From: a virus
Lineage: Duplodnaviria > Caudoviricetes
Length of the DNA stretch: 44,829 nt
Reading direction: 5' to 3' (one strand)
Virus record (IMG/VR): IMGVR_UViG_3300049983_000005
Location: 1 to 44,829 of that record
Position 1 is the first letter of the stretch. Each line of letters starts with the position of its first letter. The notes beneath the pieces were generated by a model that searched no databases, was not told the DNA's origin, and saw only the letters and a program-made list of their open reading frames with translations. Shown one piece after another: positions 1 through 44,829 of the stretch. The position numbers and the translations under genes were made by a program.

Positions 1-1035
1 ATGGCCGGAGAAGCAGTCAAAATGGTTATGGATAAAGGAAAAGCGATCGAATCTGCCTTGCTGCAGATCGAAAAGAAGTTCGGAAAGGGCTCTATCATGC
101 GCCTGGGCGAGAGGCCGGTCGAAGAGATCGGCGCGATCTCGACCAACTGTTTGAGCCTGGATGTAGCCATCGGCGTGGGCGGGCTGCCGCGGGGCCGGAT
201 CATCGAGATCTATGGGCCGGAGAGCTCGGGTAAAACGACCCTGGCACTGCAGGTGGTCGCCTCGGCGCAAAAAACCGGCGGGATAGCCGCTTATATCGAC
301 GCCGAGCACGCAATGGACCCCGAATATGCCGAAAAACTGGGTGTAAATATCGACGATATGCTGATATCGCAGCCGGATTCAGGCGAACAGGCGCTCGAGA
401 TCGCCGAAACGCTTGTCAGGTCGAACAGCGTCGATGTGATCGTGATCGATTCGGTGGCCGCGCTCGTACCGAGGGCCGAGCTTGACGGCGAGATGGGCGA
501 TTCCCTGCCCGGTCTGCAGGCACGGCTTATGTCGCAGGCGCTCAGGAAACTGACGGCGATCGTTGCCAGCTCGCGCACGTGCTTTATCTTTATCAACCAG
601 CTTCGCGAGAAGATCGGCGTCTTTTTCGGCTCGCCCGAAACCACCAGCGGCGGCAAGGCGCTTAAATTTTACGCCAGCGTCCGGCTGGACATCCGTCGGA
701 TCGGCGCTATCAAGGACGGCGATAAAATGGTCGGCAACCGCACCCGGGTCAAAGTGGTGAAAAATAAATGCGCGCCGCCTTTCCGCGAATGCGAATTCGA
801 TATTATGTACGGCGAAGGGGTTTCGCGCGAGGGCGATCTGATCGACCTGGCGGTAAATCACAATGTCATCGAAAAGAGCGGGGCGTGGTTTTCATACAAG
901 ACCGAGCGTCTCGGCCAGGGCCGCGAGAACGTCAAAACCTTCCTCAAGGAAAACCGCGATATTTTTGACCGTATCGAACTGGAAGTTAAGACCGAGCTGG
1001 GCTTTATACGGGCTGAAGCGAAGGCCGGCGCGTAG
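1..1035 (+). CDS. recA: Recombinase RecA (host)
   Basis: GPESSGKTT Walker [28 protein letters not shown] and [17 protein letters not shown] motifs. True start may be the ATG at 22 or 28. Confidence 0.99.
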
Positions 1036-1060
1036 TTCGAAAAACATAGGCATAGAAGTG

Positions 1061-1087
1061 AAAAGGCTGCCTTCCTGGCAGCCTTTT
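1061..1087. terminator. Bidirectional intrinsic terminator between recA and the convergent lipoprotein gene
   Basis: AAAAGGCTGCC-ttcct-GGCAGCCTTTT perfect inverted repeat with A/T tails on both sides. Confidence 0.85.
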
Positions 1088-1128
1088 ACTATTCACTCAC
1101 TACTCAAAACTCACAAACTCACAACTTC

Positions 1129-1575
1129 CTATTGCGGCTTCTTATTCCCGACCTTGCGCATCCGCGAGTCGCCAGAAGTGGGCGGCGCGCTGTCACGCAT
1201 ACTCGGCGCGGCCTGCATATTTACATTGCTCGTCTGGCTCATCTGACGTTTAATCGTCGCCGGATCGGGTATGCCGGGTGTAGGCGTAGCGCCTTTCGGA
1301 AGCGGCTTGCCGATCATATTCTTATCGGGTATTCCGGGAGTCGGCGTGCCGCCGGCGCCGGTCCGGTTGGCGTTTGCCGGGTCGGGTATGCCGGGAGTCG
1401 TATTTGAAGTAGGCGAAATGGGCGCGGTCGAAAGGCCCGCGGGCATATTTTTCGGGTCGATGTTCACATTGCCGTTTGCCCGGTTGGCATTGGCATTAGG
1501 CGCGCTCGCTGATTGGCATGCAATGCCGGATAAAAAAGCTGCACAAATAAAGACAAATAATACTTTCCTTAACAT
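1129..1575 (-). CDS. Pro/Asn-rich lipoprotein (host)
   Basis: Signal peptide with lipobox-like LSGIA-C; repeated PTPGIPD motif; low-complexity body. Confidence 0.8.
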   Translation of the reverse strand: MLRKVLFVFICAAFLSGIACQSASAPNANANRANGNVNIDPKNMPAGLSTAPISPTSNTTPGIPDPANANRTGAGGTPTPGIPDKNMIGKPLPKGATPTPGIPDPATIKRQMSQTSNVNMQAAPSMRDSAPPTSGDSRMRKVGNKKPQ

Positions 1576-1610
1576 ATAACTTAAAAAAACCTCGTAATTT
1601 TAAAATAGCT

Positions 1611-1724
1611 GTGCCGGCTTGAATGTTGCGCCCCTGGGGGACAGCGACGGCGTTCAAACCGGCACGGGCAGGTATCAAACGGATTCGGAAGGTTTAGCGG
1701 CTGACATAGGCAAGCAACCGCTAA
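1611..1724 (-). ncRNA. Candidate structured leader or small RNA (two hairpins) downstream of a consensus promoter
   Basis: Hairpins TTAGCGG..CCGCTAA (~1694-1724) and GTGCCGG..CCGGCAC (1611-1664) immediately after a TTGACA/TATAAT promoter. Confidence 0.4.
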
Positions 1725-1730
1725 TCAGTG

Positions 1731-1758
1731 ATTATATCCCTATCTCGATTATTGTCAA
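1731..1758 (-). promoter_or_regulatory. Sigma70-type promoter (minus strand)
   Basis: TTGACA (1758-1753), 16-nt spacer, TATAAT (1736-1731). Confidence 0.75.
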
Positions 1759-1817
1759 CATATTTTTTATATTTTTGTGCAGGTTTCCGACAAAAGGGGG
1801 CTTTTCGGCGCGATGGT

Positions 1818-1846
1818 TTGACAACGGGAAACGGCTTATTTACACT
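1818..1846 (+). promoter_or_regulatory. Sigma70-type promoter of tRNA-Phe
   Basis: TTGACA (1818-1823), 17-nt spacer, TACACT (1841-1846). Confidence 0.8.
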
Positions 1847-1882
1847 TAAAAATTCGCGCTTTTGTTGTGAAAAACAAAAGAC

Positions 1883-1958
<76 letters not shown>

Positions 1959-1962
1959 ACGT

Positions 1963-2025
1963 TATCAAATATTTACGGCGATTCTTTGAAGGCCGCAAAT
2001 TCTACCAGTGCACAGGTAGTGCACA
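1963..2025 (+). promoter_or_regulatory. att arm: IHF-consensus site plus tandem arm-type integrase sites
   Basis: TATCAAATATTTA (1963-1975) fits WATCAANNNNTTR; AGTGCACA direct repeat at 2007 and 2018 (11-bp period). Confidence 0.6.
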
Positions 2026-2075
2026 CAAGCCGGAAATTTATCCCCGATCCAGAAATACATCCTTCATCCCGTTCG

Positions 2076-2324
2076 ATGTCCTTCACTCCCGACCCTCATC
2101 TTTGGGTAAAACACCATTACCGGTTACGGTATCTGGACGAGCTCGCGCTCGCGCGCCTCAAACGAGCAGCGGAGCGATATTACGAACTTTCACCCGATGG
2201 CAGGGCGGACCCATACGCCTGGAAGGTCGTTCAATGCGAAATGCTGGAGGGTTCGTTATGGATGATCTTTTGCGACTTCTATTTCGCCGGCCAGCTGCAT
2301 CAGCTTTTGTGGATCCCATATTAA
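2076..2324 (+). CDS. Hypothetical moron protein (82 aa)
   Basis: ATG at 2076 within ORF 1926..2324; protein-like composition; opposite to the late operon. Confidence 0.5.
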   Translation: MSFTPDPHLWVKHHYRLRYLDELALARLKRAAERYYELSPDGRADPYAWKVVQCEMLEGSLWMIFCDFYFAGQLHQLLWIPY

Positions 2325-2566
2325 AGCTGCTGGTCCTCGCTCTAGTCGTCCAGGCGTCCGCCGCCGGGCCCCTGCCGCCAGTCGCGATCGCCAGACTTTG
2401 CGGAAACCGGGTGGTGCATAGATCGGAAACCCGGGCGATGGCGGCCGAGATCCGCCGCGAAGGCTGCGAGGAAGTGCGGACAGTGATCCTGGACCCCGAA
2501 TACCGGCTTATGTACGGGGTCCGGGTATTGGTAGGCGAAGCTCACGGCGCGCGTCGACCGGATTAG
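2309..2566 (+). CDS. Small putative exported moron protein
   Basis: GTG at 2309; signal-peptide-like LKLLVLALVVQASAA; two Cys; overlaps the previous ORF end. Confidence 0.45.
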   Translation: MDPILKLLVLALVVQASAAGPLPPVAIARLCGNRVVHRSETRAMAAEIRREGCEEVRTVILDPEYRLMYGVRVLVGEAHGARRPD

Positions 2567-2847
2567 CTCTTCTTCTCTTTTTCGGCCGGGAATTCTTTTG
2601 CTATCGCTTTTTCGCCCGTCTTGAGAATAAACTCGATGTCCTCGCGCTCTTGACGCAATGCCTCTTCTTGAGCTATCAGCTTTTCGATGGTTTCCCGAAG
2701 ACCGGCCGGCGTTGCCTGTGCGATGTCGTCCGCCAATCGGCTGGCCGTACGGGGATCATACTTTCTCTGACGAATGAGCAGATTGTCCGGCCCCACGGCC
2801 TCGACTGCTGCCTCCCCTGTTTTTGTTCTCTCCTCGAAACTTGCCAT
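2563..2847 (-). CDS. Small coiled-coil protein at the end of the tail operon
   Basis: AGGAG SD before ATG 2847; heptad-rich C-terminal half. Confidence 0.75.
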   Translation of the reverse strand: MASFEERTKTGEAAVEAVGPDNLLIRQRKYDPRTASRLADDIAQATPAGLRETIEKLIAQEEALRQEREDIEFILKTGEKAIAKEFPAEKEKKS

Positions 2848-2861
2848 ATATATTCTCCTAT

Positions 2862-3932
2862 TTAAGTTAATTGTACCGATTGAATCAATCCGCCCAGATT
2901 CCACGCGAGGTAGATTACGCCTCCGATGGTATCTTTATGAAAACCCCAGTCCTTGTCATTGGGAAACTGCGTGGTGGTTGGTCCGCTACCTACCGACGTG
3001 TATCCAAGAAAGCGCGCCGCGCCGACCGTAACAGGCTTCCCGCTCGCCATCGTGAGCCCCGCGCTGTCGAACTTCGCGATCTCGGCGCCCTGTAGCTGCA
3101 AGGACACCTTGTTCCCGCTTCCGAAAAAGGCATCGATCAGAATATCGCCCGTCGCCGTACTGTACGCGATCGGAAAGCCGGATGTGAACCCCGGATTGTT
3201 CCGATAGATGCCGCTGAGATTCGCGCCGGTGTCCGTCTTGAGGGATATATAGAAATTCGAGCTATTTTGATGACTCCGGATCTCACCGCCGCCGGCCGAT
3301 GCCCCGACCTCAAAGATCGCGCTTCCGTACTTCATGTCAGCACTATCAACCAAGCCAGTGCCGTTGAAATACGGGACACGGCCTGACGTGAAGCTTGTCG
3401 CGTTCGTTCCGCCGCGGGCGATCGGCAGCGTGCCGCTTTGCAGGTCCCCGGTATCGAGTGCGGTCCAGACAGGATCCGTCGCGACCCCCGCGCTTCCGGT
3501 CGATTTTAAATACTTTGGCGCTGATGTACCATTGCCGGCGAGACGCTTGTTCGAGCCGAACAGTCCGCCGTAAATAATATCGCCGCGCGTGGTTACCGGG
3601 GATAGCGAATCGAACGCCGCGATTTGGGTTGTCTGTCCGTGACCGCCATGGAGAAGGTCAACGGTCGGCAGATCATCAACTTCGAGACCGCGAAAGGTCG
3701 GAACACCGCTCGACCCATTCGGGGATCCATAAAATAGGTTTTGGCTTTGCGAGATCCGCGTAAAACTGAGCGCGGGCGTTGTGGTCGCCGTTGCTTCAGC
3801 GGTCGTGAACAGCGGCGAGAGGTCACCGGCGCTGAAGGATGTTACTCCGATCAACGCCAACGGCAATGTGTCCGCCGTTGGCAGCTCTTTGGTAAATCCC
3901 CCTACTGAAACTAATGGTCGTCTGGCTGTCAT
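2862..3932 (-). CDS. Tail fibre / receptor-binding protein
   Basis: Gly/Thr/Ser-rich; fibre motifs GVPTFR, TTRGDIIY, GTLPIARGGT; last structural position. Confidence 0.75.
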   Translation of the reverse strand: MTARRPLVSVGGFTKELPTADTLPLALIGVTSFSAGDLSPLFTTAEATATTTPALSFTRISQSQNLFYGSPNGSSGVPTFRGLEVDDLPTVDLLHGGHGQTTQIAAFDSLSPVTTRGDIIYGGLFGSNKRLAGNGTSAPKYLKSTGSAGVATDPVWTALDTGDLQSGTLPIARGGTNATSFTSGRVPYFNGTGLVDSADMKYGSAIFEVGASAGGGEIRSHQNSSNFYISLKTDTGANLSGIYRNNPGFTSGFPIAYSTATGDILIDAFFGSGNKVSLQLQGAEIAKFDSAGLTMASGKPVTVGAARFLGYTSVGSGPTTTQFPNDKDWGFHKDTIGGVIYLAWNLGGLIQSVQLT

Positions 3933-4603
3933 GCTATTTCAATTGTCGGCTGGGGCTCGAACTGCAAAGTTATATCGCTCGTTGCCTCGCCGATCTGTTG
4001 TTGAATGTTTCCCGACGCCGTTGGCGCGGTTGTTGTAATGCGTCCCGGAAGGGTTGCCGACAAAAAATAGGTCGCACCCGGCGCTAACCCGGTAAGCGCG
4101 GTAATCTGATTGCCCCCAAAATAAACCGTTCCCAGCATGCCGCTCAGGACCTCTTCATTTACAAAACCGACCGCTGGTTTTGTGTTATCGGCCGCGCTTG
4201 CCTTTCGTATCTTAGCCGTTCCGCCATCATCAAATATATTTACCAACCGGCCCGCGGCAATGTCCTCGCTGGCCTCCAGTACCAGCGTTCCAGATTCCGG
4301 CACGAGCCCGGGCGTATAGACCGCCTGGGCCATTTGCGCGAAGTCCGAGACGAAACTTTTACCATCACCGGTGATACTCGCCGCGAAGATCCGGACGCTG
4401 CGGCCTTTCGCATCAAACGGCGCCTGGAACGTCTCGCCGGCGCTTCCTCTGCCAAGCCATATCGGGTCCGTGGTTTCATCTTCAAAACGCCAATAGAGGT
4501 CCACAAAAGTAGAATCTACCGTTTCGGGCGTAAATCCCATCATTGCGAGAGTAAGCGCGAACGTCGCGCCTCCCTCATTGTTTCTTAAGGCAAGATCCGG
4601 CAT
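3929..4603 (-). CDS. Minor virion protein with C-terminal DUF2190/cement-like beta domain
   Basis: ASEDIAAGRLVNI...AVGFV...LTGLAPGATYFLS..G pattern; ATG 4603 next to the upstream stop. Confidence 0.65.
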   Translation of the reverse strand: MPDLALRNNEGGATFALTLAMMGFTPETVDSTFVDLYWRFEDETTDPIWLGRGSAGETFQAPFDAKGRSVRIFAASITGDGKSFVSDFAQMAQAVYTPGLVPESGTLVLEASEDIAAGRLVNIFDDGGTAKIRKASAADNTKPAVGFVNEEVLSGMLGTVYFGGNQITALTGLAPGATYFLSATLPGRITTTAPTASGNIQQQIGEATSDITLQFEPQPTIEIA

Positions 4604-4604
4604 C

Positions 4605-4859
4605 TTATGCAGTCGTTGTTTGCTGGGTCGAAAAGGCCCGGCCTTCAAAGTTTTCTACACGAAAGCGGATAACAGAGTCGGCGTCGAGGGAAACGGTACC
4701 GGCCGCAATATTCCCGGCGCCGTCCGTTGTGACGGTATCGATATCGGCCGCGCCGGCGACGTCCCAGATGATCACATCCACACCCGGGCCGACCGGCGAC
4801 ATTACTCCGGGCTCGCTTTCGTACGTAACGGGAAATCCTAAATAGTTTGAACTTGCCAT
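4605..4859 (-). CDS. Small minor tail protein
   Basis: Tightly packed 84-aa ORF in the tail operon, beta-rich. Confidence 0.65.
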   Translation of the reverse strand: MASSNYLGFPVTYESEPGVMSPVGPGVDVIIWDVAGAADIDTVTTDGAGNIAAGTVSLDADSVIRFRVENFEGRAFSTQQTTTA

Positions 4860-4863
4860 ATTT

Positions 4864-7485
4864 TTAACATGGGAAGATCGGCACGTTTACCACGCCGTCC
4901 TCGATCGTAATTGTCCCAAGAGTGAGGACGCAGCCGCCCCCGCCCCCACCTCCTCCACCACCCCCGCCTCCTCCGGTTGGGGCGTCAATAACTTCCTCGA
5001 AAGCTTCCATATATTCGACCGGATAGGCCTGGGCGGTGATCTTATAATGCAGATTGCCCTCGCGCTCCATCGACATGATACGAAAATGTTCGAACCCGTA
5101 TTTCTCATTCATCCGGGTATTGACAACCTTGATCACTTTGAATGGATGAAGGGCCAGAGTATCCAGAAACCACGCCTTAAACGTGATCTTTAGATTGTTC
5201 TGCAGTCCACCCTCGTTGAACTTTCCAAGGTCGAGAAACGCCCAGGAGAGCTTGATAGCATGAGCCTCGGAAACCACCCCGAGAAGCGATTCTTTCAGGA
5301 CATTCGTCTTCCGCGTATTATCCCCGGTCACGCGGCCGGCGCGGAGCTGCGCGTCGACGTCTTCAACCGGCGGGCAGGCAGTCTCGAGATAATTGTTTGT
5401 CTCGTCGTCAAAGGTCAGCTCAACGCGGTTTATAAGATCAAGGTCCGATATCCTGGACCAACGGAGCGTCGACCGCTCAACATCGTCCTCATCCTCGACG
5501 ATAATATTTCTGTCCGGGCCCTCATCCGTGAATACCGGGCAGGCCTCGAGCTCATCCTCTGTCAGCGCGCGCAGCGGTATGATATGGATCTTGCCGTTAA
5601 ACAGGAAGGGCCGCGACAACCTGCCGCCAAGGCACATATTTTCGATCTGCTCCTGGATCTTCTTCTCCTGCAGGTCGACGTCGGACTTGCCGCGGTAGTG
5701 TTCAAACTCATTCCCGTCGGAATCGGTGAAACGGACGTAGTCGGCCACCCAGTCCGCGGATTCTTTCCATGAGGTCTCGATCGCCAGGCGGTCGTAATCG
5801 TAGCCGTACCCCCATCGCTTATCCGTCATGAGCCGCGCGGTCTGCCAGGCCCGGTTACTCGTCGCGCCGGTCGTATAGGCCGCGTCATGCTGGAAGGCCT
5901 CGCCCGGTACTACCTCGAGAGATTGTGAAGCCGATTGCCAACTCATCACGCACCGCCAGGGCTGCGGGCCCGCTGCGACGCCCTGGACAAATTCAAGAAC
6001 GAATGGGTACCAGGTGTCGGCGGTCGCGTCGAAAGTGCCGCTATCTATGCCAACGTCCGCATTGTTGATAACCGTATCCCCGTCGATGATCAATTTCGCG
6101 CTGTCGTCATGGTCGACCGTGAGCGTGTGGGTTTCCGTGAACTCAAATTTAATGAACCCTTCCCACCGTATAGAGAACGCCGTAGGCGGGATCCCGGCCC
6201 GCGGCGAACCAAACCGGGTCGTGTAATTGATCGTTGAGTCTATCCTCGAGCTTTCAAAGTCGGTAAAGTCCGTTCCGACAAAGTACGATCCGAGAAGGCC
6301 CTCGCCTTCCTCGTTCCAGATCTTAATGTCCCGCAGGCCGCGGATGATCGCGTCACCCCGGGCGTCGTTTTGATCTACGTTCGCAGGATTGATCCACCCG
6401 AAGTTATAGCGAAGCAGAAACGTTCCTGAGTATCCGTGCGAAGTGACGGGCAATGAAACCGCAACTTGGCCGAGCTCGCCCAGCTTTTCGCTGTAATGAA
6501 CGGGGTCAGCTGCTTTCCTCTCGCTGCCAACGGTGAAAGCCGGATCCTGAATAGCTTCGATCGGACCCTCCCCGCCTTCGTAGATCGCTTCAAAGAACCC
6601 ATGGTTTGGGTCGCTGTTCACCGGGTGGCGCTGGAAGGCGAGGACCTTCATGTCATAAACCCGGCGCGTACCCATGACCACCCGCTTTGCATCCTTCAGA
6701 TTGGTCTCATTACCGGACGAGGTCGAAAAGGTGGGGCCGCCCGTGCTTTGCGTCCCGATCACCGTAGCTTCGATCGTCTGGTCGGAAAGGTGAAATAAAG
6801 GATCTATTCCGCGGGCGATGCAGTCGCCGGTGTTTCGCCTCGGGCAAAAATCAAAAAGGCCGTTGCCGATCGTACCGCCCAGCAGGTGTGAATTATCCGG
6901 ACAGCCGGCGTAGGCGCCGATCTCGTCTTGGGTTAAATTGAACGCCGGCGGGTAAACCGCTTGGCATGTTTGATAGTGGGCGCGGTGCGGCGCCCGGGAG
7001 TCCGCGCTCCGGAAACCCTGGACGGCCTTGACGGACACGAAATAGCCGTCGGCTTCGTCTTCAAGCTTTAGATGGGCTTCCCAGAAAGGAAGGAGCAGGC
7101 TGTCCAGCTCGTCTTCGAGAGTCCAGGTGAAATAATAATAAAAGGTGACCTTGATCCCCTCGCCGTGCAAAACCAAAAGGTCCGAGAACTCTCCGTCGCC
7201 GTCCCAGAATTTAAGCTCGGCCTCTTCATCCCCGATCGAGCCGTCGATCGTGACCGGCGTAAACCAATCCGGATCTCCATCGGGCATGAGCCGGGCCTCG
7301 ATCGGTGAGACGGCCGGCGCCGGATTCGCCACCTCGTCCGTCTTCATCACCGAATAATAGATCGTGCTTGTGGGTGCAGGCCATTCGATCTTGATCAGCT
7401 CGTAAACCTGCGGAGTTATATTAGCCGCGCGCAGGCTGCGCAGAATGTCGATCTTGTCTAATATTTCCGAGTCAAATTCAGGCAT
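4864..7485 (-). CDS. Tail tip / central hub protein with inserted PA14 domain and C-terminal poly-Gly
   Basis: Position after the Dit-like gene; SNRAW..LMTDKRWGYG and INRVELTFDD tail-tip motifs; PA14 signature (see findings); ATG 7485. Confidence 0.75.
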   Translation of the reverse strand: MPEFDSEILDKIDILRSLRAANITPQVYELIKIEWPAPTSTIYYSVMKTDEVANPAPAVSPIEARLMPDGDPDWFTPVTIDGSIGDEEAELKFWDGDGEFSDLLVLHGEGIKVTFYYYFTWTLEDELDSLLLPFWEAHLKLEDEADGYFVSVKAVQGFRSADSRAPHRAHYQTCQAVYPPAFNLTQDEIGAYAGCPDNSHLLGGTIGNGLFDFCPRRNTGDCIARGIDPLFHLSDQTIEATVIGTQSTGGPTFSTSSGNETNLKDAKRVVMGTRRVYDMKVLAFQRHPVNSDPNHGFFEAIYEGGEGPIEAIQDPAFTVGSERKAADPVHYSEKLGELGQVAVSLPVTSHGYSGTFLLRYNFGWINPANVDQNDARGDAIIRGLRDIKIWNEEGEGLLGSYFVGTDFTDFESSRIDSTINYTTRFGSPRAGIPPTAFSIRWEGFIKFEFTETHTLTVDHDDSAKLIIDGDTVINNADVGIDSGTFDATADTWYPFVLEFVQGVAAGPQPWRCVMSWQSASQSLEVVPGEAFQHDAAYTTGATSNRAWQTARLMTDKRWGYGYDYDRLAIETSWKESADWVADYVRFTDSDGNEFEHYRGKSDVDLQEKKIQEQIENMCLGGRLSRPFLFNGKIHIIPLRALTEDELEACPVFTDEGPDRNIIVEDEDDVERSTLRWSRISDLDLINRVELTFDDETNNYLETACPPVEDVDAQLRAGRVTGDNTRKTNVLKESLLGVVSEAHAIKLSWAFLDLGKFNEGGLQNNLKITFKAWFLDTLALHPFKVIKVVNTRMNEKYGFEHFRIMSMEREGNLHYKITAQAYPVEYMEAFEEVIDAPTGGGGGGGGGGGGGGCVLTLGTITIEDGVVNVPIFPC

Positions 7486-8533
7486 CAATTCCCCAACGGA
7501 GAGGCGACATAAGCTTATTGATAATGTCCGCGCGCGCGACGGACGACAAAGACGCACTGCAAAGAATGATCTCCCCGAAATCAGCTTTCAAAAACGTGCC
7601 GGCAGTGTTGGTTTTCTTTCCGATCTGTAAATTAGTAAGGGTCAGCCCGGTCGTATATCGTACGTGGACCACCGCGAACTCATTCATCGGTGCCGTCTGG
7701 GCGGCCTCGGCCAGCAACTCGCCGTTATACCGGTATTCATACGCTACGCCGAGCGCGTTGTTATTCCAGGTCGTTCCCGCGTTCGTGCCAAACACCAGCG
7801 GCACGCCAATGTCGTTCGTCAATAACCCGGCCCCGCTCGAGAACGTGGCCTCGCGGACCTGCATAACGAAAAATGCTTCGTAAATGACCGGCGACGCGGA
7901 CGCCTCGAGGAATGTATCTGCTGTAGAGGGGTTGAAACGAATAACGTCCAGACCGTTTTGAACAGCGGCCGCGGTCGACGCATGGATCGAACCACCCCGA
8001 GCCAGGTCGTGACCGTTGCCGCTCTGGTCCGCCCAGTTGCCCTCGGTGCCGTCCCAACCGACGTCGGCCTTGTACCATCCCCAGACTTCGGGCTGATTAG
8101 CGAGGTCGAAAATTGAGCCGTCCTCAAAATACTGGATACCCGGCACTTTTCTTTGGCGGACCTGCACGCCCTCCGTGCTGAAAAGATCGATGGTCAGCAT
8201 CTCGGCCGAGATCTCGGCGTCGACAAAAGAAGCGTGGTACCGCCGCCCTCTGAACTCGATCTCAAAGACGTCACGCCCGCCGGTCGTGTGCTCCTGGAAG
8301 AACCCGAGGTAATATTGAAATCGAGGCAGGTCCTCGATCAGCCTTCCATAAGCCTCTTCGTCAGGCAGCAACCCGGACGATAAGGACCAGGTATGCAGTC
8401 CCGCCGGCGCGACGACCGCGCTCGAGCCGTAGCCTGCGCCAAACTTCGCCTCGAGCTTCGCGCCCTTCCACCCGACCGAATCTATTTCAAGGCCGACGAG
8501 AGATAATTGTTGATAGTCTGATAGATCCGGCAT
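7478..8533 (-). CDS. Distal tail (Dit)-like protein with C-terminal LamG/concanavalin-like domain
   Basis: Immediately after the tape measure gene; WYKAD...WADQSGNGHDL and ADFGEIIL..SLS..L..RWGI jelly-roll signatures. Confidence 0.65.
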   Translation of the reverse strand: MPDLSDYQQLSLVGLEIDSVGWKGAKLEAKFGAGYGSSAVVAPAGLHTWSLSSGLLPDEEAYGRLIEDLPRFQYYLGFFQEHTTGGRDVFEIEFRGRRYHASFVDAEISAEMLTIDLFSTEGVQVRQRKVPGIQYFEDGSIFDLANQPEVWGWYKADVGWDGTEGNWADQSGNGHDLARGGSIHASTAAAVQNGLDVIRFNPSTADTFLEASASPVIYEAFFVMQVREATFSSGAGLLTNDIGVPLVFGTNAGTTWNNNALGVAYEYRYNGELLAEAAQTAPMNEFAVVHVRYTTGLTLTNLQIGKKTNTAGTFLKADFGEIILCSASLSSVARADIINKLMSPLRWGIDA

Positions 8534-11319
8534 TATCTGATCCCTGCATTTTTCAACAGCGTCTTCCCGATCGAGGGATTGCCGCGGTTATCCTGTACCA
8601 CCTGTTTTCCGACAGCCCCGGGCTTCTGCCGCATACCCGCGACCAAGACGTCGCCCGGCTTCATTGAATCCAGCCGCCTCGTTAATTTATCGACCGCCGT
8701 CGCTACGATCTGCGCCTCGGAGCGATGCCCGGACATGTAAGCATCAGGCGTCGCCCGCGAATACGGCGCGGGGTCCTGTCTGCTCCGGCTGCCCGAAGAC
8801 GCTGACGAACCGCTCGAGCTGCTGCCCGCCGAGTCTTTCTTAAAGCTGTCACCTGCCACCGCTCGCCCCGTAACTGCCGCCATGCCGGCGATCCCAGCGT
8901 AGACACCCGCCGCGATGAAGTGCTGAGTTGCAGACGGGCCTGCCCCTGGATGGCCAAAGAACGCCAGCGCGAGCATTGCGAACCCTTCTGCCAGCTCGAA
9001 AACCGCCTTGACCGCCGATTGTTGCGCGATTGAGGCTAATATCTGCGCCGTTACTTGCTGCACGGATGCGCCTACAGAGCCGTAGAGAACGTACGCGCTC
9101 ACCGCCGCGCCCACGGCTTGCCCCAGACCGTCGAACGCCGTTGTGAGCGCTTCTACCCCAGCTATCGCCGCCGTATTCTGGTCTCCCACGAACATTTGAT
9201 GGAGTTCGTCGATTGCGGAGACTGAGGTTGAGCTTCCAACCGTCTGTGAAAGTTTCTTGTCCTGGGCGTCGCCTTGCGCCTTCGCCATCGCGGAAAAAGC
9301 ATCATTAAGATTGTCGGCAAGTTCCTTTGCATCTTTCGCGCCCTTTTCGATCCTTCTATTTATCTCCGCGAGAATTGAATTGCCTTCGGCGAGAACAGCG
9401 TTGGCGGTTTCGATTTCGTCGGCAAATCCTTTTGCCTTGATGTTCTTTTGCAGAATAGCGATTTCGTTTCGAACGCGCTTTTCTTCCTCGGCGTTACCCA
9501 AAACCTTGCCGAGTTCGATATCGAGCTGAGCCAACCGGATTTGAAGCGCGTCGTTTTCGAGTCGCTGACGTTGAGCGAGTCCACCCAAAACTGTCTGATT
9601 TTGAACCGCCACTTGATACTCGATTTGAGCAATCGCCGCGTCAGTGACCGCTTCATTGAAAGCTATGAGCTGGTCGCTGTCGGTTTTGGCGCGTTTGATT
9701 TCATCAGCGGACGCCTTCTTTGAAAAGTCATCGCGGAATTTGATTGCGTCCGTCCAATCCTTTTGAACTTTATCGTTCGTGTCGACCGCGCGTTTTTCTT
9801 GTTCGACGCGTTGAAGCTCCAGCTCTTTCGTGGTCTTCTTTCCGAGGTCTGAAACCTGCCGTTCCGCTTCCTCCAGCGTCGCGAATATTTCTGAGACTTC
9901 GGAGTTGTAGGTCGCGGTAGCTTCGGCGAGCATTTGGTTGAACCCCTCAACCGTGCCCCCTTTTTCGAGGATGTCGCGGGCTTTCTGCATCGCCTTGCTG
10001 TAGACATCAACCCAATCGTCAAGCTGGTTTTTCAGCAATCCCACCTGCGCCGCCGCGTCCCGTTTCGCAATTTCTTCCCGTTCCTTTTGCGCCTTCTCTG
10101 CCGCATTCTTTTGAGCTTCAATGGCCTCGAGATAATCCGGACCTTCGGAAGTTGGTTTCGGAGCGGGGTGCCAAGTATCGTCGCCCATCCGCAAATCGGC
10201 AATAGATTGAGGCTTCGCGCCCGCCTGTTCGAGCAACTTGACCCCGCCCGCGATAGCTTTGAATTGCCCAAAGACAAGCCACTCCATCGCCTCTTTGTAG
10301 GCCGCACCGCGCGCGCCCTGTCCAACCGCGTCGTAATAACCTTTTACGGATGTAGTCAGCTCGCCCCATACGCTCGCCGAGCCGCGTAGAATGTTCGCCG
10401 TGAAGCTTCCCCACGATGCTATCTCACCCTTGTTCTCAGACAGCCAGGTTGAAATGCTTCGCGAACCTTCAAGGAAGACGGGCATCAACTCTTGCCCGAA
10501 CGTCACGCCAGCCATTTTCAGTTGAGCCGTGAGCGTGTCCATCTGGTCGCCGAATTCATCAGCGGCGCGGGCGTCCTTATCGGTAAGAGTAATGCCGAGT
10601 TCTTTGCACTTGGCAATCAGTGCAGGAAGGTCGCCATTGAAGGATCTTATGAAGGGTAGAAGATCGGCGCCCGCCTTGCCAAAAGCATCTATCGCTGCTT
10701 TAGATTGAGTAACCCCGGGCGGTAGGTCGTTTATACGCTTAAAAACACCAGCCAATGCACCGTCAAGGTCTTTGACGGCTTTCTGAGGATCAACACCGAG
10801 CCGGGTCATTGCCGCCGCCGCCTCGCTGGTTGGGTCGAGCAATGCTGAGCCAACTGATTTAGAGAATTTCGTTACCCCGGCCGTCACTTGCTCCAAGGAG
10901 GAGCTCGACTGGTCCGCGGCGAGTTTGAAAGATGAAAGGGTTTCCGCGCCGAGCCCAGTCTTCTCGGATGCGTCGAATATCTCCGAGCCGTACTCGGATG
11001 CGGATTTTGCAAGACCGTAAAGCCCGGCGATCGCGCCGACTGTGACAGTCCCGAGTAAAGCGATCGCGCCGACAGCGAGGCCCGCGGGACCTGGTATTGA
11101 TCCTAGAGCGCTGCTTGCGGAAGTTATTTGAGAGGTAAACCCGTTTAATTGGTCGCCGGTGGCCACGCCGGACAGGCCCGAGAGAAGCCCGGAGATCCCC
11201 TTACCCGAACCGAGTTTGGTTATAGCCTTATCGGTTCTCTCTAGCTCGCGGTTGGCATTACGCATTCCGGACGCGTCGCCCTGAATCACGTATTTTAATT
11301 TGTATTCCTGGTCGGCCAT
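8533..11319 (-). CDS. Tail tape measure protein
   Basis: 928 aa, Ala/Gly-rich amphipathic helices and coiled coils; follows the tail chaperone genes. Confidence 0.92.
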   Translation of the reverse strand: MADQEYKLKYVIQGDASGMRNANRELERTDKAITKLGSGKGISGLLSGLSGVATGDQLNGFTSQITSASSALGSIPGPAGLAVGAIALLGTVTVGAIAGLYGLAKSASEYGSEIFDASEKTGLGAETLSSFKLAADQSSSSLEQVTAGVTKFSKSVGSALLDPTSEAAAAMTRLGVDPQKAVKDLDGALAGVFKRINDLPPGVTQSKAAIDAFGKAGADLLPFIRSFNGDLPALIAKCKELGITLTDKDARAADEFGDQMDTLTAQLKMAGVTFGQELMPVFLEGSRSISTWLSENKGEIASWGSFTANILRGSASVWGELTTSVKGYYDAVGQGARGAAYKEAMEWLVFGQFKAIAGGVKLLEQAGAKPQSIADLRMGDDTWHPAPKPTSEGPDYLEAIEAQKNAAEKAQKEREEIAKRDAAAQVGLLKNQLDDWVDVYSKAMQKARDILEKGGTVEGFNQMLAEATATYNSEVSEIFATLEEAERQVSDLGKKTTKELELQRVEQEKRAVDTNDKVQKDWTDAIKFRDDFSKKASADEIKRAKTDSDQLIAFNEAVTDAAIAQIEYQVAVQNQTVLGGLAQRQRLENDALQIRLAQLDIELGKVLGNAEEEKRVRNEIAILQKNIKAKGFADEIETANAVLAEGNSILAEINRRIEKGAKDAKELADNLNDAFSAMAKAQGDAQDKKLSQTVGSSTSVSAIDELHQMFVGDQNTAAIAGVEALTTAFDGLGQAVGAAVSAYVLYGSVGASVQQVTAQILASIAQQSAVKAVFELAEGFAMLALAFFGHPGAGPSATQHFIAAGVYAGIAGMAAVTGRAVAGDSFKKDSAGSSSSGSSASSGSRSRQDPAPYSRATPDAYMSGHRSEAQIVATAVDKLTRRLDSMKPGDVLVAGMRQKPGAVGKQVVQDNRGNPSIGKTLLKNAGIR

Positions 11320-11324
11320 AAAAT

Positions 11325-11352
11325 AAGAACCCGCTTTTACCGGCGGGTTCTT
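11325..11352 (-). promoter_or_regulatory. 10-bp hairpin just before the tape-measure ATG, containing the stop codon of the frameshift product
   Basis: Minus strand AAGAACCCGC-cggTAAaa-GCGGGTTCTT-ATTTT-ATG. Confidence 0.6.
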
Positions 11353-11582
11353 CGTTGCTTCATTTCTTCCACTTTTCTTGTCTCGGCATCTTTCTGCCAG
11401 TTTATTTGAAGGGCTTCATATTTAACATGCAAGCGATTTTTCCAAAACGGCTCTTCGTTCTCGATCGCACTGGGCAATTGCCCTAACGTTTCAGCCCAGT
11501 AAATCTCTCTCGCTCCCGGCAGTGGCGTCCCGCCCTCTTCACCTCTGAGCCACTTTGCTACGAGGCTGGGGTCGGTTTTGGG
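11337..11582 (-). CDS. Tail assembly chaperone -1 frameshift extension (gpT-like part of gpGT)
   Basis: Slippery C-CCA-AAA (11582-11576); -1 frame open TDPSLVAKWLRG...EIYWAETLGQLPSAIENEEPFW...RRTRR* to TAA at 11337; absent from the ORF track. Confidence 0.8.
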   Translation of the reverse strand, partial: PKTDPSLVAKWLRGEEGGTPLPGAREIYWAETLGQLPSAIENEEPFWKNRLHVKYEALQINWQKDAETRKVEEMKQRRTRR

Positions 11583-11947
11583 CTTACATCGTTATCGATC
11601 GCCGTGACGATCTGCTTAAGATTGTGGTCGGTTTCGTCTGCCAGATTCTCCCGGGTCATCTCGTAAAGAATTTTACCCCTGGACTTTTCCGTGTCCACAT
11701 TCCGCAGCTCTTTCAACTTGAACCGCGTCTGCAACATTTCAGAGTAAGGGATCACCGCGTTCTCGCCCTCGTCTTTGATACGAGTTTTGAGTAGTTCACG
11801 GTAAGCCGCTGAATCCGAATTTCTCGGCGAATAGTAGACGGCGATAATGTCTTTTCGGGCATTCTTTCGTTCGCTGCCCTCGCCGTCCATAAATTCATAG
11901 TCGGAAACGGTAATTTCGCGCGTTATGCGCTCGCGTTCATTGCTCAT
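11558..11947 (-). CDS. Tail assembly chaperone (gpG-like)
   Basis: Between the tail tube and tape measure genes; ends with a slippery site. Confidence 0.8.
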   Translation of the reverse strand: MSNERERITREITVSDYEFMDGEGSERKNARKDIIAVYYSPRNSDSAAYRELLKTRIKDEGENAVIPYSEMLQTRFKLKELRNVDTEKSRGKILYEMTRENLADETDHNLKQIVTAIDNDVSPKPTPAS

Positions 11948-11948
11948 A

Positions 11949-12731
11949 TTATTCGTTCACTTCCTTGTAGAGGAAATATTGGCCGTTGGCGTTCGCCGGG
12001 TCGACCGTCGTATCCTTCAGGATCGAAAAGCCGAGCTCGTATTTATTGACCTCGTTGCCGCTGTTGATCAGCTGCAGGTCCTTCGCCGGATCAAACTGCA
12101 CTTTGTAGAGGTCCACGGAACAGCGCTTATCGTTGTCTGCGAGGTTAATGCCGGAGTAGAGCAATCGGCGTTCGTAGATGCGCTGCGTAAGCCCACCTAC
12201 TGAGACGCCTGCGCCCTCGCTGCCGGCGGCAATAATGGGTTGTACGACGGTCGGGCCGGTTAAGGCGAGAATCGTGATCACGCCGGCGTGAAGGTCCGCG
12301 CTGTAGTGCGTACCCAGGGTGAGCGTCACAGGGGACCCGGTCGAGTCGATAAGAACAAGCGACGTTATGTTCCGTCTATTGCCAGGGATCGGATACCGGC
12401 CGCCCACGACGAGGCCGGTCGGGAAGGATATGGCGGTAAAAGCTCCGCCGGCAACCGTGCCGGGCGTTCCCCAGAACCCGAGGGCGAGCATGGTCGTGTT
12501 ATGCACGTTAAAGATGAGCGTGCCGGTCCCGGCGATCTTCCGCGCAAAACGCAGATCTACCGATGCGATCGATTCCCGCTTTGACTCGTGCTCCACCATG
12601 TCGGCCGCGAAGTTAAGCGAAAGACTTTCCACTTCCGTGAAGTCGAGGTCGTAATTGCTGACCAGGCCCGCCGACGTGCGGACGCCCCCGTAAGCTCGGC
12701 CGTGGCCGTAAAAATAATTGGTATCTGACAT
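11949..12731 (-). CDS. Major tail tube protein
   Basis: YFYGHGRAY N-terminus, G.NLAD...VDLYKVQFDPAKDLQLI motif; position. Confidence 0.85.
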   Translation of the reverse strand: MSDTNYFYGHGRAYGGVRTSAGLVSNYDLDFTEVESLSLNFAADMVEHESKRESIASVDLRFARKIAGTGTLIFNVHNTTMLALGFWGTPGTVAGGAFTAISFPTGLVVGGRYPIPGNRRNITSLVLIDSTGSPVTLTLGTHYSADLHAGVITILALTGPTVVQPIIAAGSEGAGVSVGGLTQRIYERRLLYSGINLADNDKRCSVDLYKVQFDPAKDLQLINSGNEVNKYELGFSILKDTTVDPANANGQYFLYKEVNE

Positions 12732-12737
12732 AGTTTT

Positions 12738-12923
12738 TTATTCCTCGACTTTCTCGGGTTTTTGCTCGGCCGGCACGTTTTTAAGGATCCTGCCGAAAAA
12801 CTTGGCGTAATCCTTGCCGTCCGGGGTCTTCTCAAGCATTTCAACGATCGTGCCCGCCTCTTTTTCTGCGCCGTCCACATGGCAGCGGGCCGCTAATTCG
12901 ACGTAAACCTTTTTTTCACTCAT
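12738..12923 (-). CDS. Small virion-assembly hypothetical protein
   Basis: 61-aa ORF overlapping the upstream stop. Confidence 0.6.
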   Translation of the reverse strand: MSEKKVYVELAARCHVDGAEKEAGTIVEMLEKTPDGKDYAKFFGRILKNVPAEQKPEKVEE

Positions 12924-13416
12924 AAGAATTGAACCTCTCCGTTTTGTACGTAACCTCGAGCTCCACCTGGCCGGCTACTATTTCAAAACTGTTTTCCGCG
13001 TATTCGATCCCATGGCCGACCTCCGCGGTATTCATCGCCAGCCCGGGCGCTGTTCCGGCCACTACGGGCCACCGCTCGTCCAGCCAGTCGTTATTGGCGG
13101 AGCCGTTTTTGCGGATCGCTTTCTTAACGTCGGCGATCGCTGTCCGCATGTTCGCCGGCGTTACCGCCTTTGCAAGAAAGATCTTGATCAGGACCGGCAT
13201 TACGTGGACCGTTTTGCGCCGGCTGTCCGAGCTTTCAACGCTCGAGGTCCTTCCCTCGAAGACGCTTATCGCATTGCCCTCGCTCGCCTGCCAGTTGCTT
13301 TCGGAGTCAGCAACCCGCGCGGGCAGGAATTCGGTTACATACCCGTTCGCGACCTGGATCGTTTTGAGCCTGGTAACGATCGCGGTAATTATTAAATGGG
13401 CTTTCGGCGTCGGCAT
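12916..13416 (-). CDS. Tail terminator (gpU-like)
   Basis: IITAIVTRLKTI..ANGY N-terminus, C-terminal ELEVTY strand; position before the tail tube gene. Confidence 0.7.
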   Translation of the reverse strand: MPTPKAHLIITAIVTRLKTIQVANGYVTEFLPARVADSESNWQASEGNAISVFEGRTSSVESSDSRRKTVHVMPVLIKIFLAKAVTPANMRTAIADVKKAIRKNGSANNDWLDERWPVVAGTAPGLAMNTAEVGHGIEYAENSFEIVAGQVELEVTYKTERFNSYE

Positions 13417-13736
13417 TATGTTTTCAAATAAAGAACGGTCACGCCCGTTCCGACCTTCTGGATCCTTTCAACCGTGAACGTCCGGTTGTTTATCAAAACT
13501 GACATCTTCTGTTTTACCGCTGCGACCTCGGACGTGATGCAGGTGATGCTGGGCTGGACCCCTTCGATCTCTGCCCCGAAGATAACGCTTGCGTCCGAGC
13601 CCTCCCGGAACTCCCCCAAAACCGTGAGCGTCACATCCGGCGTTGGCGGGGTATTGTCGACGATCGTGAAGACGGCGGACGTCGCAAAATTCGCGGTGTC
13701 AAAAATTTCCTCCAGGTCCTCATCCAAATCGATCAT
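13416..13736 (-). CDS. Head-tail joining / head closure protein (gpFII-like)
   Basis: DL..IFD...FA N-terminus and I.NRTFTV..I...GTGVTVLYL C-terminus. Confidence 0.75.
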   Translation of the reverse strand: MIDLDEDLEEIFDTANFATSAVFTIVDNTPPTPDVTLTVLGEFREGSDASVIFGAEIEGVQPSITCITSEVAAVKQKMSVLINNRTFTVERIQKVGTGVTVLYLKT

Positions 13737-13894
13737 TTCAAAAACTCAAAACTCAAAATTCCTTTTCTCTCGCTTCCCCGGTCGTTGCGGTTACGCTCCC
13801 TAAAATGCTCCATAAACCTCGCATCCAGCCTTTGTGCAATTTTCCGCCAGATATCTTCGTTGTTCTGGGTTCCGACTACCGTAACAATTGGCAT
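13733..13894 (-). CDS. Small hypothetical protein (53 aa, below the ORF-track cutoff)
   Basis: AAGGA SD, ATG 13894, MPIVTVVGTQNNEDIWRKIAQRL..., TGA overlapping the next ATG (ATGA). Confidence 0.55.
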   Translation of the reverse strand: MPIVTVVGTQNNEDIWRKIAQRLDARFMEHFRERNRNDRGSERKGILSFEFLK

Positions 13895-13914
13895 AATTTG
13901 TCCTTTAACTTTGA

Positions 13915-14796
13915 TTAGGCGTCTCGGTCATAGTAAATAATATCTATCTTAGCGGTGGTGCCAGGTAAGGATGCCCCGCCATAGGTAGCCGTCAATTCAT
14001 CCCCTGCGACACCTTGCCAAATAGATGTTTGGGCGGCACTTAAAGCGCCGGATAGGTGTACCGCAACGTGCTGAAAAGCCTCGCCTATATTTGCAATCGA
14101 GTTTGCATTTGAAATGCTGCCAATTAAATGAGCGCCAAGAGTTACCATTACATCTGAGTCCACGCCCGCAAGGTCAGAGCCGTCACCTCGCAATGCTAAG
14201 AATGTAAATACTCGCACCTTACCCGCAGGAACCGCCAGAACTAAAACTTGCGGGTCTCCGACGTTAAAATCAAAAGTCGCCGTCACTATACTTGGAGCAC
14301 TCAGAACCGCTTGCCACGAAACCAATAGTTCGGGGTGTGTCGGGTCAACCAGTTTAAACGTCTCCCTTGTGTCAACTTGGTAGACCTCCGCATTTTGGCT
14401 CAGACCCGTTAAAGCTAATCGGGCTGTTTGGTCTGCTACTGAGTTCGGAGGGCCGCCGCGCAACCCCGCAAGCGCGTTCGTAACCGTTGTCGCAAAAGCC
14501 GCATCGTCACCCAAAGCCGCCGCGAGTTCATTCAGGGTGTTCAAAGCACCGGGAGCGCCATCGAGCAAAGCCGTGACCGCCGCGTTGACCGCCGCGTTGA
14601 CCGCTGCTGTAATGTCCGCCGCTGCTGCCGCGCCGCTTGGATTCAAATAACCCAGATCGTTCCACGCGCCGGGGCCCGCCTTTATTTTTCCCGTATCCTT
14701 CTCGTAGCCCCAGACGAATTGCGGCAATGTCGGATTTTGCGCCGTCCAGTCGGCGGCGGTCATTCCGGGGTTAAGAAGTGATACGGGAAAGGGCAT
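13915..14796 (-). CDS. Putative head fibre with Mtd-like N-terminal domain
   Basis: TAADWTAQNPTL..WGYEKDTGKIKAG..AWNDLGY (Mtd/hyaluronidase-type N-terminus) plus LLDGAPGALNTLNELAAALGDDAAFATT fibre motif. Confidence 0.7.
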   Translation of the reverse strand: MPFPVSLLNPGMTAADWTAQNPTLPQFVWGYEKDTGKIKAGPGAWNDLGYLNPSGAAAAADITAAVNAAVNAAVTALLDGAPGALNTLNELAAALGDDAAFATTVTNALAGLRGGPPNSVADQTARLALTGLSQNAEVYQVDTRETFKLVDPTHPELLVSWQAVLSAPSIVTATFDFNVGDPQVLVLAVPAGKVRVFTFLALRGDGSDLAGVDSDVMVTLGAHLIGSISNANSIANIGEAFQHVAVHLSGALSAAQTSIWQGVAGDELTATYGGASLPGTTAKIDIIYYDRDA

Positions 14797-14988
14797 TTAT
14801 TTCTTTTTCTTCTCAGCTTTTACGGCTTTCTCGGCTTCCTCTTTGACTTCCACGGCGATGCCGGCGGCGATCCATTTATCGGCCCAAAACACGGGAATTG
14901 GAACGACAGAGCCTGCCTGCAGGATCGCCCCGCTGGATGGGTCACCCTGCCGCTCCAAGATCCGGATCTTCTTCGTTAAGACTGCCAT
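14797..14988 (-). CDS. Small head-associated protein
   Basis: 63 aa, A..WI..GIA.EV motif common after capsid genes. Confidence 0.6.
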   Translation of the reverse strand: MAVLTKKIRILERQGDPSSGAILQAGSVVPIPVFWADKWIAAGIAVEVKEEAEKAVKAEKKKK

Positions 14989-15428
14989 TAGATTATGGCC
15001 TCCTGGGCGAACCCGCGGCCGGCGGCATTATGCGGATGCTCCGCGGCGCCGTAAAGATCGGCCCATGCGATCGCGAACGTTCCGGCCGAGCCGTCGCCGG
15101 CGGTAAGCGAAACGTCGAAGTACCGCTTGCGCCCGCGCAGCTCGATGTGGATAGCGTAAAGCAGCCCGTCATCACCGGCTCCGGGAAGGGTTAAAGGCGA
15201 AACGCTGAAATCAGCCCCGGAAACGTCGACCGCTCCGGACATTCCGGAGTCTTCGGACTCGGTCAGCTTAAAGGCCGCGAGAGCGATGTCCGTCGCGCCC
15301 AGCCCTACCACGATCCGGCATTTCGAAAAGCCTTTCGTGTCGAGCGTCGCGGTGGTGTACGCGGCGTTGTCCTTGATTGCGACCGGCTGCGCGATCCAAA
15401 CAGTTTTTACATTTTGAAGGTCGTTCAT
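14988..15428 (-). CDS. Capsid decoration/cement protein
   Basis: Directly after the capsid gene; LDTKGF and RKRYF motifs; GAGGA SD. Confidence 0.7.
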   Translation of the reverse strand: MNDLQNVKTVWIAQPVAIKDNAAYTTATLDTKGFSKCRIVVGLGATDIALAAFKLTESEDSGMSGAVDVSGADFSVSPLTLPGAGDDGLLYAIHIELRGRKRYFDVSLTAGDGSAGTFAIAWADLYGAAEHPHNAAGRGFAQEAII

Positions 15429-15448
15429 GTTTTTTTCCTCAGATATTC

Positions 15449-15477
15449 AAAAAGTGGGCGATTCGCCAGAACCGCCC
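15449..15477 (-). terminator. Intrinsic terminator after the capsid gene
   Basis: Minus strand GGGCGGTTC-tggc-GAATCGCCC followed by ACTTTTT. Confidence 0.65.
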
Positions 15478-15501
15478 GTCTTCGGGGGGAAGGGAAACTG
15501 T

Positions 15502-17463
15502 TTAGCTTCCGGCCATTTGCAGCGCCACAAGCGGACCGGCGGCGGTCGTGCTGCCAACATCGTGCGCATTCAGGTCGAACCGTTCCGTCGCCTTCATCGT
15601 GGTAAGGTCCTTCTCGAAGTCCTTATCGTTCTCGTCGGCCATCTTGATCGTGACGCCGCGGCGATCGCCGAAGGTGACCGCTTGCGACATATTGCCGAAG
15701 AGCAGCGAGATCTGGCTGTTTACATCGGTTACCGGCATGACCTCCACGTTCTCGAAGGGATAGCCCATGAAGGTCGGGACCATCTGGCCGCTCATCTCGG
15801 TATATGTCACGCCGCCCTTGGCAAATGCCAGGCGGGCGAGGACGTTAGCCCAAACGACGTTGGATCCGTACCATTTGTTTCGGCCGGCGCGGCGGGCGAA
15901 CTGCGGAAGCAGTCCGATCATCGATAGGAGGTTCGCTTCGGTGATCTCGGCGAACGTGTTGCCGGCGGCGGTGACGATGCTCGCGGTCGCGGCGGTAATC
16001 TTCGGGATGATACCGATAATGCCGTGATCCGTGCCCGCGCCCGTGCCGAGGAAACCGACGCGATCTTCCGCATAGGTAAAGGCATAGGCCGCCTCGTCGG
16101 CGAATTTGTCCGCGAAGCTGATGACCGAATCCTCTTCGAGCTCGTCCTCGATCTTGGTCAGGACCATCCATTTGCGGGCGACGAGCTCGACCTGGTCATA
16201 GGTCATATCCGAATATGTTCCGGATTGGCCCGGTCCGACAGGGTAGGCGGTCAACCCGCTAACGCGGCGCGGCACCCATTTGGTGTCCGAGTTCATCTGG
16301 ACCACGTTCGCGTTGCGGCGGATCACGCCGTATTCGATCCGCAGGTCGATAATTGCGCTCTCGATCTCGGGAATAACGAAAACGCCGCCTTTGGAGTTGT
16401 CGCGCCCGCTCATTACCCGGGTGTACTGGATGCCGTGGGTATCGCAGTACTGCATCGCGCGCTCGTGGCCGGCGAATTGAGCGAGCAGGAACATTCCTGC
16501 CCGCAGCGCATTTTTATGAGCATCCGGACCGCGGAAAGATTTCAGGTTGCCGCGGACCTGCGAGGAGACCAGGGTTTCGATAGGCGCGGCGCTTCTCGCC
16601 GCGGCACTTGCAGGATCCGGTACCGGTACCGGGACGGGCGCGGGGAGTGATGCCTTGAGTGCGGTCCTAAAAGCCGCAACCGACACCTCCGCGTCTGAAC
16701 GCTGTAAATATTGGGTTGCGAAGTCGGCCGCGTTGAGCGTCTCGCCCCATTGCCGAATTTCGCTTGCAATCGCCAGCTCGGGCGACGTGCGCGTTTCTAC
16801 GGGTGCTGCCGGGTCAACTGCCGGAGCGGCCGGCGCCGGAACTGGATTTTCGGGCATAGTATTATTTTCCTCACTTGTAGAATTGCGCTGTGTCGCGCGT
16901 TTTAAAATCTGTGTCGGGTCCAGAGCGCGATTAGTTCCCGCGCCGATATCTGCAGGGATAGGCTCCCAAGACGTCTCAAAGGGCTCGTAATCTTTACAGC
17001 GGAAAACCGGGGTTCCGTCGATATACATTTGCTCGTCGGTTCGTTTGTCGATCTCCGGCTCGAGATCGTACATCGAGAACCCGATCGACGTAGTGACCAG
17101 GACCTCGTCCTTGACGTCCTGAAGCTTTTCTTCGCCCAAAGGGCTGCGTGAAAATTTACAATCAGCGCGGAGCTTGCCTTTTTCGATGCGGAAGTTTTGC
17201 CAGCGGCCGACGTGGTCGCCGCCGTTGTGACGCCACAGCGCGGCGCCGCTTGCCTTCATTCGATCCATTCGAATGGACGACTGCGCCATGTCCAGGATCA
17301 CGAAAGCGCCGAACCACTGGTAGATCGGGGTGTCAGTCGCGAGAACGACGTCCAAAACAACGCGCTCATTTTCGGGATCTATCTGAACGCGCTCGAGCGT
17401 GGTAAAGACCCGGCCCAGGGGTTGGCCGTATATGTCTCTTGTATTTAAGGTGAATTCGGGCAT
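15502..17463 (-). CDS. Prohead protease-scaffold-major capsid fusion (HK97 fold)
   Basis: N-terminal LWRHN, SIGF and PFETSWEPIPAD protease motifs; C-terminal GGVFVIPE, LFGNMS and ATERFD capsid motifs. Confidence 0.9.
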   Translation of the reverse strand: MPEFTLNTRDIYGQPLGRVFTTLERVQIDPENERVVLDVVLATDTPIYQWFGAFVILDMAQSSIRMDRMKASGAALWRHNGGDHVGRWQNFRIEKGKLRADCKFSRSPLGEEKLQDVKDEVLVTTSIGFSMYDLEPEIDKRTDEQMYIDGTPVFRCKDYEPFETSWEPIPADIGAGTNRALDPTQILKRATQRNSTSEENNTMPENPVPAPAAPAVDPAAPVETRTSPELAIASEIRQWGETLNAADFATQYLQRSDAEVSVAAFRTALKASLPAPVPVPVPDPASAAARSAAPIETLVSSQVRGNLKSFRGPDAHKNALRAGMFLLAQFAGHERAMQYCDTHGIQYTRVMSGRDNSKGGVFVIPEIESAIIDLRIEYGVIRRNANVVQMNSDTKWVPRRVSGLTAYPVGPGQSGTYSDMTYDQVELVARKWMVLTKIEDELEEDSVISFADKFADEAAYAFTYAEDRVGFLGTGAGTDHGIIGIIPKITAATASIVTAAGNTFAEITEANLLSMIGLLPQFARRAGRNKWYGSNVVWANVLARLAFAKGGVTYTEMSGQMVPTFMGYPFENVEVMPVTDVNSQISLLFGNMSQAVTFGDRRGVTIKMADENDKDFEKDLTTMKATERFDLNAHDVGSTTAAGPLVALQMAGS

Positions 17464-17505
17464 TAAAAACCGACACGAAATAGATTTCTTGCGTGTCGGC
17501 TATGA

Positions 17506-17553
17506 AGTTTAGTAAAAAAGATGGGCAATTATTTTCTAGGGGTAATTAATTAA
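17506..17553 (-). promoter_or_regulatory. Putative activator-dependent late promoter, copy 1
   Basis: TTAATTAATTACCCC, N27, TAAACT; same architecture at 22905-22952. Confidence 0.6.
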
Positions 17554-19317
17554 TCACTCCTTTAACGTCTCATCTGCACCGTCATCCGCTCCTGCAGTCG
17601 GCGCCGCGCCCGGATGCGACCCATCGGCCTGTGCTAAAGTGATCGGGCGCCGCGTGCCTTTATCCTTCTTCCATGCGTCTTTAGCTTCCGCGCTCATTTT
17701 CGGCAAGCCAAAGCGGGTTCGGAAATATTCTTCATCATCTGTCTGCGGAGTTATCGTGCCGGCGCGGACGCCCACGCCGTAAGCATCGGCTTCGCGCTTA
17801 ATTTCCTCCATCTCGCTCCCTCCTCCATCGGGCGCTGCAGGCGCCCCTGCGACTTCAGCGGGCGTTAATTCAATGTCCATTCTTTTCATCTCGGCCCGTT
17901 CCTGTTTCAGTGTTTCGAGATGAGTAAGGAAATCGACGCCTTTGGCAGCTAAAACGTCGGTATACGTTGTGAGCCCGCTTTCCAAGGCCATCCGGTCGGC
18001 TGCAACCTCCTTCTGCGGATCGACGTAAGCCCACCCGCGGCCACGCCATAGCGGATTTTGGATCTCAGCAAACTCCCTCTGGTTAAGCGTAAGCGCGCCA
18101 GAGATCCATGACGATTTGACCCACGCGTGAAAGATAGGCGTGCAGATCATTTCGCTCACAAAATCCTGCAGTCCTTCCCAGATATCGCGCTCCTCGCGCA
18201 GTCCGACCCGGGCGCTCGAGTAATTGACGGCCTCCATATCGCCGGAAAGATTGAAATAGAAGACATCGAGGCCCGTCGAGAGGTCCATAAGCATGGACTT
18301 ATAGAACGCGGGATGATTCTGCGTCGGCTGATCGGGCTTGAACTGCGCTATTTTTTGGCCCGGATTCAGCAGGTTAAAGGATCCCGGGGAAACGTCTATC
18401 ACGGGCGTTATCGGTTCGCCGTCTTCACCTATGAATCCGGACATATCGTCCGGAGCGTCCTGCTCGATAAAGCCCAGCTGGTTCGCCCCGATCCGCGACG
18501 CAATGATAACTCCCTCTTTGTATCCATGGAGGTTTTTGGCATCCATTAAGGCCGCGTGAAACCAGGTGACGCCGCGGACCTGGGCCTCGTCGTCATATAT
18601 CAGGAAAGCGTGGATCATTTGCTCGGCCGGCACGCGGACCCTTTCCCGTTCTTTCCGCTGTGTGAAATTTATATCGCTCGGAGGAGTGGTCAGCCAGTAC
18701 GCGACGGGCCTGTCGTTCGCGTCGACCTCGACCGACATTATTACCCGGTTTCCGTCCGGCCGGGTTTCGTTGTAGGTTTCATCCAGGTAGTCGCAATTGA
18801 TCAGCTTCAGGGAAAAGCCAAAGGCGTTATCGGCGTTGACGAGCTGGATCAATACCTCGCCGTCCCGGGCGAGCTGGGTGACGCAGAGATTCTGGACGCG
18901 AACGAAGTCGAGTTTCCCGCTCGCCGTACAGGTATTCTTATGGGCCCATTGCCACCAGGCTTCCTCGACCCGCTTGTTAAGCTTTGCATCCAGGGCGCCG
19001 CCCCGCTGCATCCTGGCGCGGGACTGTAGCTGCAATCCCTTCGGGCCGATGATATTCGATCGGCACATGGACAGAAACTTCTTAAAATGCGAATTGTCCC
19101 GCGCCATCATTCGCGCCCGGGCGCGCAAGATACTTATCGACTGGCGGAGCTCGTAGTTAGCCGAGGTCGGCGACGTAACCCAGTTAGAGTTCAATCGGTT
19201 GATCTTAGCGCCGGCGTACCTGCGCTTTCCCTCACGGGCTTTCGCCAGGAGATCGGCGCGCTCCTGGATGATCCGGCCCATCGGCTCGTTATAAAGATGT
19301 TCGTATAAACTAATCAT
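17554..19317 (-). CDS. Portal protein, lambda family
   Basis: LRARARMMARDN, RDGEVL, QVRGVTWF, NYSSAR and WAYVDPQKE motifs. Confidence 0.95.
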   Translation of the reverse strand: MISLYEHLYNEPMGRIIQERADLLAKAREGKRRYAGAKINRLNSNWVTSPTSANYELRQSISILRARARMMARDNSHFKKFLSMCRSNIIGPKGLQLQSRARMQRGGALDAKLNKRVEEAWWQWAHKNTCTASGKLDFVRVQNLCVTQLARDGEVLIQLVNADNAFGFSLKLINCDYLDETYNETRPDGNRVIMSVEVDANDRPVAYWLTTPPSDINFTQRKERERVRVPAEQMIHAFLIYDDEAQVRGVTWFHAALMDAKNLHGYKEGVIIASRIGANQLGFIEQDAPDDMSGFIGEDGEPITPVIDVSPGSFNLLNPGQKIAQFKPDQPTQNHPAFYKSMLMDLSTGLDVFYFNLSGDMEAVNYSSARVGLREERDIWEGLQDFVSEMICTPIFHAWVKSSWISGALTLNQREFAEIQNPLWRGRGWAYVDPQKEVAADRMALESGLTTYTDVLAAKGVDFLTHLETLKQERAEMKRMDIELTPAEVAGAPAAPDGGGSEMEEIKREADAYGVGVRAGTITPQTDDEEYFRTRFGLPKMSAEAKDAWKKDKGTRRPITLAQADGSHPGAAPTAGADDGADETLKE

Positions 19318-19906
19318 CGCTTATCCTCACTTTAACCTGCCTTAAAAACGGCCCGCCATTACCGACGCTCTCGCGCGTCGTTTCTTGATTGACAAGGATC
19401 TGGTAATGGTTCTTCGCGTCGATCAGTTCCTCCATCGACATATACTTGATCTTCGTCGTGCCCGCCGGCGTGTTGATCTCGTATTCTGCCTGGATCTTCG
19501 AAGCGCGCCTCGTGATGGCGGCCTTGAGCGCGGCCAGGACCGTTTCGTTTTCCGTACTCGTATTGAGAATGGACGTCGCGCCGGTCACAAAACCGGCCTT
19601 CATAATAAAACTGCCGGAGTCGACCAGTTTGACGTTGGCCGTAGCGCCTATCTCGGTAGCCCACGCCTGCCAAAGCCATTTACCCGCGGCCATGGTAGCG
19701 GCTACGGTCGTAGTTTTTGGGATGGCCATGTCGAAGCTTAACCCGTTCGAATTCGCGGTAGCGGGAATGCTGAAACCCGCACTTGGACCCTGAAATCGGT
19801 ATTCAAGCGTATATTCAGAAGAAGGATGATCGCCAAGAGTCTTTGTCCACTCGGCGCGCTCGCCCTGCGTGATGATCGTTGGTTCAGTCGTTGGTATTTC
19901 AGTCAT
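19310..19906 (-). CDS. Head completion protein (gpW-like C-terminus with N-terminal beta domain)
   Basis: Between terL and portal; EYEI..GTTKIKYMSMEELI motif; ATG 19906. Confidence 0.7.
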   Translation of the reverse strand: MTEIPTTEPTIITQGERAEWTKTLGDHPSSEYTLEYRFQGPSAGFSIPATANSNGLSFDMAIPKTTTVAATMAAGKWLWQAWATEIGATANVKLVDSGSFIMKAGFVTGATSILNTSTENETVLAALKAAITRRASKIQAEYEINTPAGTTKIKYMSMEELIDAKNHYQILVNQETTRESVGNGGPFLRQVKVRISDD

Positions 19907-19907
19907 A

Positions 19908-21827
19908 TTAATAATTTGTTGCGAATCCCCCTCCACCCCCGTTTTTTATTATCAATTGGGGTTTCTTCGTTGGTTCAGCAGCCGCTTCTCCATCGTCTTT
20001 TTCCTCGACCGGCCTTGGTTTGAAGAACCGATTCCGTGATTTCGGCACGTCCTGCCCGGTAAATTTAGAGATTTCGCGCGCGGCCGTCGCGTAAACACGC
20101 AGATCCAGGGCCTCGTTACGCACAGATGTTACTTGCTCCCCTTTAATATTGACCTTTTCATACTGGTAATACGGCTGCCCGCGGTAGTAGTGGAGCATTT
20201 TTTTCTCCGCGCAGAGCTGCTGGAAATACTTATCGCTGTAGGTGTCCGGGAAATGACAATAGCCCGGGCCGAACTCCTCGATCTTTAGAAAGGAAAAGAT
20301 CTGGTCTTTAGCGGTATCCGTGCCGATCATCCACAGCCAGACCCCGGCTTTATTGTTCTTTGACGGCTTCGAAACGATCGGGTTTCCGCGGGTATTCGCG
20401 CCCTTGATCGCCCGCCATTTGCGGCCGGCGTTGGCTTTCGCAAACTTATACACCTCGTCGGCATGGTGCCCGCCGGTATCGATACAGGCAACGGCAACGC
20501 GGTGGGTCCCGTCCGATCCGTTGAATTCGGTCGATAGCAGGTCGTATAGATCGTCCCACACGTCGGCGAGCGCGGGATCTCCGATCAAAACCTCGTGGCG
20601 AATGGACCAGCTTTCGAGATCTCGGCCCCACCCTACAACTTCGCACTCGAGGCGATCGCCCTGGACGTCGACGCCGGCCGTTAAAGCTAATACACCGTCC
20701 GGGACCTCGTGCGGATATTTCTCGCGGTGCCAGGTCAGATCGCCAAAATCCAGCTTTTCCCCCTCCTCTTCCCACCACTCGGCGAGCTGCGTATTGACGA
20801 AAACCTGCAGCAGTTGAGTGTTATTGCGCTCCGCCTTTTCGCGATTGGCTTTAAGAAACGCCGTGGCCATGCTTCCCCAGGTAGTAAAAGGGGAATAGAT
20901 CTCGTTGATCCAAAAGCCCCGGGCGTTTCCCTGGTACTCGGGATTGGTCGTTCTCCACTCGCCTCGAGCGAGCATTTCAAATTTCTCATCGTGATCGATC
21001 ACGGCGCCGCAGCCCGCGACGGCCACACCATCCTGGATCTCGCCGCAAACGTAATAAGCCTCGATCGGATTGTTGTCCCATTTCACGTTGGCCCATTTCA
21101 AAAACTGGTATACCCCGCAATGCGGGCATGGAACAAAGTATTTCTCTTGGGTCGAATCGATCCAATTGCTGATAACGCGGCTCGTTTCCTTGGTCCTGGG
21201 CGTGGTGATACGAATAGTTTTCTGGGTACCTTCGCCCGTCTTCAGGCGGGCCTCGGCGAGCCCGGCGGCATCACCTTCTTTATTGGCTTCGTAGGCGTCC
21301 GCCTCGTCCAGGATCAGGATCCGGATCGGCCGCGACGACAGAGTCGCCGGCGAGGTCGCCCATCCCATGAAAAGAAAGCCGCCGCGGAATTGCCGCGCCT
21401 CGATCTTATTTGTGGAATCCCGCATTTTCGCTTCGCCGAAGATTTCCCGGAGGACCGGAGTATCGCGGATCATCGGGGCGATCATCTCGGACGAGTAGGC
21501 CCGGGCCTTCGGCTCCGTCTCCGCAACGTAAAGGATGTTGGCCGGATCGATGTGGGCGTAATAGCCGATCATGTTCGAAGCAGCTTCGGTACCGCCGACC
21601 TGGCTCGATTTAAGGAAGAGGATCTCGTTGACCGCCGGGTCTAGGACGGCGTCCATTATCGCAACCAGGTAAGGTGTTTTTTCGTTCTTCCATCGGCCGG
21701 CGTTCGCGGGGTTCGCTACGCGCTCCGGGGAGATCACCCGGTATTCCGCGGCCCACTCGGAAACGGTCAGCGCCGAGGGGATGGCTGACTGAAGTCCTGA
21801 TTTAATAGCTGTGTGTAGTGCGGTCAT
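19908..21827 (-). CDS. terL: Terminase large subunit, GpA family
   Basis: KSSQVGGTE Walker A, ILILDEAD Walker B, VPCPHCG, LTAGVDVQ, CIDTGG, RNEALD. Confidence 0.97.
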   Translation of the reverse strand: MTALHTAIKSGLQSAIPSALTVSEWAAEYRVISPERVANPANAGRWKNEKTPYLVAIMDAVLDPAVNEILFLKSSQVGGTEAASNMIGYYAHIDPANILYVAETEPKARAYSSEMIAPMIRDTPVLREIFGEAKMRDSTNKIEARQFRGGFLFMGWATSPATLSSRPIRILILDEADAYEANKEGDAAGLAEARLKTGEGTQKTIRITTPRTKETSRVISNWIDSTQEKYFVPCPHCGVYQFLKWANVKWDNNPIEAYYVCGEIQDGVAVAGCGAVIDHDEKFEMLARGEWRTTNPEYQGNARGFWINEIYSPFTTWGSMATAFLKANREKAERNNTQLLQVFVNTQLAEWWEEEGEKLDFGDLTWHREKYPHEVPDGVLALTAGVDVQGDRLECEVVGWGRDLESWSIRHEVLIGDPALADVWDDLYDLLSTEFNGSDGTHRVAVACIDTGGHHADEVYKFAKANAGRKWRAIKGANTRGNPIVSKPSKNNKAGVWLWMIGTDTAKDQIFSFLKIEEFGPGYCHFPDTYSDKYFQQLCAEKKMLHYYRGQPYYQYEKVNIKGEQVTSVRNEALDLRVYATAAREISKFTGQDVPKSRNRFFKPRPVEEKDDGEAAAEPTKKPQLIIKNGGGGGFATNY

Positions 21828-22300
21828 TTTAAGAATTTTTCATGGTTCGCGCGCAATTCCTTAAAAACCTTTTCCGTCGCTTCAGATAGTAATTTGGCCA
21901 TCTCGGCCTCGTCGCTCATTTTTGACAGACGTTTCGCTAAAGCTTTCGGCAGCTGCAAGGCGAGCTTCTTACGCAAGTTGCCGAAGATCTGATTTACCGC
22001 CTCCGCGCATTCGGCCGCAGAGATGAGCTCCCCGTTCTGCTGCTTGATCTTCATTTCGACAATAGTGGCCTCGCCGCGAAGCTTCCGGAGCCTTTCGGCA
22101 TCGAGCAAATTCTCCGGCGTTTTCAGCGCGATCTCTAAGGCGTCGTTCAAAACATAGAGTTTCTCTTTTTCCGTTGAAGACGGATCGCTTTCGATGCCGG
22201 CTGCTGCCAGTCGCTTGCGGATCGTCGCGCGGTCGAGCCCGAAGCGAACCTGCAGCTTTGAAATATTCAGAAATTTTACTGGTGCCTTTGTAGGTGTCAT
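21824..22300 (-). CDS. terS: Terminase small subunit (Nu1-like)
   Basis: N-terminal HTH (LNISKLQVRFGLDRATIRKRL), coiled coil ...GELI; overlaps the terL start. Confidence 0.85.
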   Translation of the reverse strand: MTPTKAPVKFLNISKLQVRFGLDRATIRKRLAAAGIESDPSSTEKEKLYVLNDALEIALKTPENLLDAERLRKLRGEATIVEMKIKQQNGELISAAECAEAVNQIFGNLRKKLALQLPKALAKRLSKMSDEAEMAKLLSEATEKVFKELRANHEKFLK

Positions 22301-22893
22301 TTCATAGAAGCCAGGGCTTTATTTATCCCTGCCCTAACGTTTGCGTTCAGTCGCCGGCTTAGAACCTTCTCGATCGGCTCGCGAAACGTGGACGCTTTCT
22401 TTATCCGCGCGCTCTGCTCGAGGTTGTAAAGAGCGACGATACTCGAGCGCTTGCCCTTGTATTTCCGCTGATAAAGCACGTCGCCGTGCGCGGTCCTGAC
22501 AACGAAGGTCCTCTTTCCGCGAAGCGCGGCCGGCCGCTGCCCGCGGGGGATGATCAGTTTCTTGTTTCTCCGGACGTTTTCAGTCGGGATGGCGAGCCGG
22601 CCGCCCTGGGCTTTTTTGGTCCCGCCGGTCTCGTGGAGCGCCAGCCAGTCCGCCCGGGTCCGGACCTCCGCGGTCATATCGTTTACTTTCGCGGGCTTGA
22701 TCTTGATGCCGAAGCGATTCCCCTGCTCAAACCATAGGCCGCGCAAGGTAAAAGCGCCACGGAGGGCACCGACAACTGCCGCTTGCCCCTGCTTCGCGGT
22801 GTCCGTTATACCCATCGCCGCGCCGAATTTGATGTTCTTTAAGATCTTATCGGCTGTCGGGGGTCGTTGAACTATGACTATTTTTGGAAACAT
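22297..22893 (-). CDS. gpZ-like minor tail / tail completion protein
   Basis: Very basic; L..HETGG.K and LAIP motifs; N- and C-terminal helices. Confidence 0.55.
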   Translation of the reverse strand: MFPKIVIVQRPPTADKILKNIKFGAAMGITDTAKQGQAAVVGALRGAFTLRGLWFEQGNRFGIKIKPAKVNDMTAEVRTRADWLALHETGGTKKAQGGRLAIPTENVRRNKKLIIPRGQRPAALRGKRTFVVRTAHGDVLYQRKYKGKRSSIVALYNLEQSARIKKASTFREPIEKVLSRRLNANVRAGINKALASMK

Positions 22894-22904
22894 CGCCAGT
22901 TCGG

Positions 22905-22952
22905 AGGATAGAATTTTCAGAGAATTAAAGAGGTTTTGGGGTAATTAATTAA
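22905..22952 (-). promoter_or_regulatory. Putative activator-dependent late promoter, copy 2
   Basis: TTAATTAATTACCCC, N27, TATCCT. Confidence 0.6.
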
Positions 22953-23310
22953 AATTAGTTGCGATTTCACGGATCAGAGCTGTCTTTCGACCGGGCCCTC
23001 CGTTGCCAAAGCTGCTTACATCGAGCTTCCCCGCGGCAACCATGGCCTTCACGCGAACAGCGAGGACCTCAGCGGACAACCCGAGCTCGTTTACCAAGTC
23101 TTGGTACGTGTTGCATCCGATCCTTACGAACTTCAAGATTTCGGCGTCCTTTTCCTCGTCGGTCCATCCGTAATGAGTCCGGAGGTTTTGGGCCGTCCGA
23201 TAGATCTCCTGCTTTCCGAAGGCGTCCGGCAGCGTCGCCGCGAGCTTGGCGATCTGGTCGGCAACCTTCAACCCTTTAATCCTCGTCGATCTGGATACGG
23301 TCGGCTTCAA
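22945..23310 (-). CDS. Winged-HTH DNA-binding protein (candidate late activator)
   Basis: TYQDLVNELGLSAEVLAVRVKAMVAAGKL..GPGRK wHTH pattern; AGGAG SD, TTG start. Confidence 0.7.
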   Translation of the reverse strand: MKPTVSRSTRIKGLKVADQIAKLAATLPDAFGKQEIYRTAQNLRTHYGWTDEEKDAEILKFVRIGCNTYQDLVNELGLSAEVLAVRVKAMVAAGKLDVSSFGNGGPGRKTALIREIATNFN

Positions 23311-23340
23311 ACGGTCAAACTCCTATTTGTTGATGAATTG

Positions 23341-23415
23341 AAAAAAAATCTTGTAACTAGCGAGCAATTGCGGTGGTGCGTTACCCTCAAAAAGTGAAAT
23401 GCCGGGGAAGGACCC
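23341..23415 (-). other. Putative cos packaging site
   Basis: Minus strand GGGTCCT (identical to lambda cosQ), then GGGTAACG and TCGCTAGTTACAAGATTTT resembling the lambda cos region; intergenic, upstream of terS/terL. Confidence 0.55.
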
Positions 23416-23429
23416 GCTCGTTCCCATTC

Positions 23430-23816
23430 CTATGCCCGGCTATCCAACACAACCTGCGCATCATCGTGTTCTCGCAGCATCTTCTCTGCCAGATCGGCGG
23501 CCGCCATATCACCGGCATTCTTTGTTTCGTTCGCCTTCCACCTGGACAGCTCTGCCACGAGCTTCAATTGAACCTTCATAGCTGAATTGACCAGACCATG
23601 AATTGTGTTGAGCTTTGCCGTTACCGCTACATCCGATTCTTTTAGGGCGGTCTTAACGTGCTCGACCTTGTCAGCCGCCTCCTGCTCTGCCCTTGCATGG
23701 CGCCTATCCGTCCTGATAGTGATGTAAGAGTTGACGAGGCCGACCATGACGGCCGCGATCCCTGTCAACGCTGTAGGGACGGCGATAATAAGGGCTATTT
23801 GTACTGCTTCGGTCAT
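23430..23816 (-). CDS. Holin-like membrane protein (N-terminal TM plus coiled coil)
   Basis: Hydrophobic residues ~6-32; IHGLVNSAM motif; last gene of the lysis cassette. Confidence 0.6.
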   Translation of the reverse strand: MTEAVQIALIIAVPTALTGIAAVMVGLVNSYITIRTDRRHARAEQEAADKVEHVKTALKESDVAVTAKLNTIHGLVNSAMKVQLKLVAELSRWKANETKNAGDMAAADLAEKMLREHDDAQVVLDSRA

Positions 23817-23822
23817 GCGGCT

Positions 23823-24479
23823 TCACTCTCCTTTTTCTATCTCGGCGATCGTCCACATCTTCCCGACCCATCCCAGAACGTTGCCCAGGTCGTCCTTATT
23901 GCAATAGGCTTCACATCTTACCGATACCACTGATTCATCAGGCCGGATGACACGGAAGCGGTCGCTGAAGTCCGTTCCGTCGCGTACCGACGACGCCCAG
24001 TTCGCGATCACACCTTCCCTGTAATGGCCATGTATGGAGTTCCGCCAGTTATAGCCCATGATCTGCTCCAACTTACGCCCCAGCATGGCGAGAAAGGCAC
24101 TATTCGCCCATAGGATCTGTCCCTTCATGTTAGCCTCAAAGAACGCGTCGTCGTCGCACTGCATGATGGCGCGCCTCGCGGCCGTCTCGGTGGCTATATG
24201 CGCCCTCAAGCTGTCGAGGTTCGCCCGAAGGTGGGTTATCTCTTCGACCACGGTCCCGCCGCCCTCGATACTGATCTGCTTTTCGATTCGGGCGATACTA
24301 TTCGGGAGATCAAAGAACCGGCCAATCCATTTACGGCACGCCTTAACCTGCTTATGACAATATTTCACATATCCCCAAAAGCCGCCGAGGGCCGTAATGA
24401 AGCCGGCTATCCACGGCCAGTATGCCGTTAACTTTGTGATCAGGTCCGGCTCGGGAGGGTTATCAAACATAGCTGTCAT
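23823..24479 (-). CDS. Membrane-anchored PAS-domain protein in the lysis cassette
   Basis: TM WPWIAGFITALGGFWGYV, coiled coil, full PAS-PAC (GQILWANSAFLAMLG..G.NW.NSIH...FRVIRPD...GNVLGWVG); no output domain. Confidence 0.85.
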   Translation of the reverse strand: MTAMFDNPPEPDLITKLTAYWPWIAGFITALGGFWGYVKYCHKQVKACRKWIGRFFDLPNSIARIEKQISIEGGGTVVEEITHLRANLDSLRAHIATETAARRAIMQCDDDAFFEANMKGQILWANSAFLAMLGRKLEQIMGYNWRNSIHGHYREGVIANWASSVRDGTDFSDRFRVIRPDESVVSVRCEAYCNKDDLGNVLGWVGKMWTIAEIEKGE

Positions 24480-25087
24480 ACAGAAGGCCTGGCGATTGGT
24501 ATCGGGATATCCCCGAAGCGAGGAACGCCCTCAGTGCGTGTGGAATTCGCCCCGAGCAGCGCCCTCAGTCCGGCGCCGGCGAGAACGCCCAGCACAATCT
24601 CGGCCGCCCTCTTTATCCCGCTCAGGATCTTCTGGAAAATGTTCTTTTTCGGCTTCACGAGCTGCAGCTGCATCCAGGCGATAAAATCCTGCTGGATCTT
24701 GATCATCCCCTGTAGGAGAAGCTCGAGCTGCTTATGCGCGTCGATCTCCTGGTTCTTGATGGCGATCACCCTATCGAAGCTGCCGACCAGGACCGTCGTG
24801 ACGGCGCGCTCGGCCTTGCTCGCCCCTTGCGCCTCGGCAGCCTTTACCGCGGCTTCCCGCAGCGCTACGACCTCGTCAAAAGCCCTATTCGTATCGTCGA
24901 TGTAGGACTGGTCGACCACGACCGGATCTTTAACATCCCGGGGAACTGGGATAAGCCTTGCACCGGGCTCTGTTTGCCCGCTCGAGGTTTGAATTAGCGT
25001 AATTAGCATTGCGTACAGCATCAGCATTACGCCGAGCCTCGTCCGCAGCTTCGTTTTTGGTATTGGTATCCGATTTTGCTGCCTCAT
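24476..25087 (-). CDS. Exported coiled-coil protein overlapping the i-spanin (o-spanin position, no lipobox)
   Basis: AGGAAGGA SD and ATG 25087; basic N-region plus hydrophobic segment; C-terminal amphipathic/hydrophobic helix. Confidence 0.6.
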   Translation of the reverse strand: MRQQNRIPIPKTKLRTRLGVMLMLYAMLITLIQTSSGQTEPGARLIPVPRDVKDPVVVDQSYIDDTNRAFDEVVALREAAVKAAEAQGASKAERAVTTVLVGSFDRVIAIKNQEIDAHKQLELLLQGMIKIQQDFIAWMQLQLVKPKKNIFQKILSGIKRAAEIVLGVLAGAGLRALLGANSTRTEGVPRFGDIPIPIARPSV

Positions 25088-25352
25088 GGTCCTTCCTGTT
25101 CTCCTCGAGGATCGCGCTCTGCGCCGCGTCCTCTTTTTCCAGCTCATGGATCGCGCCCTCCTGGGCTTTAATGGCCTCGCCCTGGGCGTTTACATTCGCT
25201 TGGTGCTGGCGCATCGTTTTATTGGTAAAGAAGCCGTCGGTGCCGTTGAAAAAGGCGGCCAGCAGCGCGCAAATGATAATGAAGGCCAAAACAAAAGCGC
25301 CTATTGCAATGAGCCACCGATATTCGACCGAAAGGTTTTTCCAGAATTTCAT
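24930..25352 (-). CDS. i-spanin (Rz)-like protein
   Basis: N-terminal TM followed by a long coiled coil, terminal Cys pair; ATG 25352. Confidence 0.65.
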   Translation of the reverse strand: MKFWKNLSVEYRWLIAIGAFVLAFIIICALLAAFFNGTDGFFTNKTMRQHQANVNAQGEAIKAQEGAIHELEKEDAAQSAILEENRKDHEAAKSDTNTKNEAADEARRNADAVRNANYANSNLERANRARCKAYPSSPGC

Positions 25353-25366
25353 TTTCGCCTTCTCTT

Positions 25367-25585
25367 TTATGCTTTCGCGATTTTTGCCCGCCGCTTGAGT
25401 TCCCGCTGCGCTCCCCACTCGAGAAAGCTGCTCGAGCTCTGTTCCCAAACCGGGCGGGTGAGCAGCTTCCGAAGGCGCTTTGTGCTGGTCGATCGGTAAA
25501 ACTTCGTGTTTTGCAGGTAATAAACTCGCGCCCGGGCCTTAACGACATCGTAGAGCTTGATCTTTTTGATTTTCTTTTTGCTCAT
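25367..25585 (-). CDS. Small basic hypothetical protein
   Basis: ATG overlaps the upstream TGA (ATGA); Lys/Arg-rich. Confidence 0.55.
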   Translation of the reverse strand: MSKKKIKKIKLYDVVKARARVYYLQNTKFYRSTSTKRLRKLLTRPVWEQSSSSFLEWGAQRELKRRAKIAKA

Positions 25586-25830
25586 GTTGCGAAAAACCCT
25601 TGCCACTGCGGGGCGGTATCGCGGTAAGCGTAAGCCTTGAGCCGTCGCCAACCGTAGCCAATACTATTGATAATCCCGAAACTTCCGCCCAGGCCGATGA
25701 GAAAAAACAAGGCAGCCGGGACGCCGACCGGAATGATCAAGAGACAGCAAATCGCGAGCAAAAACTTATCCCGTACTTGTGCTAAAAAACTCCGATAGTT
25801 GTCGAAAAAGAATCTAAGAATGTCTCTCAT
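25582..25830 (-). CDS. Small membrane protein (holin/antiholin candidate)
   Basis: AAGGA SD; ~35-residue hydrophobic stretch; directly after the endolysin gene. Confidence 0.6.
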   Translation of the reverse strand: MRDILRFFFDNYRSFLAQVRDKFLLAICCLLIIPVGVPAALFFLIGLGGSFGIINSIGYGWRRLKAYAYRDTAPQWQGFFAT

Positions 25831-25911
25831 GGTTTTCTTTCCTTTAGGGGTTAGCGTGTGTTCAAAAATCTACGCAGGCTTTACACCGCCCGGGCCTGGC
25901 TTTCCTTTCGG

Positions 25912-27084
25912 CTACGACCTGCGGACGACCGTATAACCCAACGCCTCGTATTCGGCCAGCTTGCTTTTCTCGATGACCTGTACCGTGTCCGCGGTCGCGT
26001 TACTGGCGATAAGTTGATTTGTCCGAATACGGCCGACAATCCATCTTCCCCAAGGCAAGACCTTTTCAACCACGAAATGGTATCCGACCCAAATTGCCAG
26101 CCCGACAATTACCGTCCAAAAGATAAAGCGCCAAGTCTCCGCTGATAACCCTAACGCCTGCGCCTGTTGAGCCTTTTCGATGGCGGTATTGGTCGTCACT
26201 CCGCCGCCGAGGGCGGCCATGACCTTTGTGTATAACGCGCCTAAGAATCCTTTCGGCTTTTCCGCTACAGGTTCGGATTCTTTCTCGATAACGACGTCGG
26301 TCTTGTTTGGAGCTGATGGCAGCGGATCGGCACCTGCCTCTCCACTGGCGGGGACGTGGATAAGATCGTCGTCCAGCCCGTTCGGATCTTCGACGTTCGG
26401 GCTTTCCGCGGCTGCAGGGATATCCACGTTCGGATAATCATGTTCCTCATTTGCTTTCGAGATGGCCGGTGCCGATAGTTTGCCCGAAATGTCGTCAGCA
26501 GTTAGTATCCAGTCGGTTGGGATCGCCGCTTTTCCGCGTCGAAAATACTGCTGCCGTTCCGTCCACTGGTTTGGGTTTCCCGTCTTTCTGTTTCGCCCGT
26601 TGATACGAACGTGGTAGGTTTTCAGATCACCGACATCGGCATAGCCGTTGAGCTTCTTATAGCCGTTAACGAACCATCCCGCCGAGTCCGTCGCATAGGG
26701 CTCAAGCGCGAGTTTTTCTGGCTCTTTGACGAAATCAACGAACGGAAGATGTTTGGAGTTTCTGAGATATTCGGTATATGCCTCGTAGACATCGCGCCCG
26801 GTCAGCTGGATCCTGCCTCGGCCTTTGAACCGCCGACCATCGCCCTTCTGAGTGTTGCCCAGATCGCGCCGGCCCTCGTATGCCGCGCCTGACGCGATCT
26901 CTTCCTGGTACTTCAACTCACCGGATTCGATCGCGAGCGCGGACAGCCATGCCTGAATACGCCGGGCCGTGGTAATTTTGTATGCCAGTGCCACCATCAT
27001 CAGGACCGGTAACGCTGCTTTGATTCTCGCAGTCGGCGCGTAAGGCATGATCGTCTTCACCATTTCAACCGTTAGTTTTGCCAT
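25912..27084 (-). CDS. Endolysin, glycoside hydrolase family 19, with C-terminal membrane segment
   Basis: ESGELKY.EE, YEGRRDLGNTQKGDG..FKGRG.IQLTGR, SAGWF, RING; acidic Pro linker; TM FIFWTVIVGLAIWVGYHFVV. Confidence 0.92.
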   Translation of the reverse strand: MAKLTVEMVKTIMPYAPTARIKAALPVLMMVALAYKITTARRIQAWLSALAIESGELKYQEEIASGAAYEGRRDLGNTQKGDGRRFKGRGRIQLTGRDVYEAYTEYLRNSKHLPFVDFVKEPEKLALEPYATDSAGWFVNGYKKLNGYADVGDLKTYHVRINGRNRKTGNPNQWTERQQYFRRGKAAIPTDWILTADDISGKLSAPAISKANEEHDYPNVDIPAAAESPNVEDPNGLDDDLIHVPASGEAGADPLPSAPNKTDVVIEKESEPVAEKPKGFLGALYTKVMAALGGGVTTNTAIEKAQQAQALGLSAETWRFIFWTVIVGLAIWVGYHFVVEKVLPWGRWIVGRIRTNQLIASNATADTVQVIEKSKLAEYEALGYTVVRRS

Positions 27085-27100
27085 ATCTAGTCTCCAGGGG

Positions 27101-27149
27101 AAAAAGCAAAACGCCGGCTAGATCGTTTATAGATCTAACACGGCGTTTT
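27101..27149 (-). terminator. Terminator/attenuator hairpin in the lysis-operon leader
   Basis: AAAACGCCG-tgt-TAGATC-tataaac-GATCTA-gc-CGGCGTTTT-gcTTTTT; candidate promoter TTGCAA-N18-TAGAGT at 27221-27192. Confidence 0.65.
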
Positions 27150-27235
27150 ACCATGTAGTTTGGGCCATTCAGCCCCACATAAATTGAACTTACTCTATAT
27201 CAAAACTACGCCCAATTGCAACGGAAAAAATGTAC

Positions 27236-27436
27236 TCACTTAAACTTCACCCGCGTCTTAAAGCCGCAGATATCGCACGTCACGCTATTGTTCCGGAGGT
27301 CGACGACCCTTTTTCGCCCGTTCGCAGGTTTTAAAGTGACCACGGAACCATTAATCTCACAGAGCTCCGCTTTGCACAGCTCGCCGGTCTCGGGCAGCCT
27401 CCCTTCGCAATAGATCATCTTCGGCTCGTTCGCCAT
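27236..27436 (-). CDS. Com-like zinc-ribbon regulator
   Basis: 66 aa; IYC...LCKAELC...VTCDICGFKTRV pattern like Mu Com family zinc ribbons. Confidence 0.6.
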   Translation of the reverse strand: MANEPKMIYCEGRLPETGELCKAELCEINGSVVTLKPANGRKRVVDLRNNSVTCDICGFKTRVKFK

Positions 27437-27438
27437 TT

Positions 27439-28233
27439 TTAGTTATTGCTCCTACCCGACTCTCGATCTGCCTGGTCACCATTATTCTCTCCCATGGCCT
27501 CGCGCATTTCGTTTGCAAGCCATTCAACAAAGCCCTCGGTGTCCAGGTAACACCAATGGCAGATCGTAAATCCCTCGGTTCCGGCTTCCTCGCTTTTTCC
27601 GAAAATGCCTACATCGTTTGTTCCTCCGCATTTCTCGCATGGTCCCACCTCTTCGACTTTGCCGAAGTCCGGATCGGTGAGATATCGGCAGTATGATTTG
27701 ATAACCGGGCGAATCTGTTCATCCGAATAGTTTCCAATCATCTTGTCGAGGAAACACGGCATGACGACGCCTACGATGTCCAACCCGCTTTTGACCAATA
27801 TCGGGCCACGCGGATCGAGAGGATCTTGCGCGAAGTTCAGCTGTTTAGCGTGGTAGACCAGCCAGACGATATCGAAATATTGGCGATTGAGTAGCGCGGA
27901 GTTATCGAAATATAGGCCGTATTCATCGTAAAATAATGGCTGGATAGGGGACTCTGCGAGGACTGATTCGACCAAAGAATCGAAATTGTCATTTTTGTCG
28001 TGGAACCATTGAGCGTTAACTTCGGGCATTCCGTCCAGGAATTTCGACGGGTACACCAACGCGTAACAACCATTTGAAATCGCGGGGCGGCCTAGTAACG
28101 TGCTTTTGATTACGCAGATAGCTTTTTGCTCTATCTGGCCGTTCGGCATGAAAGGTTTATAACTATCCGCTTCGAAGCGTGTCATTGTCTGGTAAAGCTC
28201 TTTGAAGAGATTGATCTTTTCCTCATTGGTCAT
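27439..28233 (-). CDS. Hypothetical protein with C-terminal CxxC..CxxC
   Basis: 264-aa ORF in the operon; CEKCGG and CHWC. Confidence 0.7.
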   Translation of the reverse strand: MTNEEKINLFKELYQTMTRFEADSYKPFMPNGQIEQKAICVIKSTLLGRPAISNGCYALVYPSKFLDGMPEVNAQWFHDKNDNFDSLVESVLAESPIQPLFYDEYGLYFDNSALLNRQYFDIVWLVYHAKQLNFAQDPLDPRGPILVKSGLDIVGVVMPCFLDKMIGNYSDEQIRPVIKSYCRYLTDPDFGKVEEVGPCEKCGGTNDVGIFGKSEEAGTEGFTICHWCYLDTEGFVEWLANEMREAMGENNGDQADRESGRSNN

Positions 28234-28236
28234 AGG

Positions 28237-28653
28237 TCAGATAAACCTCCTTTTCTTTGCGTTCAGGCTTTTAAGAACTTCACCGAGCTTTTCGAGCAGC
28301 TCGGCTTTCTCGTTTGGATCTTCCTCGGCCTGCCAGTCCTTGAGAGTTTCCGTCGCGACCGACGCGTAGACCTTCGTCTCCACCGGGTTCTCGTCGTAGT
28401 AACCGGTAGCCTTGAGTTCCTGGACGCGCTTGGTCCACCCGCCGCATACCCGCGCAGCTGGCGCCAGTTCGCGCCTCTCCTGGCGGGAAAGCGGACGACC
28501 AAAGACCGGGTTCTTATAATCGACGGACTCGTGACAGTGAAAGGATTTCGGGCCCAGAACGCACAGCTCGGCCGTTAAATAGCTTACCGGCTCCTCGCTC
28601 GCTTCCGAGCCCGGACGAAAAGCGCACCCGGCGCACTGTTTAAGCTGAGGCAT
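28237..28653 (-). CDS. Zn-binding hypothetical protein
   Basis: CAGCAFRPGS, FHCH and VCGGW motifs. Confidence 0.75.
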   Translation of the reverse strand: MPQLKQCAGCAFRPGSEASEEPVSYLTAELCVLGPKSFHCHESVDYKNPVFGRPLSRQERRELAPAARVCGGWTKRVQELKATGYYDENPVETKVYASVATETLKDWQAEEDPNEKAELLEKLGEVLKSLNAKKRRFI

Positions 28654-29122
28654 CTTTGCCCTCCTCGAGGTATTCCGGGAAGTCCTCGTCGCTAATAACC
28701 CGGACCATCCGTTCGTGAAGGCCAGCCGCCAGCGCCTTCATTTTTCCGTCCGTCTCCTCAAACCAGTCGTTCATCGCTCCCATTAGAAAGTCCCGGAGTT
28801 CGCCACTTTCGAGAACTTTATTGTGCTCGTCGGCAAATTCAGTTGTTTCGGGAAGGATGATCCTCCGGAAGTCTTTATCGATGATCGTACGAACCGCGCC
28901 CGCGGCCGCGGAGTAGCCGAAAGCCTGCATCGTGAAGAAATCGAACATAAACAGCGCTGCGTCGCGGGATTCCTGGTCGATATCTTTCTGAATGGCGATA
29001 AGGTAGGCGACCGACTGACCGGCGATCGCCATCCTGTTCATGCGCCGAAGAGCCGGCTCCTGTTTAGACAGGAGCTTCAGGCTATCGGCTAGTTTCGAGA
29101 GGATGAACTGTTGTTTGGTCAC
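28640..29122 (-). CDS. Hypothetical protein
   Basis: GTG 29122 overlaps the upstream TGA; helical protein. Confidence 0.7.
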   Translation of the reverse strand: MTKQQFILSKLADSLKLLSKQEPALRRMNRMAIAGQSVAYLIAIQKDIDQESRDAALFMFDFFTMQAFGYSAAAGAVRTIIDKDFRRIILPETTEFADEHNKVLESGELRDFLMGAMNDWFEETDGKMKALAAGLHERMVRVISDEDFPEYLEEGKDASA

Positions 29123-30648
29123 CGTACGACCTCCTCGGCGACCCGCGGAGTCCTTTCGGCGCGGGCCTGCTCCTCGTGGGCCTCGACCACTTCCGCGATC
29201 GCGCAAAGGAGATCTCGGCCGAGCGCGTTTTCCTTGAAAAAGCTACCGGAGAAGTCGATAACGAGCCGGCCGCTTTTCAGATCGATCGCCGTCGTGAACT
29301 GCGGCATCGGCATCGCGGCCATGAGCCCCGCCATGGGGAAGAACGCTCGGGATCCACCCATTCCTCCTATCCCCGGCAAACCTTCGTTTTCGAATAAGTG
29401 CTCGAACAAGGTTTTGGGACGCTTTGGCGGATCGTCCCGCCAGCGAGAGGGCTCGGCTTCCTTAGCTTGCTCGTCTCTCGGTCCTGTTTCAGGGGCCTTT
29501 TCGGTTTCCTTTTCCCGTTGCTGGCTGAAATTATCGACCGGCAGCTCTTTCTCCGCGAGAAGATCGAACGGAGACGCTGGTGCCTGTTGTTCGGGCTCGA
29601 CCAGCTGCTCGGCATCGCACGCGACCTGTACTTCGTCCTTGGCGCCCCCGGCGCAGGCGTGGTTGCCTTCCCCGAATAGACCGGCGCCACAGTTGCCGCA
29701 ATACCAGATCTTATCCTCCGCCCCGTCCGGACCGTTCGGGAACTCCGCGTGATCAGCCGCGGCCGAGAGATCGTACTCCTTCCCGACAACATCTTCTTCC
29801 TGGTCGGGTATATCGAGCGGGTCCTCCTCGTTGATTTTGACTTCGTCGACCACTGGCAGACGGCCGCCGTTTTCGCTAATTGTTTTAGTAAATTTCTGAT
29901 CGAAATCTGCGAGCGGACTTCCTACCGGCGCTGCCGCAGCTCTTTCCGGGATCGTGACGATATCGACTCCGCCGTTGCCGTTCATGACGAGCTTCGACGT
30001 CGCCGGCGGCTCGCTGCCTTTGACAAAATAGGCCGTCACGGCGCCGCATTGCCGTTCTACGATCGCCCGGGCCGCGACAAGGCCGCTTATCGCCTGGCCT
30101 ATCTTGCCGGGGGGGTACATTTCGAGGGCAGTGTGTATCGCTCGCCTTAGATTACTTCCCCCGCCGATCGCTTCGACGACCTTTTCCTCGATGATCCGGA
30201 GCGCCTCTTCTTCGTCCTCCGGAAGCTCGACCTGACCGTTAGAAGCCGTTGCCGGCACGCCCTTACGGCGCTGCTTTCCCTGGACGATCGCGTCTTTCCA
30301 TTTTTGATCGGAATTTTGCCAGTTGTAGTAACTGCCGCTCGATATACCGAATTCCAGGCAGATCTCGTCGACCGATTTACCTTCGGTTACCATCTGCTCT
30401 AATTTTGTGTAATCAATGTTTTTTTCGTTCATTTCTGTCTCCCTTTGTTTGTTTAAAAAAATCTTCAATCCTCTCTTGGCCAGTGCGATCTCGAGCTTTT
30501 TCAACGCCCGTTTTTCTATCAGCCAAATATTGTTTTTGTTACACCCCGCAACATCAGCGATCTCCTGCGTCGTCCTAGTCACCCCGCGCGGCGTCGCCAG
30601 ATAAAGCAGATGGATCCCGGCATCTATAGAGCCGTCGGCAAAAGGCAT
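29119..30648 (-). CDS. Multi-HTH protein: sigma70 region-4-like N-terminus, second HTH, acidic region with Zn knuckle
   Basis: TTQEIADVAGCNKNNIWLIEKRALKKL; KSVDEICLEFGISSGSYYNW; internal SD plus ATG at 30432; start uncertain (30706 via the G tract, 30672 or 30648). Confidence 0.7.
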   Translation of the reverse strand: MPFADGSIDAGIHLLYLATPRGVTRTTQEIADVAGCNKNNIWLIEKRALKKLEIALAKRGLKIFLNKQRETEMNEKNIDYTKLEQMVTEGKSVDEICLEFGISSGSYYNWQNSDQKWKDAIVQGKQRRKGVPATASNGQVELPEDEEEALRIIEEKVVEAIGGGSNLRRAIHTALEMYPPGKIGQAISGLVAARAIVERQCGAVTAYFVKGSEPPATSKLVMNGNGGVDIVTIPERAAAAPVGSPLADFDQKFTKTISENGGRLPVVDEVKINEEDPLDIPDQEEDVVGKEYDLSAAADHAEFPNGPDGAEDKIWYCGNCGAGLFGEGNHACAGGAKDEVQVACDAEQLVEPEQQAPASPFDLLAEKELPVDNFSQQREKETEKAPETGPRDEQAKEAEPSRWRDDPPKRPKTLFEHLFENEGLPGIGGMGGSRAFFPMAGLMAAMPMPQFTTAIDLKSGRLVIDFSGSFFKENALGRDLLCAIAEVVEAHEEQARAERTPRVAEEVVR

Positions 30649-30658
30649 GTCGGTAATA

Positions 30659-30670
30659 CCCCCCCCCCCC
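30659..30670 (-). repeat. G12 homopolymer (C12 on plus strand), candidate slippage/phase-variation tract
   Basis: 12 consecutive C on the plus strand at the 5' end of the HTH gene. Confidence 0.9.
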
Positions 30671-30702
30671 ACTTTTAACAGTGTTTTTCAGATATTCGTG
30701 GG

Positions 30703-31722
30703 TCATGCTTTTACGGTTTGCTTCGCCTCCTGGTGTTTACACTTCGATTTGCGCGGGACCTTGTTAACGACGATCGTTATCCAGCCGAAGCCCTCCCGGC
30801 AGGCGTCGCAATAGGTCGGTTTATGACCGTTGCCGTTCGAGGCCGGCGCCGCGGCTTTTTCCTTTGCCAGCCAGCCCTTGATCTCCTTCAGGATCGTCGC
30901 AATCGTAACGGGCCCTTTCCGCCAGCTGATCTGTGAGGCGTGGGTAGTAGCGAATTTGTAAAATGCCTCGACCTCGCTCAGCAGGATCCCTTCGTCGAGC
31001 AGCCACTCGATCTGCTTTTCGAAAACGGGATCGGTATCAGGAGGGCAGCTGCCCGGACCGTGCGATTTTTCCCACCAGGTCCTGAAGTTTTTGGCGTAGC
31101 CTCTGAAGGTCGCCGAAGGCTCCACACACACACCTTTTTTGCTCTTGTGTGTGTTTAAATCTTCTGAAGAAGAAGTCTTAACTCTTAAGGAATGATTTGG
31201 ATTTTTCTCCAAATGGTCAGTAGTGTTTTGCTGGTTACCATTTGGATTTTTCTCCAAATGGTCTTTGGATTTTTCTCCAAATGCATTTGGATTTTTCTCC
31301 AAATGGTCAGGTGCTTCTACAGGCTGCCCGGCCGATATAAATTCGAGGTATTTTTTGTCTAAAAAGTCGTAGTCGATCCGGTGATATTTCGTCATATCCC
31401 CGGTGTTTTTGTGCGGCTGTTTAGCAATCAAATACCCGTTGGTTTCGAGCCACTGAAGGTGCTTACTGACCGTATCGCCGGAGACCTTCCCGCTCTTCTT
31501 GTTCGTGGTTTTCCAGAAGGTGAAGTGGTCCTCTACCCACTCGCGCGCCGAGTTGTAGATATATTTCTCGCCCTCGATCATCACCCCCCCACGTTTCTGC
31601 GACCAAAGGTAATGAATCTGCTGAAGAACGATCGCGCGGGGCAGGCCGATCAGGCACGCCAGCGAGGGAAGCACCTGGAGCGGCGTTTCGTTTATGAGTA
31701 GTTTTGAGTGTTCGTTTATCAC
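30703..31722 (-). CDS. Phage replication initiator
   Basis: KLLINETPLQVLPSLA..IGL..AIVLQQIHY..YNS..EW...F.FW N-terminal wHTH; internal iterons. Confidence 0.85.
   Translation of the reverse strand: MINEHSKLLINETPLQVLPSLACLIGLPRAIVLQQIHYLWSQKRGGVMIEGEKYIYNSAREWVEDHFTFWKTTNKKSGKVSGDTVSKHLQWLETNGYLIAKQPHKNTGDMTKYHRIDYDFLDKKYLEFISAGQPVEAPDHLEKNPNAFGEKSKDHLEKNPNGNQQNTTDHLEKNPNHSLRVKTSSSEDLNTHKSKKGVCVEPSATFRGYAKNFRTWWEKSHGPGSCPPDTDPVFEKQIEWLLDEGILLSEVEAFYKFATTHASQISWRKGPVTIATILKEIKGWLAKEKAAAPASNGNGHKPTYCDACREGFGWITIVVNKVPRKSKCKHQEAKQTVKA
31196..31305. repeat. Four 20-bp iterons (phage replication origin)
   Basis: TTTGGATTTTTCTCCAAATG at 31196, 31241, 31264 and 31286. Confidence 0.85.
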
Positions 31723-32642
31723 TATTTGGTGGTCGGTACGAATTTCCCTTTTTCATCCAGCCGGTACCAGGCGAACGCTTTAAGCTTTCCACCAGAGCCT
31801 TTTTCGTCACTGGTTTCTGCGCACTTCATTTCGTACCGCTGCTCTTTTTCGTTCCACCAGGCGAGGGCGATACATCCGTACTCGCCGGCCATCCCTTTGC
31901 CTTGGTAACCTGTGACGATCGCGGCGGAGGCCTTACCGGTAGCCGACGATGCCGATCTGTCGCCGGTAGCCGACGATGCCGAGCTGTAGCCGGTAGCCGA
32001 CGATGCCGAGCTGTCGCCGGTAGCCGACGATGCCGATCTGTCGCCGGTAGCCGACGATGCCGAGCTGTAGCCGGTAGCCGACGATGCCGATCTGTCGCCG
32101 GTAGCCGACGATGCCGAGCTGTCGCCGGTAGCCGACGATGCCGAGCTGTCGCCGGTAGCCGACGATGCCGAGCTGTAGCCGGTAGCCGACGATGCCGAGC
32201 TGTCGCCGGTAGCCGACGATTCGCCATCCGCGAAATGTTCAACCCACTTTTTCTGCCCGTCCAGGATGAACATCATTGCGCCGTACCAGTCACCCTTATA
32301 GCGCAGGATCCCGGTCTTGAATTTACATTTTTGGTCACCGCCGACATTCCCGGTTATATCCCCGGGCTTGACACCATAGACCTGCCACAGGCCGTCATTC
32401 CAGTCCGGCTCCTTTCCATCGCCTAAACCCATTCCCCAGGGCCAGCCATGGATACCCCCGCCGCAAACCGGTTCCGGGTCCCAATGCGGCTCAATTACCG
32501 CTTCGCCGACCTCCATCGGGTGCTGAAAGCTGTTGAACGATTTTCCGTCTGCATTGGAAAAACGCAGTATCAGGACCTCGCCGTCCTCATTTACCCATTG
32601 ATGAACGGGCGTCTTAATTTTGGGTGTAGGTTTTTTAGCCAT
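31722..32642 (-). CDS. Phage protein with nonapeptide Ser/Ala/Thr/Gly repeats (probable beta-solenoid)
   Basis: CGGGIHGW N-domain; (SSATG[D/Y][S/R]SA)x10; C-terminal LKAFAWYRLDEKGKFV. Confidence 0.8.
   Translation of the reverse strand: MAKKPTPKIKTPVHQWVNEDGEVLILRFSNADGKSFNSFQHPMEVGEAVIEPHWDPEPVCGGGIHGWPWGMGLGDGKEPDWNDGLWQVYGVKPGDITGNVGGDQKCKFKTGILRYKGDWYGAMMFILDGQKKWVEHFADGESSATGDSSASSATGYSSASSATGDSSASSATGDSSASSATGDRSASSATGYSSASSATGDRSASSATGDSSASSATGYSSASSATGDRSASSATGKASAAIVTGYQGKGMAGEYGCIALAWWNEKEQRYEMKCAETSDEKGSGGKLKAFAWYRLDEKGKFVPTTK
31936..32220. repeat. 27-bp tandem repeat, 10.5 copies
   Basis: CCGGTAGCCGACGATGCCGA[G/T]CTGT[C/A]G units, contiguous. Confidence 0.95.
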
Positions 32643-32660
32643 TAAATTCTCCTCATCAAC

Positions 32661-34028
32661 TTATTCTCCTCCGTAGAGGTTCTCAAACTTTGAAAATTCC
32701 TTAATAAAGGCCACCTTAACGCTTCCTACCGGGCCATTTCGCTGCTTGCCGATGATGATCTCGGCGATGCCGGCATTTTCTTCGTCCGGCTTGTAGTAAT
32801 CCTCTCGGTAGATAAAGGCGACGACGTCGGCGTCCGCTTCGATCGCTCCGGACTCTCTGAGGTCGGACATCATGGGCCGCGGAGGATTGCGCGCTTCAGG
32901 CGCACGCGAGAGCTGAGAAAGCGCGACGACGGGCACGTTCAGCTCTTTAGCCAGGGCTTTCAATTCGCGCGAGATCAGAGCGACTTCCTGCTGGCGGGAT
33001 TCTGTCCGCCGGCCGCCGCTCATCAGCTGAAGGTAGTCGACGACTATAAGGTCCAAAGCTTTTTGTTCGGCTTTGAGCCTTCGGGCTTTGGAGCGCATTT
33101 CAAAAACCGATATCCCCGGCGTGTCGTCAATAAAAATGTTGGATTCTGTGAGAACGCCGTCGATCGCGAACGAGATCCTGCCCCATTCAGGCTGAGTGAG
33201 ATAACCGGTCCGGTACCGATTGCTGTCGATCTTGGCCTCGGCGGCGGTCATTTTTAAGGCGAGCTGCTCTTTGGACATTTCAAGCGAGAAAACGACGACG
33301 ACGGCATTGTCCGCTTTCGCCGCGTTCGCCGCGAAGTTAAGGACCAAGGTCGTCTTTCCCATCGATGGCCGGCCGGCGACGATGATCAGATCGGACTTTT
33401 GCAGTCCGCCCGTTTTTTCGTCGAGATCTCGGAGCCCGGTCGCGAGGCCGAGCAGGGCGTGTGTTTCCCGCTTCGCGAATTCCTCGGCTTTCTGCCTAAC
33501 ATCGCGTGCGACGACTCCGAGCTTTGCAAAGCCTTTTTTTAGCTGGAAATCGGATAAGGCGAAGATCTGCCTTTCGGCGCGCTCGAGCGTGTCCTCGACC
33601 TCTTCCTCCTCGTTGAGCGTTTCGCTAACGATATCGTTGCAAACGCGTACCAGGTCCCGGGCGAGCTTCTTTTTCTTAACGATCCCGATATAGAGGATCA
33701 GGTCGCTCATGTGCGGAAGCCCGTAGGTGAGATCAATGATCGTCGCCACGCCGCCGATGCTTTCAAGCATGGATTCCTTTTTAAGCTCCTCTCCGATCAG
33801 GACCGGCTCGAGAGGTTCGCCGCGGCCGAAGACCCCGAGCATCGCCTCGAAGATCCGCCGGTGCCGCGAGGAATAAAAATCGTCGGCTTTAAGGAGCTCG
33901 GCAGCCTGAAGCATTAGAAGATTGTCCAGGAGTAAGCAGCCGAGGATGATCCGCTCGGCTTCGTTGCTGGACGGCAGCGGCCGCTGAAGGAATTGCTCGC
34001 GCTTTGATTCGAGAAATACGGATGCCAT
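32661..34028 (-). CDS. dnaB: Replicative DNA helicase (phage-encoded)
   Basis: GRPSMGKT, FSLEMS, VVDYLQLM, LSQLSR, SDLRESGAIEADAD, KQRNGP. Confidence 0.97.
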   Translation of the reverse strand: MASVFLESKREQFLQRPLPSSNEAERIILGCLLLDNLLMLQAAELLKADDFYSSRHRRIFEAMLGVFGRGEPLEPVLIGEELKKESMLESIGGVATIIDLTYGLPHMSDLILYIGIVKKKKLARDLVRVCNDIVSETLNEEEEVEDTLERAERQIFALSDFQLKKGFAKLGVVARDVRQKAEEFAKRETHALLGLATGLRDLDEKTGGLQKSDLIIVAGRPSMGKTTLVLNFAANAAKADNAVVVVFSLEMSKEQLALKMTAAEAKIDSNRYRTGYLTQPEWGRISFAIDGVLTESNIFIDDTPGISVFEMRSKARRLKAEQKALDLIVVDYLQLMSGGRRTESRQQEVALISRELKALAKELNVPVVALSQLSRAPEARNPPRPMMSDLRESGAIEADADVVAFIYREDYYKPDEENAGIAEIIIGKQRNGPVGSVKVAFIKEFSKFENLYGGE

Positions 34029-34213
34029 TATCGCTTTGGTACCTCCCGAAGTTCGGCGCGACGGCCGGCGTACTTGCCGCTGGCGAGCTCTACGACATTC
34101 GTTGTCCGGATCCGGCTAAAGACCTCGTCGGCCGACGCCGCCATACTGGCTATTAGCCGCTCGAGCTGCTCGATCCGTTTCTCTTTTCGTCTGCATTCAA
34201 GACAATCGCTCAT
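34028..34213 (-). CDS. Small hypothetical protein
   Basis: Translationally coupled on both sides; CxxC plus coiled coil. Confidence 0.6.
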   Translation of the reverse strand: MSDCLECRRKEKRIEQLERLIASMAASADEVFSRIRTTNVVELASGKYAGRRAELREVPKR

Positions 34214-34542
34214 ATTAAATTTCCCATGACCATTTCAAACCACGCATTCTCCGGCGGCTTCACGCACCCGAGCCATTCGAGGGTTTCGTCGCTGTCGACC
34301 TGGATCTCAATCTTTACGCTCCAAAGCGGTTCTGCGAGGACGCCAGGCACCGCGTAACGGGCTGCTGTTGGCACCAGGGGGTGCGTAGGTGCGTACAAAA
34401 GGCCATACAGCCCTGCGCGCTCAGCTATTCCCGTCTGCAGCAGCCAGGCCCAACCAGCGGCATAAGATTTAACAGCCTGCGCGTGGGTACCGGGTTCAAA
34501 GACGATTCTCAGGTCCGGATCAAACCCGTTAGAGTTCTCCAT
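34210..34542 (-). CDS. Hypothetical protein
   Basis: AAGGAG SD before ATG 34542. Confidence 0.65.
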   Translation of the reverse strand: MENSNGFDPDLRIVFEPGTHAQAVKSYAAGWAWLLQTGIAERAGLYGLLYAPTHPLVPTAARYAVPGVLAEPLWSVKIEIQVDSDETLEWLGCVKPPENAWFEMVMGNLI

Positions 34543-35128
34543 GTATCTCCTTTCTGTCCAGGGTCGTAGCAAACGCGTATTCAGAACTGCCGTCGTCGAC
34601 CTCCATTTCCAATACCGCGCTATTTTTCGTTACGTGGGTGTGGCAACGGATATTGATACCCCGAGGCCGTACCTGCCCGATGCGCTTTAACAACGACGTG
34701 AGAATGAGGACCTCGCCGTCGACGTGCTTTGCCGGTTGATGCTCGGCCGGGCGGAGGATTTTGGCGGTTACACGATCGACGTCGTAAATCACGAGGCCCC
34801 AGCCCGGCGGTAGCTGGTCTTCAGGTTTTACAACTCCGTCGATCGTGAAATACCACCGGTAATCGCCCATGCCGAGCCTAGCTTCGGCGCGGAAGGGTTT
34901 CTTTTTGTCCGACAAAAAATCGGAGCGCGAGGCCTTGACCTCGACCAAGTGCGTCCACATGTCATACCAGCCCAGGACGTCCGGCTCCTCCGCCGTGAGG
35001 GCTTTTATTTCTGAAACAACGACGGAGCAGCGCTGTCGATACGAAGTCCCCCCGTTAATAACGCGCGGGCCACTGCGCAGCCAGATCCGGGCTGCAGCAA
35101 CCAATTTGCCATGTTCAGTTTCCTTCAC
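34529..35128 (-). CDS. MmcB-like PD-(D/E)xK nuclease
   Basis: EEPDVLGW...VEVKASRSDFLSDKKK, R.YF, LPPGWGL; GTG 35128 overlaps the upstream TGA. Confidence 0.75.
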   Translation of the reverse strand: MKETEHGKLVAAARIWLRSGPRVINGGTSYRQRCSVVVSEIKALTAEEPDVLGWYDMWTHLVEVKASRSDFLSDKKKPFRAEARLGMGDYRWYFTIDGVVKPEDQLPPGWGLVIYDVDRVTAKILRPAEHQPAKHVDGEVLILTSLLKRIGQVRPRGINIRCHTHVTKNSAVLEMEVDDGSSEYAFATTLDRKEIHGEL

Positions 35129-35430
35129 GTTAAGGTAATGATTCTCCTCTCCTGCATGTCCGCGACCGTGGCCGTAACGACGTTGTATTGCTCCTCCGAT
35201 ATCTTGAAGAAGCAGAAGTCGCACATCCCGGGCTCGGACCAACTGCACGGCATCTGCGGGTACACAGGATGAAAGCAGGGAGTTGTATCCGTGCATCCAC
35301 AAAAGGCACATTTGACCGCGTCGCAACCCGCGCAATAAGGCCCGGCCGCGTCTGCGGCTTCAACAGTCGATATGAAGCCGCAGTTTCGACAGGTCACCTG
35401 GCGATTAGGGTCTGAAACCAGTTCATTCAT
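35125..35430 (-). CDS. Cys-rich zinc-finger protein
   Basis: CRNC, CAGC, CAFCGCT...PC, CSW....CDFC. Confidence 0.75.
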   Translation of the reverse strand: MNELVSDPNRQVTCRNCGFISTVEAADAAGPYCAGCDAVKCAFCGCTDTTPCFHPVYPQMPCSWSEPGMCDFCFFKISEEQYNVVTATVADMQERRIITLT

Positions 35431-35439
35431 CGCCGTCTC

Positions 35440-37185
35440 CTATTTCGGGTCCTTTATCTCGTATTTTTCGGCGTAGATTACCGGGATCTGCGCAGCTTTA
35501 TTGCCCTTTTCGACGGCAGCGAGATAGTCGGTATGTTTGGCCATATGCTTCTTCGGCGAAAACACAACCCTCTGTTTCGCGTCGGCGAGTCGGTAATCTA
35601 TAGAGAACTCTTCGGCCAGGCGCTGAATATAAAACTGCGATTTGTAGCTGTAGTTGTAATACATCGCATTTTCGGCGCCATGAGTAAGAAGGAAGAGGAG
35701 TTGGGCCTGTTCGATACCGGTTAAGTTATCCCGAAAACGAGCAGTCATGTCCGACAGTTTGTTAGTGGAATAAACGATCTTTTCCTTTTCACTACCGAAC
35801 ATTTCCACCATCAGAGGCTTAACGAGCTGCAGCAGAGTATCTCCCTCGCAGAGATCCCACATCCGGCCGACCAGATTGGGGAGCAGATCGATCTTCTTGC
35901 CGGTAATGACGAACGTTTGAGAGAACGCAACCGCGGCCTCTTTGAGGACCGTTCGACGAACGGCCTCGCGGACTTTAATGGTCCAGATCTCTTCCTTTCG
36001 CTGTCGGAATTTTTCCTTCTCGCCCTCACTTTTCTCGCCGGTCGACGACGATGAACTGCTGGAGCTGCTGATTTTGTGCTTCTTGCAGCTTTTGTCGCGG
36101 CAGAACAACGTCTTCTGTCCGGCCCGATCACCATCGGGGATCACACCCGTTTCAGCGTAATCACAGGTATCCTTCTTAGCCGTAAAAAATTCCGCGTCGT
36201 AGTAATTCAGCGCCTTTGGATATTTGTTATCCCGTCCGTAGCTGTGCGGCCTAACGAGGGGCGCTTCATAGCCTTCAGGCTTGCCGGCGCGTATAGCTGC
36301 CGACGTGACCTCTGTCCGTGTAATTTGGACGAACATGTCAACCTTTTTCCCGTAACAGGCCTGGTTGAGGCACCGGTCGTCTTTCGCGTCCGCTTCATCG
36401 AACAAGGTCGGATTCGCTCCGGTCCTCTCCGGGCAATCAACACACGCGAGGCCCGATGGAAGGAGGTTGGTAGCTTTGAGGCTGAACGACGCCTTGGAAA
36501 GCTTTAGCTGTACGGTTCGTTCGATGTTGTCCCGAAATTGCTTTAGCGAAACAGTGCCAGACCAATTGGTAAGACAGTTTTTGAGGATGACCTTTTGGGA
36601 TTCGACGGGGTATTTCGCCATCTCCATCGCATGCCCGATCGGAAGCTCGGCGGCGTTAAGCATTTTGAAAGCAGCCGCGGTTAAGGAGTTTAGCTTCAGA
36701 CGGCCAAGAACGTGCTTTTCGGTTTTGCCGACCTTCAGGGCGATCTCCGCGATATCGATCTTTAGTTTTTCGTGTAGATATTTGTAACTGGTTGCCTCGT
36801 CGAGCGGATGAACGTCCTCGCGCTGAAGGTTCTCGAGCAGCTGTATCTCGGCCGCGTCCTGGTCCGAGATCTCGCGGACAACAGCCGTTATTGTCTTCGC
36901 TCCCGCCATTCCGGAAGCTATCCAGCGACGCTCGCCGGCGACGAGCTCGAATCCGTCCTTTATGAAGCGAACGGTGATCGGGCTGATCACTCCTTTCTGC
37001 GCGATGCTGGCGGCGAGCTCTTTAAGTTTTTCCGGATCGAACCGCGCGCGCCGGTTTTTCTGCGGTGTTAGCGATGATGGTTTTATATCGGTCAGTAAAA
37101 TGTCGACCGTGGCTGATACCGGTACCGTCTTTCCGTTCGTCGACGGCGCTGTCGTTGGCGCCTGCTGGATAACCTCTTTTCCCAT
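35440..37185 (-). CDS. ParB/Spo0J-domain protein (long, PRTRC-ParB-like)
   Basis: LKELAASI...GVISPITVR, LVAGERRW, ENLQRED, HTH, CVDCPERTG...C....C. Confidence 0.9.
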   Translation of the reverse strand: MGKEVIQQAPTTAPSTNGKTVPVSATVDILLTDIKPSSLTPQKNRRARFDPEKLKELAASIAQKGVISPITVRFIKDGFELVAGERRWIASGMAGAKTITAVVREISDQDAAEIQLLENLQREDVHPLDEATSYKYLHEKLKIDIAEIALKVGKTEKHVLGRLKLNSLTAAAFKMLNAAELPIGHAMEMAKYPVESQKVILKNCLTNWSGTVSLKQFRDNIERTVQLKLSKASFSLKATNLLPSGLACVDCPERTGANPTLFDEADAKDDRCLNQACYGKKVDMFVQITRTEVTSAAIRAGKPEGYEAPLVRPHSYGRDNKYPKALNYYDAEFFTAKKDTCDYAETGVIPDGDRAGQKTLFCRDKSCKKHKISSSSSSSSSTGEKSEGEKEKFRQRKEEIWTIKVREAVRRTVLKEAAVAFSQTFVITGKKIDLLPNLVGRMWDLCEGDTLLQLVKPLMVEMFGSEKEKIVYSTNKLSDMTARFRDNLTGIEQAQLLFLLTHGAENAMYYNYSYKSQFYIQRLAEEFSIDYRLADAKQRVVFSPKKHMAKHTDYLAAVEKGNKAAQIPVIYAEKYEIKDPK

Positions 37186-37200
37186 AAATATGCTTTCTCC

Positions 37201-37824
37201 TTATTTTTTCTCCGTATCGTCTTCGTCGATCTCCGTCGAGATCTTCTCCTTTTCAAAAGTGATCGTTACTTTCACCCCGCCGGCGCGGTAGACGCGCTTG
37301 CCTTTATCGTCGGGTTCGCTGAAATACTTGATATTGCCGTGGGCGAGTTTTGAGAGATTTTCCTGACCGGCGATAAGCGCGTCCCGCGCCGAAGCGAAGT
37401 CCGGCTTTAAGATCCGTTCGATCTCGAAGACCTGGTCAATAATAGGCTGGATAACAGGCGGTATTTTGGGCGCCATGCCTTTGAGAAATTTCTGCTTGTT
37501 TACGTCTTCTTCAAGATCGGTAAATTCTTCATCGATTTCGGATTCCGCCGCGGCCGCGTCATGCGAAAGGACCTCGAAGTCGGTATCTTCCGTGACCGCG
37601 TCCGCAGCGCCGGCGACGGTAATGTTGCCGGCGACGATCGCGTCGTGAAGCAAAGCCTGCGTCCTGCAGGGACCGAAGCGACGATCTCCTAAGACCTCAT
37701 AGGCGACCCATCCGCTTTTTAATTTCTCCGCACGGTAGCCGAGTTGTTTGATAACGTCGGGAAGATCGCTCTGCGCGACCTTTTTCGTCCGATCTTCCTT
37801 GCTTTTTGTAGCAGCTGCTTTCAT
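37201..37824 (-). CDS. Hypothetical protein
   Basis: 207-aa ORF with coupled start and AAGGAG SD. Confidence 0.7.
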   Translation of the reverse strand: MKAAATKSKEDRTKKVAQSDLPDVIKQLGYRAEKLKSGWVAYEVLGDRRFGPCRTQALLHDAIVAGNITVAGAADAVTEDTDFEVLSHDAAAAESEIDEEFTDLEEDVNKQKFLKGMAPKIPPVIQPIIDQVFEIERILKPDFASARDALIAGQENLSKLAHGNIKYFSEPDDKGKRVYRAGGVKVTITFEKEKISTEIDEDDTEKK

Positions 37825-38501
37825 TTGATTAACTCCTTTTCAAGAAGGCTTTTAGCCTTCTGTAATTTCACGAATAGCTCGTGATTACCTGTTTGTTGAT
37901 TGTCCGGATGAAGCTTGCGGACGGCCTTTTTATAGGCGGCTTCGAACTTACCCGCGGCATTTGTAATTACCGCGGCCGAATAGTCGGAATGTTCTGAGAG
38001 AAAATCCGTAGCAGCCTTGACGTCGAATTCGAGCGGGTCGCCCGGGGGAAGTGTTTTGTAGCCTTCATAATGAGCCCCGGCCTTTCCGCCTCCGGAGACT
38101 CCGTAACGATTAATCTTGCGAAGGGCCTCCATGGCATCCGCGATAGCGCGCACGTTCGCTTTCCAGTCAACGAACTGGTCGCATTCGAAGGACATTGGTA
38201 CATACCGTGCTTGCCCGTTCGTGAGTTTTTCGTACCGGTCGAATCTGACTACTACGCCCGGATGCTCGGCGTTACGGGCATCTGCCCTAAGCTTCCCGTC
38301 GTTCCGCACGTCGTACGGAGCGTGGCCGGTCAGGATCACGACCGATCCGTGCCGATAGCCGAGCATCCTAAGTTCGCGTTCGAGGAGCTCCTGGACCTGT
38401 TTCCACGTCTTACCGAAGCGTGAATAGTCCCGCTGATCGCGCGGCGTCAATTTACGAGGGAATTTCCCTTGTAGCGATTGAAATCTATATTCCAAAGTCA
38501 T
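37821..38501 (-). CDS. Phage protein with C-terminal J-domain
   Basis: AYKKAVRKLHPD...F.KLQKA; N-domain CD....NVRAIA..EALR.I.RYG. Confidence 0.8.
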   Translation of the reverse strand: MTLEYRFQSLQGKFPRKLTPRDQRDYSRFGKTWKQVQELLERELRMLGYRHGSVVILTGHAPYDVRNDGKLRADARNAEHPGVVVRFDRYEKLTNGQARYVPMSFECDQFVDWKANVRAIADAMEALRKINRYGVSGGGKAGAHYEGYKTLPPGDPLEFDVKAATDFLSEHSDYSAAVITNAAGKFEAAYKKAVRKLHPDNQQTGNHELFVKLQKAKSLLEKELIK

Positions 38502-38755
38502 TGTTTGGCCCTCTCCTTCTTCGCAAATTTCTTCGCAAACTCGCAGGTCGCGAAATGGTTGATATAAAGGTTTTTGCCCTCCACCCTTGCCGTTTCCTTT
38601 TCTTCGTCGGTCGCTTGCCGGTAAAGGCCTTTCTCCCGGCTGATTACTAAATTTCCGTCAGGATGCGGAGCGGCCTCGATCGGCGCCGGCTTATTCGTCG
38701 TGGCATGCTTTAGCCAGATGATCTCCGTAACACATCGCCGGCACTGGAAAGGCAT
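38498..38755 (-). CDS. Small Zn-binding phage protein
   Basis: CRRC..IIWL..P.E and HFATC motifs. Confidence 0.75.
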   Translation of the reverse strand: MPFQCRRCVTEIIWLKHATTNKPAPIEAAPHPDGNLVISREKGLYRQATDEEKETARVEGKNLYINHFATCEFAKKFAKKERAKQ

Positions 38756-39165
38756 CAGCCTCGCCCTCCTTGAATCGGTATCAGCTGGAAAACGGCGCTT
38801 GGCTTTGCACGGCGGCCGCCATAAACGATCGTCGCTCTCGGGATAACCGTGTAATCGTCGTCGGGAATGATGTGTTTCAGAACCAGCTGGTCGAGCGCGT
38901 GCTTGATGCTCAGATTGTGAACGTCGCGTTTTTTCGCGTCGGAATAATAGACCGTAAGGATGGCTTCGACCGGGCCCTTAAACAGCGGTCGGGTTTTCGT
39001 CGGGCTCGGGCTTACCCTGGCCTTCCGCAGCGCCTGGTAGACAAGAATGGCGATCTCGTCCTTGATCTTCCTCTTTACGGAGATACGATCTGTGCGGCTC
39101 ATGCTGTCGAGCTCGTTGTCAGATGGAAAGGCCTGAATACCTGTTTCGATTGAAAAGGAGTCCAT
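38755..39165 (-). CDS. rusA: RusA-family Holliday junction resolvase
   Basis: RDVHNL.IK..LD.L....I.DDD motif. Confidence 0.75.
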   Translation of the reverse strand: MDSFSIETGIQAFPSDNELDSMSRTDRISVKRKIKDEIAILVYQALRKARVSPSPTKTRPLFKGPVEAILTVYYSDAKKRDVHNLSIKHALDQLVLKHIIPDDDYTVIPRATIVYGGRRAKPSAVFQLIPIQGGRG

Positions 39166-39168
39166 AGA

Positions 39169-39903
39169 TCAAACCTCCTCCGTTTCGAGGCCTCGAAGGA
39201 TCTCGCGTTTTTGCGCGACCGTAAGATCTTCCGCCCGAACGTTGAGTTTCTTTTTCACCGCGGCCGCGTAGGTCATAGGGCGCTCTTTCGCGGTCCAGAG
39301 CCTTGAAATCAGTTCATCGAGACGGTCGTGTTCAGCTGAAGGCTCGAGTCCGCTTTGGTCCGAACGTCCGGCTCCGCCGTTCGCTGGCGGGTGGTCGATG
39401 GTCTGGATTGTTTGAACTTCCACGCCGAGGCGCTTTTGGAGCTCGAAGAGCAGCGCGAACCAGTCTCGGCTATCGTTTCGCTCCGGCCACAGCTTCAGAC
39501 AGGTCCTCGGGTTGAATACATCGCAGAAGACCACCTTACCCTCTTTCCCCTGGTTGGCGACGACGGAGATCGGGGCGCGGAGATCGTCGAGTATCTCGAG
39601 CGCAGAAAGCAGGCCGCGGGCGAAATTCGTGTCGATACCGCTTCGGATCACGTACGGGCGATCGCCGCGGATAGTAACGTCGACCTTGTAAGCGACCCCG
39701 CGCCGGCTGTCCTTCCGGACGCCTTTAACGTTTGTCACGTAGCCGGTAATGCAGGGTTCGAAGATCGGGACGCGATGGTTCTCGCCGTCCAGCTGGTACC
39801 AGGAGTAATTAGGTCCCGCCTCGCCGTCGTTACCGCCGACAAAAACGAACATCGTATCGGGCGATTGGCCAAGTCCGAAATTTATTGGAATTTCATAGGT
39901 CAT
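39169..39903 (-). CDS. Hypothetical protein
   Basis: Long ORF in the early operon; ATG 39903 preferred because the upstream GTG lies in a hairpin. Confidence 0.7.
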   Translation of the reverse strand: MTYEIPINFGLGQSPDTMFVFVGGNDGEAGPNYSWYQLDGENHRVPIFEPCITGYVTNVKGVRKDSRRGVAYKVDVTIRGDRPYVIRSGIDTNFARGLLSALEILDDLRAPISVVANQGKEGKVVFCDVFNPRTCLKLWPERNDSRDWFALLFELQKRLGVEVQTIQTIDHPPANGGAGRSDQSGLEPSAEHDRLDELISRLWTAKERPMTYAAAVKKKLNVRAEDLTVAQKREILRGLETEEV

Positions 39904-39993
39904 AAAAACATTTGGGGGTGCGGGGCGAACGTCTCCCACCACGTCCGCCCTTTTTCGCGCTCGATACCGGAGAAGCTCGAGCCGCGAAACTTG

Positions 39994-40398
39994 TTAGGCC
40001 CTCGCCGGCCTGTTTACTCTGGCGATAGACCTGGCCGCTTCTCCCGCAGTTTGCGATAGCTCCGCGATCCGCTTGTCGACGAGGCTTCTGAATCCCGGGG
40101 AGCCGGTGTTCATCTGCTCGCATTCAGCTTTCATCACCTGGTAAGCCACGAGCTCGGAGCTGAAGGTAGTGTCGAGGAGGGTCGCCCAGTGCCCGGGACG
40201 GCAGATGCACCATTCCGGGCCGCGGAGATAAGGAAAGATCATTGGTAAGTCGATATCGATCTTCTCGAGATACGGATCCGCGTCGCCGTTCTCTTTGCGC
40301 CAGACGTGGACCGTTGCAGGGCCGGTGATCACGAAGCCGTCCCGGGTGATCATGTGCTTCATCGGGCCATGCGGTTCGTTATAGTCTTCAGGTGTCAT
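39994..40398 (-). CDS. Hypothetical protein
   Basis: Coupled start (ATGA). Confidence 0.6.
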   Translation of the reverse strand: MTPEDYNEPHGPMKHMITRDGFVITGPATVHVWRKENGDADPYLEKIDIDLPMIFPYLRGPEWCICRPGHWATLLDTTFSSELVAYQVMKAECEQMNTGSPGFRSLVDKRIAELSQTAGEAARSIARVNRPARA

Positions 40399-40700
40399 CC
40401 CTGCCCCCGTAATCCTGTTTTGTCGACAAATCCCTTGATGGCCGTTATATCGCGATCCATTTCGTTCGGGCTGCGGTAGGTCTGTATAAGCGAGATAAAC
40501 ATCCGTTCGAGATATGGCGCGATGGCCCTATAGGTCCTTTCTTCCGACTCGGCGTCTTCATCCGGCATTTCCTCGCACGCTACCCGAATCTCCTGAATCG
40601 CTTTCAATACGGCGCCAGTCCGCCGGAACAGGTTCTTTATTTCTTTGGCGTCGGCCAGTGTATCGGCTATTACCAGAACTTTGATATCGAGATCGTCCAT
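40395..40700 (-). CDS. Hypothetical protein
   Basis: ATG 40700 after a GGGA SD. Confidence 0.65.
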   Translation of the reverse strand: MDDLDIKVLVIADTLADAKEIKNLFRRTGAVLKAIQEIRVACEEMPDEDAESEERTYRAIAPYLERMFISLIQTYRSPNEMDRDITAIKGFVDKTGLRGQG

Positions 40701-40710
40701 AAAAATATCC

Positions 40711-40974
40711 CTACCAGGGCAGTTCGCCTCTAAACACACCGGACACGGCCAGCAGGAGGATCACGGCTCCGACCCACGCGAAAGCGATCCAGAACCGTCG
40801 CGCCTTTTCCTTACGCTCCTGGCGCCGCGACTCTTCCAGGACGATCGGAACGCAACGCGCGCAGGTGGCGTTGCGGTTGACCACGCGAACGACATGGCAG
40901 CCGGCGCACAAATAAACATTTGCTGAATGACCGGGGAAATCGACAACTCTCTTTTTGGTTTGAAGATTTTGCAT
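40711..40974 (-). CDS. Small Zn-finger membrane protein
   Basis: CAGC..CARC followed by a basic stretch and a C-terminal TM. Confidence 0.65.
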   Translation of the reverse strand: MQNLQTKKRVVDFPGHSANVYLCAGCHVVRVVNRNATCARCVPIVLEESRRQERKEKARRFWIAFAWVGAVILLLAVSGVFRGELPW

Positions 40975-41161
40975 ATTGTTTTCGGGGGTCTTTATGGTCC
41001 GGGCAGCCAACTTCCCTGCCCGGACCGTTTGTAACTCCTACCCTGGATCGGTTTTTAATGCCCTTCCCCTTGATCGAAAAGTTTGGAAGCGGCCTTGCTG
41101 TCCCCCAACCTGACCGCCTCCTCCGGAGCATGCTCTTGGCGTAGAGCGTCTCCTGGATCTG

Positions 41162-41617
41162 TTACGCCACGTTTACCGACTGCCCGCGCCGCAGATGCGT
41201 CTCGAGCCGGTCGAGAGTCTCCCGCTCCTTGTCGATCGCGCCCTGGATCTCGACGCCCTCCCGCTCGTCGATCTTGCCGTCCTGCAGGGCGTCGACGAGC
41301 TTCGCCGTCGTATCGGCATCGCTCTTGATCTTCTCCGCCAGGCATTCGATCGCCGTTTGGTCCGGCCGCACTTTCGTGTATTTTGCTTTGACGGCCTCGA
41401 ACCAGTTATCCCAATGACCGACCGGCGCGCCGGCGCGGACACATGCTGCGTATAGGTGCATAAACTGCGCGAACCTGTCAGGCTCCGTATCGGCGAGGAT
41501 CGCGTAAATATATGACGGGGTCTTGTCCAGCTCGAACGCGATCGGCTTAACGTGGCCCGTTAGAACGAGTCTTGTCTGGTCCGACAATGAATAGGTTTGC
41601 CTCATGTAATCGTTCAC
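41162..41617 (-). CDS. CII-like regulatory protein (186/CP76 type)
   Basis: N-terminal HTH (VKPIAFELDKTPSYIY), C-terminal ALQDGKIDEREG motif; position after the cro-equivalent. Confidence 0.7.
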   Translation of the reverse strand: MNDYMRQTYSLSDQTRLVLTGHVKPIAFELDKTPSYIYAILADTEPDRFAQFMHLYAACVRAGAPVGHWDNWFEAVKAKYTKVRPDQTAIECLAEKIKSDADTTAKLVDALQDGKIDEREGVEIQGAIDKERETLDRLETHLRRGQSVNVA

Positions 41618-41693
41618 TTGAAAACTCCCCGGAAAATTCTAGTGACGAGTGGGAGTCCGTCCTTGTAATCTCGAATTGAAAGATCGTTCTTTG

Positions 41694-41747
41694 AAAATTA
41701 AAAGGCCGGGTAGAAAAGGCAGTGCTATCTACATCCCTGCCCGGCCT
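41694..41747 (-). terminator. tR1-like terminator after the cro-position gene
   Basis: AGGCCGGGCAG...CTACCCGGCCT followed by TTTAATTTT on the minus strand. Confidence 0.55.
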
Positions 41748-41788
41748 GCCGTGGAATAAAGCCCGTAGGCTTCCCCCTTGAAAAACTG

Positions 41789-41968
41789 TTACTCGACGAC
41801 TGCGAGGTCCGGCTCGTTGAGAGTTTCTTTGAGTGCCGCCACCTTTTCTTTGATCGCCTCGCGGATAATCTGCGATTGCGAGAGCTCCGTCTGTTCCGAG
41901 ACCTCTTTCAAATCCTGAATAAGATCGTCACTCAGTCGAACGTTTGTTAATTTTTTCGCTGTCTTCAT
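41789..41968 (-). CDS. Ribbon-helix-helix regulator (cro position)
   Basis: KLTNVRLSDDLIQDLKEVSEQTELSQSQIIREAIKE: beta strand plus two helices, CopG/Arc pattern. Confidence 0.85.
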   Translation of the reverse strand: MKTAKKLTNVRLSDDLIQDLKEVSEQTELSQSQIIREAIKEKVAALKETLNEPDLAVVE

Positions 41969-41978
41969 TTGTTTTGGT

Positions 41979-42047
41979 GTCAAGAAATTTGCTTTACATT
42001 TACTTGACGTTTCCGAGCGTAAAGCATATGTAAAGCATATGTCAAGC
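41979..42047. promoter_or_regulatory. Operator/promoter region of the genetic switch
   Basis: GT(A/C)AAG(C/T) at 42019, 42030 and 42041, inverted at 41991 and 42002; minus-strand TTGACA-N18-TACGCT and plus-strand TTGACG-N17-TATGTA. Confidence 0.75.
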
Positions 42048-42090
42048 GCAAAGTTGAGGTTTTATTATCTTTTTTTCTCGAGGTGGATAT

Positions 42091-42381
42091 ATGCTTGCTT
42101 TCGTGGTAGTCAAAAAGGCGATTTTGAATTTAAGGCTCGATCCGAACGTCCGGGATGAATTTGCCCTCGCGGCCAGATTGCGGGGCGCTTCCATGTCCGG
42201 GCTTCTACATCAATTTATCGTGAGAACAATCAGAGAGGAAAAGGCTGAATATCCCCGTGAATTTACGGCGATTAGACCCGCGACGCAGGATATGGCATTA
42301 ATCGGAAGTTCCGATATTGACCCCGACGATAAGAATGCGATAAGGGAAAAACTCGACGAGAGCAAAGAGGATCCTGAATGA
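42091..42381 (+). CDS. Ribbon-helix-helix regulator (cI/repressor position)
   Basis: AILNLRLDPNVRDEFALAARLRGASMSGLLHQFIVRTI RHH pattern plus acidic C-terminal tail; no S24 peptidase domain. Confidence 0.8.
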   Translation: MLAFVVVKKAILNLRLDPNVRDEFALAARLRGASMSGLLHQFIVRTIREEKAEYPREFTAIRPATQDMALIGSSDIDPDDKNAIREKLDESKEDPE

Positions 42382-42932
42382 AAATACTGCTTCCCTTAAT
42401 TCTAGCTCTGATGGGCGGGTCGACGGTCTATGCACAGGCGATACACACCCGTGTCGCCACATTACCGAATTCAAAAAAATATGTCGTGACGTACGATAGG
42501 TTCACGGATACCACCCGCGTCTCAGTCAAGTTCAACGCGAGGCGTACAAAATCAAGTCGCGCGAATAATAGCATGATTATTGCCAAGGCGTATCTGGAGT
42601 TCAAAGGAACAGAGTGGGCGCCTGTTGACCAATATTATTTGGAATTTTACGCAGCATGCGCCGGCGCGTGTTACGAGGAAAATCACAAGCTCATTTTCCT
42701 TATAGGCGAGGAGCGCATTTCAATGCCAGAAGGCACCTATATAAAAGATCCTCGGGGTAACTATCCGAAGAGCCTAACGTACGAAACAATGACCTTCGCA
42801 GCTGGTCTGGAAACAATAAAGAAGATAATTAACGGGCCGCAAACAGAGTTTCGGCTCGGGAATTACGACGGTATTTTCGATGCGGATGATCGCGCCGATA
42901 TTGCTAATATCGTAAAACTCGGAGAGAAATAA
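42378..42932 (+). CDS. Secreted protein in the immunity operon (superinfection-exclusion candidate)
   Basis: Sec signal MKILLPLILALMGGSTVYA; YDRFTDTT motif; coupled to the repressor gene. Confidence 0.75.
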   Translation: MKILLPLILALMGGSTVYAQAIHTRVATLPNSKKYVVTYDRFTDTTRVSVKFNARRTKSSRANNSMIIAKAYLEFKGTEWAPVDQYYLEFYAACAGACYEENHKLIFLIGEERISMPEGTYIKDPRGNYPKSLTYETMTFAAGLETIKKIINGPQTEFRLGNYDGIFDADDRADIANIVKLGEK

Positions 42933-43004
42933 CACTCATTTCTAGGCCGCGGCGGATTGAAAACACAAAATCGGCAGCTCCCGCGCATTCTCCCTATTTA
43001 AAGA

Positions 43005-43424
43005 ATGCGTTTGGCTTTTGAAAAACTGAAAACGCTGATTCCCGCGTTAAACATTCGTCCGCTTACGGAGGCCGACTTCTGGTTCGCGGCCGAGAGGTAC
43101 GATATCCAGGTCTTTGAGATCCCGCTCAAGAATAATGGCTATTACGTTTACGAGGACGAGCGCGACTATATCTTCCTGAAGGCGACGCTCAAAGGGATCC
43201 TCTGGCTCGAGACGGCCAACCACGAGCTCATGCACGCGTTGCTCCATCATCCGAACGAGGGGATCCACGACCGGCAGCAGGCCGAGGCCGATGCCCTGGC
43301 GCTGATCTGCATGATGCCGATCGGCGATCTGGAAGATTTGTCGCACTCCGCGGATTCAATGGACCATGATCACTACCACCTATATCAGCAGCGGATGGTT
43401 GTTTACAAGAAATACGGCTTATGA
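43005..43424 (+). CDS. ImmA/IrrE-family metallopeptidase
   Basis: HELMHALLH (HExxH) and AEADALA..CMMP motifs. Confidence 0.85.
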   Translation: MRLAFEKLKTLIPALNIRPLTEADFWFAAERYDIQVFEIPLKNNGYYVYEDERDYIFLKATLKGILWLETANHELMHALLHHPNEGIHDRQQAEADALALICMMPIGDLEDLSHSADSMDHDHYHLYQQRMVVYKKYGL

Positions 43425-43505
43425 TATTCTTTTTTCGCTATCTACAATCCTGCCCGAAGTTTCAAGGGAAACTTAAAGCCTGTCGTGCAAACGGTGGGTT
43501 TTTCT

Positions 43506-43724
43506 ATGGATGCAGTAACAGACGCCCCGCGCGTCAAACTTATCAAAATAGAGGATGCGGCCGAACTCGTCGGCTGCGACGTTTCAGTGATCAATTCACT
43601 GGTAAAGGAATCGCGCTCGAACGGCTTTCCGTCTGCTCGCTTCGGCCCGCGGACGATCCGCATAGACGAAAACAGACTGATCGATTGGATTATTAACGGC
43701 GGTCTTGATGGCGTCAATAGTTAA
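43506..43724 (+). CDS. Excisionase-like HTH protein
   Basis: LIKIEDAAELVGC...FPSARFGPRTIRID..L.DWI; overlaps the integrase start. Confidence 0.85.
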   Translation: MDAVTDAPRVKLIKIEDAAELVGCDVSVINSLVKESRSNGFPSARFGPRTIRIDENRLIDWIINGGLDGVNS

Positions 43725-44829
43725 AAAAGGTGAAAGGAAATATCTGATCCGCGTAAGTAAAGGAACCGGGAATGACCGGATGTTCCTTAACAAGACTTTC
43801 CGTGGCACTCTCGCCGACGCTCGAGCGGAAGGCCGGCGCCTTGAAACCCTAGTCGATTCCGACCACTCACCCCTGGAGATCACGCTGACAGTCGAGAAGG
43901 CCGTCGAGTTCTGGTTGGGTGCCGTCAAGCCTAAGATCGCCGATCGGACGCATAACGGGTACCAGGAATATTTGAGGCGTTACCTTCTCGCCACGGTCGG
44001 CCGTAAACTTCTGGCCGACGTTAAGACCTACCACATTCAAACTATTTATATTGATTTGTCGACCCGATTGTCGGCAACCACGGTCCGCAACCTTCACCGC
44101 GTACTGACGGCCTTCTTCGGCTACATGGTTCGGAAACAATATCTAAAACAGGACCCGTCGAAAGGTGTGGATCTTCCAGCGAAGCATAGAAAAGAAATGA
44201 CCGTCCTGACCGAGGCCGAGGCCGCGCGGTTGATCGAAGCATGCCAGACAGCTCGGAATGGGGCCGTCTTCTACTTTGCGCTCGAGACCGGAATGCGGCC
44301 CGAGGAATACCTAGCGCTTCGCTGGCGGGATATCGACTTTCAAAAGAATACAGTGTCGGTTGATCGCGCCGTTTCGTTTTACCGGCAAGGCGGGGGATTT
44401 TATTTCACGGAACCGAAAACCGCAAAATCGCGGCGGCTGATCCAGATCTCCGGCAACTTACGCAACCGCCTCATGGAACACCGCCGGGAGCAGAACGAAC
44501 AGCGGTTAGCTTCGAAATTATCGTACGAGGCGTTAGACCTGGTTTTTGCAAACGAGGTCGGAAGGCCGTTCGCGATAAATAATTTAACGCGGCGCTATCT
44601 GGCACCCATTTTGACCGGGCTGGATCTCGGCAAGCATATTACGCTCTATTCTCTCCGGCACTCCTGCGCGACCCTGCTCTTGATGCTTGGCGAGAATCCG
44701 AAAGTAGTCGCTGATCGACTCGGTCATAGCTCTGTTACACTGACCCTGGATACCTACTCGCACGTCCTGCCGCATATCCAGGAGGCGGCGACGGCGAAGC
44801 TGGATAACGTTTTGAGGATGAAAAGATGA
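43708..44829 (+). CDS. int: Tyrosine integrase
   Basis: TGMRPEE, PKT, YSLRHS, RLGHSS, LDTYSH catalytic motifs; N-terminal arm-binding region. Confidence 0.97.
   Translation: MASIVKKGERKYLIRVSKGTGNDRMFLNKTFRGTLADARAEGRRLETLVDSDHSPLEITLTVEKAVEFWLGAVKPKIADRTHNGYQEYLRRYLLATVGRKLLADVKTYHIQTIYIDLSTRLSATTVRNLHRVLTAFFGYMVRKQYLKQDPSKGVDLPAKHRKEMTVLTEAEAARLIEACQTARNGAVFYFALETGMRPEEYLALRWRDIDFQKNTVSVDRAVSFYRQGGGFYFTEPKTAKSRRLIQISGNLRNRLMEHRREQNEQRLASKLSYEALDLVFANEVGRPFAINNLTRRYLAPILTGLDLGKHITLYSLRHSCATLLLMLGENPKVVADRLGHSSVTLTLDTYSHVLPHIQEAATAKLDNVLRMKR

Follow-up and report, generated by a model that had tools for sequence, protein, structure and literature searches.

Lysis timing sets the burst size of a phage, and the locus described here raises the question of whether a phage protein could adjust that timing to the state of its host from the cytoplasmic side of the membrane. 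In the window (the whole stretch of viral DNA that was analysed, 44,829 nt long), a sequence-only reading had picked out an ORF of 218 aa, which it described as a membrane-anchored PAS protein with no output domain, and had proposed that it is a holin or antiholin whose triggering is set by a host signal.

The window carries the genome of a lambda-like temperate phage: its minus strand encodes terminase, portal, head and tail proteins, and there are also genes for a DnaB helicase and an integrase. Its recA gene finds its best matches, at 90% identity, in MAGs of the Pyrinomonadaceae (6 of the 64 parts of GTDB were scanned), which makes a Blastocatellia acidobacterium of this family the probable host. 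The 218-aa protein is found on a contig of up to 473 kb as well, which is consistent with an integrated prophage. The features that we refer to are the following.

1-1035, at the start of the record: recA gene, 90% identical to Pyrinomonadaceae RecA
13915-14796 and 31722-32642 (minus strand): two ORFs with repetitive, probably collagen-like stretches, with tail-fibre PHROG matches and SclA/SclB NCBIfam matches
22297-22893, minus strand: tail-completion/minor-tail-like gene (phrog_1924, phrog_27), directly before the small terminase and far from the tail genes
23430..23816, minus strand: 128-aa one-helix/coiled-coil protein, phage-type, outside the conserved PAS module
23823..24479, minus strand: TM-helix-PAS protein of 218 aa, or 215 if it starts at Met4; a likely one-helix lysis regulator with a predicted cytoplasmic PAS
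23844..24152, minus strand: its PAS domain, residues about 110-212 (Pfam, NCBIfam, Foldseek, VIA-align)
24243..24278, minus strand: diverged E[LF]xPNGGSS[LM]RD turn, residues 68-79 (profile alignment; helix break 70-76 in the model)
24366..24428, minus strand: predicted membrane helix, residues about 18-38, with an acidic segment before it and a K/R-rich segment after it
24476..25087, minus strand: 203-aa protein with a signal-peptide-like start, a helical body, a hydrophobic C-terminal segment and no Cys
24930..25352, minus strand: Rz-like inner-membrane spanin candidate, 140 aa (phrog_214, E 1.8e-5)
25367..25585, minus strand: 72-aa basic ORF without membrane helix, ATGA-coupled to the 82-aa gene, without Pfam or PHROG match
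25582..25830, minus strand: 82-aa hydrophobic protein directly after the endolysin (Kyte-Doolittle 2.75), without significant Pfam or PHROG match
25912..27084, minus strand: endolysin with a chitinase/GH19-like N-terminal domain and a C-terminal hydrophobic helix (phrog_9506, E 2e-37; phrog_14712, E 4e-26)
43705-44829, at the end of the record: tyrosine integrase

Read along the minus strand, the late region runs endolysin, 82-aa protein, 72-aa protein, Rz-like protein, 203-aa protein, 218-aa PAS protein, 128-aa protein, two more genes and the terminases. A promoter and terminator scan stayed at chance level, none of the sequencing runs listed as carriers is of RNA, and no output gene (HisKA/HATPase, GGDEF) adjoins the PAS gene. 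The hydrophobic helix of the endolysin spans residues about 321-343. At the locus of the closest relative, L001, the same slot (3784-5103), ahead of the Rz-like, 203-aa and PAS genes, is filled by an unrelated 439-aa protein without family match that likewise ends in hydrophobic segments; membrane anchoring of the endolysin at its C terminus may be common in such phages. The sequence-only reading had put the PAS gene at the holin position, and this placement does not hold: the gene comes after the spanin-like pair, and the ORF that directly follows the endolysin, and is by position the holin candidate, is the hydrophobic one of 82 aa.

The proposed translational coupling of the PAS gene to the spanin-like genes stands in part. 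Its 4-nt overlap (ATGA) with the upstream 203-aa gene is real, and the first gene of the pair is Rz-like. The 203-aa protein, whose gene overlaps the Rz-like gene by 158 nt, has no match in Pfam or PHROG and, since it contains no cysteine, is not a canonical lipoprotein o-spanin; it may be a non-lipoprotein partner (outer spanin) of the Rz-like protein. Proteins that begin like a signal peptide and end in a hydrophobic tail recur beside Rz-like genes, in the phage studied (24476-25087, minus strand) as in L001 (5393-5977), L093 (967-1386, minus strand) and L090 (41084-41452). Cysteine is wholly absent from the proteins of this type in the phage studied and in L001, and gp095 of Cellulophaga phage phi18:3 has the layout of the 203-aa protein.

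The product of the 128-aa gene had been read as a second TM/coiled-coil protein. A one-helix/coiled-coil protein does follow the PAS gene, but it starts 6 nt past the stop of that gene and has its own ribosome-binding-like site. We discarded a partnership with the PAS protein as a conserved feature because the gene lies outside the block shared with L001, where an unrelated protein takes its place. In the unrelated phage of L002 (5753-6393), a 40% homologue of the 128-aa protein comes behind a 77-aa two-helix protein, right after a portal-like gene, and the 7 kb read around it show no PAS gene.

Fold and membrane anchor of the PAS protein

Database entries start the protein at Met4, which gives 215 aa. 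It matches Pfam PAS_3 with E 1e-11, PAS_9, PAS and PAS_4 above the cut-off, and TIGR00229. The AlphaFold2 model (mean pLDDT 83.5, and 93-97 across the PAS) consists of helices at residues 13-56, 58-69 and 77-108, with a break at 70-76, followed by the PAS strands within 112-210. Foldseek retrieves PAS/LOV structures with this model (E 2.6e-8), and VIA-align gives a Z of 15.4 (rmsd 2.9, 121 aligned); a search of PDB sequences gave nothing significant (best E 0.024). Pfam, NCBIfam, the AlphaFold2 model and the two fold searches agree that the protein belongs to the PAS domain superfamily, whose fold is a five-stranded sheet with helices at its flanks. The chain stops about 6 residues past the PAS and has no kinase or cyclase domain, and Pfam and NCBIfam scans found neither a HisKA/HATPase nor a GGDEF output domain. 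The observation first made from the letters is borne out, in that a single membrane helix and a long helix precede a complete PAS and no output domain follows; the structure model, which had been suggested as a check, confirms the fold.

The membrane helix is weakly hydrophobic in the 218-aa protein (Kyte-Doolittle maximum 1.16) and stronger in the family, where the mean is 1.69 and the value is at least 1.5 in 37 of the 54 aligned rows. Because K and R are commoner after the helix than before it in 52 of the 54, the protein is predicted to lie N-out/C-in, with a cytoplasmic PAS. The charge bias of the family thus supports a topology that had been proposed from the basic residues of this one protein. 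A homodimer prediction scored 0.06, which speaks neither for nor against a dimer.

LOV photosensors have an NCRF-type flavin-binding cysteine motif. This motif occurs in 0 of the 54 rows, which have an invariant Trp145 at that position, and a LOV photosensor was rejected on this ground. No cofactor motif is conserved among the 54 rows and no His or Cys is invariant, His150 being kept in 27 and Cys193 in 34. The best-kept PAS residues (G120, N126, W145, R154 and G206) lie within the generic PAS_3 signature.

Relatives, selection and gene neighbourhoods

A word search yielded 15 full-length relatives with 33-70% identity, and the best 150 HMMER matches include 23 representatives of 212-236 aa (50% clustering, the PAS protein itself counted). 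Long signalling proteins among these best 150 align only from profile position 70 or later, and so not with the membrane module. Longer fused forms at E <= 1e-25 were absent from the 7999 scored candidates, which is weak evidence. Full-length members occur in 2 of 401 genomes of the family, and a sample of 401 from the order, which overlaps with these, added 1; the remaining matches in these samples are PAS domains inside long host frames. Neither tblastn of the PAS protein and one relative against cultured phages nor GTDB pattern scans returned anything, and one candidate, L006, was dropped as a chance match.

The PAS protein and its closest relative, L001, are 46% identical in residues 4-60 and 87% identical in the PAS, for which dN is 0.069 and dS 1.37 (dN/dS about 0.05). 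The PAS is under purifying selection, and the gene is maintained. Likeness to L001 at the DNA level is confined to 23822-25283, which holds the Rz-like, 203-aa and PAS genes, and the flanking structural genes differ completely. These three genes move between unrelated phages as one block, with the 128-aa gene outside it. Further searching for this Rz-like gene, with or without a PAS gene beside it, led back to loci already known. The order recurs in the distant locus L093, from a Pyrinomonadaceae genome, where an Rz-like gene and a gene for a protein with a signal peptide come before a distantly related TM-PAS gene. Upstream of the PAS gene lie, in L007 at 2.5 kb, a LysM protein with an endolysin PHROG match and a 57-aa two-helix protein and, in L151 at 4.5 kb, an amidase accompanied by a two-helix protein of 83 aa; at each of these two loci the PAS gene is the last in a run of same-strand genes. 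The short contigs L100 and L003 have a membrane protein upstream of the PAS gene. On L100 (G166:C180) the start of the 81-aa small membrane gene is present twice upstream of the PAS gene, with an opposite-strand HNH-like ORF between the copies.

Viral contigs scanned with a generic PAS_3 motif gave 45 loci, 40 of which have the TM-helix-PAS layout (32 with a called membrane helix, 7 with a weaker aromatic segment and 1 cut by the contig end). The other five were dropped: in two the PAS protein is multi-domain or partial, in two it lacks an N-terminal helix, and one is a chance match. Stand-alone phage PAS proteins of 151-159 aa without N-terminal membrane helix are encoded at L126 (3797-4252) and L127 (3782-4261). 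The 40 loci fall into 20 clusters at 60% identity, and the ESM Atlas holds viral clusters of 187-229 aa with a PAS (scores 0.97-0.99), the top ones almost purely viral. TM-PAS proteins are a large phage family, which dominates the PAS-motif matches in viral contigs. Two proteins, P0149 and P0122 (396 and 385 aa), have the helix-PAS unit doubled in tandem behind one membrane helix, again with no output domain. FastTree distributes the phage PAS domains over five groups, without support. An IQ-TREE of 57 PAS domains (27 of 54 phage rows and 30 of 123 host rows) gathers every phage row on the same side of a weakly supported branch (52/88) and, from the PAS domains alone, nests that of the 218-aa protein among carriers of the PNGGSS turn described below.

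The expected linkage of phage homologues to endolysins applies to part of this family: an HMM-identified endolysin lies within 0.9 kb in 6 of the 20 clusters (11 of the 40 loci), but 14 clusters have no recognised endolysin within 3.3 kb. The relatives adjoin six kinds of endolysin, with lysozyme at L119 and L150, NlpC/P60 at L118, SLT at L142, M15 or CHAP at L140 and L113, and CHAP at L134; L113 and L140 belong to one cluster and have different endolysins alongside (CHAP-like and M15 peptidase). At an assumed chance rate of 9-12%, the adjacency has P 0.007-0.026. The endolysin identities rest on HMM scans, because the local tally was queried in part with these same proteins. In one cluster a T7 gp18-like small terminase comes immediately after the TM-PAS gene, which thus has the place of the holin gene in T7, and a small unassigned membrane protein is adjacent or near in 5 of the 20 (L108, L111, L137, L125, L131). 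For eight clusters the 3-4 kb read give no sign of a lysis context (L106, L107, L112, L124, L128, L130, L132, L136); among them, the L128 gene has a ribonucleotide reductase subunit on one side and a Mom-like gene on the other.

Two cultured Cellulophaga phages probably encode PAS-like folds: gp090 of phi18:3 (L090 39102-39620) lies two genes before a GH108 endolysin, and gp108 of phi19:1 (L091 6203-6925) follows a weak holin-family match, with a lysozyme 1.5 kb on. Both were tied to their PAS-like Foldseek matches (172 and 240 aa) by protein length, which makes the UniProt-to-gene match presumptive, and neither has a PAS match in Pfam.

The N-terminal module and its PAS-less relatives

The turn E[LF]xPNGGSS[LM]RD between two helices is found in 15 of the 20 TM-PAS clusters (at least 25 bits with a small-protein HMM). 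A scan for the PNGGSS motif gave at least 120 loci, the estimated total being 430. A motif ORF is present at 98 of the 120, and in 96 cases it encodes a PAS-less one-helix protein, nearly always of 63-112 aa. An endolysin-like ORF lies within 2 kb in 25 of the 30 PAS-less loci that have a 2 kb flank (7 of 12 clusters), often adjoined by a small two-helix gene. Most of these ORFs are called endolysin-like by way of phrog_32486, which is annotated as unknown and has weak VanY matches; the rest are called by CHAP, M15 and amidase matches. PAS-less relatives in cultured phages are annotated as holin or membrane protein, and an endolysin or holin gene adjoins them in 3 of 4 actinophage records (P1312, mu1/6, TurkishDelight); Laroye has no annotated endolysin within 2.5 kb. 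The product of P1312_040 from the Thermobifida phage (L273 2408-2851), annotated as "sensory protein kinase CreC", is a PAS-less PNGGSS one-helix protein whose gene overlaps an amidase gene.

Aligned by hhalign, the N-terminal profile of the clade of the 218-aa protein (36 rows) matches that of 25 PAS-less one-helix proteins at 95.5%, with a score of 46.8 (maximum of 37.0 in 60 column-shuffled controls). The N-terminal half of the 218-aa protein alone reaches 93.4% against the broad TM-PAS family and 53% against the small family. Its kinship to the small family rests on profiles, because the lone sequence is not significant on the small-protein HMM (4.1 bits, with 30 of 300 shuffles as high); the PNGGSS/phrog_9869 module is found at profile level and in 5 of the 5 broad-family N termini scanned. 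By these comparisons, the N-terminal half of the PAS protein is related, at profile level, to the PAS-less one-helix proteins of lysis cassettes.

Possible roles and comparison with known systems

The reading that we prefer, to which we give an even chance, is that the PAS protein is a one-helix lysis regulator, holin-like or holin-activating, that is tuned through its PAS. The lysis role proposed at the outset gains from the kinship of the N-terminal module to lysis-cassette proteins, the joint travel with the spanin-like genes and the variety of endolysins beside relatives, and it loses from the eight clusters without lysis context. Sensing by the PAS is suggested by the fold and by selection on the fold. 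The protein would be made late from the lysis operon and would build up in the inner membrane, N terminus outward. There its helix and membrane segment would favour or enable the opening of holes, either unaided or together with another small membrane protein (the 82-aa ORF), as has been proposed for the LysF1b-LysF1a pair discussed below. There is no C-terminal output, and any signal would therefore have to run towards the membrane end; in the most speculative step, a ligand or partner on the PAS would shift the long helix 77-108, so that triggering is advanced or delayed.

A broader proposal, possible and put forward with some doubt, is that such proteins make up a widespread class of phage lysis regulators, so far undescribed, in which a one-helix lysis module of long standing acquired a cytoplasmic PAS that reads a metabolite, redox or energy signal in many hosts and sets the moment of lysis by signalling from the PAS to the membrane helix. 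The best-ranked matches listed in a literature search, with subscription journals mostly outside it, included no described PAS-bearing phage holin or lysis protein. T4-type lysis inhibition is a known signal input and reads superinfection from the periplasm. If our preferred reading is true, a PAS at the cytoplasmic face of such a regulator would couple the time of lysis directly to the physiology of the host. The family offers natural versions of one module with and without PAS, and the question is testable because the form without PAS exists in cultured phages (Laroye, mu1/6), as does, probably, a PAS-like fold within a lysis cassette (Cellulophaga phi18:3, phi19:1).

The PAS of a lysis protein might also sense nothing and act as a dimerisation, stabilising or protein-docking domain of a constitutive holin or holin activator, which we regard as rather unlikely. 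The missing LOV motif, the partial conservation of His150 and Cys193 and the generic signature of the best-kept residues would suit such a domain, and PAS-less relatives are common, so that the module manages without a PAS; on the other hand, the PAS is more constrained than the anchor, and it is kept across at least 20 divergent clusters and doubled in P0149 and P0122, which shows importance, not role. Alternatively, the protein could be a decoy or modulator of host signalling, that is, a kinase-like front end that pairs late in infection with a host sensor kinase or cyclase and takes no direct part in lysis. Its PAS does resemble those of host multi-PAS signalling proteins, with an NCBIfam match to a PnpS-type kinase over residues 75-206 (E 5e-4), and besides the eight clusters without lysis neighbours there are two loci, L124 and L132, where the gene is opposite in strand to its neighbours. 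We think this role unlikely, as the long proteins among the best 150 matches do not align with the membrane module, that module matches phage lysis-cassette proteins, and the top ESM Atlas clusters are almost purely viral.

Some other late or accessory function at the membrane, such as superinfection exclusion or the tethering of packaging or assembly to the membrane, would fit the terminase or portal genes that adjoin or lie near the TM-PAS gene in L106, L119, L147 and the phage studied, and the position after virion genes in L107, L112 and L130. However, lysis genes often occupy these places too, near terminase or portal genes or after virion genes in lambda- and T7-like genomes, and the gene moves with the spanin-like genes while the flanking structural genes differ completely; we consider such a function improbable. 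That the ORF is a functionless remnant of a truncated host sensor kinase, as a PAS without output and a weakly hydrophobic anchor might suggest, is largely refuted by the low dN/dS of the PAS, the 23 full-length representatives among the best 150 matches and the conserved length and layout, and it has very little probability left.

The regulator of lysis that we prefer can be compared with four kinds of known protein. The soluble domain of T4 holin T is GAF-like, and the sequence-only reading had drawn on T as a precedent. The analogy fails on topology: in the portion of PMC11413866 available to us, the folded domain of T is described as periplasmic (N-in/C-out) and T as controlled by a separate antiholin (RI/RIII, lysis inhibition), whereas the PAS is predicted to be cytoplasmic. 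The two proteins share a single membrane pass and a folded soluble domain, and signal-regulated timing is a feature of T. T-like class III holins appear among the Foldseek results as weak matches (E 0.043 and 0.23), and a T-type class III holin with a periplasmic domain was rejected, as C-in is predicted in 52 of the 54 rows. Phage Mu gp25 releasin (DUF2730), according to the part of PMC9239132 consulted, is a membrane-tethered cytoplasmic lysis protein with one N-terminal helix that acts on SAR endolysins. The PAS protein has the same single N-terminal helix and is predicted to be tethered and cytoplasmic in the same way; releasin differs in having no PAS and a SAR endolysin as partner, whereas the main hydrophobic helix of the endolysin here is C-terminal, and the PAS protein has no DUF2730 match.

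The PNGGSS proteins (phrog_9869, phrog_15431; Arthrobacter phage Laroye gp72, Streptomyces phage mu1/6 gp52, Thermobifida P1312_040) have, at profile level, a homologous membrane-helix-turn-helix module. They differ from the PAS protein in having no PAS, and their "holin" and "membrane protein" labels are annotation.

The closest parallel in architecture is LysF1b of mycobacteriophages (Girr gp35, NBJ gp33; Pfam DUF2746), which the accessible text of PMC13056207 describes as having one N-terminal TMD, N-out/C-in, with basic residues behind it and a charged helix, and as needed for efficient lysis and a proposed activator of its two-helix partner LysF1a. In the supplement text files of that paper, where alignments may be pictures, no PNGGSS-type motif was found. 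Like LysF1b and its homologue LysA2b, the PAS protein has about 20 residues ahead of its N-terminal membrane helix and basic residues past it, a predicted N-out/C-in topology and a long charged helix on the predicted cytoplasmic side (33% DEKRH, against 30-50% reported for LysF1b/LysA2b in the parts of the sources seen). LysF1b and LysA2b, so far as those parts go, resemble TM-PAS proteins also in being often paired with a small two-helix protein and in that they can lie away from lysin genes. They differ in having no PAS, in their length (88-150 aa) and in their actinobacterial hosts, the host of the PAS protein being probably an acidobacterium. Neither the PAS protein nor 11 TM-PAS or 15 PAS-less relatives match DUF2746, and D29 gp30 (LysA2b) reaches 3% against the clade profile and 44% against the small PAS-less family in hhalign. 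For these reasons we suggest that the PAS protein works like LysF1b and LysA2b, by architectural likeness, and not that it is a member of their family. LysA2b, as described in the portion of bioRxiv 10.64898/2026.08.27.747656 available, is effective although its gene lies at a distance from those of the lysins, and this weakens the objection from unlinked TM-PAS loci without removing it.
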